A program made the position numbers and the translations under genes. Below the pieces are notes generated by a model. That model was not told where the DNA came from, did not search any database, and was given only the letters and a program-made list of their open reading frames with translations. From an uncultured Gammaproteobacteria bacterium (GTDB lineage: Bacteria > Pseudomonadota > Gammaproteobacteria > JACCXJ01), in NCBI GenBank assembly GCA_963764725.1, contig CAVXTM010000018.1, positions 651,630 through 715,629 on the forward strand: a stretch of 64,000 nt of DNA, written 5' to 3'. Of this stretch, positions 1-64,000 are shown piece by piece (position 1 is the first letter of the stretch; each line of letters starts with the position of its first letter).

Positions 1-364
1 CGGGATCGCCGTCGGGGTTGATCCAGGGTTCCGTCTTCAGGCTGAAGACATTCGGTGAGTGCTCGGTGCAAAACCCTGCGTGTGAGCACGTAAACCGGTT
101 GTCATGGATGGTGAGTTCCTTGCCCACGTAGTCATCGGTCTTGCTTGCTGACGGATCGCGCAAGCGCTCCCCGGAAAAACCGATCTTCTTGTGTGTGCCA
201 TCGCAGAACGGCTTGTTCTTCGACCCGCCGCAGCGACACAGGTACATCGTCGGCTCGGTTCGGATCGGCTCGCCCTTCGAGTTGCGGCAATCCGTTATGC
301 CGTTAACCAGGTAAGGGCCGCTCGGCCTGAGATCAATGCTTGCTACCTGAGTTGAATCAGACAT
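1..364 (-). CDS. CDGSH iron-sulfur domain protein with a following ferredoxin-like domain (runs off the window edge)
   Basis: Manual translation MSDSTQVASIDLRPSGPYLV...LCRCGGSKNKPFCDGTH...CSHAGFC...PWINPD; AGGAG RBS upstream; absent from the ORF track. Confidence 0.85.
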   Translation of the reverse strand, partial: MSDSTQVASIDLRPSGPYLVNGITDCRNSKGEPIRTEPTMYLCRCGGSKNKPFCDGTHKKIGFSGERLRDPSASKTDDYVGKELTIHDNRFTCSHAGFCTEHSPNVFSLKTEPWINPDGDP

Positions 365-1069
365 AGTGGTCTCCTTCAACGAACAGTCAGTGTAACAGTT
401 CGGGGTAAAGCACGCGAATTAAAACGGCTGACGGCTGACGCCATAGCGCTGGCAGATCCCGACCACATCTTGGTTCTCGACGAGATGCCAGCGGGGGCGA
501 TCCCTTGAAGTACATTGCAGGTCCTATACCGCCTGCTAAAGCGTATTTTTATTCCATAGCGCGGCCGCAATGTAACGGTGGCATCCGGGGTAACCGGATG
601 CTCCGATAAAGCTCAAAACGAAAATTCTGTGCGATAGTCAGTAAAATTCCTTCTATCATGGCGAAAGTATTACCGATGCAGATGCCGGCCGAATCTTACA
701 CGTAGCTGTTCACGCTGTGTTTGTCTCTTAGCGGGTGCCACGCCACGATGAATCGCGGGGCGTTGGGTCGGCATTGGGCGGACCATGGGGTGCCGCGGTA
801 GGGCAACGGCATGACGGATATGATTCATGGTGACCATTATTGCGAACGACAGCGGTACAGACACCGCCACCACTATAAAGGCCAGGATGACGGGCGTTTC
901 TACTATCGAGAAGCCGCGTAAGTTGGCTCGATCTAGAATTTGGTCAGAACGGGTTCGGACACCGGCCGTCTCATCACGGCAATGCCGATCGCGCCATCAG
1001 TTGGGACTCACCAGTCCCGGGCGGCGTGGAGGGAATACACCCCGGTCCGCGCCGTGTACGAGAAACGCC

Positions 1070-3151
1070 ATGAAGCCCAGTAGATTCTTGACCGCCCTAG
1101 GGGCGGCCATCCTCCTCTACACGGTCATCGGGTTCCTGCTCTTCCCGATGCTCGTCGAGAGGGTTGCTGTCGGAGAGCTGAAAAAGGCCTTGGGGCGCAA
1201 TGTAACAATCAGGAAAATCCACTTCAATCCTTATAACCTGTCGGTAACCGTCCAAGGGTTTCAGATCGATGAGCTAAAAGGCGGGGCGTTCCTCTCCTGG
1301 GACACCTTCTACGTCAACTTCGAGCCTTGGTCGTCGCTCTTTCATCGCACCTGGGTATTCAAGGACGGAGCACTGCTTGAACCTCACGTGAACGTCGTTC
1401 GGAACGCCGATGGCACGCTGAACTTCGCCGATCTGCTCCTCCTGGAATGGCCGAAAATCCCCCAGTTCCGCCTCAACCTAATGCGTCTCGCAGATGGAAA
1501 AGTCGTCTTTCACGACGCGGCTCTCCCCAGCAGGTTCTCCACGACCATCGGCTCCATCACAGGAAATTTCAAGGACTTCTCGATGAGCCCCGACCACAAA
1601 AACCCGTATTCGTTTACCGCCGTCTCTGAAGCAGGTGAGAAGTTCTCGTGGAACGGATTTGTTCGTCTGGACCCATTGAGTTCGCATGGGGAACTCGCAG
1701 CGGAGGACGTCCGGATAAGGAAGTACTACCCGTACTTCGAGGAGTTCTTGAACTTTACGATCGCGGGCGGAACGCTCACGGCGCGTGCGACATACGATTT
1801 GGATCTTTCTCGGGACCACTTCAAGGCACTTCTGAGTGACAGCACGATCACGGCCCGCTCTCTCAAAGTGCACGAGCACGAGAGTGGCGCGGCCTTTTTT
1901 GGTCTCGCGGAGCTCGCGCTTACCGAAGCCCATTTGGATTTTGTGCAGCAGAAGATCGAGGTCGCCTCGATCGCAGTCACTGGCGGATCGGTAGTTCTCA
2001 GGCGCCTTCCGGACAACTCGTTCAACGTCCAGCACGTGATAAAGCCTGTGACCACTCCTTCGGTGACGAAGGCAGCGACTGCTGCCAACTGGCATGTGTC
2101 TGTAGGCGAAATCCGTTTGGCGGATTTCGGCGCGGAGATGAACCAGGTTTTCGGCCGGGAAACCGTGCAGTGGAAGGAACTCCGGTTTTCCAAGCCGACA
2201 TTCCGGATGAATCCTCTAGCCGCCTCCATAGCCGCGGTCACGCTTAAGGATGGAAAGCTAATGTTCAGCGATCACTCCTTAACGCCGCCCGTCAGGATGG
2301 CCCTGACTCATCTGGATATCCGAATTGGAGGATTCTCGTCGGACAATCCCCGAGAGGCCAGCGTAGCGGTCACGGCCAAAATCGACAATGTCGCCAAGCT
2401 TAAGATTTCCGGGGAGACCAATCCGATCCACAAGCAAGGAGCGACGAACGTCCGCGGGCTCCTTCAAAACGTCAATCTCGTCCCGCTCAGCCCGTACGTC
2501 GCAAAGTACCTCGGTTATGAACTGACGAAAGGGGAGCTCGGTCTAGACGTAAAGTATTTGATTCAACGCCGGAAGCTCAGCGCCCAAAATAAAATAGAAA
2601 TTGATCACCTTACGTTAGGCGAGAAGACAAAGAGCAAGTACGCCACGGAGCTCCCGGTGAATCTGGCCATCACCCTTCTCAAAGATACGAGCGGAAAGAT
2701 CACGCTGGACGTTCCCATCACGGGAACGTTGGACGATCCCAAGTTTCAGCTTAAGGAAGCGATCATCAAAGCAGTGCTTAATCCGTTCACGAAAACCGCC
2801 ACGGCCCCGTTTGCGGCGCTGGGTGCCCAATTGGGAGGCGGAGGCGAAGAGCTCGCCTTCCAGGAATTTTTTCCCGGGAGTGACCAGCTCCCCCCGCAGG
2901 AAACACGAAAGCTAGATAAGATCCTCCAAGGCCTGAAGCGATGGCCGGAGCTCATACTCGATATCGAGGGCTCCGTGGACGCGGAGAAGGACACCGGTAA
3001 TCTTCAACTTCTCGCCGCCAACCGGGCCAAAACCGTAAAAGAGTATCTTCTCCGCCAGGGGGCGCTGGAACCGGGCAGGATCTTCCTGATCGACAACTCG
3101 CTGGAGAGCGTCCCCAGAAAAGGAAGCCGCGCTCTCCTCCACCTGAAATAA
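1070..3151 (+). CDS. DUF748 domain envelope protein with OmpA-like C-terminus
   Basis: N-terminal TM segment, FNPYNL, LSPYVAKYLGY and LPVNLAITLLKD..G.I.LDVPITG motifs; start moved from 827 to ATG 1070. Confidence 0.8.
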   Translation: MKPSRFLTALGAAILLYTVIGFLLFPMLVERVAVGELKKALGRNVTIRKIHFNPYNLSVTVQGFQIDELKGGAFLSWDTFYVNFEPWSSLFHRTWVFKDGALLEPHVNVVRNADGTLNFADLLLLEWPKIPQFRLNLMRLADGKVVFHDAALPSRFSTTIGSITGNFKDFSMSPDHKNPYSFTAVSEAGEKFSWNGFVRLDPLSSHGELAAEDVRIRKYYPYFEEFLNFTIAGGTLTARATYDLDLSRDHFKALLSDSTITARSLKVHEHESGAAFFGLAELALTEAHLDFVQQKIEVASIAVTGGSVVLRRLPDNSFNVQHVIKPVTTPSVTKAATAANWHVSVGEIRLADFGAEMNQVFGRETVQWKELRFSKPTFRMNPLAASIAAVTLKDGKLMFSDHSLTPPVRMALTHLDIRIGGFSSDNPREASVAVTAKIDNVAKLKISGETNPIHKQGATNVRGLLQNVNLVPLSPYVAKYLGYELTKGELGLDVKYLIQRRKLSAQNKIEIDHLTLGEKTKSKYATELPVNLAITLLKDTSGKITLDVPITGTLDDPKFQLKEAIIKAVLNPFTKTATAPFAALGAQLGGGGEELAFQEFFPGSDQLPPQETRKLDKILQGLKRWPELILDIEGSVDAEKDTGNLQLLAANRAKTVKEYLLRQGALEPGRIFLIDNSLESVPRKGSRALLHLK

Positions 3152-3166
3152 CAGTAGCGATCCTAT

Positions 3167-3680
3167 TCACGCCGGACCTTGTTTATCCGCGCGATCGAAG
3201 TGGCGATGCTGCTTCATCGCCTCAATAAACTCCCGAACTAGTGTCTTGATATCGACGCGCGAAGTGATCACACCCTTGTGACTCACGATCTTCGATTTGG
3301 TCGCTTCGCCAGCGAGGTCAATACCGGGCAAGTTCGCCGCGGCCATAAGCTGTATGCCTTCCCCGCTCGCGCCTAGCGTCTTGCAATGTCGGAAGGCTTC
3401 CTGAACAAAATGGATCGCATCGCCCTGCTTCGTCATCGCCATGGCGCTTGCGTTCCCGCTGGGAACAAACACCGCGTCGTAAAACACCGACGCCGCCGTG
3501 AGATGACTCTTGTCGGCCTCGACCGCGCTTTGCAACGCCTCGACCAGATGCTCGCGTTCCGGCGCCGATTGACTCTTCAAAAACATCGTCGCCTGACTGT
3601 AGTGGTCTTTGAAGCTATCGCTGCGGGCGCGGATCTTGTTGCCGTCCACTCACTCGGCGTAGTGGGTGTACCAACTGCGG
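3167..3680 (-). pseudogene. katE: Large-subunit catalase (KatE/HPII) C-terminal remnant
   Basis: KIRARSDSFKDHYSQATMF, SVFYDAVFVPSG, FVQEAFRHCK, HRHFDR; haem domain absent and internal deletion apparent. Confidence 0.75.
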
Positions 3681-3740
3681 TTTTAAATCAGAACTCTCGG
3701 CGGCCGGGGAGCCCGTTACGCCAGAATCGCGCGATACGTG

Positions 3741-4343
3741 TTACAGCATCTTCTCGCGCGCTTGTTCCGCGCGCGCCGCGCCAATAGCGGTTTTCACGTC
3801 TTTTTCTTCTTCGGGGGGCGGCAGGACCGCGGGCATTCCGAGCGACTGGATCCACAATTCGCGGCACCAGCCTTTGCTGTGGTAGAGGTGCTCGTCTTCC
3901 TCACCTTCAACTTCTTCGCACGCCGCTGTTAACGCTTTCTTCTCGTCGCCTTTGGCTTTATCGGCGCATCTCGAAAGCAGTTCCCAGTTTTGATGGTCCT
4001 TGGTTTCGGCGAGTACCACGCACTCACAGGCGAGAAGCTCGGCAGCTTCCCGCTTGCCGCTTTTTTTTGCCATTTGAATAGCCTGCACCAGTCCTTCACC
4101 GAGATGGTGAACAACCTCGCGTCCCGGTGTTTGCTGTTCCGGGTCGAGACCGAATTTCTCAAAGAGATCGCGAACGACTTCGATATGAAGCATCGTCTGT
4201 TCAAGGTATTCTGTCCATTCCTCTTTCAGGTCCTTGTTAACCACGCACTGCAAAGCGCTGGTATAAACCTGCGCGCCACCCATCTCGGTTTCCAACATCT
4301 GGTACAAGAGTTCTTTAACCTGTTCGTTCATTTTCGTCTCCAT
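3741..4343 (-). CDS. Ferritin-like (DUF892-type) stress protein
   Basis: ETEMGG, E..H, ETKDH, EEDEH di-metal ligand pattern. Confidence 0.75.
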   Translation of the reverse strand: METKMNEQVKELLYQMLETEMGGAQVYTSALQCVVNKDLKEEWTEYLEQTMLHIEVVRDLFEKFGLDPEQQTPGREVVHHLGEGLVQAIQMAKKSGKREAAELLACECVVLAETKDHQNWELLSRCADKAKGDEKKALTAACEEVEGEEDEHLYHSKGWCRELWIQSLGMPAVLPPPEEEKDVKTAIGAARAEQAREKML

Positions 4344-4580
4344 AGGTGCGTCTAGCGTAGAAGCGCTTATGCCTGATGTGCCGACTGCTAACTGCTACAC
4401 TATATCGTGTGTTTCAGCCGTGATCGGCGCACCGGGGGGACTCGAGAGAGTTGCCTCACAGAGTACGTTTTCTAGCTTACGTCCGTTTCACCGGCCGTCG
4501 AAATATCGTTCGATGGTGTGCGATAGCTCGATCAAAAGACATTGCAACCCTCGGCATCGCGGGTGAGTGTTCAACCCTGC

Positions 4581-4658
4581 TCAATTCATAACAAGATAAA
4601 TAATGACCAGCACGATGGCAGGTACACCCAGAAGCCATCCAATAAAATATTTGCCCAT
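4581..4658 (-). CDS. 25-aa single-TM small protein MGKYFIGWLLGVPAIVLVIIYLVMN
   Basis: AGGAG RBS, ATG to TGA, hydrophobic WLLGVP motif seen in small proteobacterial membrane proteins. Confidence 0.7.
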   Translation of the reverse strand: MGKYFIGWLLGVPAIVLVIIYLVMN

Positions 4659-4721
4659 TGCCGTTCTCCTAAAATAAATAAATTTAAATGTGTGTCGAAG
4701 CCGCTGTCTACACCCGATTCA

Positions 4722-4925
4722 CTAGAATTTCATCGGCGGTTGGTCGTCCCAAGCCTCCGGTGGTGTTGCCGGGATTACTGGCGCAGGGGTGCGCACCGAG
4801 CCCTGGAATTTATTAGTGGCGCTCGTGCATCGGTCGCGCAAACGTACGCGGCGCGGCCGGCCCGAATCGGGATCAAAGAAATACATCAGCGCAGCGCCGA
4901 TGCCCATGAGTATTAGTGTCGTCAT
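4722..4925 (-). CDS. Small membrane-anchored protein (GAALMYFFDPxxGxxRR type)
   Basis: GAGGAGG RBS; motif typical of N-termini of BON/YtxH-like stress proteins. Confidence 0.6.
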   Translation of the reverse strand: MTTLILMGIGAALMYFFDPDSGRPRRVRLRDRCTSATNKFQGSVRTPAPVIPATPPEAWDDQPPMKF

Positions 4926-5012
4926 AGGGTCCTCCTCTACTAAGTGACGCAGAGCGTATCTGCATCGATTGATCGACGCGTGTGGCGGGTCACCCGCTTG
5001 GTTCAGGGGTGA

Positions 5013-5027
5013 GCAACGCATATGCCA
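5013..5027 (-). promoter_or_regulatory. Sigma54 -24/-12 promoter
   Basis: TGGCAT-ATGCG-TTGC on the minus strand upstream of 4925. Confidence 0.6.
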
Positions 5028-5295
5028 TAGGCTTCTTTTCCCTACTCTTGCCTTAGCGATCAAGCATCTGGGGCTAGGGCGAATCAGAATAAAAAACATT
5101 TTTGCGAGGAGGTCCGGTAAAGATTACCGTTCCGTTGTAGACCTTACAGCGAGTGCACGGGTCAAGCGCTGCGCGCGAGGTTGTGACGATGAAATAGCAC
5201 GGGCGAGGAGACCACGCGATGGACACTGTCCGCTCCGCTGGTCGGGCTTTGTAGGGCGGGGCGACCGGCAATCCCGCCGACATGCTGAAAAAGCG

Positions 5296-5619
5296 TTACT
5301 TCTTCTCCAGCAGAAGTTGACCTTCCTTTCTTACTCTACCCATAATGGTGTCGGCGATGGTGGCGAGGATGTTTGGTAAAACCACTTCCAAAATCACCGA
5401 CTCTTCGAACACATCAAGGTGCCCATGTATCGCCTGACCAAATGTGCCGCCCTCGAAATAAAGACGATCGTCTTCCCAACGTTCATCAAACGACAACATC
5501 AAACCGGTAACGCCACCGGTCATTTGTGCGCGCATATTCCCGAATCCTTCCCCAATACGGCGGCGCGCCTCAGCCTTTCCAAGCTTGTGGGGAATATTGA
5601 CAGTGACAGGTCTCGACAT
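5296..5619 (-). CDS. Polyhydroxyalkanoic acid system family protein
   Basis: IPHKLGKAEARRRI, W..DRL.F, LEVVLP pattern. Confidence 0.75.
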   Translation of the reverse strand: MSRPVTVNIPHKLGKAEARRRIGEGFGNMRAQMTGGVTGLMLSFDERWEDDRLYFEGGTFGQAIHGHLDVFEESVILEVVLPNILATIADTIMGRVRKEGQLLLEKK

Positions 5620-5797
5620 TCGGCTTTTCCTCGTGAACTCTCATTTTAACTATGTAATGTGCGCGCCGCCATCATGTTTACGCCGTGGAACATCTAACTG
5701 GTAGGCAACGTTCGCGGGGTACTTCCGTCGTGCGGTTGGGATGGTCATTGCAGTCGCGGGCGGCTGTGTGGTAGAACTGCCAATCCTGAGAGGGCCC

Positions 5798-7075
5798 ATG
5801 CGTACTCCCCGCGTAGAATTCATCTCGATGATCGTTCTGGCTGTCGCGGTCGCGGCCTGTAGCGAACGCTCCGGCGTGGCCGCGGACGATGCCGGGTCTC
5901 AGACGTCTGGCGACAGCGTTCCCGGCCGCGCGGCCGCCTGCATGCCGCTCGAAACACGCGAGGCAAACGCGCCAGACCAGCGTCCGGCGTTCCCCGGCCA
6001 GACACGAGCATGCGCGAGCCAATCGAACGTCGCGTTCGATGTCGGCGTGCTCGCGAAGGGACTTGAGAACCCGTGGGCCGTGGAGCCGCTCCCCGGCGGC
6101 GACCTGCTGGTCACAGAGAAGCCCGGCCGCCTGCGCATTGTCTCGGCAACGGGTGAGCTGGGGCAGCCGATTGGTGGCGTGCCAGCCGTCGATGCACGCG
6201 GGCAGGGCGGCCTGCTCGACGTCGCGCTGAGCGCGGCATTCGAGTCCGACCGGACGATCTATTGGAGCTACACCGAGCCTCGGCAGGAAGGCAACGCCAC
6301 CAGCGTTGCGCGTGGGCTGCTGTCGGCCGACCAGCGGCGCCTCGAGCAGGTTCGGGTGATCTTTCGCGCGATGCCAACCTACGACGGCAACAAACATTTC
6401 GGCTCGCGGCTAGCCTTCGGTCCGGACGCGATGCTGTACATAACGCTCGGCGAGCGCTCGGACGCACCGATGCGGCCGCAGGCGCAGCAGCTCGACAGCC
6501 ACATGGGCAAGATCCTGCGCATCAGGCCGGACGGCTCGGCCCCAACCGACAACCCGTTCGCCGGACAGCCCAACGCGCTGCCTGAGATCTGGACGCTCGG
6601 TCATCGAAATGTGCAGGCCGCCGCGTTCGATCCACAGGGACGATTCTGGGTGGTGGAGCATGGTACGAGGGGCGGGGACGAGCTGAACCTGATCGAGCGG
6701 GGCAAGAACTACGGCTGGCCGCTCGTGGCGTACGGCGAGGAGTACTTTGGATTGCCGATCCGCGGGGCGGTGACCGATCGCCCCGGCTTCGAGCAGCCCC
6801 GCTACTATTGGGACCCGGTGATAGCGCCATCCGGCGCACAGTTCTACACCGGCGATGCCTTCCCGGCTTGGCGCGGCAGTCTCTTCGTCGGCAGCCTCAA
6901 AGAAAAGAGGCTCGTGCGGCTGACCCTCGAGAACGATCGCGTGACTGGCGAGGAGCACCTCCTCGCCGACCGCGGTCAGCGCGTGCGCGACGTGCGGCAA
7001 GGTCCGGACGGCGCGCTGTACGTTGTCACGGACGAGGCAAACGGCGAGCTCTGGAAAATCGCACCGCGCCGCTGA
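5798..7075 (+). CDS. PQQ-dependent sugar dehydrogenase (GSDH family), lipoprotein-like
   Basis: GQGGLLDV, HFGSRLAF, GHRN.Q, EHGTRGGDELN, RVRDVRQGPDG. Confidence 0.9.
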   Translation: MRTPRVEFISMIVLAVAVAACSERSGVAADDAGSQTSGDSVPGRAAACMPLETREANAPDQRPAFPGQTRACASQSNVAFDVGVLAKGLENPWAVEPLPGGDLLVTEKPGRLRIVSATGELGQPIGGVPAVDARGQGGLLDVALSAAFESDRTIYWSYTEPRQEGNATSVARGLLSADQRRLEQVRVIFRAMPTYDGNKHFGSRLAFGPDAMLYITLGERSDAPMRPQAQQLDSHMGKILRIRPDGSAPTDNPFAGQPNALPEIWTLGHRNVQAAAFDPQGRFWVVEHGTRGGDELNLIERGKNYGWPLVAYGEEYFGLPIRGAVTDRPGFEQPRYYWDPVIAPSGAQFYTGDAFPAWRGSLFVGSLKEKRLVRLTLENDRVTGEEHLLADRGQRVRDVRQGPDGALYVVTDEANGELWKIAPRR

Positions 7076-7151
7076 AGACATCGGTCGCCTGCACCGCACT
7101 TCGAGTCCTCCTAAGATCGCGCGAGTTTTTTTAAGCTTTGGCGCCATCCTT

Positions 7152-7877
7152 CTACCGCGAGTCCTCTCCAACGCCTGCTTCCGCGAGCTTTTCTTTGGCT
7201 TTCTTGGTGACCAGGAATGCGACTACGATAGTCGCGGCGAGACCAATTCCGAAAAAGACCCATTGCGCCGTGCCCCACTCGCCTCCTCCGCCGGTTAAAG
7301 CCCCGCCTATTGCACCAAGATATAAGTACAGTATGACTCCGGGAATAATCCCGACGAAGGTCGCGAGGACGTAGTGCCAAAATTTGATCTGCGTAATACC
7401 AAAAAAGTAGTTCTGAAGATTGAACGGCACCAAAGGACTCAACCGCAGCAGCAGAACGACCTTCCAACCGTCCTCGGCGACTGCTTTATCCACTGCCTGG
7501 AACTTGGGCCGCTTTTCGATCATACCTTTTAATCGGTCACGCACGAGATAACGCGCGGTCAAAAAGGCAAGTGCCGCGCCGACCGTCGCACCGACCATAA
7601 CGACGGGGAACCCCCATCCCAAACCGAACACCAGACCGGCTGCGATTGTGAACGGCGCGCCCGGCGCGAGGACTACCGTGGCAACGATGTACGCGGCTGC
7701 AAAAACCACTCCGCCCCAAACACCCAGTCCCTCTATCCATCCGCTGAATGAATCTAGCCAGTCCTTTAGCGGTAGTAAAAACCAGGCGGCGAAAACCGCG
7801 ACCAAGGCGATAGCCGGGATAATCAAATTCCTGGGGATTCCTTTTTCTTTCGATTCCGGCATCGCGTGCTCCTTCAA
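7152..7877 (-). CDS. TVP38/TMEM64 (DedA superfamily) membrane protein
   Basis: LLRLSPLVPFNLQNY motif, multiple TM segments. Confidence 0.9.
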   Translation of the reverse strand: MKEHAMPESKEKGIPRNLIIPAIALVAVFAAWFLLPLKDWLDSFSGWIEGLGVWGGVVFAAAYIVATVVLAPGAPFTIAAGLVFGLGWGFPVVMVGATVGAALAFLTARYLVRDRLKGMIEKRPKFQAVDKAVAEDGWKVVLLLRLSPLVPFNLQNYFFGITQIKFWHYVLATFVGIIPGVILYLYLGAIGGALTGGGGEWGTAQWVFFGIGLAATIVVAFLVTKKAKEKLAEAGVGEDSR

Positions 7878-7914
7878 ATCGAAAAGCGTTTGCCATTCGC
7901 GCGCAAATGCTTAG

Positions 7915-8057
7915 GGAAGCACTGCAAAAGTGTTATGAGCATGCCCAGATGCGCGAAGCCGCGGAGCGAGTCACGAGACATATCAGGTAGATAGGCGAGT
8001 GACGAGCGAGCACGCGACAATGCAGATGGGCAGCGCAATAGCTTTTGCAGAGCTTCC
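7915..8057. mobile_element. MITE-like element, copy 1
   Basis: Terminal IRs GGAAGCACTGCAAAAG / CTTTTGCAGAGCTTCC (15/16); internal GCCCAGATGCGCGAAGCCGCGGAG shared with 48451-48577. Confidence 0.7.
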
Positions 8058-8432
8058 GGGTATTCGCCGGCCCCCGCAAACTCAAGGTCCAACTCAGCAA
8101 CTTTTTCACCGTTGGCGTCAACCTTTGTTCCATCCGTTCCCAGCCTCACGCATGTTTGGGCATTCGCCGAATGCCGCAGCGCTTTGCTCGGAACGCATCC
8201 CAGCTCCGGATCGACGATGCCTGGTTTTACGACTATCATAGAAAGATCCCTTTCGCCCGATGGTGATGGTAGGTGAATAAGAATCTTAAAAAGGAAGATA
8301 CGACTGGACCTGTGAGCTGTCAATCACGCGCTACTCGGTCGGGAATCGGGGAACTCTCGGGCTAGTCGTCAGCGGCGCTTAAAATTCCTATACTCATACC
8401 CAATTACCGTTCCGGTCAGCCCTTAGGGTCCA

Positions 8433-9449
8433 ATGACGAGAATTGAACAACTTCAAAAGACGGGCATCATACGCACCGGCTCGCCGAAGAGAGGTTTCAG
8501 CTACAAGAAAGCCGATGGTGCCAAGGTTAGAGCTGCGGATCTCTCCCGGATAAGGAATCTGGTAATTCCACCAGCCTGGACAGAAGTTGCTATCAACTCG
8601 CTGCCTGCTGGCAGGCTGCAAGCAGTTGGCAAAGATGCGGCTGGCCGCTGGCAGTACCTCTACCACGAGAATCACACTCGCGCGCAGGAACTGAAGAAGT
8701 TTCAGCGGCTCATCAAATTCGCGGAAGCCCTGCCTAAGTTGCGTTCGACCATCAGTCGGCATCTCCGGCAACCCGACCTTGGTAGAGAGCGAGTGCTGGC
8801 CTGCATGCTTAGAATTCTCTCGTCCTGCTTTATGCGGCCGGGAAGTCAGGTCTATGCAAGCGAAAATGGCAGTTATGGCATAGCAACGCTGCGGCCAAAG
8901 CACGTAAAGGTCAAAGGCGGCGCCGTGGAATTCGATTTCCCTGGCAAGTCTGGGGTGCGCCAACAACGGCAGTTGAAGGATCGGCCGGTGGCGAAAGTTG
9001 TGAGAAGTCTGCTCAAGCACCCCGGCAAGGAAGTTTTTAAGTATCAAAACGGCGACGGCGAGTTTATCAATGTCACCAACCGTCACATCAACGAATACAT
9101 AAAGGCGATCATGGGCGAGAAATTCAGCGCCAAAGACTTTCGCACCTGGGCAGGCACGATTATCTGTGCCTGCGCCCTGGCGCGTCTGGGAACTGAGACG
9201 ATCGAGAAAGGCGCGGCTCGCAAGCGAAAGGTGGTGGCCGCAATCAAGGAGACCGCCGAGATGCTTGGCAATACGCCAGCGGTTTGTCGCAGCGCTTACA
9301 TCTGCCCTGGAGTGATCAACAGTTTCGAGGAGGGGCGAATTATTGACGACTATTTTGAAACACTCGAACAATTCGTCGCCTATCGCGGCAGGAAACTGCA
9401 CCGAGCGGAAAACTCACTGCTCAAATTCCTAAAACGCAGCGCGGGCTGA
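8433..9449 (+). CDS. Bacterial DNA topoisomerase IB
   Basis: IPPAWTEV, GRWQYLYH, R.GS..Y, FPGKSG, KDFRTW, LGNTPAVCRSAY (catalytic Tyr). Confidence 0.92.
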   Translation: MTRIEQLQKTGIIRTGSPKRGFSYKKADGAKVRAADLSRIRNLVIPPAWTEVAINSLPAGRLQAVGKDAAGRWQYLYHENHTRAQELKKFQRLIKFAEALPKLRSTISRHLRQPDLGRERVLACMLRILSSCFMRPGSQVYASENGSYGIATLRPKHVKVKGGAVEFDFPGKSGVRQQRQLKDRPVAKVVRSLLKHPGKEVFKYQNGDGEFINVTNRHINEYIKAIMGEKFSAKDFRTWAGTIICACALARLGTETIEKGAARKRKVVAAIKETAEMLGNTPAVCRSAYICPGVINSFEEGRIIDDYFETLEQFVAYRGRKLHRAENSLLKFLKRSAG

Positions 9450-9529
9450 TGGCGTGCCGCTCCGGGTGGCATCCCACTTCCCCAGTAAGCTAAGGGCAAG
9501 TTCCTGGCACAGGAATTGGCGATTACACT

Positions 9530-9660
9530 TACCAGTACTTCTCCATGATCGCGACAACATTTTCTCCACAGATCTCGATCGGTCGATAAAGAAGCTCGGC
9601 TTACGGGTTTTGAAAAGTGCCTACCGGAGTCTCCGCGCGAATGCTGTCTTGTGAGCGCAC
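9530..9660 (+). pseudogene. Integrase-core (rve) transposase fragment
   Basis: LLHDRDNIFS...GLRVLKS...RANAV matches the HDRD..F / P.ANA.CER DDE core. Confidence 0.6.
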
Positions 9661-10440
9661 CGATCCCCGACGCGAATTGGCGATCGTCCAGTCATAGTCG
9701 GTGAAGCGGACCTCATAGTCCAGTGGGATAGGCTCGGGGAGGTACTGATTCACATAGGCGATCCAGCTCGGTCTGGCCGCAGTGAGAAAGTCCTCGGGAT
9801 AGAAATCCAACAGCTCGCTCAGGTAGACGAGACGGCTGCTGTGCGCAACCAAGAGATTGCGCGCCTCGGCGAAAAACTTGCGCGCCTCCCGCTCCAATTC
9901 CGCTTCGAGGTCTTTGCCCGTGAACGGCGTGCGCGGGAGTATGGGGCAATCCAGGGCGCTGCAGTTCAGGGCAAAGTGTACGCGCGGGTCACCGAGCGGA
10001 CGGATGATATCGTTTTCGTACTGGTAGAGCGACAGCCGGCGGTTGCCGATCACCAGCTTGCGCAGATAAAAGAACTTGACCTTGGCCAGACCAGCATGCG
10101 TCTCCGGGATCCCCGCCTCCAAGACGTTGTACATCGACAAGGCGTTATAGCTGTTGATGTAGTGGGCGAGCCGATCATTGGGGGTCGCGAATTGGTGGTC
10201 GGGCGTCCGCGCGACGTAGGCGATGTAATGGTCGAGGTCCGCTCGATCGCGGGCTAGCGCCGGAAAATCCACTTCGCCGCGCTCGTTGACGTAGCGGGCT
10301 AAGACTCGCGCATAGGCCTCGAGCGGTGCTCCGCGCGCGGGATCGGGCGGGTACTGTGGTGCTTGCACCAGGGTCGCACAGGCTTGCAGTGTCAGTTGTA
10401 GCAATACGAAGAAATAGACTGCGCTGCGCTTCACCGTCAC
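9601..10440 (-). CDS. DUF547 domain protein, probable lipoprotein
   Basis: YINSYNAL, DPRVHFALNCSALDCP, YDWTI; signal peptide with LQAC lipobox. Confidence 0.85.
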   Translation of the reverse strand: MTVKRSAVYFFVLLQLTLQACATLVQAPQYPPDPARGAPLEAYARVLARYVNERGEVDFPALARDRADLDHYIAYVARTPDHQFATPNDRLAHYINSYNALSMYNVLEAGIPETHAGLAKVKFFYLRKLVIGNRRLSLYQYENDIIRPLGDPRVHFALNCSALDCPILPRTPFTGKDLEAELEREARKFFAEARNLLVAHSSRLVYLSELLDFYPEDFLTAARPSWIAYVNQYLPEPIPLDYEVRFTDYDWTIANSRRGSVRSQDSIRAETPVGTFQNP

Positions 10441-10458
10441 GGCCCCGTGGTATCGCCA

Positions 10459-11988
10459 CTACGACTCTTGTTGATCGGCATGTGCGTGGGCTAACGCCCG
10501 CTGGCGGGCACGACCCTTGAGGTATTTCAAGGGATAGACGAAGGTCGAATGGATCCCGGGCGGTGGTTGTCGCGATCCCGAATTCGCGGACTCGGTGCCT
10601 GTGGATCCATGCGTTACCGCACCTGCTTCGGCAGCCGCCTCGCTCGGCAGAATGTACCGATCGCGTTTGGCGTTGTACAGACACATCGACATCGGTCCTT
10701 CCGCGGTGGCCACCATGAAGACGCAAGCCTGTACCCGGTCGGGCTCTAACCGCGAGGCGTCCATGAAATTGTGAATAACGAAGGAGAGTTTGTTAATCCG
10801 TCCCCGCGCCGACCGCAAGTCACGGCGCGCCGACCAGAGCGTCTTGCCCAACCAGCGTGCGCCTTTCCACCACAATGTCGGAGCTTTTGCAAAGGCGGCG
10901 AGGGCGGCGCGAACTGCGGCCTTGCGCTTGGTACGCTCGAACGTTACGTTGGCGGTGGCTTGGAGAAGCGGCACGATGAAGCCCGGATCATCGTAAAAGT
11001 CATAGAGGTTACCGTTAATCGCAAAGGCCATCGCGTAACGGTTACAATGCGGGTGGCCCGCGGCCAAGGTATCGAAGCTCAGCGGAATACCGGCCCCCTC
11101 TTGAATCTTCTCGATGACCGATTGCTGATGGATGATGGGTGCGCGTTCGCGAAGGATGCCGCGCCCGGTGTCGGCCTGTAACTGAAAGGAGATGAGGGAG
11201 ACAACATCGGTGTGTGCACGGAAGAACCGCACGAGTTGGGGGATCTCCACAAAGTTGCGGGCGTAGATGGTCGTATTGAAGAAAACCGCCAATGGAAGGC
11301 CTCGGGCCCGGCTGATGTACTTCTCGCGCACGGAATTGAGATCTGCTTCTGACTCGATAGCCCTTGCGCCCTTGGGTGGTATCGACATGAAAGGCGACGT
11401 CGCTGAGCCCAACGGCGCAGAGATCTTCCAATAAATCGCGGGTCGCGAGTATTCCATTGGTAAAGAGCGACGCGCGCATGCCCAATTCGGTGATGCGCCG
11501 GACGATACTCACCAACTCCGCGCGCTTGCGCAGCGTGGGATCGCCGCCCGACACCTGCACGTCGGTGTCTTTGCCGTAATGGCGATGGATAAGATCAATC
11601 CGGCGAAAGATCTCCTCTAGCGGGATATCCTGAACGGCTTCGGAGTGCTCGGAGAGATAGCAAAGGGTGCAATCCAGATTGCAGCGCTGTGTGATCTCGA
11701 GGGAAACACAGCCGATGGGCCAGCGGCGCCCGGCAATCTGGTTGGGACCCCACTGGCCGACTTCGACGAGGCGCTGCCTGAGCCGCTCGTGGTGCCCATC
11801 GCTGTCTGGGGGCTGCGTGTCAGGCCCCCAGGCCTCGATCTCCTCGGGGCTAAGATAGTTGATCTCCAGTCCGTCGGCCTGATGCAGCGTCACGTGCGCT
11901 CCCTGTCGGTACCGTCGTCCCACGCCGTTCCAACCCGTGGCTGGCACCGGACGCCGTGGGTTGGGTAGACAAAAATACGCATCGCCAT
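10459..11988 (-). CDS. Radical SAM protein, Tes/GDGT-MAS-like; frameshifted near 11357, start uncertain
   Basis: LEITQRCNLDCTLC, VSGGDPTLR, TNGI in ORF 11042-11947; HPHC and HNFMDA...RVQACVF...SMCLYN in ORF 10459-11457. Confidence 0.8.
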
Positions 11989-11998
11989 AGATCTCCCG

Positions 11999-12828
11999 CT
12001 AAAGCTCGCGGTCGTTGAGTCTCCAGTCATAGTCCAAATAATCGAGCGGAGCCTGTTCTGTTCCGATCAACTCCTGATCCGCTGGCCGATCGGCAAGTAG
12101 CTCTGCATGTGCGGCGAGGAATGCCGGTACTGACCGGATGCCGCGGTAACCGCGGCTGAAGTCCTCGGCATACCACTCGAAGATACTCGAGACTTCGAGC
12201 GACTGGCTCGCGGCCGAATAACGATTGCGACTGCGATCCGACAGGAAGCGTATGACTTGATCGTCGAGCTGTGAGTCCAAGCGCGCGCCCACGTAGGCCT
12301 CTTCACGCAGCATCGGGCAACCGATCGACGCGCAGTTTACGGCCATATGGATGCGCGGGTCGTCGAAGGCGCCGGGTTTACGGATGATCTCATGCTCGAT
12401 GTCGTCTAGGCTTTGTTCCTGACCTAGCAGCATAAAAAACCGCTGTTTCCAGGGACTTCGTAACAGGCTGGCCAGGTCCTTGATCGATTCGAGTTTCGGG
12501 TAGCGGGTAAGAATGAGTTTTAGCGTAAATGCATTGTAGGCATTGCATTGATGAGGAAGGCCAATCGATCGCGCTTGTCCCAAGCCGCGAATTCCCGCGC
12601 GGTGACTCGGGAAAGCACGGCGAGATAGTTCTGCAACCGCCCACTGTCGGCCTGCAGAGCTGCGTAGGCGACGCGCGAAGCCCGCCCTTGGTCCATCAAC
12701 ACGACGTGCTTGCCGAGCAGTTCGGTCCAGGCGCGGTGACTGAGATCGAACTCGTCCGCCTTGATCATTTGTACAGGAAACAGCAGCACCGCTAACAGCG
12801 GAAACAAAATCTTCATAATCATCGTCAT
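11999..12828 (-). pseudogene. DUF547 domain secreted protein, frameshifted
   Basis: LAFLINA|YNAFT split by a GCATT duplication at 12540-12549; DPRIHMAVNCASIGCP, YDWRLN. Confidence 0.8.
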
Positions 12829-13069
12829 TATAGGCCTATCCGGTTAAACCGGGACAACCTGGACACCGTCCTCGGCCATCGATACGGCGTTCACCGTCAA
12901 GGGTTGCGTTAAGCAGCATGAGCATGAATGAGAGTACTGTAGGCGCCCACATCTTCGCTGATGCGCTGGTCCGGATTCACGGTTTTGCCGTTTGCGCCCA
13001 TGCTGTTGTTAAGACGATAGTAAACCGGATGCTCTAGGTAGCGGTTGACCCATGGCACTTGCAGCCAAA

Positions 13070-13933
13070 CTAGGGTCTGACGATCGTCTTGTCGGCGCCG
13101 GGGCTGCGGTTGAGGTTGTGCCGATGTTCGATGTGCCGTACCGCGAGCCCCGCCGCGAACGCCGCGAGGAACCCGTAGGTCGCGATCGATAACGCGAGCC
13201 CGTAGGTCAGCGCAATCAGGCCGAGCGTCAGAAAACTCTCCATGCCGAAGGCCTGCTCTCGTTCGTGTCGCAGGTACACGATCGCTCGGCTCAACGCGAG
13301 GCCAAGGGCCCACCCGAGCGCCAGGCCGCCGAGCGTGGCCCATGCGACATCGACGCTCCACCAGCGCGAGCCGAGCGGCCCGAGTTCATGCAGGCCGAGC
13401 ACGCCGAGCGCGAGCATCAGGAACGGGAACGCGGCACCGTCGTTCAGGCCGCCTTCGCCGGTCAGGCTGAAACGAAGCTGGTCGCGGTCCTTGATGTTGT
13501 CAACCTGCACGTCGGAGGCGAGTACCGGGTCGGTGGGCGCGAGGATCGATGCGAGCAGCAGCGCCGTGCCGAGCGTCAGGCCGAGCGCGATGCCGACGAC
13601 AACCATCGCGGCGATCGTCAGCACCATCGCGAGCGTCGCCATCAGCACCGGTGCAAGCCACATGCGGTCGGACAATGCAACGCGCAGCCGCAGCCCGACG
13701 GCGAAAAGCGATATCAGCAGCGCTATCTCGGTCATCATCTCGACGATGCCGGCATCGTTCGGCAAGCCGATCTGGATGAAGTCGAAGCCCTGTGGTCCGA
13801 GCAGGTACCCGGCGACGAGATACAGTGCCGAGGTGCTGACCGGCAGCTTCTGTCGCCAGGTGTCCGACAGGCCGATCAGGATCAGCAGCACGCCGATGAT
13901 TAGGCACCAGGTCGAAAACATAGAAATAGTCAA
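13070..13933 (-). pseudogene. Cation:proton antiporter (NhaP-like), 3'-truncated
   Basis: LAPTDPVLASDV and EGGLNDG motifs; only 287 aa. Confidence 0.75.
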
Positions 13934-14004
13934 ATGTTGTGTACGAGGCCAAGTCAGGCGGCGATTCTATCGGTATCTTCCCACATGCCGTCCTTGAAAT
14001 TCAC

Positions 14005-14245
14005 TCCCCACTGCCCACTGCATCCCGAGACGGAACATATGTTCGACGACAAGCTCATCGGCAAGATGAACGTAGCGCGTATATCGTCAATACGGCGCGT
14101 GGCAAGATCTGTGACCGTGACGCGGTTGTGCGGGCGCTTGAGAGCGGGCAGCTCGCCGGGTACGCCGGGGATGTGTGGTTCCCGCAGCCGCCACCGAAGG
14201 ATGACTCGTGGCGGACAATGCCGCACCATGGCATGACGCCAAGCA
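14005..14245 (+). pseudogene. NAD-dependent formate dehydrogenase internal fragment
   Basis: HCPLHPETEHMF and YIVNTARGKICDRDAV...GYAGDVWFPQP...HGMTP in two frames. Confidence 0.75.
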
Positions 14246-14298
14246 TCGTTCTAAAAGTGCCGTGCCCATAAACTATAGACAAACCAGGGTGCTGTACT

Positions 14299-15294
14299 AT
14301 GATGAGATGTCGTTTTGAAGACCCCCATGAGGCACCGTCCCGGGCGATGGAGCCAGCCAACATCGCGGCGGTCCATGAATATGCCAGTCGGCTGCGGACT
14401 CAGCCGGGGGTGAAGCGGGTAGTGACCCGTTACCAGCAGTCCTACAGCCAGATCGCCCTCAACCCCGGCACCCTTAAGCCCAAGGAGCGCTACGCCAGCG
14501 GCCCCTACATCATGCTTAATGTTTATTACGACGGCGATTCGCAGTCAAAACAGACGCAGGATCTGGTTAAGCGGATTCGCCAGGTGCCGGCCCCGGAGCG
14601 GTTCGAAGCGGAGGTTGGCGGCGAGACGGCCGCCCTGGTCGATCTGCTGGCGGCCCTGCGCGAATACATCCCCTATGCCCTGGCGATTATCGTGGGGACG
14701 CTGTTTATTCTCCTGATGATAATGCTCCGCAGGCTGCTCATTCCGCTCAAGGCGATCGTCATGAATATTCTGGCTTTGTCGGCTGCCTTTGGCGCCCAGG
14801 TTTGGATTTTCCAAGACGGACGTTTTACCGACCTGATTGGCTTTGCCCCGGTCGGCTCAATCGATGCGACCCAGCCGATTTTGATCTTCGCGATCGCGTT
14901 CGGCCTATCGATGGACTACGCCGCATTTCTGCTCAGCCGCATCAAGGAGGAATATGACCGCACCGGCGACAACACCCAGGCGGTGGCGGCCGGTGTCCAA
15001 AAAACGGGCGGCATCATTACTTCGGCCGCTCTCCTGCTTTTGGTTGTAATCGGATCCTTTGCCACGAGTTCAATTCCGATCATCCGGCAAATCGGGATTG
15101 GCTTGGGACTTGCCATCGCGATTGATGCCGCGATTGTCCGACTCTTCCTGCTACCGGCGACGATGCGACTGCTGGGTAGGGCGAACTGGTGGCCGGGTGG
15201 CCGTAAACGGCCGCCGGGTTCGGACGATGCCAGGCCATCGACGCCAAAGGATCCGGATCTGGTTTGTCGAGCCGCTGATCGCACAAACGCGTGA
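14299..15294 (+). pseudogene. MMPL family transporter, C-terminal half only
   Basis: VGGETA, FGLSMDY..FLLSRIKEEY, IDA.IVR..LLPA.MRLLG.ANWW. Confidence 0.75.
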
Positions 15295-15642
15295 TAGTTC
15301 ACTTCATCCGCACGAACAAGATTCCCTTCGTCCAGGGCCGCATGCGTCATCCCGGTCTATGTCTTCAAAGAGTCCTCGGAATTCCTCCACCGCGCCGCAT
15401 GGCTTGCGTCGTTGTCAGCCACACGGGTGGATCATTTTCGTACTGCACCGCGCGCAGAGTCCTGGGTAAGCTTCTCCTCCCCGCCTGCAATTCTTACAAT
15501 AAACCCGCACCTTTTACCGGTTCAGTGCACGGCTTCTCTCGTACTTCGCTGAGCATTCGCAGTAAAACAATGAGTTACAAAAGCGGTATACGCCATGCTA
15601 CTCAAGCGTCCGCGGCTAAATCAACTTTTGGAGGAAAGGCAT

Positions 15643-16452
15643 ATGGTAACCACATACGATGAAAGTGCGACCACGAGAAGCGCACCCTACACTAGCCCGG
15701 CAGCGGATGTTATAGCGACGAAGCGGATTTCGTGGGCCGCTGTTGTCGCCGCCGTCATTATTGCGCTAGCGGTTCAACTAGTCCTGAACATGATAGGCGC
15801 AGGAATCGGCTTTAGCGCGATCGACCCGCTGCAAGGCGAAACCCCTAGCGCTACGACCTTTAGCGTAGCGGGCGGGATTTGGATGGTCGTGTCGAGCATG
15901 CTTGCACTGTTTGCGGGTGGATGGCTTGCCAGCTATCTCGCGGGCGTGACGCGCGATGAAGACGGCACGCTGCACGGTTTGGCCGTCTGGGGTCTTTCCA
16001 CTCTCTTTGTAGTGCTGTTCTTAATGACGGTGTTCGGCTCTTTGTTGGGAAGCACATTGAACGGTCTCGGTTACGGAGCAGCGGCAGTGGCGCCGCAGGT
16101 GGCCCAACCAGGAACGCCGACGAGTGCTCCGATTAGCGCGGAAGATCTCCGAGTGTTGATCAATCAGCTCATTAGTGAGGGCAATACCACGGAAGCATTA
16201 ATCGATACGGTAGTGGTACGTACGAGGATGAGTCGGGCAGAGGCCATCCAAGCGGTGGAGCAAGCGCAACGGACAGCGCGCGTCGCGGTAGATAAGACGG
16301 CTGAAGCTTTAGCCCACGTAATGCTCTGGGGGGCTTTATCCCTTATCCTCGGCGCAATGGCAGCTGGGTTAGGGGGTGACATAGGCGCACGTGACGCACG
16401 GCGAATCCCTGTACAGAGAATCGAGCCACGCGATCACACGCCGGCGGTTTAA
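15643..16452 (+). CDS. Multi-TM hypothetical membrane protein (RISWAAV type)
   Basis: GGAGG RBS; RISWAAVVA, G.LHGL.VWG. Confidence 0.75.
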   Translation: MVTTYDESATTRSAPYTSPAADVIATKRISWAAVVAAVIIALAVQLVLNMIGAGIGFSAIDPLQGETPSATTFSVAGGIWMVVSSMLALFAGGWLASYLAGVTRDEDGTLHGLAVWGLSTLFVVLFLMTVFGSLLGSTLNGLGYGAAAVAPQVAQPGTPTSAPISAEDLRVLINQLISEGNTTEALIDTVVVRTRMSRAEAIQAVEQAQRTARVAVDKTAEALAHVMLWGALSLILGAMAAGLGGDIGARDARRIPVQRIEPRDHTPAV

Positions 16453-16625
16453 AACCAACAGCCTCCCTTTTTCGGTTTCGGTCTTTACCGGGCGACCGGC
16501 CTCCCACGGTCAGGTATGAACGCTAAAGCGTAATCTGAAGTTAACGATGGCCGCGCTATGGAGAGAAGGGCGAGCAGACGATTGCTGCGCACGCTTTTAT
16601 GAACCCAACAAGAGGAGTGTAATTC

Positions 16626-17078
16626 ATGACCAACGACGAGATAATCTCCACCCTTGATGACTTGATTGAAACCTCCAAGGATGGGGAATACGGTTTTAAC
16701 ACCTGTGCGGAAAATGTTAAAGACATGCAACTCAAAAAGGTTTTTACAGCGGCGGCGCAGCGATGTGCCGAAGGCGCCAATGAACTGCAAGAACAAGTAC
16801 GCCGCTTAGGTGGAGATCCGGACAAACATAGCAGTGTCGCCGGGACCCTTCATCGCGCCTGGGTGGATATCAAAGCGGCAATCACGGGCAAAGACGAGCA
16901 GGCCGTGCTCGAGGAATGCGAGCGCGGAGAAGATGTGGCGAAGAACACCTATGAGAAAGCCTTAGTAAAAGGCTTACCGGACGATATCCGATCTATCGTT
17001 CAGCGCCAGTATCAGGGCGTAGTAGAGAATCATGACCGCGTGCGGGATTTGCGCAACCGGTACCGGCAGGCGAACTGA
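16626..17078 (+). CDS. PA2169/DUF2383 four-helix-bundle protein
   Basis: LIETSKDGEYGF, LHRAW, ECERGED. Confidence 0.9.
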   Translation: MTNDEIISTLDDLIETSKDGEYGFNTCAENVKDMQLKKVFTAAAQRCAEGANELQEQVRRLGGDPDKHSSVAGTLHRAWVDIKAAITGKDEQAVLEECERGEDVAKNTYEKALVKGLPDDIRSIVQRQYQGVVENHDRVRDLRNRYRQAN

Positions 17079-17221
17079 GCGGTTCAAACGACCATAGGTC
17101 GTGACGGACACTGGGGCTATAGCGTGCTTTTGACTAGGCGCCACGTCGGTGTTGAGGTCGCCAATGATCTGAGGATCTCGGAGCCGACATTGTGCCTCAC
17201 TGCAAGTACCCCAGTGGTTTC

Positions 17222-19234
17222 ATGCTTCTCAGGATCGCAATCGCCGTAGCCATCCTCTTCGCTGGCGCCGTAGTGGCGCTGGTGGTGGTCGTCGCAGTCT
17301 TCGACTTCAACCGGCTCAAACCGCTCATCACGGCGCGAGTGGCGAACTTTTCGGGACGCCAGCTCGAGATCGGCGGCGATCTCAACGTTCGCAAGTCGCT
17401 GAGCCCAAGTGTGGAGATCTCTGACATCCGGTTCGAGAACGCGAAGTGGGCGAAGGATCCGAAGTTCGTGGCGATCGAGAAGCTTAGCGTCCGCATCAAG
17501 CTGCTCGAATTGCTTCGCGGCCGCGTGGTGATGCCCTATCTGAAGATAGAGGGACTGCGCGTGAACCTCGAGAAAGACGCGGAGGGCCGGGCCAATTGGC
17601 AGTTCACCGGCGCATCCCCGGCAGAGGCCGCGGCCGAGACGATCCTGCCCGAGGGTCGTACAGATTTCCCCGCCATCGGCAGCCTCAGCGTGCGGGATGC
17701 GCGCGTCGTGTATCGTGTCGCCGGCAAGACGTTGCGGGACGCGCAGATCGACGAGGCAACCGGTCACAGCGACAACAGGGGGGTCGCGCTCCGAGCGCAG
17801 GGGAAATATCAGGAGCGGCCGTCGCAGCTGCGGGTCTATGGAGACTCCGTCGGGCGACTGTGGGCTGCGGACCGTCCTTATGCGATCGAGATCAAGCTCG
17901 AGACCGGCGCACCCCCTGACACACCCAAGGAGAGGTTCGCGGCGCACGCGAAGGGTACGCTCACCAACGCTTTCGACCAGGGCCGCTTCGGCTTGAAGCT
18001 CACAGTCGAAGGCTCCGACATGGCTCAGCTCTATCCACTCGCAGGCGTCGTGCTTCCCAAGACGCCGCCGTACTCGTTGACGGGCATGCTCGGTAACAAA
18101 GGCAACGACTGGAGATTCGACGACTTTCAGGGTCGTATGGGCGACAGCGATCTAGCGGGAGACCTCGCCATTCGCTCCGCCGCCGATCCACCGCGCATGG
18201 ACGCACGCTTCGTTTCCGACAAGCTCGACTTCGACGATCTCGCGGGCTTGGTTGGCGCACCGCCCTCAACTGGAGAAGGGGAGACCGCATCAGCCGAGCA
18301 GAAGGCGGAGGCGAAGCAGCAGGAAGCCGAGGAGCGAATCATTCCCGCGACGGCGATCGAGCTCGAGCGCCTGCACGCCATGGACATACACGCGAAACTG
18401 GACGCGAAGCGCGTGAGCACGAAGCGGATCCCCATCGACAACATATCGCTCGCGATCGTGGTCGAAGACGGGGTGCTGCAGGCCAAGCCGGCTCGCTTCA
18501 AGCTCGGCGAAGGAACGATCGACCTTGCAGTGACCCTGCACGCCGATAGGAAGCCGGTGCGGGCCGAGATCGAGGGAGACCTTCGCAACGTCCCGCTACG
18601 GGCGCTGTTCAAGAGCACGGCGTTCCAAGACGAGAGCAGCGGTATGATCGACGGGCGAATGCATCTCCGCTCCGAGGGTGGCTCGGTGCGCGAGATGGCG
18701 GCTCACGTCGACGGGGAGGCCTTCGTCGCGATGTCGCGCGGCAAGATCAGCCACTTGCTGATGGAGCTCATCGGGCTCGACGTATTCGAATCGATCGGCG
18801 TCGCGATCAGCGGCGACGAGCCGATCGAGATCCGTTGCGCGCTCGCCAAACTCGCGGCAGAAAACGGACGCGTGAAGGTCGATCCGCTGGTCATGGACAC
18901 GACCGATACCAAGATCACCGGTAAGGGTGAGGTGGACCTCGCCTCGGAAAAGATCAACGTGCTGGTCACGCCCCATTCCAAGGACTTTAGCCCGTTCACG
19001 TTGAGTTCCCCGATTCGGATCGGCGGCAAGCTCGCCGATCGGGACGTGTTCCCGGACGCCGCGAAATTGGGCCCCGGCGACAGGCTCAAGCAAATCGTGA
19101 GCACGACGTTGTCGGCGATCATCGGCCTGTTGCCGCCGATGGATATGGTGCTCGCCAATGACAGCCCGTGCCGGGATCTGTTGACTGAAGTGCGCGAGTC
19201 GAACACCGAAGTGTCGGAGACACCGGCCCGTTGA
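17222..19234 (+). CDS. AsmA family protein
   Basis: N-terminal TM, G.ANW, PKTPPY, GDSDLAG, LDFDDLAGLVG. Confidence 0.85.
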   Translation: MLLRIAIAVAILFAGAVVALVVVVAVFDFNRLKPLITARVANFSGRQLEIGGDLNVRKSLSPSVEISDIRFENAKWAKDPKFVAIEKLSVRIKLLELLRGRVVMPYLKIEGLRVNLEKDAEGRANWQFTGASPAEAAAETILPEGRTDFPAIGSLSVRDARVVYRVAGKTLRDAQIDEATGHSDNRGVALRAQGKYQERPSQLRVYGDSVGRLWAADRPYAIEIKLETGAPPDTPKERFAAHAKGTLTNAFDQGRFGLKLTVEGSDMAQLYPLAGVVLPKTPPYSLTGMLGNKGNDWRFDDFQGRMGDSDLAGDLAIRSAADPPRMDARFVSDKLDFDDLAGLVGAPPSTGEGETASAEQKAEAKQQEAEERIIPATAIELERLHAMDIHAKLDAKRVSTKRIPIDNISLAIVVEDGVLQAKPARFKLGEGTIDLAVTLHADRKPVRAEIEGDLRNVPLRALFKSTAFQDESSGMIDGRMHLRSEGGSVREMAAHVDGEAFVAMSRGKISHLLMELIGLDVFESIGVAISGDEPIEIRCALAKLAAENGRVKVDPLVMDTTDTKITGKGEVDLASEKINVLVTPHSKDFSPFTLSSPIRIGGKLADRDVFPDAAKLGPGDRLKQIVSTTLSAIIGLLPPMDMVLANDSPCRDLLTEVRESNTEVSETPAR

Positions 19235-19254
19235 AACGCGAAATTTGGATTCAA

Positions 19255-19318
19255 ATGGTGCATCTCATTCGCTTCCATGGTGTGCTCGCGCCTAACGCCA
19301 AGCTACATCCCGCCATTC
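19255..19318 (+). pseudogene. IS91-family transposase fragment
   Basis: VHLIRFHGVLAPNAKL motif. Confidence 0.6.
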
Positions 19319-19321
19319 TAT

Positions 19322-19532
19322 TTCATGAGCGCCGCAAGCGCCGTGGTGAGCACGAGCGAGGTGAGCAGCAGGAAACCGATGACGAGTACCATACCGAACG
19401 ACAAGAGTGCTTGGCTACCCGATCGGGCGTCCAGGACCACCCCAAACCGTGCTCGATGAGCTCGCGAGACATGGTTGCTATGCGCTTGGCATCCGATAGC
19501 CTGGCGAGCCCGAGTTCAACGTGTTCAGTCAT
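19322..19532 (-). pseudogene. Fused remnants: GNAT-like N-terminus and YihY/BrkB internal fragment
   Basis: MTEHVELGLARLSDAKRIATMSRELIEHGLGWSW followed in another frame by LLSFGMVLVIGFLLLTSLVLTTALAAL. Confidence 0.5.
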
Positions 19533-19777
19533 TCAATGCGTACCAGCGTAAGCGAACCAATGTTCGAAGGAGGAGCGAACAAGGTTCTATGCCCGGTCAC
19601 GCGGCTTTACCCACCGCTTCCCGGCGTTTAGTCTCCCAGGCACTCGCCAAAATCTTCCACATCCATCGCTTGCGGCGAAGAGACCAGCTAACGTTTCCTG
19701 CAGGGTGTCCAGCTTAAACCTCCCAACCTGCAAGGGCCGTTTTACGGGGCTCGCTGTCCGCGCTTTGCACCGACAAG

Positions 19778-20500
19778 CTATATTCCCCATCCCGCCACCG
19801 GGAGAATCTGTCCTGTGATGCCTGCTGCCGCGTCGGATCCGAGAAAGAGCACCGCTTGCGCAATGTCTTCTCGTCGCGTCCATTTAGCAAGGTCCTTGGG
19901 CTTCATCGCAGTGATGTTGGACGCCGTGTCCACTAAGCCGGGCGCCACGGCGTTCACCCGAATCTTGGCATCCCGTCCCTCCAGGGCAAACGTTTGGGTC
20001 AGCGCTTCGATTGCGGCTTTGGCACAATTGTAGGCCACCATGTTGGCTTGAGGGCGCGCGGCGCGCGAGAAGTTAACAATGCACCCGCCGCCACTTTCCC
20101 GCATGTGGGAAAACACCGCGCGAGAGCAAAGAAATGCGGTGAGAAGATTGTTGTTGATTTCGGCGTTCCAGTCATTGAGGGTGTGATCGATCGTAGACTT
20201 GTACCGGGTCAAACCGCCCGCGAGGTTGACCAATATGTGAATCCTGCCATAGTGAGCGATCATACGCTCTACAGCCTGGCCGACCTGGGTTTCATCGGTG
20301 AGATCTCCCTGAAAAGCCAGCACCTTCGCGCCTTCTGCCTCAAGCTCTTTGGCACGCGCTTCAACGTTTTTCTGTGACCGTGCAGCGATCCCTAAGCCGG
20401 CGCCGTTTTGTGCGAAGACCCGTGCGACACTTTGTCCGATCTGCCCGTCGTTGCTTACGCCAGTCACGAGAGCGATTTTCCCATCCAATAGCCCACTCAT
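19778..20500 (-). CDS. SDR family oxidoreductase
   Basis: IALVTG....GQIG, VNLAG, YNCAK, RVNAVAPG; start reassigned to MSGLL. Confidence 0.9.
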   Translation of the reverse strand: MSGLLDGKIALVTGVSNDGQIGQSVARVFAQNGAGLGIAARSQKNVEARAKELEAEGAKVLAFQGDLTDETQVGQAVERMIAHYGRIHILVNLAGGLTRYKSTIDHTLNDWNAEINNNLLTAFLCSRAVFSHMRESGGGCIVNFSRAARPQANMVAYNCAKAAIEALTQTFALEGRDAKIRVNAVAPGLVDTASNITAMKPKDLAKWTRREDIAQAVLFLGSDAAAGITGQILPVAGWGI

Positions 20501-20905
20501 GGCGGTATCCCTCAAAGGCACTTCATCACGATTATACCCCTCTTCTCCTCCGCGGAGCTGTACCGAGAAACCCACCCCGCGACTCATCAGTGGTGCAACG
20601 CATTTTCTTCGCGCCAGCGGATCACGTGGCCCCCACGAGTGGCTTCCTCCCCCTTGGTCATTATTGAGTTTTGCCAACCCCAATATTCCGGCAAACTTCC
20701 ATTGACCGAATGGTCGGCGAGCGGGTTCCCTGCCATCCTGTCAGGGCCTTCCGCTTGCCAGGGATATCTATCGCATCGCCTGCGCTCTTGGCAATAGATC
20801 AGGGACACGCGCTACGCTATAATAATTTTGCTCCCTTTGGTGATGAGAGCTACGGGAAGCAGGGTCGCACGTGACGAATAATAGAAGGGAATATAGGAGG
20901 AAGTT

Positions 20906-21160
20906 ATGGACGAGATTGGTATGCTTATTCCAGTACTAGTAGCGTGCATCGGTCTTTACGCGCTTTACTGGGCGAGGAAAGAAGAAGTTGTTCAGCCCGA
21001 AGGGGGTGCTCAATATCTCCGGGCCGATCAGGGCGGTGTTGTCGCCGGCGATGAGGCTGCGGCTACGGCTGATGAGGCCACTGAAATTGAGCCTACCGCC
21101 GGCACCGAAGGTGGCCCAATTCCATTAGAATCAGAGAGAGCACCTGAAGAAGTTTCGTGA
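20906..21160 (+). CDS. Small acidic membrane-anchored hypothetical protein
   Basis: AGGAGG RBS, N-terminal TM, followed by a terminator. Confidence 0.6.
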   Translation: MDEIGMLIPVLVACIGLYALYWARKEEVVQPEGGAQYLRADQGGVVAGDEAAATADEATEIEPTAGTEGGPIPLESERAPEEVS

Positions 21161-21188
21161 TTCGTTAAGATTGCTCATTTATGATTCC

Positions 21189-21215
21189 AAGAGCCCGGCC
21201 TTGTGCCGGGCTCTT
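21189..21215. terminator. Rho-independent terminator-like hairpin
   Basis: AAGAGCCCGGC-CTTGT-GCCGGGCTCTT, perfect 11-bp stem. Confidence 0.7.
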
Positions 21216-21331
21216 ATTATCTGGGTTGACGGACAATTCGCGCTGGCGGTTGGTCAAAGCCAAATTGGAGGGGGATTGTGGCTGCGCGTCATCGAGGAAC
21301 CCCGAGAAACTTCGCAATGATTTCGCGGTAT

Positions 21332-21470
21332 TCCTCCCTCGGCTGTCGCTCGCCCGTCTCCCATTGAGACAGTGAGCCGGGGTCAACTCCGAGTATCTCG
21401 GCAAGCTCTCTGTACGTAAGGCCCGATGCATTCGGTGAAGCCGTAACCGATCCCCGAGCGACCGGGCACC
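21332..21470 (+). ncRNA. Candidate structured ncRNA (6S-like closing stem)
   Basis: 5' CCCTCGGCTGTCGCTCG can pair with 3' CGAGCGACCGGG; intergenic with no credible ORF. Confidence 0.3.
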
Positions 21471-21602
21471 GCCAGTACTACTCGGTGAGCGCTCGAAGCG
21501 AACACTCGACCGATATCCTATTCACCCGTCGCCAGGACCTTTGCCCAATTATACCCACAACATGTTTCCGCGCAGCTGGGAAGGATCTTGAGAAGAGCAT
21601 TT

Positions 21603-21671
21603 CCAGGAAACGCCTTGTCCGGGACGCTGTATCTGAGACGCTTCATCCGGGACGCCATACTGAGACGCCCT
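21603..21671. repeat. Imperfect tandem repeat of ~14-bp units with a GACGC core
   Basis: CCGGGACGCTGTAT / CTGAGACGCTTCAT / CCGGGACGCCATA / CTGAGACGCCCTG plus a degenerate first unit. Confidence 0.55.
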
Positions 21672-21759
21672 GACGGATGTCAGCACGCTGCATCGAGAAA
21701 CTGCAGACGCCGCCGGGAGTCCATGCGGTCATGGAATCGACTCGATTCAATCCGCGCGG

Positions 21760-22029
21760 ATGAGCGCTTCCTTCCGGCGTGTGACCGGCGTGCTCCTCGA
21801 CATCGACGGCACGCTGCTCGACAGCAACGATGCGCACGCGCAGTCATGGGTCGAGATCTTCCACCGCTACGGGGCTTCGGCACGCGCCGGCGTGCCGACG
21901 CTTGCGCTACGCTGTGGTGGCTGGTGGGACGATGCGGCGCTCGCGGGCGCGGTGGCGATCTACGACGATCCGGCAGCGTTGCTCGCAGACATCGATCGAT
22001 CGCCGCTCGCGAGGTCTATGATGGGTTAA
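21760..22029 (+). pseudogene. HAD hydrolase with large internal deletion
   Basis: [15 protein letters not shown] joined directly to C-terminal [13 protein letters not shown]. Confidence 0.7.
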
Positions 22030-22134
22030 CGGGGCCCACACATTTTCGCGCCTCCCGCTTTTGTGCTAGCACGTGCGTGGACGGCCGACAGGGGTTTCTG
22101 GGTCACGGCAGTTATCAACGTGAGCGAGCAACTG

Positions 22135-23124
22135 TCACTTTTTGCGGCTTTTGCCGGCCTTCTTCCTGCCCTTCGCGCCGTTCTTCTTCGCCAGCTTCTT
22201 CTCCTCGTCCACTTCCTTCGGGACGAGGAATTCGATCGCCTTGGGCTCGATCTTGATGTCTATCGTCGCGGGTGGCTTCGGCTTTTTCTTTTCCTCCGCC
22301 GGCCACAGCTTGTCGTCGATATGGACGACGAACCCGGTCCATTCGATCTTCAGGCACTTGCCGCGGCGCGCCCCGAAGTGGGGCGGCCACGGTTTGCCCT
22401 CCTGCCAGTCCTTGATATGATCGTGCAGTAGGTCGCGGTGCTTCTCGGCGAGCAGCACGACGTCGAACTCGCCGTCGTTGCGCACGATATCCGGGGCTAG
22501 GAACAGATTGGGCCCGATGTATGCCATGTTGAGCACTTCGAACAGCAGATAGCGTCCGGAAATATCCGCGCCGTCCAGCGCGGCCTCGATTTCGACCACC
22601 GGGCAATCGGAAAGCTGCTCCCGGAAGATCTGCTGCGCGTAGGTGATCCTGATCCCGGTGTCTTTCAAACGATCGATCGTCTTGTTATCCTGCAATTTCG
22701 GTATGGAGAACGTCAGCAGCCCGGTGCCAATGCCCTCGATGAAGTGCCGTTCGCCCCACGGCCCGGTCGCGATGCCGGCATCGAACTTGAGCCGGCGCGC
22801 GGACTCCCAGCCCGGTATGAGCTGCGTTATTGGCAGGTCCGCGATACCGAGCGTTTTCGAGACGTTGTTCGCGGTGCCCAGGGGTAGCACTGCGATAGGC
22901 ACTCCGCTCCCGATGAGACGCCTCGCAACCTTCCCCACGGTGCCGTCGCCGCCGGCCACGGCGACGAGGTGGGCCGATTGCTTAAGCGCCTTCTGCCAGC
23001 CCTTCTCCTTGGTGGACTGGTAGCGCACCTTGTAGCCGGCCTCCTTCATTAGCGCCTCGATCTGTCCGGCAGTCGGTTGCTTCTCGTCCCCAGCGCCCGG
23101 ATTGTGTATGAGTGTCACGCGCAT
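22135..23124 (-). CDS. Diacylglycerol/lipid kinase family protein
   Basis: HNPGAG, GGDGTV, LPLGTANN. Confidence 0.9.
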   Translation of the reverse strand: MRVTLIHNPGAGDEKQPTAGQIEALMKEAGYKVRYQSTKEKGWQKALKQSAHLVAVAGGDGTVGKVARRLIGSGVPIAVLPLGTANNVSKTLGIADLPITQLIPGWESARRLKFDAGIATGPWGERHFIEGIGTGLLTFSIPKLQDNKTIDRLKDTGIRITYAQQIFREQLSDCPVVEIEAALDGADISGRYLLFEVLNMAYIGPNLFLAPDIVRNDGEFDVVLLAEKHRDLLHDHIKDWQEGKPWPPHFGARRGKCLKIEWTGFVVHIDDKLWPAEEKKKPKPPATIDIKIEPKAIEFLVPKEVDEEKKLAKKNGAKGRKKAGKSRKK

Positions 23125-23184
23125 GGATCTCGAACCTCAAGCCCGTGTCGGGCATTAAATTGAAATGGCCGTAAAAAACCCGTC

Positions 23185-23916
23185 ATGCGCCTGCTGATCT
23201 CCAACGACGACGGCATATACAGCCCCGGCATCGCGGCGCTCGCCGAGGTCGCGATCGAGTTCGGCGAGGTGCGCGTCGTGGCTCCGGACATGGAAAGATC
23301 GTCCGTAGGCCACTCCATCACCTCCGGGCGCCCGCTCTCGTACAAGCGCACGAAGCACATGAAAGTACAGGCCTACCGCGTCGATGGGACGCCGGCGGAC
23401 TGCGTTGCGCTCGGCGCTTTCCAGTGGGAGAACGTGGACGTCGTGCTTGCCGGAATCAATCTCGGCCCCAACATCGGCAACGGCATCTGGCACTCGGGCA
23501 CGCTCGCCGCAGCGAAGCAGGCAGCGCTCATGGGTATGCGTGGCATCGCGATGAGCATCCCGGTCCTCGAGGAGGAGCCGGACTTCGAGGCCCTGAAGCC
23601 TCACATCAGGCAGGTGCTCAAACTGCTGCTGGAGGAAACCGTCCTGTCGCTGGTGAACGTCAACTTCCCGGCCACGAAGCCGAACGGCATCCTGTGGACG
23701 CGGCAATCGGTCCGCTTCTACGACGGCAAAGTGGTGGCGGGGCAGGACCCCATGGGCCGCAAGCATTTCTGGTTCACCGTCATCCCGATCAAGGAGACCG
23801 ACGAGGGCAGCGATCGCTGGGCGCTCGAGCGCGGCTACATCTCGATCACGCCCCTGCGGCTCGATCTCACTGACGACAAGGAGCTCGCCATCGCGCAGAA
23901 GCAGCACCCGCTGTAA
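23185..23916 (+). CDS. surE: 5'/3'-nucleotidase SurE
   Basis: ISNDDG, GTPADCV, GIN.G.N, SGT, NVNFP, ISITPL. Confidence 0.93.
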   Translation: MRLLISNDDGIYSPGIAALAEVAIEFGEVRVVAPDMERSSVGHSITSGRPLSYKRTKHMKVQAYRVDGTPADCVALGAFQWENVDVVLAGINLGPNIGNGIWHSGTLAAAKQAALMGMRGIAMSIPVLEEEPDFEALKPHIRQVLKLLLEETVLSLVNVNFPATKPNGILWTRQSVRFYDGKVVAGQDPMGRKHFWFTVIPIKETDEGSDRWALERGYISITPLRLDLTDDKELAIAQKQHPL

Positions 23917-24459
23917 GAGCAGAGGGTGCCCACTCGATCGGCATGGACCTGGGAAATAGGAATTCAAACGCCCAGCCCAATGCAGCGAGATCAATTAAAC
24001 AGTGAACCAGGCGCGCGAGAAATTCCATGCATCTAGACTACACTGACATCCCGGTGCATGGCTAGCTGCTCAAAGGCTTGCTGAAGTCGCTGCCGCCAAT
24101 GCCCAAAGTTGTCGTTGGCATAAATCACCGGCACTTGACTCTTATGCGGCCGGCTTTGCGCAATGGGGCAGGTATCAGCCAGCGATCGAGCAAATCGAAA
24201 CCGAACCGTACCAACAGCGCAAGGGCGGGGCCATCAGCATCGTGTAAAAGGCAAAATAATACTGCCACAATTCATCCCTCACTTGCAGTCGTGCAAGCGG
24301 GCTACTGAGCAGGGCAAATAGCCTTTCATCGCTAGCTGGATGTCGCATTGTCACGGTCTATTCAAAACACCTGTGCCGGCCTAAACTTGGATTTCGCCTA
24401 ATACAGGTGACTTCTAACCTGTTCGAGCAGAAAATGATCTTTTGCGATTTGGAGCCGTC

Positions 24460-24963
24460 ATGAAGCAGATCCTAGCCGGTCTCTTTCTCTTCTCTTTGCT
24501 TGGCGGGTGTGCGAGCGACGTCCCTCTCGTGATCCGAGAACCACTGGCAGGCAACCCCAATTTGGCTGACGTGCAAAGCAACCCCAAGGCATCCATGAAT
24601 CGACGCGTTCGGTGGGGTGGGACAATTGTGTCCACAAAGAGTGTCGGAAATAAATCCGAGGTGGAAATACTTGCCAAAGCAATCGACACCGACGGCCGTC
24701 CCGAACCAGGCGACGCATCGCTCGGGCGGTTCTTGGTCAGCAACGATGGGTTTCTTGACCCGGTGACATACGGTGCCGGGCGCGAAGTAACGGTCTATGG
24801 AGTTTTGGAAAACGTGCTCATGCGCAACATCGGTGAACACCCTTACGCGTACCCATCCGTCCAAGCGACTCAGCTCTACTTGTGGCCAGAGCAGCGTGAC
24901 TACGGAAACGGTACTTGGTACCCCCAGGTTAACTTTGGTGTCGGGATCGGCTTTGGTTTATGA
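24460..24963 (+). CDS. Slp family outer-membrane lipoprotein
   Basis: LGGC lipobox, VRWGG.I, GRF....GFLDP..Y..GR.VTV.G. Confidence 0.88.
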   Translation: MKQILAGLFLFSLLGGCASDVPLVIREPLAGNPNLADVQSNPKASMNRRVRWGGTIVSTKSVGNKSEVEILAKAIDTDGRPEPGDASLGRFLVSNDGFLDPVTYGAGREVTVYGVLENVLMRNIGEHPYAYPSVQATQLYLWPEQRDYGNGTWYPQVNFGVGIGFGL

Positions 24964-25172
24964 GGCGGCACTTTCATGCTCGACTGGTGGCACGCGATAA
25001 GGCTTGGCCTTTATGTTCCGTCCTACACACCCGATGCGCTATGCTGAGGTTCAACACCCGCGGATGACTTCTGTCGGGTCGTAAAGAGGTTCTCCTCGGC
25101 GAACTTGCGCGGGACCAATAGCGTGAAGGTGGAGAACGCCCGCGCACCGGCCAAAGGGGGTGTAATCACCGC

Positions 25173-25930
25173 TCAAATGCCCAACGGCGCGTCTCGCGTC
25201 TCGGGCATGCGAGCAAGAACAAGCGCAAGGCCGACTGCGCCGACCCCGGCCAAGGAAAGAAACGCAGCGACGCTCCCGGATGCATCCGCGATGTAGCCGG
25301 CGAGCGTCGTGCTGATCGACGCGCCGATGCCGACGGCGACGCCAATGACGCCTTGGGCGAAATTGAAGTGGCCGCTCCCGCGCGTGGTATCGGCGATGAC
25401 GAGCGGCACAAGCACGCCGAGCGTCGCTGCCGAAATGCCGTCGAGGAGCTGCGCCGCGACGATGACGTAAGGCTCGCTTGTCGCCGCGAACACGGTGCCC
25501 CGGATCGACAACGCCACGAAGCACGAAGCCAGCAGCGGACGCCGGCCCCAGCTCTGCGCCTTGCGCCCGACCCAGGGCGCGATGGCTGCGACCAGGAATT
25601 GCGGCGCGAGAATGCAGATCGCCAGAACAGGCGTGGCCCATTCGGGCGCGCGCATCGTCAACAGGCCTGCCATGATCGGCAGCATTGCCGCATTGGCGAG
25701 CTGGAAGAGCACGATCGCGGCGGCAAAGATTAGCAGCGCTCGGCTGCGCGCGAGGCATAGCGAGGCCGGTAAGCGTGCCGATTGTCAGGATCAGCCCGAT
25801 GTCGAGTTGCGTCCACGCAACGGACGTCAGATAGGCCGCGACGAACGGACCCCATCCGGTCTGCACATCGGCAAGAAAGAAAGCGAACCAGTCGAGCCCG
25901 CGCTGACTGCGGCGCGAGGGTTGCACGGAG
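25173..25930 (-). pseudogene. MFS transporter with internal deletion
   Basis: N-terminal LDWFAFFLADVQTGWGPF joined out of frame to C-terminal FQLANAAMLP...GHFNFAQG. Confidence 0.75.
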
Positions 25931-25964
25931 CGTTCAGTCCATCAGCTTGTAGGAATGAGCGGTA

Positions 25965-27275
25965 CTAATAATTATATCCGGTCTCGTTGTGCATGCGGAC
26001 ATCGAGGCCTTCAGTCTCTTCCTCGGCGCTCACGCGCAAACCCAGCGTGAGATCGATGAGCTTCAAGATCACGAAGGTTACGACAGCACACCAGACCACG
26101 GTGGCAAATATACCGATGAGCTGCGTCTGGACCTGGCTGGACATTGTCACACCCTCGGCGAAACCGACACCGCCCAAAGCCTCGGCGGCGAAGACGCCGG
26201 TCAGGGTGGTGCCGATGATGCCGCCGACTCCATGAACCGGAAACACGTCGAGGGAATCGTCCACGCGCAGGGTGCGCTTCATGAAGTTGGTCGCGAAGAA
26301 ACAGATAAAACCGGCGGCCGAGCCGATGACGAGCGCCCCTAGTGGCCCGACGTAGCCGGAGGCCGGGGTGATCGTACCAAGGCCTGCGACCATCCCGGTC
26401 ACCATGCCGAGCACGCTGGGTTTGCCATAACGGATCCACTCGATCAACATCCAGGCCACTGACCCAGCCGCAGCACCGATGTGGGTCACCAGCATGGTCA
26501 TCCCGGCGGTGCCATCGGCGGCGAGGGCGCTCCCCGCGTTGAAACCGAACCACCCGACCCAAAGCATGCACGCACCGGTCACCGTCATCGTGAGGTTATG
26601 GGGAGGCATGGCGATTTCCGGGAATCCGTTGCGCCGTCCCATCACGAGGGCAGCCACTAGTGAGGCGATCCCGGCGTTGATATGCACCACGGTACCGCCG
26701 GCAAAATCCATGACACCGCGCTGCTGCAGCCAGCCGCCTCCCCAGACCCAGTGGGCTACCGGCACGTAGACCAGCGCCAGCCACAGGATGCAGAACCAAA
26801 TCAGAGACGAGAACCTCATGCGCTCGGCAAAGCCACCGACCACGAGCGCCGGTGTGATGATCGCAAAGGTCATCTGGAACATCGCAAACACGGTCTCCGG
26901 GATGGTCCCCTTGAGTGTGCCCGGCTCGATCCCGAGCATAAAGGCGCCGTGGAAACCGCCCAACCATGGATTGAGCGCACCGCCATCACCGAAGGCCAGG
27001 CTATACGCGAACGCTACCCACAAAAGGGATACCACGCAGGTTATGGTGAAGCACTGGATCAGGATCGAGAGGACGTTTTTGGTACGCACCAGCCCTCCAT
27101 AGAACAGGGCGAGGCCCGGGAGCGTCATGAACAGCACCAAGACCGTCGAGGTAAGCATCCAGGCGGTATTGGCCGCGTTGATCGCGGGCTCCTCCGCGGC
27201 CTGTGCCCACGCCGGACAGAGTAGAAACAGAAACGTCGATGCTGCCAATGCGCAGTACGGTTTGGGGATCTGCAT
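25965..27275 (-). CDS. amtB: Ammonium transporter
   Basis: FQMTFAIIT, DFAGGTVVH, WVGWFGFNAGS, DDSLDVFPVHG. Confidence 0.95.
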   Translation of the reverse strand: MQIPKPYCALAASTFLFLLCPAWAQAAEEPAINAANTAWMLTSTVLVLFMTLPGLALFYGGLVRTKNVLSILIQCFTITCVVSLLWVAFAYSLAFGDGGALNPWLGGFHGAFMLGIEPGTLKGTIPETVFAMFQMTFAIITPALVVGGFAERMRFSSLIWFCILWLALVYVPVAHWVWGGGWLQQRGVMDFAGGTVVHINAGIASLVAALVMGRRNGFPEIAMPPHNLTMTVTGACMLWVGWFGFNAGSALAADGTAGMTMLVTHIGAAAGSVAWMLIEWIRYGKPSVLGMVTGMVAGLGTITPASGYVGPLGALVIGSAAGFICFFATNFMKRTLRVDDSLDVFPVHGVGGIIGTTLTGVFAAEALGGVGFAEGVTMSSQVQTQLIGIFATVVWCAVVTFVILKLIDLTLGLRVSAEEETEGLDVRMHNETGYNY

Positions 27276-27374
27276 ACGGATCGCTCCTTGTTTATTATTT
27301 AAGGGCACTTCGATCAATTTCTTCCCTGCAATTTATCGAATCGCAAAGCAAAAAGCGTGGTTCTCGCTCTGCTC

Positions 27375-27407
27375 CATTGGTCAATCACTTAACGTGATCG
27401 ACCAATG
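27375..27407. promoter_or_regulatory. Near-perfect palindrome in the amtB/ABC divergent intergenic region
   Basis: CATTGGTC-A-ATCAC-TTAAC-GTGAT-C-GACCAATG. Confidence 0.5.
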
Positions 27408-27558
27408 TCCTCACGTCCCTGTGAGGGCGGGCACTCCGAATTAATCGAAGTGCCTTTAATAATACCTGAAATAAGGCGTTACGAAGCGAAATATCGTTAG
27501 CGTTGCGCTTCCTCGTCGTTTTTTCCGTACACTATCATGGCTGTTCATCGAGGGCCGC

Positions 27559-28308
27559 ATGATATCGGTCGAGAACATTTCGAAAACTTTCGGCGGGCAA
27601 GCCGCGCTGCTGCCGACGACGCTCACTTTCCAAACGCGAGCGACAACAGTGTTGATTGGGCCGAGCGGCTGCGGCAAATCAACCTTGCTGCGGCTGATTG
27701 CAGGTTTGATCTCCTACGACAGCGGACGTATAGCAATCAACGGAGTTGGGCTGACTGCCGGCAACGCTGACAAGGCGCGTCACGCAATCGGCTACGTCAT
27801 CCAGGAAGGCGGGCTTTTTCCGCACTTGACAGCGCAGCAGAACGTCAGTTTGCTTGCGCGTTTTCTAAAGCGCCCCGCGAATTGGATCGCTGAGCGCGTC
27901 GAATTTTTGTCCGCGCTGGTAAACATTCCTAAGAATGCGCTCGCGCGCTATCCGCAGCAGTTGTCGGGCGGGCAGCGCCAACGCATTTCACTCATGCGGG
28001 CGTTGATGCTTGATCCGCCGCTCATGTTGCTCGACGAACCGCTCGGCGCGCTCGATCCCATCGTGCGGGCCGAGCTTCAAGCTGAGTTGAAAACCATATT
28101 CAACAAGCTTGGCAAGACTGTCGTCTTTGTCACTCACGATATGAACGAGGCTGCGTATTTCGCCGATGAGATTGTGCTCATGCGCGATGGCAAGGTCGTA
28201 CAGCATGGAGCGCTCGACGATTTGCTCAAGCGTCCGGCCGATCCTTTCGTGCTCGAATTCATTCGCGCCCAGCGTTCGCTCCTCGCCGAACGGATGGCTG
28301 AAATGTGA
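27559..28308 (+). CDS. Osmoprotectant-type ABC transporter ATPase
   Basis: GPSGCGKST, LSGGQRQR, LLDEP; GYVIQEGGLFPH. Confidence 0.9.
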   Translation: MISVENISKTFGGQAALLPTTLTFQTRATTVLIGPSGCGKSTLLRLIAGLISYDSGRIAINGVGLTAGNADKARHAIGYVIQEGGLFPHLTAQQNVSLLARFLKRPANWIAERVEFLSALVNIPKNALARYPQQLSGGQRQRISLMRALMLDPPLMLLDEPLGALDPIVRAELQAELKTIFNKLGKTVVFVTHDMNEAAYFADEIVLMRDGKVVQHGALDDLLKRPADPFVLEFIRAQRSLLAERMAEM

Positions 28309-29828
28309 TTGGTTTGTGTACACAGTTTTCAATAATTAGCTTGGTCGCGGCACTCGCAGCCTTTCCGGTGTTTGCGCAGGAGGCACTCAACTTCGCGTCC
28401 AAGCGATTCACCGAATCCTACATCCTGGGTGAGATCGTCACCCAGACCGCGCAGAGCGCGGACGAGACGCCCGTTTTTTACAAGCCAGGTCTGGGCAACA
28501 CGGCAATATTGTTCGCAGCGTTGCAAACCGGCCGCGTTGCAGCCTACCCGGAATATACCGGCACGATCGTTCGAGAGTTGCTGACGATAGAAGATGCGAG
28601 CATCGCGGAAATCAATCGCAAGCTCGCGCCGCTTGGGCTCGCTGCCAGTATTCCGTTCGGCTTTGTCAACAACTACGCACTCGCGATGCTGGAAGCGAAA
28701 GCAAACGAACTCGGTATCGCCACGATTTCAGAACTCGCGGATCACCCGACGCTTGAACTGGGTCTCTCACAGGAGTTCCTGCAACGCAACGACGGCTGGC
28801 CGCTCGTCACAACTCGATACGAGCTGCCGTTTGCCGCGCCGCGCACAATTGATCACGGCCTCGCATACGAAGCGCTTGCCGCGCGCGAAATAGACGTTAT
28901 GGACATTTACTCGACCGACGCGAAGATCGCCAAGTACAAGCTGCGCGTGCTACGCGATGACCGCACGGTGTTTCCGGCGTACGAAGCCGTGCTGCTACAT
29001 CGCGCCGATCTGCCACAGCGTTGGCCAAAAGCCTGGGCCGCGTTGCAGAGTCTCGAAGGCAAGATTACTGCGGCGCAAATGATCGAGATGAATGCCGCGG
29101 CCGAGCTCGAAGGCCGCGCGTTCGCGCAAATCGCCGAGGAGTTCTTGCACGGAGGATCGCCTTCACCAGCCGCGAGCCGGGATCGACGTTTCAGCGATCT
29201 TCTATTCGGCGGGGATTTCTGGCGGCTGACCCGAGAGCACTTGGCGCTCGTGCTGATTTCGCTTGGCCTTGCATGCCTTGCCGCGGTGCCTCTCGGTATC
29301 GTGGCTGCGCGAGTGCCTAAAGCCGCGCAACCCATCCTGTCAGTCGTCAGCGTAATTCAAACAATTCCATCGCTCGCGCTGCTGGCGTTTTTGATCCCGC
29401 TCTTGAATCGCATCGGCACGCTACCAGCGCTTATAGCGTTGTTTCTCTACTCGCTTCTTCCGATCGTGCGCAATACCCACAGTGGGCTGACTTCGATCCC
29501 CTCTTCTCTCCAGGAGTCCGCACGTGCCCTTGGCCTGCCATCCCTTGCGCGCTTGCGTTTGATCGAGCTGCCGCTCGCGGCGTCCTCGATTGTGGCGGGA
29601 ATCAAGACCTCTGCGGTCATCAGTGTCGGCACCGCCACGATCGCCGCTTTCATCGGCGCCGGCGGTTACGGTGAACGCATCCTCGCGGGGCTCGCAGTCA
29701 ACGATAACGCAGTACTGCTCGCTGGAGCGATTCCGGCTGCGGCGCTGGCGCTTCTTATCGAGCGCGGATTCGTACTGCTCGATCGCTGGCTGATATCGGC
29801 GGGATTGCGGCACGCCAGATCGCCGTGA
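28305..29828 (+). CDS. Fused substrate-binding/permease subunit of a glycine-betaine-family ABC transporter
   Basis: SKRFTESYILGE, YPEYTGT, YSTD; QTIPSLALL, GAGGYG. Confidence 0.88.
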   Translation: MIGLCTQFSIISLVAALAAFPVFAQEALNFASKRFTESYILGEIVTQTAQSADETPVFYKPGLGNTAILFAALQTGRVAAYPEYTGTIVRELLTIEDASIAEINRKLAPLGLAASIPFGFVNNYALAMLEAKANELGIATISELADHPTLELGLSQEFLQRNDGWPLVTTRYELPFAAPRTIDHGLAYEALAAREIDVMDIYSTDAKIAKYKLRVLRDDRTVFPAYEAVLLHRADLPQRWPKAWAALQSLEGKITAAQMIEMNAAAELEGRAFAQIAEEFLHGGSPSPAASRDRRFSDLLFGGDFWRLTREHLALVLISLGLACLAAVPLGIVAARVPKAAQPILSVVSVIQTIPSLALLAFLIPLLNRIGTLPALIALFLYSLLPIVRNTHSGLTSIPSSLQESARALGLPSLARLRLIELPLAASSIVAGIKTSAVISVGTATIAAFIGAGGYGERILAGLAVNDNAVLLAGAIPAAALALLIERGFVLLDRWLISAGLRHARSP

Positions 29829-29945
29829 CAATCAGAGGCAAATGAATGCTTAAAGGACTGGTGGCCAAGGGGCATAGCCTGCTGCTTGGCCGTGGGCACA
29901 GGAAGATGGGACCCATCTTCCTGTCGCTGCATTGGCAGGCCGCCG

Positions 29946-30260
29946 TTACTTCAGACGGATATCGTTTTTAACCGCCGCAACTCCGTCGACCGAGCTAGCC
30001 AGATCCGCAGCCCGTTGTCGCTCCATTTCGTTGTTGGCGAACCCACTGAGCTGAACCTCTCCCTTGAAGGTCTCCACATTGATCGCAAGCCCACTGACCT
30101 CCGGGTCATGGAGCAGGGTGGTCTTGACCTTGCTGGTCAGCGCCGTATCGTCGAGGTACTCTCCGGTGCTTTCCTGTGTGGGGCTCCCCGCACACCCGCC
30201 GAGTAAGACGACGGCCAGCGCCGCAGCCATTAAACGCTTGTGTTTTATTCGATTGTTCAT
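29946..30260 (-). CDS. BON domain lipoprotein (OsmY-like)
   Basis: LGGC lipobox, DDTALTSKVK, INVETFKGEVQLSGF. Confidence 0.9.
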   Translation of the reverse strand: MNNRIKHKRLMAAALAVVLLGGCAGSPTQESTGEYLDDTALTSKVKTTLLHDPEVSGLAINVETFKGEVQLSGFANNEMERQRAADLASSVDGVAAVKNDIRLK

Positions 30261-30412
30261 CGCAAATCTCCTCTCGGACTCACTCCGAAGATTCAAGTAT
30301 CACACTCACCCCTCATGCGCATAGATCATGAGAGGCCTCTGGCCACGGCGGCAGACTTCGCAAACCGATGTCGCGGCTGCTGGTCGTACACACTGGCCAC
30401 ACCCAGACATGA

Positions 30413-30427
30413 GCAATCCATATGCCG
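30413..30427 (-). promoter_or_regulatory. Sigma54 -24/-12 promoter candidate
   Basis: CGGCAT-ATGGA-TTGC upstream of the BON gene. Confidence 0.5.
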
Positions 30428-30636
30428 TGCCCTTTATCCTGGATTAAGAGACGTAAACTCAGAGGGTTAAGACCGGGCCTGCCGGTAGGATCCGGATGTC
30501 AACGCGGATAACGTCGGTAAGAAATACCAGCCACGGGGAAAGAGTTACAGCGATGTCACGGCTGGCGACGCGAAAGCCAGTCCTGCCGGCGCGTGCCGGT
30601 CCTCACGCCCATCGCCCGGTGCTGGCGTCTCAACGG

Positions 30637-32805
30637 CTATGCCGGCCGCTTCCCGTTCTCCTTCACGAGGTTCGCGATGACCCGTATCAGCTCCGCAGGC
30701 TCGACGGGCTTCGCCAGGTGCGCCTGAAAGCCCGCGCGTAGCGCGCGTACTCGGTCCTGGGGCTGTGCATAGGCCGTGAGCGCGATCGCCGGGATCTGCC
30801 CGGACAGCGGTATTCGGTGCTCCTTCTCCAAGGCCCGGAGTTTTCCGATCACCGCATAGCCGTCCAGCTCGGGCATCGCGATGTCGCAGACCAGGACGTG
30901 CGGCGGTGCGCTTTCGAGACTCTCGGCGAGCAATGCGAGCGCCTGGCGCCCCGAGCCCGCGGCGCTCACCTCGGCCCCGTGGCGCGCCAGCATCGTGGCC
31001 AGCGCCTCGCGCCCATCCTCCCGATCGTCCACCACCAGCAGCCGCACACCGGTGAGCAAGGGTGTCTTCACGCCGGAAGCTGCGGCCTCATCTTCTACCT
31101 TGCGTCCTTCCCCCATCGGCGCCGGTGGGACGGGCGAAGCCGGGAGGCGCACGGCGCGGAACGGCAGCTCAACGGTGATCGTCGTGCCCCGCCCGCGGCC
31201 GGGGCTCTCGGCGCGGACGCTCCCCCCATGCAACGCGACGAGCTCCCGCACCAGGGCCAGTCCCAGACCCAATCCACTATGTCGGCGCGTGCTCGATGTG
31301 TCCGACTGGCGGAAGCGCTCGAAGATGAAGGGGAGGATCTCGGGGTCGATCCCCGCACCCGTGTCGCTCACGACGATCCGACTGTGCGCTTCCACGCGCG
31401 CGATGTGCAAATGGACACGGCCCCCGCGGGGCGTGAACTTGATAGCATTGGAGAGCAGATTCCAGACGACCTGCTGTAGGCGCCCGGCGTCACCCGTGAT
31501 CGGTCCCGAATTCGCGTCGATGAGCGTGTAGATCTCGACCCCACGGGCCTCTGCGGCCGAGCGCACGACGTTCAGCGCCGCCTCGGCTACGGCCGCGGGA
31601 TCGAGGGCTTGGACCTCGAGCTGCAACTTGCCGCTGGTGATGCGGGCCGAGTCCAAGAGATCGTCGATCAGCCGCCGTTGCTGATCGACGCTACTCTTGA
31701 GGAATGCGGTGGCCCTTGCGAGGGTCGCGGCATCCGGCTCGGGTGTGGTCTCCAGGATGTGCAGCCAGACGACCATCGCGTTCAAGGGGTTGCGTAGCTC
31801 GTGCGAGACCAGGGCCAGGAAGTCGTCTTTCGCGCGATCGGCGGCCTCGGCCCGCTCGCGCAATCGATGCTCCTCGGCATGCAAGGCCTCACGCTCAATG
31901 TCGGCCTCCTTGCGCTGGGTGATGTCCCACGCCAGACCGATCCCGTAGAGAGGCTCACCGTGCTCATCCCGATAGACCCTGCCCCGGTCCGCCAGCCAGC
32001 GCACCGTTGCATCCGGCCGGATAATGCGAAACTCCTCCACATAATCCGTGTCTTCTCGCGCCGCGCGGGCCACTGTCTCTGCTACGCGCTCGCGATCGTC
32101 GGGATGGACGGCGCTCAAAAACTGTTCATAGTTGGCGAATGAGGACCCGGAGGGCAGACCGCACAGCGCCCCGAGGTGATCGCTATAGATCGTCATCCCG
32201 GTTTCGAAGTCGCGGTAATAATAGCCCATGTGCGCGGTGGTCATAGCCAGGCGAAGCCGTTCCTGGCTCTCCTTGAGCCCCTCCTCGGCCTGGCGGGACT
32301 TCAACATCTCTGCCTGCAACGCCGCGTTCGCCTGCTCCAGCTCGGTGGTCCGTTCCTGCACCCGGCGCTCGAGACGCTGGTTGAAATTCGCCAGTGCCTC
32401 CCGGTCCCGCTTGCGCTCGAGGGTGTAGCGCATCGCGCGCTCCAGGGCCGCGGCGTCGATCCGGTCCTTCAAGAGGTAGTCGGCCGCGCCCGCCCGCATG
32501 GCCTCGACGTCGACCTCGAAGGCGCTGTACCCGGTCAGCACGATGAAGGGGATCCCGTAGTCCTCGGCCGCCGCCCGGCGCAGGAGGTCGACCCCGTTGC
32601 ACTCGCCGAGCCGGTAGTCGAGCAGACACACGTCGTGCGCACGGCGCGCCAGTGCGCTAAGACCGGTCTCATAGCTCGGCGCCCAGTCGAGCTCGATCCG
32701 ATACGCCGACACCTCGGCGAGCAGCTCGCGGGTGAGACGATAGTCGTCCTCGTCGTCCTCGACGAGCAGCACCCGGATCAGGGGCGCTTGCGCCTCAGCC
32801 TGCAT
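30637..32805 (-). CDS. Hybrid histidine kinase (REC-PAS-HisKA-HATPase-REC)
   Basis: LLVEDD/LLDY, VHPDD, SHELRNPL, NAIKFT, GLGLGL, CDIAMP. Confidence 0.92.
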   Translation of the reverse strand: MQAEAQAPLIRVLLVEDDEDDYRLTRELLAEVSAYRIELDWAPSYETGLSALARRAHDVCLLDYRLGECNGVDLLRRAAAEDYGIPFIVLTGYSAFEVDVEAMRAGAADYLLKDRIDAAALERAMRYTLERKRDREALANFNQRLERRVQERTTELEQANAALQAEMLKSRQAEEGLKESQERLRLAMTTAHMGYYYRDFETGMTIYSDHLGALCGLPSGSSFANYEQFLSAVHPDDRERVAETVARAAREDTDYVEEFRIIRPDATVRWLADRGRVYRDEHGEPLYGIGLAWDITQRKEADIEREALHAEEHRLRERAEAADRAKDDFLALVSHELRNPLNAMVVWLHILETTPEPDAATLARATAFLKSSVDQQRRLIDDLLDSARITSGKLQLEVQALDPAAVAEAALNVVRSAAEARGVEIYTLIDANSGPITGDAGRLQQVVWNLLSNAIKFTPRGGRVHLHIARVEAHSRIVVSDTGAGIDPEILPFIFERFRQSDTSSTRRHSGLGLGLALVRELVALHGGSVRAESPGRGRGTTITVELPFRAVRLPASPVPPAPMGEGRKVEDEAAASGVKTPLLTGVRLLVVDDREDGREALATMLARHGAEVSAAGSGRQALALLAESLESAPPHVLVCDIAMPELDGYAVIGKLRALEKEHRIPLSGQIPAIALTAYAQPQDRVRALRAGFQAHLAKPVEPAELIRVIANLVKENGKRPA

Positions 32806-33256
32806 TCGGATCTCCCGGCAGCTCGACGATATCGAGCCAGTACCTCCCCAGGGTCCTGATGACCTTGACCAGGGCCTCGAAGGTTACGGGCTTCTGAATA
32901 TACGAAGCCGCGCCGAGGTCATAGCTGCGGTAGATGTCCTCCTCCTCCTTCGAAGTGGTGAGGACGACGATGCGGATGTGCTTGAGATTCGGGTCCGCCT
33001 TGATCTCCGCGAGCGCCTCCCGCCCGTCTTTTTTGGGCATGTTGAGATCGAGGAGGATCAAGCCCGGGCGCGGGGCCGCCGCGGGATCGCTGTATTGACC
33101 CCGGTGATGGAGATAATCCATCAACTCGGCCCCATCTTCGACGAAGCGCAGGTCGTTGCGCAGGTGCGCGTCGCCGAAGGCCTCCTGGGTCATCACACGG
33201 TCGTCCTTATCGTCGTCGGCCATGAGTATCGTGACGGATTTCCCCTGTGGTCTCAT
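32795..33256 (-). CDS. Single-domain response regulator (Rcp1-like)
   Basis: ADDD, LLDLNMP, LTTS, YIQKP. Confidence 0.92.
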   Translation of the reverse strand: MRPQGKSVTILMADDDKDDRVMTQEAFGDAHLRNDLRFVEDGAELMDYLHHRGQYSDPAAAPRPGLILLDLNMPKKDGREALAEIKADPNLKHIRIVVLTTSKEEEDIYRSYDLGAASYIQKPVTFEALVKVIRTLGRYWLDIVELPGDPNAG

Positions 33257-34770
33257 GTCGGGTTCTCCTGCTGTGTGACTGCTAAGGTGACGATGACGGT
33301 GGTCCCCTGCCCGGGGGTACTGTGCGCGCTGATAGTGCCGCCGTGGCGCGCGACGATCTTGCGGCAGATAGCGAGCCCCATACCCGTGCCCTCGTACTCA
33401 TCGTGGCCGTGCAGGCGCTGGAACAGCTCGAAGATGCGCTCGCTATAGACCTCCTCGAAGCCAATGCCGTTGTCCTGCACCTGGATTTCACACTGGCGAG
33501 GGCCGAGTGCGGGGCTCTCGGCGGGCGGGTCACCGGTGTCGAGCAGCCTTGCCTCGATCCGCACCACGGGCGGCTCACCCTGGCGATGGAACTTGAGCCC
33601 GTTACCGATGAGATTCTGCAGCAACTGGCGCATCTGCAGCGGTTCCGCCTCGATGGTGGGAAGCGCTCCGACTTCCACCCGCCCGCCCGTAGCAAACATA
33701 CGCCCCTCCAGATCGGACACCACCTCTTGCGCGACCTCGGCGAGGTCGACCGGCACGAAGGGTCGGGCCTTGGTCGTCACCCGCGAGAAGCTTAAGAGGT
33801 CGTTGATGAGTTGGCGCATGCGCGCCGCGGCGGCGAGCATGCGCGCGAGGTAATCGCGCCCCGGTTCGTCCAGGGCCTGATCATACTTGGTCTTCAGCCG
33901 GCTGCCAAAGGCCTCGATCTTGCGCAGCGGCTCCTGGAGATCGTGGGAGGCGACGGCGGCGAAGTCCTGCAGCTCGCGGTTCGAGGCGTTCAGATCCGCC
34001 GTGCGACGCCTGAGCGTGCTGGCCATGGTGTGAAAGGCCTGGTCCACCCGGCCGATCTCGTCCTCGCCGCCGAGCGCCGAGAGCGGCGCCTCGCCCTCGG
34101 CCAGCCGCTTTGTGTTTTGCATCACGGCATCAAGACGCCGGCTGATCCCCCGGCTAAAGGCATAGGTTAGCCCCAGGGCGAGGACGAGGCTCGCTGCGGC
34201 CCCCGTGCCCAGCCACCAGTCCTCCTGCCGCCACCGTTCTTCCACCGCGGCATCGCGTGCGGCGTCCAGGTCGTGCTGCCGCTGCAAAAAAGTATCCATC
34301 TCCTGTCGCAGATCGGTCATGCGTTCCTGGCCGGTGAGGGCCTTGATCGCGGCGACTGCCTGCTCCGGCTTTCCGGCTTGAATGAAAGCGGTCAATTCGC
34401 CGAGGTAGCCGAGCAGCGCGGTCGCGTCATTGGCTATCCGGGTGATGCGCAACCGTTGTCCCGGGTCGTAGACCCGGGCTTGCAACGCTGCTATCTTTTG
34501 GGGCACAACCCGGACGGCCTCCTCATAGGTCTGAGCGAAGGCAGGATCGCCGGTAATCACGAACCCGCGCGTATCGTTATGGGCCTCGATCAGCAGGCGG
34601 TGGGTGTGCTCGATCTCGCTAATGACCTTTTTGGTACCGGAGAGCCAACGGTGGTCCTCCTGCCCTTCCTCGCGGATGTGGAAGACGAGGCCGATGAACG
34701 CCCATTGCAAAAGTAAGGGGATCGTTATGAGGATCACCCCCTTCTTGAACATTGACAGATTGGCGCCCAT
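33253..34770 (-). CDS. CHASE3-HAMP sensor histidine kinase
   Basis: RGFVITGD CHASE3 motif between two TMs, DEIG, SHDLQEPLRKI, GTGMGL; start uncertain. Confidence 0.88.
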   Translation of the reverse strand: MGANLSMFKKGVILITIPLLLQWAFIGLVFHIREEGQEDHRWLSGTKKVISEIEHTHRLLIEAHNDTRGFVITGDPAFAQTYEEAVRVVPQKIAALQARVYDPGQRLRITRIANDATALLGYLGELTAFIQAGKPEQAVAAIKALTGQERMTDLRQEMDTFLQRQHDLDAARDAAVEERWRQEDWWLGTGAAASLVLALGLTYAFSRGISRRLDAVMQNTKRLAEGEAPLSALGGEDEIGRVDQAFHTMASTLRRRTADLNASNRELQDFAAVASHDLQEPLRKIEAFGSRLKTKYDQALDEPGRDYLARMLAAAARMRQLINDLLSFSRVTTKARPFVPVDLAEVAQEVVSDLEGRMFATGGRVEVGALPTIEAEPLQMRQLLQNLIGNGLKFHRQGEPPVVRIEARLLDTGDPPAESPALGPRQCEIQVQDNGIGFEEVYSERIFELFQRLHGHDEYEGTGMGLAICRKIVARHGGTISAHSTPGQGTTVIVTLAVTQQENPT

Positions 34771-35047
34771 CAGTCGCCTGCTCGCTTCTCGGCGGCTTGC
34801 CTGTGGGTTCGCGCCGGGGCGCCCGAGAGTGCCGCGTAGCGGTCCATTCGCGTCATCGCAAGAGATCCGATCACGATCCTCATCGCGCGTACTGGATACC
34901 ATCGATCGCCTCATGAAATCAAGCGAGGGGCGCGCCTTGCCAGTTATCGATCCGGCTTGATCCGGCGTCGCAACCGTGGTACTCACATGATTGCTTCTCC
35001 ACTGATCTTTTCGTCTACTTGCGCCAACCTACCGAAGGAGGTGTGTC

Positions 35048-35176
35048 ATGTACCTGGACCCGGCTGCTCTTATCGCCATTATTGCAGGCATTTTGATCCT
35101 CGTGCGTCCCGCTTTGTTGAATTACATCGTCGCCGTCTATCTCATCATCATCGGAGTTCTGGGGCTAATGCGCTAG
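35048..35176 (+). CDS. DUF3096 small membrane protein (42 aa)
   Basis: AAGGAGG RBS; IAGILILVRPALLNYIVAVYLIIIG. Confidence 0.8.
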   Translation: MYLDPAALIAIIAGILILVRPALLNYIVAVYLIIIGVLGLMR

Positions 35177-35691
35177 AAGCGTAACCCCGCGCCTTGGTCT
35201 CGTCCCTGAGGCGCCTGGGTTGAACACGAGCGGATCGTGCGTTTCACTGTGTCCTTCGGAGTGCTGGACGCATCGAAAATGGAAATGTGCTTCCCCGCTC
35301 CATCAGGGCAGCCTGATCGAGATCAAGTTGCATGCCGGAACCGGCGAGACAACTATTGTCCCTATTTTTTGATGCAATAGCCCGGCGGCTGAATCGAACA
35401 ACGGACTTGGCAACCAGGCTACTCAGGAGTTTCTTACCGTTTCGCACCGTAAGAATTACGGACGATAGCAAGGAGAGCCGTCAGGTCGTCGGCACGCTGC
35501 TCTTCGACCGGCTACCTCTTGTAAGACCTACAGGGGTACGTGTAATTATTACCGATCTCAGCACCTCGTGGCATCGTGGAACTAACTGAATGTAAGCCGA
35601 TATTGGTCCAGGACCCGGTATGGCGCGGATATTGACGCACCTTCCATAACTGAGAACCGATAGTCAGCCAATCTTTCACTAGGCTACCGAC

Positions 35692-36153
35692 ATGAATTGG
35701 GACGAGACCACCGATAAACTCTTGAAAAGGGAATGCGCAGCCGTGGAAACGTATCAACAGGTGTTGCGCAAAGAGGGGCAAGAATCGGGGCGGCGGGGGG
35801 AGTTTCAAGAGTTAGTCACCATCCTTAGAGACCATGAGTGGGCCGTCTCGCAGCTCGAGGGTCGGATCCAGCAGCCGGAACGCAGTGCCGCCCAAAACTT
35901 CGGGGGATGGAGTACCTGGTCCAAGGTCGTCATGGGAGCAGCAACCATCTTCGGCGATCGGATAGTGCTCAGGGCCTTGAAAGCAGGTGAGGAATCCGGC
36001 TTTAAGCGCTATCAAGAGGTACTGGAGCCTACCGCCACGCCAGCGGAGCTGAAGCCCCTGTTCCTGGACCTGCTCGCGGAGCAGCAAGCGCATATACGTA
36101 TATTGGACGGACTCCTGTCCAAGACTGGGTATTCGACTAGCAGCTCAAGATAA
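35692..36153 (+). CDS. DUF2383-like ferritin-fold protein
   Basis: E.AAVETY, DH, W.TW, LKAGEESG...Y, QQAH. Confidence 0.75.
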   Translation: MNWDETTDKLLKRECAAVETYQQVLRKEGQESGRRGEFQELVTILRDHEWAVSQLEGRIQQPERSAAQNFGGWSTWSKVVMGAATIFGDRIVLRALKAGEESGFKRYQEVLEPTATPAELKPLFLDLLAEQQAHIRILDGLLSKTGYSTSSSR

Positions 36154-36400
36154 TCCCGTGGCACCACGGCGTCCCCAACCAGAAACGGGAGCCTGTGTCG
36201 CTTAGCGCTCCGGAGCAAGGGCACCAGGTCCGGCCCTACGGCGTCATCGAGCTTGCTGGCCCGGGTCCACCTTCTATTTTCGAAGTTCCGCCTGATCGAA
36301 TCTCTCACATAGCGGTGAGAGATGGTTGACTTCCCCCCCCTCCGGCGACCTAAAATCATATTTCCTTGTTTCTACGATCCCGTCCTGCAGCGAATCAGCC

Positions 36401-39400
36401 ATGAAGCGCGCCAAGCGACGAAGCCAGTCCTCCACTGCCCGGACGTCATCCACCTCACCAGCCGATAGGGCCCACGAGAAACAGTCGGAAGTGGCTCTGA
36501 TGAGCCACTCTCCTAAGAATACCCAGGGCGGCGAGATGGGTAAGCTCATCCGCGAGCACAACTGGTCGGCAACGCCGCTCGGTCCCGTGGAGACGTGGCC
36601 GCAGAGTCTCAGGAGCGCGGTCAGCATCCTGCTGCCTTCGAAGGCGCAGATCGTCCTCTTCTGGGGTCCCGAGCTCATCACGATCTACAACGACGCCTAT
36701 GCGCCGACGTTTGGCGCGAAGCATCCGTGGGCACTCGGTCGTCCTGCGCGCGATTGCTGGAGCGAGGTGTGGCACGTCATCGGACCGCTGTTCGATGGCG
36801 TAGTCAGGACGGGTGAGGCATTCTGGGCGAAGGACCATCCCTTCTTTCTCCGCCGGCAGGGGTTCCTCGAAGAGACGTTCTTCGACGTCTCGTACGATCC
36901 GGTCCGCATCGAGGGCGGCGGCGTCGGTGGAATCTTCTGCATCGTCAGCGAGCAGACGGGGCGCGTTCTCGGCGAACGCCGCCTCCGCACGCTAAGAGAG
37001 CTCGGCACAAGGACGGCGGACGCGAAGGACGCCGAGGATGTCTTCCGGGAGGCGGCGGCCGCTCTGGCGATGAATCCCGCCGACATTCCTTTCTCGCTGC
37101 TGTACCTGTTCGATGGCCCGGGGCTCCGCGCGGAAATCGTCGGGGTCGTCGGCATCGAGCTCGACGATCTCGCCTCCAGACACATCGCGGTCAGCGACGT
37201 CGAGGCCCTCGCATCCACGCGCAACGGCCGGGCCGCCGACGTCGGGACCAGGGTCTTCGTCATCCAGGCGCCGGAGACCGCGGCCGAGCGGGCGCTGGTG
37301 CTGCCGATCTCGTCGGGAACGCAGACTGTGGGCGCGCTGATCGCCGGCGTGAGCCGGTTTCTCCGTCTGGCCGGCGACTACCGCGACTTTTTCGACCTTG
37401 CCGCCGCGCGCATCTCGGCGGCGATCACGAATGCGCGCGCGTACGAGACCGAGCGCAGAAGGGCGGAGGCGCTGGCCGAGTTGGACCGCGCCAAGACCGC
37501 CTTCTTCAGCAATGTCAGCCACGAGTTCCGAACGCCGCTGACACTGATGCTTGGACCGATCGAGGACCTCAAAGCCCAGTTTGGCCGGTCCGATTCGGCG
37601 ATCTCGATGGTGCAGTATCAGCAGATCGACCTGATGCATCGCAACAGTCTCCGCCTGCTCAAGCTGGTCAACACCCTGCTCGATTTTTCCCGCATCGAGG
37701 CCGGGCGGGTCCAAGCCATCTACGAAGAGACCAATCTGGCCGCTCTCACTGCCGAGCTTGCCAGCGTGTTCCGTTCTGCCATCGAAAAGGCCGGACTGAA
37801 ACTCATCGTCGATTGCGAGACTTTGCCCGAGCCGACCTACGTGGCTCCCGAGATGTGGGAGAAGATCATCCTGAATCTCCTTTCGAACGCCTTGAAGTTC
37901 ACTTTTCAAGGCGAGATCGAAGTCAAGCTCCGACAAACGGGAAAGCACGTGGAACTTGCCGTTCGCGACACGGGCACGGGCATTCCTGAAGACCAACTCC
38001 CGAAGATCTTTGAACGCTTTCATCGTGTCCCCGGCGCGCAAGGCCGCACCCACGAAGGCACCGGCATCGGCTTGGCGCTCGTTCAAGAATTAGCGAAGCT
38101 CCACGGTGGTTCGGTCTCAGTTGAAAGCACCTATGGCAAAGGAAGCACCTTCCGCGTGTTCATCCCCCTGGGCAAAGGTTATCTTCCCCATAAGCAGATT
38201 GGTGCGCCACGCACACCGAGCACGACTGCGTTGGTCGCCGCTCCATTTGTTGAAGAAGCCCTTCACTGGTTGTCAGATGAGTCAGTCGTCAGTAGCCAGT
38301 TGTCAGACCTTCCGCCCGTCAACACAACCACCGGCTATGGACCAGTGAGCACTGACAAGGCCCGAATTCTCCTAGCCGACGACAACGCCGACATGCGCGG
38401 GTACGTGCGACGCCTGCTTTCGAGTCAAGGCTACGAAGTCGAAGCGGTCGCGGATGGCGAGGCAGCGCTGCACGCGGCTCGCGCCCATCCGCCCCGTTTA
38501 GTGCTCGCGGACGTGATGATGCCCAAGCTGGATGGGCTTGGCCTTGTGCGCGAACTGCGGAATGACCCACAAACGCGTGGCGTTCCCATCATTCTCGTTT
38601 CTGCCCGGGCGGGAGAAGAATCGCGTGTGGACGGGTTCGGAAAAGGCGCTGACGACTATCTCATTAAACCATTCGGCGCCCGTGAGTTACTGGCGCGCGT
38701 GTCAGCTCGTCTGGAACTTGCTCGGGTGCGGGGACTGGCCGAACAGGAATTGCGGCAGGCACGTGATTACGCCGAAGCCATTATTCACACCGCGCGCGCC
38801 CCGCTGGTGGTTTTGGAGGCCGACTTGCGCGTCCACAAAGCCAATGAGGCGTTCTATCAAACATTCAACGTCTCTCCGGCGGAAACCGAGGGCCGCTTGA
38901 TTTATGAATTAGGCGACGGCCAATGGAACATTCCCCGGCTGCGTGAACTGCTGAAAGACGTCGTCCCTCGAACCCGTGTCTTCGACGACTTCGAGGTCAC
39001 GCACGACTTTGCAACCATCGGCCGCCGCGTCATGCTGCTCAACGCCCGCAAGCTGAGCGCTATCGACGGCGCCCCCGCGAGAGCTCTCCTGGGTATCCAG
39101 GACATCACCGAAGTCTTACAGTTCCAGGATGCGGCGCGCAAAAACCAGATCCGTTATCAGGCACTTGTCGAAGCCTCCGCGCAAATTGTCTGGACGACTG
39201 ATGCCACCGGTGCGGTGGTAAACGATTCGCCTTCGTGGCGGGCATTCACCGGCCAAACGTACGAGCAATGGAAAGGCCTAGGCTGGCTCGACGCGCTCCA
39301 TCCTGAAGACCGTGAGCGCATAAGTCACCTATGGCAGCGGGCAGTCGCGGAACGCACCCCAGTGGAAACCGAATATCGCCTCCGACACGTCAGCGGTGAA

Positions 39401-41014
39401 TGGCGCTGGATGGCGGTACGAGCCGTGCCTGTGTTGTACCCCGACGGCTCAGTGCGCGAATGGGTTGGGATGAACAACGACATTACCGAGCGCAAAGAGG
39501 CCGAGCAGAAAATCCGCGCCAGCGAATCTCGCTTCCGGGGCATCGTGCAGCAAACCAACGCGGGCATTGCCCAGACCGACCTGACGGGCCGTTTTGTGCT
39601 GGTAAACAAACGCTACCGCGAAATCGTCGGCCGTTCTCGCCAGCAGCTATTGCAACTGCGGATGCAAGATATCACCCACCCGGATGATCTGCCGAGGAAC
39701 ATCGAGCAGTTCTCCCGAATGGTGTCAGGCGATGGACCAGATTTCATTGTCGAAAAGCGTTACATTCGTCCTGATGGTTCGTTCGTGTGGGTCAACAACT
39801 CCGTTTCCTTGATTCGGGATTCCGGAAGCAAACCGCAATACGTGCTGGCCGCGTGCATCGACGTGACCGAGCGCAAGCGGGCGGAGGAAGCGTTGAAGGA
39901 CGCCGACCGTCGCAAGGACGAGTTTCTCGGGATGCTTGCACATGAACTGCGGACCCCGTTATCGGCGATCTCGAACGTGGCCGAGATCCTGTGGCAGCAG
40001 CGCACGTCCGATCGTGAGACTACGCGACTCCAGTCAATGCTCACTCGCCAAACCCGGACCCTGACCCGCATGGTCGAGGATTTGCTGGATATCTCGCGCA
40101 TCACCTCCGGCAAGATTCGCCTTGAAAAGGAACTGATTGCGCTCAACCCCGTGATCAGTCGCGCGGTCGAGAGCACACGCTCCTTGATGGAGAGTCGCCT
40201 GCACAAGCTCATCGTATCCGAACCGGATGCTCCCCTGCGGATCGAGGCGGATGCGACGCGGTTGGAGCAGATTCTGGTGAATCTCTTGAGCAACGCGGCC
40301 AAGTATACAGACCCAGGCGGTCGCATTCACCTGATTGCCAAGCAAGAGAATGGAGGGGTGTGCCTGATGGTGCGGGACAACGGCATCGGGATTTCCGCCG
40401 AGATGCTGTCGCGTGTTTTCGAGATGTTTACGCAGGTCGACCAGTCTCTCGAACGCACACAGCATGGACTCGGAATTGGGCTCGCCCTCGTCCGACGCCT
40501 CGTCGAGATGCATGGTGGGACTGTCCAAGCCACCAGCACCGGCGTGGGCCAGGGCAGCGAGTTTATCGTGCGGTTACCCTTGAGAACGATGCCGCAGCAG
40601 GACCGGGGCGCAATAAAGGCCGCGCCAGTGCAGTCGGCGATTGGACCGGCACGTCGCATCCTCGTCGTGGAGGACAACCAGGACGCTGCGGAAAGCCTCG
40701 CGACCCTGATTGAGCTGATAGGCCACGAGGTTCGTTGCGTCCATGACGGCGCGAGCGCCCTTGAAACCGCAGCCGCATTTCGTCCCAATGTGGTGCTGCT
40801 GGATATCGGGTTGCCCGACATAAATGGGTACGAGGTGGCGCGTCACTTACGACAGCAGCCTGGACTCGAACGGATCGCGATCGCAGCGCTGACGGGATGG
40901 GGTCAGGAAGAAGATCGACTTCGTGCTCGCACCGCCGGGTTCGACCATCACTTCGTCAAGCCTATCGATGCGGACGTCCTTCGCACTTGGCTCGCCTCTC
41001 TCAATCCCGCTTGA
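36401..41014 (+). CDS. Large hybrid kinase with two HisKA-HATPase modules, two REC, GAF and several PAS domains
   Basis: SHEFRTPL and AHELRTPL H-boxes, two G-boxes, ADVMMP and LDIGLP receivers, HPED/HPDD PAS; start uncertain. Confidence 0.92.
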   Translation: MKRAKRRSQSSTARTSSTSPADRAHEKQSEVALMSHSPKNTQGGEMGKLIREHNWSATPLGPVETWPQSLRSAVSILLPSKAQIVLFWGPELITIYNDAYAPTFGAKHPWALGRPARDCWSEVWHVIGPLFDGVVRTGEAFWAKDHPFFLRRQGFLEETFFDVSYDPVRIEGGGVGGIFCIVSEQTGRVLGERRLRTLRELGTRTADAKDAEDVFREAAAALAMNPADIPFSLLYLFDGPGLRAEIVGVVGIELDDLASRHIAVSDVEALASTRNGRAADVGTRVFVIQAPETAAERALVLPISSGTQTVGALIAGVSRFLRLAGDYRDFFDLAAARISAAITNARAYETERRRAEALAELDRAKTAFFSNVSHEFRTPLTLMLGPIEDLKAQFGRSDSAISMVQYQQIDLMHRNSLRLLKLVNTLLDFSRIEAGRVQAIYEETNLAALTAELASVFRSAIEKAGLKLIVDCETLPEPTYVAPEMWEKIILNLLSNALKFTFQGEIEVKLRQTGKHVELAVRDTGTGIPEDQLPKIFERFHRVPGAQGRTHEGTGIGLALVQELAKLHGGSVSVESTYGKGSTFRVFIPLGKGYLPHKQIGAPRTPSTTALVAAPFVEEALHWLSDESVVSSQLSDLPPVNTTTGYGPVSTDKARILLADDNADMRGYVRRLLSSQGYEVEAVADGEAALHAARAHPPRLVLADVMMPKLDGLGLVRELRNDPQTRGVPIILVSARAGEESRVDGFGKGADDYLIKPFGARELLARVSARLELARVRGLAEQELRQARDYAEAIIHTARAPLVVLEADLRVHKANEAFYQTFNVSPAETEGRLIYELGDGQWNIPRLRELLKDVVPRTRVFDDFEVTHDFATIGRRVMLLNARKLSAIDGAPARALLGIQDITEVLQFQDAARKNQIRYQALVEASAQIVWTTDATGAVVNDSPSWRAFTGQTYEQWKGLGWLDALHPEDRERISHLWQRAVAERTPVETEYRLRHVSGEWRWMAVRAVPVLYPDGSVREWVGMNNDITERKEAEQKIRASESRFRGIVQQTNAGIAQTDLTGRFVLVNKRYREIVGRSRQQLLQLRMQDITHPDDLPRNIEQFSRMVSGDGPDFIVEKRYIRPDGSFVWVNNSVSLIRDSGSKPQYVLAACIDVTERKRAEEALKDADRRKDEFLGMLAHELRTPLSAISNVAEILWQQRTSDRETTRLQSMLTRQTRTLTRMVEDLLDISRITSGKIRLEKELIALNPVISRAVESTRSLMESRLHKLIVSEPDAPLRIEADATRLEQILVNLLSNAAKYTDPGGRIHLIAKQENGGVCLMVRDNGIGISAEMLSRVFEMFTQVDQSLERTQHGLGIGLALVRRLVEMHGGTVQATSTGVGQGSEFIVRLPLRTMPQQDRGAIKAAPVQSAIGPARRILVVEDNQDAAESLATLIELIGHEVRCVHDGASALETAAAFRPNVVLLDIGLPDINGYEVARHLRQQPGLERIAIAALTGWGQEEDRLRARTAGFDHHFVKPIDADVLRTWLASLNPA

Positions 41015-41087
41015 AGCTAGCCGTCATCCTCAACCTTTCAAGATCAACACGACCGCTGCGGCTTTGCGCTTGCGAGCCGGGCAACGT

Positions 41088-41591
41088 TCAAACCCGCTTA
41101 CGCTTGCTCAGCCGTTTGCGATTGGCCACGGCACGTGCATGCACCGGCTTTAAGCCCTTGCGTGCGCATTGCACAAGGCTCGAGCCGACCTTGCGTGATC
41201 CGGCGGCGGCCCGGCTGACCGCCGCACTGCTCCGTGGCAGCATGTTTCGCCGGCCCACGGCAATCATCGCTTGCAGACCGGCCAGCATTTGACGAGTGGC
41301 TATTTCGGCACCACGCACCTGCAGACTCCAAAGGGCGGGAGCCATGGCAGCCGCCGATTCCGCCGCGGCTTCGAATTTCTCCTCCACCATGCGCGTGAAC
41401 TCGCGCCGATCGCGGGCCGAGGGCTTGGTCGCGGCGCGGGCCAAGCGGTCCGCTCGATGGCCCATCACGTAGGCAGAAGCCCCAAGCATCTCCCCGGTCT
41501 TCACAGCAAGATCGAACCACGGCGCCCAAGCAAAGGGCCGCGCCCTGCAGGTATAAGCAAGCCCCGAGATCTTGTTACCACCCTTCTTCAA
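41088..41591 (-). CDS. Hypothetical protein, PHA granule-associated phasin-like
   Basis: DRREFTRMVEEK and GLKPVHARAVANRKRL motifs. Confidence 0.55.
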   Translation of the reverse strand: MKKGGNKISGLAYTCRARPFAWAPWFDLAVKTGEMLGASAYVMGHRADRLARAATKPSARDRREFTRMVEEKFEAAAESAAAMAPALWSLQVRGAEIATRQMLAGLQAMIAVGRRNMLPRSSAAVSRAAAGSRKVGSSLVQCARKGLKPVHARAVANRKRLSKRKRV

Positions 41592-42123
41592 GAGCCTTAC
41601 CTCGTCGTCAAGAAAGCGGTCGGCGTGCCCGCAGCGTCAGCAGACGATCCGGTCTTGCCTACAGCAGCCTCATTTCGCGGGCTTGATCGCGCCCCGGCTG
41701 CTCTTATCCAGCCCCGCTTGACAGCTATCATGCCGCCGACGATGATGCCATTCAAGCCGAGCCGCGGCAAGTTCTCAATTCGCGAGCGCGTCGAGAAACC
41801 GTCAACAGCATCGACGAGGCCTTCCGGCAGCGTCTCTCGGGCTGGTCGCTTCGGGCACAGGCTCAACACAATGTCAAAAAAACAAGTACGGTCACTCTGT
41901 GACTGTTGAATCGCGAGTTCGCATTGTTGATCTTTCGCGCTCCTTCCTAGGATCATTACCCGATGACGAATCGAAGAGGTGTTTGAGGTACAATGAGGGC
42001 TACCGCTAATGTGATGCGATAGGCACTCAAAGCGTCATCATAATCGCATCACAGAACTTATTCCGTCTGAGCCGGCCCATGGGGGGCGTGGCACCGCACG
42101 ACGGTTTTCTGAGGAGTTACTAT

Positions 42124-42459
42124 ATGGGTATGAAGTTATACGTTGGCAACATGGGCTACGGCATCCGCAGCAGTGATCTGGAACGGCTGTTCTCGGCTCA
42201 TGGTACTGTACGTTCCGCCGAGGTAATCACGGATCGTAGCACCGGGCAGTCCAAAGGGTTCGGCTTTGTTGAGATGGGCAGTGACCAGGAAGCGAAGGCG
42301 GCCATCGCCGCCCTCAACGCTACGCAGATGGACGGCCGGACCGTAACGGTCAATGAGGCCCGCCCCAAGGAAGGCGGTGGTGGCCGTGGCCCGGGTGGCT
42401 ACGGCGGAGGTGGGGGCGACAAACGCGGTGGTTATGGAGGCGGAGGACGGCGGTACTAG
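42124..42459 (+). CDS. RRM RNA-binding protein with Gly-rich tail
   Basis: KLYVGN (RNP2), KGFGFVEM (RNP1), VNEARP. Confidence 0.93.
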   Translation: MGMKLYVGNMGYGIRSSDLERLFSAHGTVRSAEVITDRSTGQSKGFGFVEMGSDQEAKAAIAALNATQMDGRTVTVNEARPKEGGGGRGPGGYGGGGGDKRGGYGGGGRRY

Positions 42460-42682
42460 CAAGCGCCAATTCGCCGACAGTTCCTTTGGCGTAAGGGGTC
42501 AGCGTTTTAGGTGTCCCCACCCATAAGAACGTTGTATCAGGAAGCTCGCGTAGGGCGGAACCGTGACGCGGGTTGCGCTGAATGAATGTAGACGATAATC
42601 ACAGTCATGTAGCCTAATGGGTTGAGCGCAACGAATCCCGGGGAAAATCGCCAACCGATCTGTCAAGCTCGGCTCCGATCCG

Positions 42683-43702
42683 TCACCGCTTCTGCATGGC
42701 ATAGAACAGACAATCGCTGCGCGCGATCGCCGCAGACACGGTCATCATGACCGGCACCATCGCGCGCCGGATGCGCAAGAGCCCATCGGCGCTCGTGAAC
42801 AGCTCGGCGCTCACCTCGACGCCGTCGCCGCCGCGGGCATCGAACGGCCACGTGCCCGGAGGCCCGAGCCATCCGAGCACCATGCCGGGCTCGACCGGGT
42901 CGAAGTTGTGGCGGTCTATGTCGCTGCGCACCGTGAGGTTCGCTCCCTCGACCGGAGCGTCACCGAACGCGAGGCGCACGTCGGGGTGGACCCTCACGCG
43001 AACGGGATGATGCAGGATCTCCATGGCCTGCCACCGCTCGGCATGCACGCTCAGGTCTTCGACCGACAGATAGCGCTCGAGGCCGGCGAGCGCGACGGCG
43101 TCGGCGACGGGGTCCTGGGCTCGCCCGCATTCGACCACGATGCTCGCCGTGAAGCGCTCGGTCGCTTCGATCAACGTGCCGAGGCGCAGATCGCTCAGCA
43201 TGTAGCGATCTGCGAACAGGCCCGTGAGGCCCAGGTGAGCCGCATCCGCGATCGTGCCGACGCCATACGCGGGACTGCGCCCGCTGTTGTTGTGCAGGTC
43301 GATGAGCGCCTCCGGTCTCACCGCCTCGAGCCGCTCGATCAGCTCCAGCGAGCGCTCACCTTCGAGCCCCCCGAATGGCGGCGCGAAGCAGCGGTTCGCA
43401 TCACGGGCGTGCGGTAATGCGCGGTGCGACCACGGAGGCGCGGCGAGCGCGGCCTCGACCGAACCGATGTAGAAGACCGCGTCGGTCGCGGGCGCGACGC
43501 CGGAGCGGAGCCAGGCGTGAACCGCGCGGATGCCGCTCGGCTCGTTTCCATGGAGCAGCGTCGTGACGATTCGAGTTCGCGACCGGTCGCGCCCGGGAAC
43601 GCGCAGCAAGGTGGCGCGATCGAGCTCGCGCAACCAGTGTTCGACGCTGCCCGGCAGGTGCGCGACGCGCGCCTCGTCCAACAACTGGATCCGCTGCGTC
43701 AT
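42683..43702 (-). CDS. Succinylglutamate desuccinylase/aspartoacylase family protein
   Basis: LLHGNEPSG, D.NR, DLHN, VECG; ATG overlaps the upstream stop codon. Confidence 0.85.
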   Translation of the reverse strand: MTQRIQLLDEARVAHLPGSVEHWLRELDRATLLRVPGRDRSRTRIVTTLLHGNEPSGIRAVHAWLRSGVAPATDAVFYIGSVEAALAAPPWSHRALPHARDANRCFAPPFGGLEGERSLELIERLEAVRPEALIDLHNNSGRSPAYGVGTIADAAHLGLTGLFADRYMLSDLRLGTLIEATERFTASIVVECGRAQDPVADAVALAGLERYLSVEDLSVHAERWQAMEILHHPVRVRVHPDVRLAFGDAPVEGANLTVRSDIDRHNFDPVEPGMVLGWLGPPGTWPFDARGGDGVEVSAELFTSADGLLRIRRAMVPVMMTVSAAIARSDCLFYAMQKR

Positions 43703-45207
43703 GGGATCGGCCAGGTATGCACGGGCGCGCCGAGCTCGGAGTGGTCCAGGTACTCGCCGAGCATGCGCGCGAGCGCCTCCTTGCGCCCGAGCTTGTCCTC
43801 GAGCGCGGCGAGTCGGCTGCGCTGCCATTGCGCGCCGGTCTGTCCGGTGCTGGCGCGGCGCCCGACGATCGCAAGCCACCGCTCGCACTCGCCGGCGTCG
43901 ATTTCTGCGTGTAGGAGCCCGCGCTGGGCCTTGGGCAGGAGCTCGTGCACGAGCTCGCGCGCGCCGATCGCGAGCAGCCCTTTGCCCTGCGGCCAGAGCA
44001 ACTCGGCGGCAAGGCCGTGTTGCGCGGCGCGGTAGAAGTTGCACTCTGCAACCTCGAAGGGAACGGAGTCGAGCAGCGCGGGGCTTCGCGACAGCTCGAG
44101 CGCGAGGCCCACGAGGAACGCCGCGCTCGCCATCATGTCGGCGACGGTCGGCCCCGAGGGCAGCGCGCGCATCTCGATGCGCAGATGGCCGCCTTCCGCC
44201 GGGTCGTACACCGCTCGGTTCCAGCGCCACACCGTGCCCTGGTGAAGCCGCAGCTCGCCGAGCAGCGGAATGCCACCCGCGCGCGTGACGGCGACCGGAT
44301 CCTCGTCGGTCATGACCGGCAAGAGCGGCTCGTGCAGCTCGACGCTCTCCTGGAACAGCTCGAGCGCGCCGCGCGTCAGCCAATCGACACCGAAGCACAC
44401 GCGCGGCACGCCGCTCCGCGGCCCGTGGTTGGCCGGACGATCGTCGACGGCCTGCTTGAACAGCGCGACGCGCGTCTCCTCCCACAGCCGATGGCCGAGG
44501 AACGTCGGCGAGTTTACCGACACGGCGAGCGCCGGTGCGGTGGCGAGCTGCACGGCATTGTACACCGCGGCGAACTCGGAAGGGTTCACCCGCAGGTGGA
44601 TCTGCAGCGAGGTGTTCGCGCCTTCGTAGGTGACGTCGTCACAGCGGATGTCGAGCGGGTCCTCGCCGTCGATGCGCACGTGGAAGGGCTCACGCCGCAG
44701 GCGGCGGATGCCGGTCGACAGTGCGCGATACCGCGGCAGGTTGGTCATCGCCGAAGACTCCAGGTCTTCGGCCGTGAGCGTCGGCAAGATGCCGGTCAGC
44801 GCGATGCGCGCATCGTGCGCCCTGGCGATGGCGCGCAGGCGTGTCAGACACTCGTCGAGCTGCTTGCCGAGAGAGGCGAAGGGTGTCCCCGCCAGCGCGA
44901 TCGGGAGCGTGTTGCACTCCAGGTTGAAGCGGTTGAGCTCAACCGCGAAGCGCGGGTCGCACGCGTCGGCGAGCACGCGTTCGTTGATCGGCCGCGGGCG
45001 GCACGTGGCTCCGACCATCGACATCTCGAGCTCTGCTCCGAACGACGGCGCGCCGACCCCGAAGCGTTCTCGCGAAAGGAGCTCGGCGAGCGCCCGCAGG
45101 TCCTCGCGCAGGCGCTGCGAGAAGCGCGCGTAGTCGTCTTCTTCGAAATGATCTCTTTCGATATTCAGGCCCAAGCTCGTATCCTCTGTGAACGATAGGA
45201 CTTCCAA
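43699..45207 (-). CDS. Glutamate--cysteine ligase family 2 (GCS2) protein
   Basis: GAELE, ELNRFNLE, SLQIHL, LHQGTVWRWNR, RIEMRALPSGPT. Confidence 0.88.
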   Translation of the reverse strand: MEVLSFTEDTSLGLNIERDHFEEDDYARFSQRLREDLRALAELLSRERFGVGAPSFGAELEMSMVGATCRPRPINERVLADACDPRFAVELNRFNLECNTLPIALAGTPFASLGKQLDECLTRLRAIARAHDARIALTGILPTLTAEDLESSAMTNLPRYRALSTGIRRLRREPFHVRIDGEDPLDIRCDDVTYEGANTSLQIHLRVNPSEFAAVYNAVQLATAPALAVSVNSPTFLGHRLWEETRVALFKQAVDDRPANHGPRSGVPRVCFGVDWLTRGALELFQESVELHEPLLPVMTDEDPVAVTRAGGIPLLGELRLHQGTVWRWNRAVYDPAEGGHLRIEMRALPSGPTVADMMASAAFLVGLALELSRSPALLDSVPFEVAECNFYRAAQHGLAAELLWPQGKGLLAIGARELVHELLPKAQRGLLHAEIDAGECERWLAIVGRRASTGQTGAQWQRSRLAALEDKLGRKEALARMLGEYLDHSELGAPVHTWPIP

Positions 45208-45487
45208 CGTGGTGCGTAGATTTTACAAGCACGCGTCAGGATACGGAAAAGTGCAGATTGCGCACCCACAGGGGTTCCGCCGGAGCGCAGGACGGTTTCG
45301 CCGGGAGCGAAAAGGCGCGTAAGCCCTGAAGGGCGAGTCTCAAGGATGAGACGAGCAACCGGAGTGTATGTGGAAATACATGAGGATTCCGAGCACCGCC
45401 GGGAAGCCAGGGCCAGGGAGTGGCCCTGCTTGGCGCGCCGAGGATGCAACGCGAGATTTCGAGCGCAGCAGATTTTTTCACAAGCTC

Positions 45488-46648
45488 TCAGGCGAGTGCG
45501 AACTTCAGGTCCTGAATAAGGTCCTCCACATCCTCGATCCCCACGGATAAGCGCACCAGGGTATCACCGATGCCGAGCGCTTCCCGCGTCTCGGCCGGCA
45601 ATGAGGCATGGGTCATGATGGCGGGATGCTCGATGAGGCTCTCGACACCCCCTAGACTCTCGGCCAAGGCGAAGATCCGGCAGCGCTCGAGAAACCGCCG
45701 GGCATCCTCGAGCCCGCCCTTGAGCACCACCGTCAGCATGCCGCCCGAACCTCGCATCTGGCGCCGCGCGAGCGCATGCTGGGGATGGCTTGCGAGGCCT
45801 GGGTAATAGACCCGCTCGACCTTGGGGTGGCGCTCCAACCACTCCGCAATCGCCGTGGCGTTCGCCGTGTGCCGCTCCATGCGCAGCGCCAGGGTTTTCA
45901 TACCGCGCATAACGAGGAAGCTTTCGAAGGGGCTCGCGATAGCTCCGATCGCATTGTGCAAAAACGCGAGTCTCTCGGCCAAGGGCCCGTTTGCGGTGAC
46001 CACCACCCCGCCCACGATGTCCGAATGGCCGTTGAGGTACTTGGTCGCCGAGTGCACCACCAGGTCGAAACCGAGCTCGATCGGCCGCTGCGCCCAGGGC
46101 GTGGCGAAGGTGTTGTCCGCGACGCTCAAGATCCCGCGCTCGCGCGCCACTTCTGCGACCATTCCGAGATCGACGAGCTTGAGCAGTGGATTACTGGGCG
46201 TCTCCACCCAGATCATCCGGGTATTGGGGCGGATGGCCCGCTCGAGCGTCCCGCGATCGGGTAAGGGAGTGAAGGTGAAATCGAGTCCCGCCGAGCGCCG
46301 TCGTACCCCCTCGAAGAGCCGAGTCGTGCCGCCGTAAAGATCGTCGAGAGCCACGATGTGCGCACCACTGTCGAGCAGTTCAAGCACGGTGGCAATGGCA
46401 CTCATGCCCGAGGCAAAGGCGAAGCCGTCGCTACCGCCTTCGAGGTCGGCCACGCAGCGCTCATAGGCGAGCCGGGTGGGATTCTTAGTGCGCGAGTAGT
46501 CGTAACCCTGATGCACGCCCGGACTCGATTGCACATAGGTCGAGGTTGCATAGATCGGGGTCATCACAGCCCCGGTCGCGGGGTCCGGAGGCTGCCCCGC
46601 GTGGATGGCGCGGGTCGCGAATCCGTGGGGTTTGTCGGGCGGGGACAT
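45488..46648 (-). CDS. Cystathionine gamma-lyase/synthase
   Basis: YSRT.NPTR, ETPSNP, DNTFA, SATKYLNGHSD (PLP Lys), AESLGGVESL. Confidence 0.93.
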   Translation of the reverse strand: MSPPDKPHGFATRAIHAGQPPDPATGAVMTPIYATSTYVQSSPGVHQGYDYSRTKNPTRLAYERCVADLEGGSDGFAFASGMSAIATVLELLDSGAHIVALDDLYGGTTRLFEGVRRRSAGLDFTFTPLPDRGTLERAIRPNTRMIWVETPSNPLLKLVDLGMVAEVARERGILSVADNTFATPWAQRPIELGFDLVVHSATKYLNGHSDIVGGVVVTANGPLAERLAFLHNAIGAIASPFESFLVMRGMKTLALRMERHTANATAIAEWLERHPKVERVYYPGLASHPQHALARRQMRGSGGMLTVVLKGGLEDARRFLERCRIFALAESLGGVESLIEHPAIMTHASLPAETREALGIGDTLVRLSVGIEDVEDLIQDLKFALA

Positions 46649-46658
46649 GGCTAATCTT

Positions 46659-48021
46659 CTACTTTTTCATCCTGCGGCGGAGATAGTTCAAGAGGTCGAT
46701 GCGCGTGATGAGGCCAAGGAATTTCTGATCCTCGACGACGATGGGGACCATGCCCTGCTCATAGATGCCGAAGAGATCCTCGATGGGTGTCTGGGGTGCG
46801 ACCGTCTGCAAGCGCGTAATCATGATCGCCGCGACCTTTTCTCCGAACCGCTTGTCGTCGCCGTAGACCGCGTGGAGCACGTCGGACTCGTCGATGATGC
46901 CCACGATCCTATCGCCTTCGAGCACGGGGAGCTGGGACACGTCGTAGAGCTTGAAACGCCCGTAGGCCGTGAGTAGCGTGTCCCCGCGCCCGACCGTGAC
47001 GACCGCCCGCGCCGAATGCGGCCGCGAGATGAGGTCGCGCAGATCCCCTTGCCGCCCGCGCTCAAGGAACCCTTGGTCCGCCATCCAGTAGTCGTTGTAC
47101 ATCTTGGACAGGTACTTGTTACCGCTGTCGCAAGCGAAGGTCACCACCCGCTCGGGCTGGTCGCGCGTCCGGCAATACTGCAGCGCTGCGGCGAGCAAGG
47201 TCCCCGACGAGGAGCCAGCGAAGATCCCCTCCTTGCGTAACAACAGCCTTGCGGCCTCGAAGCTCTCCGCGTCCGTGATCGTGTAGGCCTCGCGCACCCG
47301 CGAGAGATCGCAGATAGGGGGAACGAAGTCCTCACCTATGCCCTCAACCATCCAGGAGCCCGCCTCACCCAGTGTCCCCGTCTTGACGTAGGGCGCGAGC
47401 ACCGAGCCCTCGGGGTCCGCAAGCACCATCTTGACATCTGGAGCGACCCGCGCGAAGTAGCGGCTCAAGCCCGTCAGCGTGCCGCCCGTACCGACCCCGC
47501 AGACCACCGCGTCGAGCCTCTGGCCCATCTGCGACCAGATCTCCGGCCCTGTGCCTTCCTCGTGCCCCTTCGGGTTGGCGGGGTTGGAGAACTGATTGGC
47601 GTAGAAGGCACCCGCTCGCTCGCGTGCCAGGCGCTCGGCGATGTCCTGGTAATACTCGGGGTGGCCACGCCCGACGTCGGAGCGCGTCATCACTACTTCC
47701 GCTCCCAGCGCCTTAAGGTGAAAAATCTTTTCCTGGCTCATCTTGTCGGGGATGACGAGCAGGAGCTGGTAGCCCTTGCGGGCGGCGATGAGGGCTAGCG
47801 CAAGCCCGGTGTTCCCGGCCGTCGCCTCAATGAGGAGACCACCCGCACTGATCTTGCCCTCATGCTCGGCCGCCTCGATCATGGAGCGGGCAATGCGATC
47901 CTTGATGGATCCGCCTGGATTCTGGCTCTCGAGTTTGACGAAGAGCCGGCACGGCCCGGTGTCGAGCTGAGTGATCTCCACCAGCGGCGTATTGCCAATC
48001 AGTTCGATAACGTTGCTCACG
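46659..48021 (-). CDS. Cystathionine beta-synthase with C-terminal CBS domains
   Basis: NPGGSIKDR, TAGNTG, GTGGT, DSGNKYLSK, CBS pair. Confidence 0.92.
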
Positions 48022-48160
48022 GGTGCACCTCCCCCGCCGTGCCGGCCTGACGATGTCCCTAACTTAACCACATCAGCCTAACGGACGCTAGAGGCGCAAG
48101 GCGCCAATCGCGCTAGAATACGGGTTGTATAGTGAGGCGCGTCCGGTAGACGGAGGGGCA

Positions 48161-48442
48161 ATGGAGCAGACAAACGTTGCGGAACAATGGGCGGGGCGTG
48201 GGTTTAGCTGTGCTATCTGGACGGACCCGCCCGGACGGGTCTGGGCCGACTTCGTCCACGACGCCGATGAGATCGTTATGCTAATCGATGGGGAGATCGA
48301 GGTGTCATTTCGGGGTCAAACGCTCCAGCCTCAGCCAGGCGAGGAGGTTTTAATACCGGCCGGCACGAGCCACACGGTCAGAAACATCGGCAAGACCACG
48401 AACCATTGGTATTACGGTTACCGCCTTGCGCGCAGCGAATAG
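48161..48442 (+). CDS. Cupin domain protein
   Basis: H..DE and PGEEVLIPAGTSH motifs; GGAGG RBS. Confidence 0.8.
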   Translation: MEQTNVAEQWAGRGFSCAIWTDPPGRVWADFVHDADEIVMLIDGEIEVSFRGQTLQPQPGEEVLIPAGTSHTVRNIGKTTNHWYYGYRLARSE

Positions 48443-48450
48443 ATACCTAA

Positions 48451-48577
48451 GGAAGCTCCATAAAAATGTCGCGAGCAAGCCCAGATGCGCGAAGCCGCGG
48501 AGAGCGGCCCAGGGACGGCCGCGCTTTGAGAAGCGAGGAACGCCGATGGGCTGCGCAGTAACCTTTGCAGAGCTTCC
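48451..48577. mobile_element. MITE-like element, copy 2
   Basis: GGAAGCTCCATAAAA...CTTTGCAGAGCTTCC flanked on both sides by CTAA. Confidence 0.7.
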
Positions 48578-48582
48578 CTAAA

Positions 48583-50208
48583 ATGATCACTGCCGCTTAT
48601 CGCTGGATCGATCGCAACATTCTTGAGCTCGGCCGCGAGATGCGGCTGTCGTATCTGCCGCCGCTCATGGTCTACGTTGGGGCGGGCATCTCTGGCCTGA
48701 CCGGCATCGTCGGCACCTTCTTCGTCAAGGATTACCTAGGCCTCTCCGCCGCCTTCCTCGCCGCACTCGGCTTCTGGGCGGGGATCCCCTGGGTGCTCAA
48801 GATGCCGCTGGGGCATCTGGTCGATCTCATCTGGCGCTGGAAAAGCCTGCTTGTCTATCTGGGCGCGAGCCTCATCACGGTGAGCCTCTGCATCATGGTG
48901 TTCCTTATCGGCGAGCGCGAGGCCATGACGGCCATCATGCCGGCGGAGGCGTGGTTCGTGGTGAGCGCGCTGCTCGCGCCGATCGGCTATGTGATCCAGG
49001 ACGCGGTCGCCGACGCGATGACTGTCGAGGCGGTGCCGCGCGTCGATGAGGATGGGCGGCCCATCGATCCGGCCACCCGCAAGCTCATGCACACCACCAT
49101 GCAGACGCTCGGGCGTGTGGCTATCATCGGCGGCAGCACGCTGGTGGCGCTTATAAACCTCTATCTCTTCACCGGCGTGGAGAAGCTTCCGCAAGCGGAG
49201 ATCGCGCAGATTTACCGAGACGTCTATTTAATGGCGCTCAGCATCCCCGCGATCTCGGTGCTGGGTGTGGTGAGCGCCTCGCTCCTCAAGGCGCGCGACC
49301 GGCGCCGCCTGCTTCTTGCGGGCAAGAGTCGCGCCGAGGTGCAGGCGCTGATCCTGGAGAACGTTGATCCGACCAAACCCAACTGGTGGATCCTCGGCGG
49401 CAGCCTGCTGTTCGTAGTGTTCACGCTCGCCGTCGGTCTCGGTAATCTGCCCTACAACGAGGAGATCGTATTTGTAGGCTCCTTCGCCATCGTCACCTTT
49501 CTCATCGAGCGGCTGACGCGCGAGCTCAGTCCCGAGGCGCGGGCGACGCTCATCGGCACTGCCATCGTCATCTTTGCTTTCCGGGCCACGCCCACTCCGG
49601 GCCCCGGCGTCACCTGGTGGATGATCGATGAGCTCAAGTTCGATCAACATTTCCTCTCAGTGCTATCGCTAATCGCAAGCGCGCTCACCTTGGTCGGCAT
49701 GTTCATCTTCCGCCGTTTCATGGCCGAGCGCTCGATCGCCTATGTCGTCGGTTTCCTGACCCTTGTTGGTTTTGTGTTGGCGCTGCCCATCCTCGGCATG
49801 TACCACGGCCTGCACGAGTGGACCGCCGCGCACACCGGCGGGGTGGTAGACGCGCGCTTCATCGCGCTGGTTGACACCGCGCTTGAATCGCCGCTCGGTC
49901 AGATCGCAATGATCCCGATGCTGGCCTGGATCGCGAACTCTGCGCCCGCCAACCTCAAGGCCACCTATTTCGCAGTGATGGCTTCCTTTACTAACCTCGC
50001 GCTCTCGCTGAGCCAGCTCGGCAGCAAGTACTTGAACCAGATTTTCATCGTCACCCGCGAGGTCCGTGATCCCGCGACCGGGGTCCTCCAGGCGCCCGCC
50101 GACTACAGCCAGCTCGGAACCCTGCTCATCGTGCAGATCCTGCTTGGCCTCGCCCTGCCCTTCGGCGGGATCCTCTTCGCCCGCCTCTCCAAGTTCCGCA
50201 GCGCTTGA
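48583..50208 (+). CDS. MFS-like membrane protein (BT1/folate-biopterin transporter-like)
   Basis: PW.LK, QD.VADAM.VE, AP...AT.FA...SF.NL; many TM segments. Confidence 0.75.
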   Translation: MITAAYRWIDRNILELGREMRLSYLPPLMVYVGAGISGLTGIVGTFFVKDYLGLSAAFLAALGFWAGIPWVLKMPLGHLVDLIWRWKSLLVYLGASLITVSLCIMVFLIGEREAMTAIMPAEAWFVVSALLAPIGYVIQDAVADAMTVEAVPRVDEDGRPIDPATRKLMHTTMQTLGRVAIIGGSTLVALINLYLFTGVEKLPQAEIAQIYRDVYLMALSIPAISVLGVVSASLLKARDRRRLLLAGKSRAEVQALILENVDPTKPNWWILGGSLLFVVFTLAVGLGNLPYNEEIVFVGSFAIVTFLIERLTRELSPEARATLIGTAIVIFAFRATPTPGPGVTWWMIDELKFDQHFLSVLSLIASALTLVGMFIFRRFMAERSIAYVVGFLTLVGFVLALPILGMYHGLHEWTAAHTGGVVDARFIALVDTALESPLGQIAMIPMLAWIANSAPANLKATYFAVMASFTNLALSLSQLGSKYLNQIFIVTREVRDPATGVLQAPADYSQLGTLLIVQILLGLALPFGGILFARLSKFRSA

Positions 50209-50367
50209 CGACTTCCGGAGGTCGGCCGCCTACACTATCTGGAAAACGGTTTTTTTAGGGGTGCGAGCGTATCGTCCCAGAATAGGCACGTGCCAACTTT
50301 CGGGAACGACAAGCTGATTTTTCATGTATTATTCCGGTGTTCTTCATCTCTGCAAAAAGTAACTACG

Positions 50368-50386
50368 GCCCAACAAGGCGTTGGGC
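50368..50386 (+). repeat. Collapsed attC-like site
   Basis: GCCCAAC-AAGGC-GTTGGGC: only the R'' and R' boxes. Confidence 0.5.
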
Positions 50387-50416
50387 ACGCAGATAGATCG
50401 TTGATAGAATTCATGC

Positions 50417-50698
50417 GTGCCGAAGCTGACAATGTCCCGGCTGCGCGACCTTATTCGCGCACTAAACTATGTAGTCTCTATTCATGCCGCCGAAGAGCTA
50501 GACGATGACAACCTCACGATCCTCGATCTCGAAAACATCATCCTCACAGGCAAAATCATCGAACGCCAGCGCGACGACCAAACCCGCGAGGTCAAGTGTG
50601 TCATCCGCGGTTTCACCCTCGATGACCTCGAAGCAGAAACCATTGTCAAAGTTGGCCCCACCGGAAGACTTGTTGTCATTACCGTATACCTCGCCTAG
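50417..50698 (+). CDS. DUF4258 domain protein (putative toxin)
   Basis: S.HA.EE, I..G.IIE, VITVY terminus. Confidence 0.75.
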   Translation: MPKLTMSRLRDLIRALNYVVSIHAAEELDDDNLTILDLENIILTGKIIERQRDDQTREVKCVIRGFTLDDLEAETIVKVGPTGRLVVITVYLA

Positions 50699-50981
50699 CG
50701 AACGTTGCGCCTCGTGTGGGCAAGCTGGGGTTCAGCTTCGTGAGGTGACCCGTAGTTTTGGTCATGGTCCTAAACTTCTTGTGATAGAGAACATCCCGAT
50801 GTGGTCATGTCCCCATTGCGGTGAATCGTATTTCACGGCTCAAACCATGCACGAGATTGAGCGTATCAAGACACTTCGTAAGTCCGTAGCAGTCGCTCGC
50901 CACGTGCCGGTCGCTGTTTTCACCGGCAATGTGCCCAACAAGGCGCTCCACCGGACGCGCCAAAAAGCGGCGCGCCGGTGA
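50690..50981 (+). CDS. YgiT-type zinc finger protein (putative antitoxin); start uncertain
   Basis: CASCG...VIENIP...CPHCGESY, directly after DUF4258. Confidence 0.75.
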
Positions 50982-50996
50982 GCTAACTCGTTTAGA
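50933..50996 (+). mobile_element. Integron attC site
   Basis: GCCCAAC...GCTCCACCGGACGCGC / GCGCGCCGGTGAGC...GTTTAGA hairpin with unpaired bases. Confidence 0.75.
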
Positions 50997-51096
50997 TTCT
51001 CCGACGAGGCCAACGGTCCATCCATTGCTACGGCACTAGATTGGTCTGCGCTCGCGGTCACTTCCTCAAGAATGGCCGAGCTCAACATGGGCGTGG

Positions 51097-51530
51097 GTGA
51101 CGAAATACTTCATGCTGGGTCGCTTCATTTCCCACGGTAGCCTCCAACTGAATCAACCCTTGGCACGATTTGGAACCATCGCCATGATGCCTGGAGAGCC
51201 GGTGAAGGATGGGAGAAACCTGCTTGTGGAGGCATTCTTGGTCGAGATGCGGTCTCTTTCCGGATTCAGCGGCTCTCCCGTACTCGTTAACGTGGGTCCG
51301 GGGACCTACCGAGGCAATGGCACGATGATGCCCTTCTACACTGAGACTATCGGCCTTATGGGAGATAGATACTGGGCACAAGGCTTCAATGGCCGAGGTG
51401 CACAAAAGTCGGATGGAGCGAAAACCGACCTGGAGGTGCCCCTGAATACAGGCATCTCAATTGTAGCGCCGGTCTGGAAGATCAGAGAGGTCCTTGATGA
51501 GGACATATTCAAGGCCAAGCGCGGCGACCC
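51097..51530 (+). pseudogene. Trypsin-like serine protease fragment (cassette remnant)
   Basis: SGFSGSPV catalytic-Ser motif; 5' part missing. Confidence 0.55.
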
Positions 51531-51609
51531 CCAACATGTCGTTCAACACGGACCGGCGGCGGAAGCCGCTTCGCGGCGATTCCGCCGCCGGTGTAACTTT
51601 ACATTAGCG
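51529..51609 (+). mobile_element. Integron attC site (degenerate R')
   Basis: CCCCAAC...ACCGGCGGCGGAA / TTCCGCCGCCGGT...ATTAGCG. Confidence 0.65.
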
Positions 51610-51744
51610 GTTATGGAGCCGGAGTACACATGAGCAGAATGACTCGTTGGCATATCTTCGCCATCTCATCTCGCACTCCTCTTGGGATGTTCCCGTGACC
51701 CTTTCGAAAATCTCGATTCACCTCGTGTCTTCTTTGGTAAGCCC

Positions 51745-51775
51745 GCGAGGATGTGCTGAGGAACGAAGCGCATCG
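51745..51775 (+). repeat. REP-like sequence left of RAYT
   Basis: AGGATGTGCTGAGGAACGAAGCGCATCG; inverted copy at 52345-52371. Confidence 0.7.
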
Positions 51776-51811
51776 TCGAGTGAGAAACCTTTCAAAGGTC
51801 AAACGGACTCC

Positions 51812-52338
51812 ATGACGGAATATCGCCGTGCTCATGTTCCAGGCGCAACGTGGTTTTTCACGGTTAATCTCGCCGAGCGCAGGGGTAACCGTTTGCTGGT
51901 CGAGCAGTTCGATGCGTTGCGCCGGTCTTTTCGGTACGTCAGGGAAAGACATCCATTCCGGTTGGATGCGGTGGTGGTCTTGCCGGATCATCTCCATTGT
52001 ATTTGGACGTTGCCTCCCGGTGACACGGATTTTTCCATGCGCTGGAATTTGCTGAAGGACATTTTTCTCGTGCCATCGAAAAAGGGAACGCATCTCTAAA
52101 AGCAGGGTAAAACGACGAGAACGGGGCTTGTGGCAACGTCGATTTTGCGAGCACCTGCTACGCGATCAGGAGGATTTCACCAAACACGTCGATTACATCC
52201 ATTGGAACCTGTAAAACATGGCTGGGTAAAGCAGGTTGCCGATTGGCCGCATTCGAGCTTTCACGACTATCGGCCCGTGGCATTTATCCGGTAAACTGGG
52301 GTTGCGAGGGAATATTCGACGTTTGCGCGGGTGAATAA
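51812..52338 (+). pseudogene. REP-associated tyrosine transposase (RAYT), frameshifted
   Basis: YRR..VPGATWFFTV, VVLPDHLH, WQRRF.EH, YIHWN, WPHSSFH. Confidence 0.85.
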
Positions 52339-52344
52339 CTCGAA

Positions 52345-52371
52345 CGATGCGCTCGTTCTAGCACATCCTAC
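52345..52371 (-). repeat. REP-like sequence right of RAYT
   Basis: Reverse complement GTAGGATGTGCTAGAACGAGCGCATCG. Confidence 0.7.
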
Positions 52372-52834
52372 ACGGGCTCACTATCTACTCTTGCACCTTG
52401 CGCGGGCTGATTCTGGTCGCGACGTAGCGTAGGAGCATGCGACACGCAGACGATCGTAGGCACGTACTCGAGGTCATCATCGCAGCGGTCTGACATAGCG
52501 CCCGGCAAGGATCTGGCCCCGAGCTGGGGGATGCAGGCCTAAATCAATAGATCCTCCCTCGAATGCCGATTTCAAGCCCCAGCGTTAATGTTTCCGATAT
52601 GACGGCTGCAACACGGATCTCTGCGGCAATCTTCACTACGGAGGGGTAATAGGCGTTCTTTCCGACAAACACTATGAACATCGTTGTAAGGATAATTTTC
52701 AGATCGAAATACGGTGCCTATTCACAGCGCGTCTGTTCGTTGGGATCCCATCGACGGCTGCCGAAACAGTCAGAGCTCAGTCGCTCGCCTTGCGCACGAT
52801 CATAACTCCTAAGGCTGGAAGGAGTGCCAGCCTT

Positions 52835-53425
52835 TTACCCATTGATTAGGCTGGCTGTTCGGCCTGTTCCTTGGTCGGGTGACGCTCGGGCGGAACCACC
52901 GGCGAGCTTCGCTAATGCGGCGCGATCGCGCTTCCCAACCTCGTAATTCGACCGGCGCAACGATAACGGATCTTTGGACATCAAGCCGCTCAAAGCGCGT
53001 ATGTGTGTCCGCTGCTTGCTCACGAGCTTACTGATCAAGGGCTTCAAGGTTCGTGACATAGCAGTGTCTTGGAGCATATGCTCATAGTTTTCGAGGCTGC
53101 ACTCCTCGCCCTGCATTAGAACTCTTAACCCGGCTTTATCGCTAAACACATGGGCATCGTGAAACAGTCCACTGGCCAGCGTGCTCAACTCGGACCACTT
53201 ACTTTGTGGCTCTAACTCGTCGGCGGCCCGAATAACGTCCAGCCGGCGGATCTTGGTTCCGAGCAGCGAAGCGGCTTGTACATGATCGACGAGTATGCGA
53301 AATAATTCGTCAACTTCCGGATCACCCTCACCAAGCTTCCATTCTTTGGCACCTAGGGTTTCTTGATAGGCCTCAATCGCTGACAGCTCGTTTCTCCAAA
53401 GTGAATTAATCTCTTCCCGATTCAT
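52835..53425 (-). CDS. DUF2383-like ferritin-fold protein
   Basis: ELSAIEAY, DH, LMQGEE...Y, QRTH; resembles 35692-36153; GGAGG RBS. Confidence 0.7.
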   Translation of the reverse strand: MNREEINSLWRNELSAIEAYQETLGAKEWKLGEGDPEVDELFRILVDHVQAASLLGTKIRRLDVIRAADELEPQSKWSELSTLASGLFHDAHVFSDKAGLRVLMQGEECSLENYEHMLQDTAMSRTLKPLISKLVSKQRTHIRALSGLMSKDPLSLRRSNYEVGKRDRAALAKLAGGSARASPDQGTGRTASLING

Positions 53426-53485
53426 GATGACCTCCGAACCTGCTTTTTGATAGCAGGGTTTGGGAACTTTGATCTATATCGGGCG

Positions 53486-53500
53486 GCAACTGCTGTGCCA
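53486..53500 (-). promoter_or_regulatory. Sigma54 -24/-12 promoter
   Basis: TGGCAC-AGCAG-TTGC, perfect consensus. Confidence 0.65.
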
Positions 53501-53891
53501 TGGCTAGTTAGGTCTAGCGATAGCTATTCATTTTCAGTGAGATAGGGTGTCGCGCTTGAGTGTATGAGCGCGCTCCGCGGGCGAGGCTCCGGAACGGTTT
53601 ACCGATGGAACGTGTAATTTCGGTCCGATTTCACAGCAAGCGTTTCCACCGGTTTGCAAGGTGAGGATCGATGATGGCGTGTAAAGGAAGACTGGAATGT
53701 ATATATCCGGCCTGTTGGTGAGCACGGGTATCGGCTCCGGCCACGATCGAATGTGCGCGTTCTGGTTCCTTATTGGGCGACCGTCTCGAAACGCTACAAG
53801 GGGTTTGCGGATTCATCGTTTGGCCCCGAGAGTTGCACCGTTTGTGGAGACGGACTGATAATTCCCCCGACTGTTCAATTGGAGTGTCCTA

Positions 53892-54101
53892 ATGAAGGTA
53901 TATTCCGCCATTATCGAGCGTGATCCGGGCACCGGCCTGTTTGTGGGATTAGTTCCTGGGTTCCCTGAGGCTCATTCACAGGGTGTGACTCTCGATGAGC
54001 TCAATCGCAATCTCAAAGAGGTCATTGCCATGCTTCTGGAGGATGGCGACCCTCAGCTCGAATCAGAATTTATTGGGGTCCAGAACGTTGCCGTTGCATA
54101 G
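53892..54101 (+). CDS. hicB: HicB family antitoxin (short form)
   Basis: VPGFPEAHSQG.TLDE...NL.E.I. Confidence 0.85.
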   Translation: MKVYSAIIERDPGTGLFVGLVPGFPEAHSQGVTLDELNRNLKEVIAMLLEDGDPQLESEFIGVQNVAVA

Positions 54102-54104
54102 ACC

Positions 54105-54330
54105 GTGGGCAATGTTCCTGTTCTGAAGCCGATCGAGGTCGAGGCAATTCTACTCAGTTAGGCTTCGTGGAAGTGCGCCAGCGCGGATCGCACAAGCAGT
54201 TCCGCGACAGCTCTGGACGCTGCACGACGGTCCCGTTTCATCAGGGCCGCGACATATATCGCCGGTTTTGCTTCGGCAGATCGCAAGAGACGTCGGGCTC
54301 ACAGTCGATGAGATCCTCAAGCGCCGCTAA
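54105..54330 (+). pseudogene. hicA: HicA family toxin, frameshifted
   Basis: GF.EVRQRGSHKQF...TTVPFH...LLRQIARD spread over several frames. Confidence 0.8.
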
Positions 54331-54513
54331 GCCAGCTCGGCAGCAAGCACTTGAACCAGGTATTCATCGTCACCCGCGAGGTCCGTGATCCCGCAGGCGC
54401 ACGCCGACTAAGCCAGATCGGGACCCTGCTCAGCATGCAGATGCTGCTTCGCCTCGTCCTGCCCTTCGGCGCGATCCTCTTCGCCCGCCTCTCCAAGTCC
54501 CGCAGGGCTTGAC
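54325..54513 (+). repeat. Degenerate duplicate of the 3' end of the BT1-like gene (about 50005-50209)
   Basis: Shared GCCAGCTCGGCAGCAAG, TTCATCGTCACCCGCGAGGTCCGTGATCCCGC, TCCTCTTCGCCCGCCTCTCCAAG. Confidence 0.85.
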
Positions 54514-54643
54514 CGCCCGGCAAGGATCTGGACCCGAGCTGGAATCATCGCGGAGGTCCCGTTGAAACCTAACCAAACATATTTCAAATTTGAGGTACCA
54601 CTGCAAGGCCCCCTGCCCTTCCGCGACAGGCACTGTGTTTTCT

Positions 54644-54741
54644 CCCTCTCCCGCCGGGAGAGGGTGGGGGTGAGGGGATCGAAATAGACGCAATTGTTTT
54701 ATTGTATTCCCTCATCCCAGCCTTCTCCCGGAGGGAGAAGG
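54644..54741. repeat. Inverted pair of CCCTCTCCC...GGGAGAGGG REP-like palindromes
   Basis: CCCTCTCCCGCCGGGAGAGGGTGGGGGTGAGGG and CCCTCATCCCAGCCTTCTCCCGGAGGGAGAAGG. Confidence 0.65.
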
Positions 54742-54864
54742 CACTTCCAGATTTGTTGAAGTTAGTCTGTATTCCATTGGCTGTGGGAGAATCCAACGGA
54801 CCAAAAAGCGCACGTACGGTGCGCTGAGCGCACGCGGAACAAGGCTTATGCTTGATGAATGTCA

Positions 54865-55145
54865 CGTTATCGGAGAAACTGGTATGCGTTCGGTATCGCT
54901 ATGACAAACTGCGCAATAGGCGCTACAAAACTGCAGAGCTCGTCCTGGATGAAGTCTCGTAGACCCCCAAGGAGACCGTCCAGAACGGCTCGATGCACCG
55001 CAAACCGTCCGACCGCGTCGGCGTTCGTATTGATTATCCCGAGGTCAAGGCGGTCGGGAGAATATGGAGACCCAAGCAGAAAGTTTGGGAAATGTCCTAC
55101 GGTACCGCAGCCACACTGAACCTCGCGAACCGCATTGAGATGGAC
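54865..55145 (+). pseudogene. Remnant of a conserved hypothetical gene (LVCVRYRYD family)
   Basis: EKLVCVRYRYDKLRNRRYKTAELVLDE...VGVRIDY...W.PKQKVWEM.Y...LNLANRI across frames with an internal stop. Confidence 0.55.
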
Positions 55146-55149
55146 TAAA

Positions 55150-55251
55150 CCTACACACATCTAAGGCTAGATGGGTATATCTATATACACATGTTTGTAT
55201 ATGAAAATTTATGCTTATGATGGCGGGTTCGTTAGTCCATATATGTTAGCC
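55150..55251 (+). mobile_element. attI-like site
   Basis: AT-rich tract ending GTTAGTCCATATATGTTAGCC with no attC hairpin, directly before a cassette. Confidence 0.4.
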
Positions 55252-55275
55252 CTTCTGATCAAGGATTTGCTCTTA

Positions 55276-55938
55276 ATGGATGAGCCACAGTTGATGCAGT
55301 TTGCGAGGGCAGTCAGTTTCGAGCCCGACTATTTGCCAGAATACTTCACCTGGTGGGACAACGTCACGCCAACACAAGTCGAAGAGTATAACCAGTGCCT
55401 GGACAAAGCCTCTAAGGAGCGCGACATACAGATATTCTTAGAGAGCCACCCGAACTTTTTAGTTCAGCACCTTGGAGGTGGACACGGCCGTTGGGTTATT
55501 CCCCAAAAGCAACTCGGCACAGAATTCATCACTGACTTTGTTATTGGTGAACGTCATTCCTATGGTTTCGAGTGGCAGGCAGTTGAATTAGAAAGTCCAT
55601 CGGTTCATCTCTTCACGAAGAAAGGCGATCCATCCGCCGCACTGAACCACGCCATTCGACAAGTCACGGACTGGCGAGCATGGATAAAGAGAAATCAAGG
55701 TTACGCGTCCCGCCGTCGGGAAATGCAGGGCCTTGGTTTGATCGATATTGACTCCTCTGTGAGAGGACTAATCCTCATCGGCCGCGAGCGTGACGTAAGT
55801 TCCGAAACAAATGATCGACGACGCCAACTAGTGCAAGATTTGCAGATCAGCATTCATACATACGACTGGATCGTCCGGGGAACCATAGAACGAATAACGG
55901 CCATTGATCAATCTCACCGTGGAGACAAAGACAGCTAA
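55276..55938 (+). CDS. DUF4263 / Shedu SduA-like PD-(D/E)xK nuclease
   Basis: E..IQ.FL..HP, TDF, VELESP, AIRQV.DW..W, LIGR, I.TYD. Confidence 0.75.
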   Translation: MDEPQLMQFARAVSFEPDYLPEYFTWWDNVTPTQVEEYNQCLDKASKERDIQIFLESHPNFLVQHLGGGHGRWVIPQKQLGTEFITDFVIGERHSYGFEWQAVELESPSVHLFTKKGDPSAALNHAIRQVTDWRAWIKRNQGYASRRREMQGLGLIDIDSSVRGLILIGRERDVSSETNDRRRQLVQDLQISIHTYDWIVRGTIERITAIDQSHRGDKDS

Positions 55939-56025
55939 ACCAAACATTCAACCGCATGCGCGGAACCGCAGTTTTTCCTTCGCTTGGCATTCCGTCGCGC
56001 GGCCGTTAATTGATTTTCGTTAGCC
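55933..56025 (+). mobile_element. Integron attC site (degenerate)
   Basis: AGCTAAAC at the stop codon ... GCGCGGAA / TTCCGTCGCGC ... GTTAGCC. Confidence 0.65.
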
Positions 56026-56037
56026 CGAGGAGAATAT

Positions 56038-56847
56038 GTGCTGACAGATAGTCGTAGAGTCGAGCAGAAGGACAAGACGTTCATAGGGGATATCACAAAG
56101 GAGCGATTCTGCAACCATTTGTTCACTCGACTTATCGCAAAGGGACGGCGATTCACCGAGGTTGACTTCAAATACTCGATATTCGAGAGCTGCTACCTCC
56201 GTAATTGCGTCTTTAATTCGTGCGATTTCACAGGCTGTAGATTCGTAGCGACAAACCTTCATGGCTCAAGTTTCACGGGTTGCAAGTTCGACTACACCAC
56301 CTTCGAGCGGACGCTAGTCGACAACGACGTATTGGACTCGGGATGCCCTGGCCACGAGAATCTGAAGATGAGGTTCGCTCGTACGCTTCGAATGAACTAT
56401 CAGCAGCTTGGGGATGCCAAGTCGGCGAATAAGGCAATTGGCGTGGAGCTGCAAGCGAGCGAGGTTTACTTACATAAGGCTTGGCAATCCAACGAATCGT
56501 ATTATCGGAACAAATACGCCGGGTGGCGACGGTTTAAGGTTTTCGTGGAGTGGATCGACTTCAAATTGCTGGACTTCGTATGGGGCAATGGTGAAAGCAC
56601 ACTCAAGCTGCTGCGCTCGACCGCCTTTATGCTGGCAGTCATGGCTCTGGCCGATGTTCTTGCGTTTCGAGACCCGCAGAGTCTAGGCAGTTACACGGCT
56701 GCCCTAGTTGAGGCGCCACAGATTTTCCTTGGTACGTTCACGCCGAAGCATTATCCGGGCGGGTATGTGACTGTGATACTGCTTACTAGGCTAATCGCGT
56801 TTGGCTTTTTCATGTCCATAATCATCAAACGCTTCAACCGGCGATGA
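56038..56847 (+). CDS. Pentapeptide-repeat protein with C-terminal 2-TM channel-like domain (Hailong HalA-like)
   Basis: F..xDF/C.F pentapeptide repeats, WGNGES, TM-loop-TM ending FFMSIIIKRFNRR. Confidence 0.75.
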   Translation: MLTDSRRVEQKDKTFIGDITKERFCNHLFTRLIAKGRRFTEVDFKYSIFESCYLRNCVFNSCDFTGCRFVATNLHGSSFTGCKFDYTTFERTLVDNDVLDSGCPGHENLKMRFARTLRMNYQQLGDAKSANKAIGVELQASEVYLHKAWQSNESYYRNKYAGWRRFKVFVEWIDFKLLDFVWGNGESTLKLLRSTAFMLAVMALADVLAFRDPQSLGSYTAALVEAPQIFLGTFTPKHYPGGYVTVILLTRLIAFGFFMSIIIKRFNRR

Positions 56848-57489
56848 CTATGCATATATACGCATTTGGATCGCTATGCCGAGGGGATATAGGCCTTGAC
56901 TCGGATATTGATCTGTTAGCGATAGTAGACCGTCATGACTGTCGTCTCGATCAGAAGCTGTTCTCCATCTATTCCTACAAAAGACTCCAAGAACTTTGGC
57001 ATCAGGGAAACCCATTTGCTTGGCACCTTTCACTTGAAGCGCGGCTGATTCATGCGCCTGATGAGCGCGACTACCTAAAGCACCTAGGCCATCCGAATAC
57101 CTATCGGCACTGTCGCACAGACTGCCAACGATTCTTTGCCCTTTTCAAGGAAGCACGTGTTTCATTAAATGCAAGCGATAGAAGCACGGTATTCGATTTG
57201 TTCGACCACTTTTCTAAGCATACGGAACTTTGCCAGCTGCTTTTCTTTAGGTGTTAGGAGAGTCCCGGATTTCGGGAGGCATTCGGCCTTAAACTTGGGT
57301 GATGATGCGATCCATCTTGCAGCACAGCCTTATCGTGTTTTGGAAAGGGCGCGGATACTGTGCACCAGAGGCTATGGACTTAGCATTTCGCCAGATGACG
57401 CCGCCCTTGCGATCCGGTCTTTGGGGACGGTCAGTGAATGGATGACCAGACTTATAGAGAGAGCTGAAGACGATGAGCGACTTCAATAA
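56844..57489 (+). CDS. Pol-beta-type nucleotidyltransferase (Hailong HalB-like), frameshift near 57201
   Basis: YAFGS.CRG....SDIDLL, GNPFAWHL; second frame IRNFASCFS...RARILCTRGYG; removing one T joins them. Confidence 0.75.
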
Positions 57490-57790
57490 CCGAGTTGCAG
57501 CTCAAAGAACAGTTCTCCGCCTAGTGAACGCTAGAGCATGGGAGAAGGAAGAGCTGTTCAGTTTATCCAGCAAGGCGATTGAGCGGTGGGTATCGGTTAA
57601 CCGACTTAACCCCAAATGCAGATTAGTGGAGCTTATTACGTCTGCATCTGAAAAGCTGTTCTTTCTTGCGAACAAGAGCCAGGAGCAGATATCTGAGGAG
57701 TACAAGACAACATCACGAGGCTTCGCTTCCGTGGCGGAAGCCATAGAATCGGAGATGGCTAACCACCGCTTCGAGAGGGACGCCCCCTAA
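57473..57790 (+). CDS. Hypothetical 105-aa protein, third gene of the cassette
   Basis: Overlaps the NTase 3' end and reads into the attC site. Confidence 0.7.
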   Translation: MSDFNNRVAAQRTVLRLVNARAWEKEELFSLSSKAIERWVSVNRLNPKCRLVELITSASEKLFFLANKSQEQISEEYKTTSRGFASVAEAIESEMANHRFERDAP

Positions 57791-57819
57791 CGTCGGGCCC
57801 CTCAAGCGGACCGTTTACA
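57757..57819 (+). mobile_element. Integron attC site
   Basis: GGCTAAC (complement of the cassette-start GTTAGCC at 56019), CCGCTTCGAGAGGG / CCCCTCAAGCGG, GTTTACA. Confidence 0.75.
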
Positions 57820-57865
57820 CAGCCCTCGTCGGCTCCTCGGCCAGCCTTTACGGTGGAGAGCTACC

Positions 57866-58681
57866 ATGTCAGAAGCAAACGCTAGGTTCCTGGGTACGAT
57901 CCCCGAGCTATACGATCGCCATCTCGGCCCAGTGATCTTCGAGCCGTATGCTGCGGACCTGGCTCGCCGAGTCGCGGCTGCTACGGCTGCGCCCGTGTTG
58001 GAGGTAGCCTGCGGAACTGGGATTCTCACTCAGCAGCTGCGCGCGCGCCTGTCTCCCACCGTCCGGTTGGTCGCCACCGACCTGAACCAGCCAATGATCG
58101 ACTATGCACGCTCCAAGCTAGGCGCGATGACGTCCATTGACTGGCGCCCGGCCGATGCCGCAGCCCTTCCGTTTCCTTCCGCTTCGTTCACCGCCCTGGC
58201 TTGTCAATTCGGCCTGATGTTTGTCCCCGACAAGGAAGCGGCGTTCCGTGAAGCCCGGCGAGTTCTAGCGAAGGACGGTTTGTTCGCCTTCAACGTGTGG
58301 GCTAGCTTTGAACACAACCCGTTTGGGCGCATCGCGCATGAAACCATTGGAAGTTTCTTTTCCGTAGACCCGCCGAACTTCTATCAGGTGCCGTTCGGAT
58401 TCCACGATCCCGATGTGTTGCGGCGTTTCCTGGATGCAAACGACTTCGGTCAAGTGGAACTTGAGTGGGTCACCCTTGAGGCTCGCAGCCCGTCCGCGAA
58501 ATCGTTTGCCGTCGGACTCGTCAAAGGCAACCCCGTAAGCATCGCGATCCAGGAGCGTGAGGTCGCCCTAGATCCAATCGTTGACGCACTCGAAGCTGCT
58601 CTGGCGCGAGTCGGTGGCGATCATCCGTTCCGCTCAACGATGCGGGCGCTCGTAGTCACCGCGCGGGCGGGCGCTGTCTAA
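57866..58681 (+). CDS. Class I SAM-dependent methyltransferase (cassette)
   Basis: VLEVACGTG, TDLNQPM, ADAAALPF, CQFGLMF; stop lies in GTCTAAC (R'' box). Confidence 0.9.
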   Translation: MSEANARFLGTIPELYDRHLGPVIFEPYAADLARRVAAATAAPVLEVACGTGILTQQLRARLSPTVRLVATDLNQPMIDYARSKLGAMTSIDWRPADAAALPFPSASFTALACQFGLMFVPDKEAAFREARRVLAKDGLFAFNVWASFEHNPFGRIAHETIGSFFSVDPPNFYQVPFGFHDPDVLRRFLDANDFGQVELEWVTLEARSPSAKSFAVGLVKGNPVSIAIQEREVALDPIVDALEAALARVGGDHPFRSTMRALVVTARAGAV

Positions 58682-58698
58682 CCATACAATTCCTCCCC

Positions 58699-60887
58699 AT
58701 GCCTCAGCAGTTCGACGATGTCGGTGATTGTGTCGACGCCGCGCTCCGGCGTGTCGGCAAGCGCATCGTGCTGGCACTCCCGCTCGCACTCGGCAACCCC
58801 GTGCCGCTGGCAAATGAGTTCTACCGGCGCGCGTTCCGCGATCGGTCGATTACGCTTAAAATTTTCACCGGCTTGAGCCTGCGCAAGCCGCAAGCGTCGG
58901 GCGAGCTCGAACGCCGCTTCCTCGATCCGTTCGTCGCACGGGTCTTCGGCAACTACCCGGAGCTCGACTACGTCGCGGCCGTGCGCGCGGGCCAGGTGCC
59001 GCCCAACATCGAAGTCATCGAGTTCTTCCTCGAGCCGGGCGCCTATTTGCGTAACGCTTACGCGCAACAGCATTACCTCAGCGCAAACTACACGCATATC
59101 GTCCGCGAGCTGCTCGCGCACGGCGTGAACGTCGTGGCGCAGATGATCGCAACGCGGGTGAGCGAGGGGCGCACGGAATATAGTCTGCAGCTGTAACCCG
59201 GACGTGACCGTCGATCTGCTACCGGAGCTCGACGCCGCCCGCCGCGGCGGGCGCGAGATCGTCACCATCGGCGTGGTGAATCGCCAACTGCCCTTCATGT
59301 TCGGCGGTGCCGAGATCGCGGAAAGCGCTCTGGATTTCGTCGTCGAACATTCGCGTTATGACTACGATCTGTACTGCCCCCCGAACCTCGCCATCGGCAC
59401 GGTGGATTATTTGATCGGGCTGTACGCCAGCGCCCTGGTGAAGGACGCGGGCACGCTCCAGATCGGCATCGGTGAGCTCGGGGATGCGATCGTCTATTGC
59501 CTGCAGATGCGGCATCAGCACAACGCTACCTGGCGAAGCGTCCTCGACGACTGTCGCGTGCGCGAACGCTTCGGTCCGCAGATCGAGCAGATCGGCGACA
59601 CGGAGCGGTTCGAGCGCGGCCTCTACGGCTGCACCGAGATGTTCGTCGACGGCTTTCTGGATCTCTATCGATCCGGAATCCTCAAGCGGCGCGTGTATAG
59701 CCACGCGCTTGTCCAACGGCTGCTCAACGAAGGCAAGATCACGGAACGCCTCGACTCTCGAACCCTCGCACGGCTACTCGAGGCGGGACTGCCGCCGCTC
59801 ATCAATGAAGCCGCATTCGCATCCTTGCAGCAGGTGGGTATCATTGCGGCCGAGTGCAGTTACGAGAGCGGCCGTATCCGCACTCCACAGGGCGAATGGC
59901 TGCCGGCGGACCTCTCGGACGCGGTGACGCGGGAACGGCTTGCGCACGAGTGTCTCGGCACGCATCTGCGCGAAGGCGTGCTGCTGCACGGCGGCTTTTT
60001 CCTCGGACCTAAGGGCTTCTATGCCGCGCTGCGCGACCTGCCCGAAGCCGAGCGGCGGCTTTTCAACATGACCGGCGTGGGCTTCATCAACCAGCTCTAC
60101 GGTGAGGACGCGGCGCGGCGCATCGCGCAGCGCCAGCATGCGCGCTTCATCAACACTGCGATGATGATCACGCTCACCGGCGCGGCGGTTTCGGACACCT
60201 TGGACGATGGGCAAGTCGTGAGCGGCGTCGGCGGACAGTACAACTTCGTGTCGATGGCACATGCGTTGCCGGGCGCGCACTCGGTGTTGGCGGTGCGCAG
60301 TGTGCGCACCAAGGCCGGCCGCACGACCTCCAACCTCGTGTTCAGTTCCGGCCACCCCACTATCCCGCGACACCTGCGTGATGTGGTGATCACCGAGTAC
60401 GGCATTGCGCAACTGCGCGGCAAGACGGACAGCGAGGTCATCGCAGCGCTGCTCAACATCGCCGATGCGCGCTTTCAGGACAAGCTGTTAGCGTCAGGCA
60501 CAGGCTGCCGGCAAACTCCCGCGCGACTACCGGATCCCTGAAGCTCACCGCAACAACACGCCCGAAGCGCTGGAGAGGGCGCTCGCGGGACATCGCCGCG
60601 CGGGATTGTTCTCGGCGTTTCCGTTTGGCAGCGACTACACCGCCGAGGAATTGGTGCTGGCCCAGGCGTTGAAGCGGCTGCGCGAGCGGATGGATACGGC
60701 GGCCGGCAAGGCCGCGGCCGTGGCGACGGCGCTCCTGCGGCCGGGGATTTCGGCGCCCATGCGGCCGTATCTGCAGCGCATGCGGCTCGACCGGCCGCAG
60801 AACATGCGCGAAAGGCTGTTGCAGAGACTGGTGGCAAGCGAGCTTCGGGGGCTTCTGAGCGGCGCGGCCAACCAGCGTAACGGTTGA
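58699..60887 (+). pseudogene. Acetyl-CoA hydrolase/transferase family protein, frameshifted
   Basis: GTLQIGIG, VVSGVGGQYNF, TIPRHLRD.VITEYG, FPFGSDYT; split over at least three ORFs. Confidence 0.8.
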
Positions 60888-60943
60888 TCGCTTTGACCAC
60901 GAAGAGGGACAATCACGACATAGTCCCGAAAAGGAACGCGCCT

Positions 60944-61503
60944 ATGTTTGCACCCCGTTTGAACGCCCCGCCACCTACGAAGACCTGTGTCAGGTGTCGG
61001 CGCATCTCGTGGCTCCGAGATTATTCACGGCCAATTGATCACGCTGCCCCGGCCGCGCCCAGACATGCGCGGGTCACATCTCCCCTTGGTGGGGCTTTGT
61101 TCAACCGATGGAGTGCCGGTTCCGGGCGGCCCCGGCGGGTGGTGGGTATGGACGAGCCGGAGTTGCACTGGGCGCCGACATCCTGGTCCCCGATCTCGCC
61201 GGCTGGCGACGGGAACGGGATGCACGCATTGCCGGAGACCGCCTATTTTAACTACCCCCCGATTGGGTGTGCGAAGTGCTCTGCCCGCGACGGCGCGGAT
61301 CGATCGGGTGGACAAGCTCGGCATCTACGCCGGCGCAGGGCGTCGCCTACGCTTGGCTCATCGATCCGGACGCTTGGACGTTGAGGTATTTACTCTCGTC
61401 GAAGGACGCTGGCGGCTCGATATGGCACTGGAGGACTCCGACGAAGTCTGCGCAGCCCGCCTTCGACGCCATCCGGTTCAGTCTCGCCGCACTGTGGCCG
61501 TAG
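60944..61503 (+). pseudogene. Uma2 family endonuclease, multiple frameshifts
   Basis: TYEDL, EIIHGQL, EPELH, LVPDLAGWRRERM, PDWVCEVL, AWLIDPD across frames. Confidence 0.75.
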
Positions 61504-61819
61504 CCTGCGCGACGCCCGACCACCCTAATCCGTTACGAGATAATCAGCGCCAACGCGCCAGTCAATATCTGCGACCGGAAATGACAGGACCAATTCGGAA
61601 CCGTATCACCGCGCCGCGTTGACGTGCAGGTCAGCACCCGGCCCTAGGGAGCGGGGTGAAGCTGCTCCCGCTCTTGGGCGCAGAGTAATGTAGAGTTCCC
61701 AGAGACCGGAAGCAGCACCCGAAGGCAACGGAGATCTGCGACGCCCAAGCGTCATTGCGTTGTTCCAGTTTTTGGTCGGACGCGTTTTACGACTGTCGCC
61801 CTTCCGCGCCGTTAGGGCT

Positions 61820-62476
61820 AGGCGTTTGAGCGCGGCAGATAGCGTCGCTGCTATTTCTTCCGGAGTTGGTAGGCGCCAGCACTTCGATCGCCTCGCCCTG
61901 CGACAGCACCCACCACCGCAATGCCACGTATCCGGCACGGTGGCACTAAGCGTCTTTCCGTTGCCGTCAATTCCAGTCTGCATATCCACCGAAAGTCGCG
62001 TCTCCGCGAGGATGTGCGCCAGCTCTTCGGAAACCCGCGCTTTCAGCCGGATGCTTTCGCAGCTTCCAAATTGCAGCGCACCGCTGGCGATATAGGTGTC
62101 GAGATCGAAGTCGTGCGGGCGCTGGGCGGGCTCTCCGGTAAGCTTAGCCTCGTGTATTCGATGGACGGCGTCAGCCGAAGATCGTCGTAGTGGAAGGCCG
62201 TGGCAATGAGATAGGTGATCGGTCCCCGTTGTACGAGCGCAAGTGGGTGCAGCCGGTTGCGCACCGAGTATTAAGCCTGGCCGCTGATAGGGGACATCGA
62301 GCTTCTCATCTGCCAGCAGCGCGGCCTGCACCGTTTCCAGCACACCCTCTGCGATCTTTGGCGGCAAAAGCGGTAGGGTTGGGCGCCACTTGGCGTGCCT
62401 TTTCGCTCCACCGGGCGGCCGGGTTCTCGCTTGCGAACGGCGGCTTTCGTCTGGCTTGCCGGAAGCGAGGACCTAA
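61820..62476 (-). pseudogene. WYL domain transcriptional regulator, 5' part cut off by IS5
   Basis: LLPPKI...VQAALL, LHPLALVQRGPITYL, HRI..A, FDLDTYI..G, L.ET.LS. Confidence 0.75.
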
Positions 62477-63620
62477 GGAACCTCTGCAAAAGTCCACAGA
62501 TCAATGGTAGGCGCCGAATTCGGACGAGGACGATAATGATCAAACAGATTGACACTGGGCACGGGCTTCGAGAAATACAGCAAGAGCACGCGTCGGGAGA
62601 AATTTCTCACTGAGATGGACCGCATTGTGCCGTGGAGCGAGCTGTGCGCGTTGATTGCGCCGGTGTACCCGAAGGCCGGGGACGGTCGCCCGCCGAAGGA
62701 GCTGGAGATGATGCTGCGGGTGTACTTTCTGCAGCAGTGGTTCAACCTCTCGGATCCGGGCGTGGAAGAAGCGCTGTATGACTCGGTGTCGATGCGTCGG
62801 TTTGCAGGCATTGACCTTGGAGAGATGCCGGTGCCCGATGAATCCACGGTGTGCCGCTTCCGCCATCTGCTGGAGGCGCATGGGCTTGAAAGAAGCTCTT
62901 CGAGCAGGTGCATGCGTACTTGGAGCACCAGGGCATCAAGATCGGCACCGGCACCATCGTCGATGCGACGATTATCAGCGCCCCGGCCTCGACCAAGAAC
63001 AAGGGCAAGCAACGCGACCCGGACATGCATCAGACCAAGAAAGGCAATCAGTGGTATTTCGGGATGAAGGCGCACATCGGCGTGGACAGCCAGACCAAGG
63101 TCATCCATGCGGTGGCCGCCACCCCTGCCAATGTGCACGACTCGGTGTGTCTGCCCGATCTCTTGCACGGGGAGGAGACACGCGTCTGGGGCGACTCGGC
63201 CTATCAGGGGCAGAGCGAGGTCATACGCAAGCACGCACCGAAGGCCACCGACTTCACCCATCGCCGCTACCGTTACAAGGATACGGTCGATGAGGAAGAA
63301 CGGGCGAAGAACAAAACCAAGTCCAGCGTGCGCGCCAAGGTCGAGCATCCCTTTCTCATCATCAAGCGCATCTTTGGTTTCGTGAAGACCCGCTACAAGG
63401 GGTTGGCGAAGAACGCACACCGGCTGTTCGTGACCTGTGCGCTGACCAATCTGTACCTGATGCGCCGGCGGCTGTGGCGACTGGCGGGGGCGTAGTGTGT
63501 CTGCAGTATGGCAAACGGGGCGAAAATGGCCCCCTGAACGATGAGAAACGGACCTCACGGCCGCGTTTCCGTCTGAAATCGATTCGTGGGCATTTCATTA
63601 ACTCACCGACTCCGGGCCTT
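62477..63620 (+). mobile_element. IS5-family insertion sequence; transposase about 62536-63495, frameshifted; right end unresolved
   Basis: CTAA|GGAACCTCTGCAAAAG left end; TRREKFL.EM, PDESTV, VDATII, WYFGMKAH, GDSAY, RAKVEHPF. Confidence 0.9.
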
Positions 63621-63706
63621 ATTATAGGATTTTGTAGCTGATTCGGGCATACGAGTCGTGTTAGAATAGGAACCCTTATCCAGCAGAGCACCAGGGGAGA
63701 TCGTTC

Positions 63707-64000
63707 ATGGGGCAGCCGGGGTTCGATGTAGAGGAGCGCTATGGCGCACTGGACGCGATGGGTGACCCGTTGGTGATGCTCAAGAATTCGGTCCCTTGGG
63801 AGGAATTTCGTCCGCTATGCGGCGAAGGTCCATGAGAAGAGGCGTAAATCGCCTGCCGGTCGCAGCCTTTGGATCCGGTGATGATGTTCAAGGTGTTAGT
63901 GTTGCAAAGTCTGTATATACATATCGGATCAGCAGATGGAATACCAGATCAAAGACCGGATGTCGTTCATGCGGTTCTGGGCCTTTATCTGGAGGACAAC
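63707..64000 (+). mobile_element. Second IS5-family transposase, 5' part, frameshifted, runs off the window
   Basis: MGQPG.FDVEERY..L...GDPL, PWEEFRP, MMFKVLVLQSLY, SDQQMEYQIKDRMSFMRF. Confidence 0.8.

Follow-up and report, generated by a model that had tools for sequence, protein, structure and literature searches.

The question raised by this locus is whether three overlapping genes enclosed by two short complementary boxes form one mobile anti-phage unit of the Hailong type, and what the third of these genes contributes to it. Hailong is a recently described "molecular guard", in which constitutively made DNA keeps a lethal channel closed for as long as no phage nuclease has removed that DNA. 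The DNA is said to be a tyrosine-primed oligo-dA, made by HalB and keeping the membrane effector HalA shut. HalA is reportedly an ion channel and HalB a nucleotidyltransferase (NTase), in work attributed to Tan et al., Nature 2025, with PDB entries 9nyi and 9dbj. As characterised for Hailong, HalA is reported to be a homotetrameric, DNA-gated cation channel whose activity is toxic when HalB is missing. Our reading of the locus is that positions 56020-57813 of the window, that is, of the whole 64,000-nt stretch of DNA analysed, are an integron-type cassette in an integrase-less array and carry a three-gene relative of Hailong; we place its probability at about 0.7. The first-pass annotation had described three coupled reading frames here, and all three are indeed present and overlapping:

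56038..56847, + strand: gene 1, predicted HalA-like effector, 269 aa (Pfam Pentapeptide repeats, E 1.2e-11)
56844..57489, + strand: gene 2, putative HalB-like NTase, about 212 aa, lying in two frames (56844-57257 and 57169-57489)
57473..57790, + strand: gene 3, conserved helical protein, 105 aa, with a core of about 96 aa

Gene 2 has an ATG that shares bases with the TGA of gene 1, and the reading frame of gene 3 opens 17 nt ahead of the gene 2 stop codon. Homologues of gene 2 are 206-232 aa when full-length and begin with MHIY, for which the equivalent start here is the ATG at 56850.

It had also been claimed that the complementary boxes GTTAGCC and GGCTAAC bound one mobile cassette. The sites concerned are as follows:

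56019..56025, + strand: GTTAGCC, R'-type core site and 5' boundary of the cassette, with the crossover between G and TT
57757..57819, + strand: attC-like recombination site, a 63-nt imperfect hairpin that overlaps the 3' end of gene 3

The box at 57757 (GGCTAAC) is the exact reverse complement of that at 56019 and falls within the non-conserved tail of gene 3. As 7-mers, both words occur at chance frequency in the 64 kb, GTTAGCC three times and GGCTAAC twice. Despite this, the places where related contigs break and the attC-like hairpin identify the boxes as core sites of the cassette, so that the claim is upheld: the trio moves as a single integron-type cassette spanning 1794 nt (56020-57813) with its three overlapping genes. 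In contigs of three studies (X1/X2, X3 and X5), identity to the window is 90-99% and is confined to the stretch from 56018/56019 through 57783-57796. The match ends on the left at 56018/56019 in X1 (two contigs), X2 and X5, with upstream flanks that all differ, and on the right at 57783-57796 in contigs from other runs, again with differing flanks beyond. The right flank of X3 runs on across the attC as far as a GTTGGGC box, whose counterpart in the window is GTTTACA. These left breaks and the X3 flank together define a unit bounded by G/TT crossovers that sits in different contexts. The hairpin itself has the architecture of an attC site, in the order GGCTAAC (R''), CCGCTT-C-GAG-A-GGG, loop, GCCC-CTC-AAGCGG and GTTTACA (R'), with stems CCGCTT/AAGCGG, GAG/CTC and GGG/CCC and a bulged C and A. 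Its DNA fold has an energy of -15.3 kcal/mol (z -2.39 against shuffles), and it shares its 63-nt build with an attC in the same genome (C15:166923) that adjoins an IntI gene. Neither the sequence upstream of 56019 (z +0.60) nor that before 55245 folds better than shuffles. The attC calls were made with one purpose-made rule rather than the model of IntegronFinder, and this rule finds clusters beside the IntI genes on contigs C13 and C15 and two sites in the window. An earlier score, based on arm pairing by RNA fold, did not distinguish the ends of the trio from random stretches, its null being as high, and was discarded. A non-integron reading, which relied on the chance-level 7-mers and on a window without a recombinase, was overturned by the contig breaks, the IntI matches and the attC clusters. 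Among other loci of the trio, GTTAGCC also lies upstream of gene 1 in L001, L031 and L056, and in the last of these the trio stands within an array whose attC ends are repeated at 7788, 8204 and 9772.

The array is flanked by genes for a BT1-family transporter and a methyltransferase, and the neighbours of the trio within it include two further cassettes with recognizable content:

55171..55938, + strand: Shedu SduA in the neighbouring cassette (Pfam SduA_C, E 6.9e-14; PADLOC SduA, E 5.8e-23)
50933..50996, + strand: second attC of the array, following a DUF4258/MqsA-like toxin-antitoxin cassette (Pfam matches on 50417-50981)

The 5' arm of the second attC closely resembles that of an attC elsewhere in the genome (C2:143917). 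In the SduA cassette a second GTTAGCC, at 55245, overlaps a likely start codon at 55243, and a repeat (D10) pairs 55223-55252 with 55997-56026. Three IntI matches in the genome exceed the TIGR02249 cut-off, on contigs C15, C7 and C13. There is no tyrosine recombinase within the 64-kb window, the nearest being at C18:619628, and no intI and attI beside the array, the integrases being on other contigs; we therefore speak of an integrase-less array and not of an integron proper. At none of 80 genome loci did a phmmer search with the IntI of this genome detect an integrase within 6 kb of the trio. The cassette resembles integron gene cassettes that carry anti-phage systems in being compact and seemingly promoterless, in its G/TT core sites and 3' attC hairpin, and in having Shedu and a toxin-antitoxin pair in neighbouring cassettes. 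It differs from them in holding three genes, and its length of 1794 nt is on the large side for such a unit. According to an excerpt of PMC13434031, which summarises Darracq et al. 2025 and Kieffer et al. 2025, defence systems are reported to be stored in integron cassettes. As we read it, the trio illustrates clearly how several defence genes can be packaged as a single cassette.

Is the trio, then, a Hailong system, as had been proposed? Passages of PMC13586616 and PMC13434031 describe HalB as an NTase and HalA as a channel domain joined to pentapeptide repeats, which agrees with the proposal. The model of gene 1 (pLDDT 86.8) begins with a pentapeptide-repeat beta-helix, continues through a helical linker and ends in a transmembrane helix, a pore-like loop and a second transmembrane helix, these C-terminal helices being hydrophobic. 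It thus has the pentapeptide-repeat crown and C-terminal transmembrane pore of the HalA fold. In Foldseek the top match of this model is HalA (9nyi_A, E 5.9e-10, 300 columns), and VIA-align superposes model residues 5-268 on chain residues 56-356 (Z 15.1, rmsd 7.3, 252 residues). HalA is the sole PDB chain that aligns over the whole model; the others cover the beta-helix and reach at most to about residue 195. These predicted structures support a HalA-like fold for gene 1, with a likeness to HalA that runs over the whole length of a pentapeptide-repeat cytosolic domain and a C-terminal membrane pore. At the level of sequence, similarity to HalA is restricted to the pentapeptide repeats, a region in which ordinary proteins of this repeat type score higher. 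The HalA equivalog of NCBIfam (NF051894) is the top match of gene 1 (27.2 bits, E 2.1e-6), but only over residues 18-94 in the pentapeptide region and far from the cut-off of 250 bits; hhalign of the gene 1 profile against a single canonical HalA is likewise weak (65%). In contrast to HalA (371-395 aa), the gene 1 protein is about 100 aa shorter and is without the N-terminal 55 or so residues.

For gene 2, which carries a GS...DxD motif (Pfam NTP_transf_2, E 1.2e-5), sequence comparisons support HalB as the best relative. In a profile search against the PDB, HalB (9dbj_A) is the best match at E 8.7e-6, and the HalB equivalog of NCBIfam (NF051895) is the top match of an intact homologue, P0246 (34.1 bits, E 2e-8, residues 6-95), although this score does not reach the cut-off of 190 bits. 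Aligned by hhalign with seven HalB-like proteins, the NTases of the trio give 97.5% and E 5.3e-12 over 81 columns; against a single canonical HalB the NTase profile gives a weak 84%. The homology goes beyond the generic NTase core, as the alignment takes in the GNPFAWHL / GDLFxLHI block, so that GS...DxD and the GxxF(A/x)xH block are common to HalB and the trio enzyme, but the similarity is limited to about 80 N-terminal residues of the latter. Unlike the seven HalB-like proteins, trio NTases are without the invariant C-terminal tyrosine, which is the sole tyrosine invariant in those proteins but not conserved in the trio. Two others, Y41 and Y85, resemble Y47 and Y93 of HalB by eye, the first alone lying inside the hhalign alignment. 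A tyrosine in the C-terminal TRGYG motif had been put forward as the primer. The motif exists, but its tyrosine is replaced by H, Q, I, V or K in homologues, and the proposal is not supported. A C-terminal (Y/H/N)ER tail, whose codons appear to overlap the ATG of gene 3, was considered as the conserved tyrosine and rejected, a Y being found in the last four residues of only 16 of 71 NTases. A match in the NTase by itself does not define Hailong, because HalB-like NTases are found on plasmids as partners of WYL-domain proteins too. Such pairs on rhizobial plasmids resemble the trio in NTase family and in the C-terminal helical domain of the enzyme, but there the partner is a soluble WYL protein and not a channel, gene 3 is absent and the C-terminal tyrosine is kept.

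Taken together, the Hailong-type reading stands in part: a HalA-like fold and an NTase with HalB as its best relatives are retained, while membership of the curated HalA and HalB families is not (27 of 250 and 34 of 190 bits). The comparison of profiles with HalA and HalB that had been suggested as a check thus gave top matches which both fall under the NCBIfam cut-offs, and PADLOC detects none of the three genes as Hailong, returning only weak PDC-S09 matches. Because the scores are so far below these cut-offs, we consider the trio, on sequence grounds, to be a distant sister clade of Hailong and not canonical Hailong. The two share mobile, defence-rich contexts and the order of channel gene followed by NTase gene, with overlapping genes, which is also the order at the one canonical locus examined (L081). 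What distinguishes the trio from Hailong is a third conserved gene, absent from that canonical locus. In reviews, to judge from an excerpt of PMC13434031, Hailong is a two-gene operon, and the titles and abstracts searched describe no three-gene Hailong, although the primary Hailong paper may describe a subtype with an accessory gene. Being under the NCBIfam cut-offs and missed by PADLOC, none of the genes of this clade would be named as Hailong by current annotation.

The third gene had been suggested to be an undescribed sensor, regulator or accessory subunit. The part of this suggestion that stands is that gene 3 belongs to no known family and is linked to the pair; as to its role, it is only predicted to bind the NTase. 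Gene 3, for which 436 homologues were collected, has no match in Pfam, PADLOC or NCBIfam. The model shows four helices (pLDDT 79.7), and searches beyond families were equally barren: the best PDB match has E 0.11 by sequence profile and E 0.98 by Foldseek, VIA-align against 48,161 chains gives at best Z 7.6 with generic helical bundles, and neither the ESM Atlas nor the phage collection returned a usable match in the first case or any match in the second. The plasmid collection holds one, on a Janthinobacterium plasmid beside a pentapeptide-repeat gene. Linkage to the pair is strict in the survey of third-gene neighbourhoods that had been suggested as a check. Among 80 metagenome loci of gene 3, an NTase is present at 79: 61 have the NTase and gene 1, 18 have the NTase on a contig that ends before gene 1, and one is too short; none has gene 3 without an NTase. 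In the survey that starts with gene 1, a tight colinear trio occurs at 71 of 80 genome loci; three more have all genes with an insertion or gap, three are cut by a contig end and three are without gene 3. Gene 3 is thus present at 74 of the 77 assessable loci, which is not the two-gene operon of Hailong. The 135-aa protein of the L011/L028 variant has no similarity to gene 3. The proteins of gene 1 form at least 1004 clusters, and the clade, matched by two peptide patterns, occurs in 147 species genomes, with members in Acidobacteriota, Cyanobacteria, Verrucomicrobiota, Planctomycetota, Bacteroidota and Pseudomonadota.

Structure prediction suggests that the gene 3 product probably binds the NTase. 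The best of three controls scores 0.12 and the predicted complex 0.79, a mark that 58 of 80 solved complexes attain, as do 2 of 110 mismatched pairs; contact agreement between runs is at least 73% and partner pLDDT at least 80. In the model, the N-terminal helices of gene 3 meet the clade-specific VFDLS and ILCTRGxG motifs of the NTase. Moreover, two NTase-gene 3 fusions occur among 150 listed representatives (P0477 and P0471). Our preferred guess is that gene 3 regulates or completes the NTase. By analogy with Hailong, gene 1 would encode a membrane channel that is held closed by a short nucleic acid bound to its cytosolic pentapeptide-repeat crown, and gene 2 a template-independent NTase that constitutively makes this channel-closing ligand; a phage nuclease would destroy the ligand, whereupon the channel would open, the membrane depolarise and the infection abort. 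The gene 3 product would be an obligate small subunit docking on the NTase. In one version of this scheme it would supply in trans the acidic-tyrosine primer found at the C-terminus of HalB-like enzymes. These C-termini have an invariant tyrosine after acidic residues (...AEEYR, ...SDGY), a tail lost in the trio NTase, and gene 3 has a conserved S-E-E-Y-K in a flexible loop. That gene 3 is a detached protein primer, or "terminal protein", on which the gating DNA is made and by which it is delivered seems to us unlikely, though it is the boldest form of the idea; if true, the work would be divided between two proteins in a way that has not been described for nucleotidyltransferase-based defence. 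An obligate third subunit of no known fold would offer a direct handle on NTase priming and regulation and on delivery of the ligand to the channel.

A different role for gene 3, as a small helix-turn-helix transcription factor that represses or activates the operon from outside the enzymatic machinery, is improbable. By eye, the segment EELFGLSSKAIERWVS does look like the helix-turn-helix of small DNA-binding proteins, R7, R12, R38, W39 and N43 are among the most conserved residues, and one source names the homologue P0184 a "predicted transcriptional regulator". However, Pfam and NCBIfam yield no helix-turn-helix family up to E 0.1, the fold searches bring up no winged-helix or helix-turn-helix structure, and the same residues (26-38) are the predicted interface with the NTase. 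The existence of NTase-gene 3 fusions also speaks against it, and a promoterless integron cassette may have little need of a repressor of its own.

Two further explanations concern the trio as a whole, and we give little credence to either. If it were a toxin-antitoxin-like minimal-NTase module (MNT/HEPN, with type VII logic), the NTase would modify a protein and there would be no nucleic-acid gate. Minimal NTases are next-best after HalB (1wot, E 0.027; MntA, 17.5 bits), the weak PADLOC matches are to PDC-S09, and toxin-antitoxin cassettes lie in the same array. Yet HalB outscores every MNT in all searches, the GNPFAWHL / GDLFxLHI block is shared with HalB beyond the core, and MntA stays well under its cut-off of 60 bits; the partner has the predicted fold of the HalA channel and not of a HEPN RNase, neither partner matches HEPN, and no Rx4-6H motif is seen by eye in gene 3. 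Just as improbable, in our estimate, is a housekeeping ion-channel module that is unrelated to phage defence and rides on cassettes by chance. PADLOC matches lie within 4.5 kb in 8 of 24 trio loci tested, a figure without a control, and the other 16 neighbourhoods have no known defence gene; the trio is absent from the phage collection, and one machine-learning tool, according to an excerpt of PMC13586616, did not class even Hailong as a defence system. A housekeeping function, however, fits poorly with a patchy spread over many phyla at 45-73% identity between copies, with the frequent pseudogenisation of these copies, and with neighbours that across loci include Shedu, Lamassu, Gabija and Cas1. 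It also fits poorly with integron cassettes being a reported defence store (same excerpt of PMC13434031) and with the variable hotspot in which the trio sits, a public same-genus relative (G403) having a similar attC 3' half at the same chromosomal place but a different gene there.

With the three-gene Hailong relative as our preferred reading, the state of the window's own copy deserves comment. Its NTase gene is broken:

57201..57202, + strand: extra T causing the NTase frameshift, between ...VFDL and STVFL... in the homologue alignment

Omission of one T at 57201/57202 restores the FDLST reading of the homologues, and contigs of all four other metagenome runs have one base fewer, at 57201 (X1, X2 and X3) or 57203 (X5). 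HalB is reported to be an essential antidote (excerpt of PMC13434031). If the trio NTase were likewise essential, a broken NTase beside an intact channel should be toxic unless silent. A simple sigma-70 scan of the + strand from 54500 to 58000 found no promoter-like site, which is weak evidence, and no RNA holder for the locus is listed among the sequencing runs. The frameshift and the lack of a promoter-like site before the operon suggest that the window probably carries a library copy that is silent or in decay. A broken NTase beside an intact channel gene is also seen at L038, and at L075 the NTase and gene 3 are both split.

The three-gene trio placed here by the first-pass annotation is confirmed as three overlapping reading frames on the + strand at 56038-57790:

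56038-56847, + strand: gene 1, 269 aa, with pentapeptide repeats at residues 38-90 (Pfam E 1.2e-11)
56844-57257 and 57169-57489, + strand: gene 2, the nucleotidyltransferase (NTase), in two frames, with a GS...DxD motif (Pfam NTP_transf_2, E 1.2e-5)
57473-57790, + strand: gene 3, 105 aa, beginning 17 nt before the stop of gene 2

The ATG of gene 2 overlaps the stop of gene 1, and gene 3 has no match in Pfam, PADLOC or NCBIfam. Our analysis identifies the trio as a new three-component variant, widespread and currently unannotated, and as a distant sister of Hailong, with gene 3 as a third subunit without known fold or function. Hailong is described as a two-gene operon that pairs a HalA channel carrying pentapeptide repeats with a HalB NTase carrying a helical second domain; in these accounts a tyrosine-primed oligo-dA made by HalB keeps HalA shut, the trigger is a phage exonuclease, and the system is said to be missed by DefenseFinder and PADLOC (PMC13434031, PMC13586616). 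The model of gene 1 (pLDDT 86.8) ends in long C-terminal helices (188-210, 216-231 and 241-266), and a Foldseek search of the PDB returns HalA (9nyi_A) as its best match at E 5.9e-10, the second standing at 9.9e-6. With VIA-align, model residues 5-268 are placed on chain residues 56-356 of HalA (Z 15.1, rmsd 7.3, 252 residues aligned), and the next rows are MfpA, which matches by the beta-helix only (Z 14.4). By sequence, gene 1 reaches HalA through the repeats only (E 0.14 and 0.023). The NTase likewise has HalB as its best PDB match (E 0.067 for the fragment, 8.7e-6 for the profile), and hhalign of 44 trio NTases against seven HalB-like proteins gives 97.5% (E 5.3e-12, 81 columns). In NCBIfam the HalA and HalB models are again the best matches, but at 27.2 bits against a cut-off of 250 for gene 1 and 34.1 bits against 190 for the NTase. 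The earlier proposal of a Hailong-type system therefore holds for architecture, gene order and folds, while the trio lies outside the curated families. Canonical HalA above the cut-off occurs at one locus among the 401 genomes searched (public genome G075, 482 bits), where halA is followed by an overlapping halB, a 264-nt gap and an unrelated gene that is DUF262-like by eye; no third gene is found at this canonical locus.

Gene 3 is strictly linked to the gene 1/NTase pair. A neighbourhood survey found all three genes at 74 of 80 genome loci collected from gene 1, comprising 71 tight colinear trios and three with an insertion or gap; a further three are cut by a contig end and three have no gene 3 (L011, L023, L028). 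Starting from gene 3 in metagenomes, the NTase is present at 79 of 80 loci, 61 of them also with gene 1 and 18 on contigs that end before it; one contig is too short, and gene 3 alone occurs at none of the 80. The family comprises 233 clusters at 50% identity (E <= 0.001), nearly all stand-alone proteins of 90-110 aa, and includes two NTase-gene 3 fusions (P0477 and P0471). Across 30 sequences the columns are on average 53% identical, and R7, R12, N19, W39 and S69 are near-universal in 150 representatives. In complex prediction the best of three controls scores 0.12 and the NTase and gene 3 products of locus L001 score 0.79, a mark attained by 58 of the 80 solved complexes and by 2 of the 110 mismatched pairs; contacts agree between runs by at least 73%, with partner pLDDT of at least 80. 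These predictions support binding of the gene 3 product to the NTase. The predicted interface joins NTase residues 94-119 and 167-178, including the VFDLS and ILCTRGxG motifs of the clade, to gene 3 residues 2-38 and 63-67, and the conservation of TRGxG may be explained by its place in it.

The tyrosine of TRGYG had been suggested as the primer of the NTase. This suggestion is not borne out, because the position is variable and holds H, Q, I, V or K in homologues. The seven HalB-like proteins share an invariant tyrosine that occupies one of the final three positions (...EEYR, ...FDY, ...VYE, ...VSY, ...PYG, ...INY, ...DGY). A C-terminal tyrosine is not conserved in the trio NTases, where Y lies within the last four residues in 16 of 71; Y, H and N alternate at this terminus, presumably because the last two bases of the codon are the AT of the gene 3 ATG. 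Since the terminal tyrosine is not conserved there, and since gene 3 carries S-E-E-Y-K in a modelled low-confidence loop joining helices 3 and 4, gene 3 might supply the primer in trans. We regard this as unlikely: Y77 of gene 3 is tyrosine in 115 of 137 aligned representatives but is not universal, and the trio NTase itself keeps three invariant tyrosines, Y4, Y41 and Y85.

The copy in the window has a broken NTase. Each full-length homologue of gene 2 is one continuous protein, 206-232 aa long, and alignment with these places the break between ...VFDL and STVFL.... In contigs from four public runs of three studies, whose copies are 90-99% identical to the window, one base is absent at 57201 (X1, X2, X3) or 57203 (X5), and by our own reading of the sequence and alignment, dropping one T there regains the FDLST of the homologues. 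Compared with these contigs, the frameshift is private to this assembly, and it may be a real mutation or an assembly error. Decay is common among trio copies: gene 1 has a frameshift in L065, is split in L058 and carries an interruption of about 1 kb in both L047 and L055, and L038, L058 and L075 have a split NTase. The GC content of the cassette is 0.49-0.53 against 0.62-0.65 in the flanks, and no promoter-like site was found upstream of gene 1. If the NTase serves as an antidote in the way it does in Hailong, a broken NTase beside an intact channel gene would be tolerable only in a silent cassette, which would fit the 'biobank' picture of integron arrays as presented in PMC13434031.

The integron reading was at first rejected, as the two boundary 7-mers occur at chance level (3 and 2 copies in 64 kb) and the window contains no tyrosine recombinase; five later results overturned this rejection. 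Similarity between the window and the contigs from the other runs is confined to the stretch between 56018/56019 (the G of GTTAGCC) and 57783-57796, outside which each contig has a flank of its own; on the right, X3 reads ...CCCCTCAAGCGG-CCC-GTTGGGC and the window ...CCCCTCAAGCGG-ACC-GTTTACA, so that the inner repeat is identical and the sequence after GTT different. GTTAGCC at 56019 and GGCTAAC at 57757 are exactly complementary, as expected if a circular cassette opened at G|TT. Positions 57757-57819 fold into a hairpin that is imperfect and carries bulged bases (-15.3 kcal/mol, z -2.39). Three integron-integrase (IntI) matches in the genome exceed the TIGR02249 cut-off:

C15:164702-165643: IntI match
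C7:99992-100918: IntI match with one internal stop
C13:52921-53691: IntI match, split

A first attC score failed its control. The rule used here (an R''-like box followed 50-140 nt later by an R'-like box, with inner arms complementary over at least 6 nt) matches clusters next to the C13 and C15 integrases, further clusters on C4 and C2 and one site on C7; it is not fully specific, since one apparent false-positive cluster lies at C18:540000. Within the window it gives two sites, 50933-50996 and 57757-57819. Finally, in the public genome G403, of the same genus, colinearity runs to the end of the BT1 transporter gene and resumes at window 57790; the interval between holds one unrelated 339-aa gene, with ...GGGGTTCGTTAGTCCATTATAT|GTTAGCG before it and a similar attC half after it. 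On these five results we read window 50210-57819 as a cassette array without its own integrase, in an integron-rich organism. The earlier claim of an integron cassette thus stands as regards the mobility of the trio, with the correction that the array lacks its integrase; no integrase lies within 6 kb of the trio at any of the 80 loci. At L056 the trio sits in an array with repeated attC ends, and six gammaproteobacterial loci (L017, L018, L020, L022, L024, L026) have a short attC-like site spanning the stop of gene 3 (GGCTAAC...GCATT-G-CAGCGG...CCGCTG-AATGC...GTTAAA), with core boxes degenerate in some. PADLOC matches (Cas1, AbiJ, a RecD-like candidate, Gabija GajB/PbeA, Lamassu LmuA/C, HNH and, twice, mad2) lie within 4.5 kb at 8 of 24 loci tested, an uncontrolled count.

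The array holds a DUF4258/MqsA-like pair, HicAB remnants, a duplicated BT1 3' end, Shedu SduA and the trio. The overlapping genes at 50417-50996 encode a DUF4258 toxin-like protein and an MqsA-like zinc-ribbon antitoxin, and are followed by the attC-like site at 50933-50996; the 5' arm of this site is closely similar to that of the attC at C2:143917. Several attC clusters occur in the genome, on C13, C4, C2 and C15. An ORF at 51647-52099 is transposase-like by eye, with no Pfam match. At 53892-54388, a HicB-like antitoxin ORF (69 aa) and a HicA-like ORF matching profile positions 15-46 only are probably a decayed HicAB pair. A second copy of the last ~200 nt (50006-50209) of the BT1-family transporter gene (48565-50208) lies 4.3 kb further downstream, within the array (54325-54513, 90-94% identity), and seems to be a remnant of an insertion or rearrangement at the origin of the array. 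Between this duplicated end and the Shedu cassette is a 36-nt inverted repeat (54644-54741, 81% complementary, rich in GGGAGAGGG/CCCTCTCCC) that looks REP-like. A tandem of GTTA(G/A)T., 6-7 nt and GTTAGC. occurs at 55223-55252, at 55997-56026 and at 12779-12808 of locus L098; this arrangement stands ahead of three cassettes, those of Shedu and of the trio and the single one in G403, and may be the entry point of cassettes at this locus.

At two acidobacterial loci, L011 (2961-5764) and L028 (5935-8719), a gene 1 homologue without gene 3 is paired with a convergent operon, which is a second accessory-gene variant; it encodes a protein that is metallophosphoesterase-like by eye (GDxH, GNHD, HGHSH), a 227-aa NTase with a GSLFxWHL block and a 135-aa helical protein unrelated to gene 3. 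On four rhizobial plasmids (L103-L106), a HalB-like NTase with the invariant C-terminal tyrosine lies directly downstream of a WYL-domain protein, with no HalA channel there. In the L107/L108 pair, the small Klebsiella plasmid has a divergent WYL gene and a DUF1883 gene preceding the HalB-like NTase, and the small Yersinia plasmid has no WYL gene in its annotation. It seems that different partners are used with the HalB-like NTase module. Among the plasmids searched, gene 3 occurs once, on the Janthinobacterium lividum plasmid NZ_CP139977.1 (L102, 3608-6324), where it follows a pentapeptide-repeat gene, with a 616-nt unannotated gap at the expected place of the NTase and a gene annotated as 'exonuclease' just upstream.
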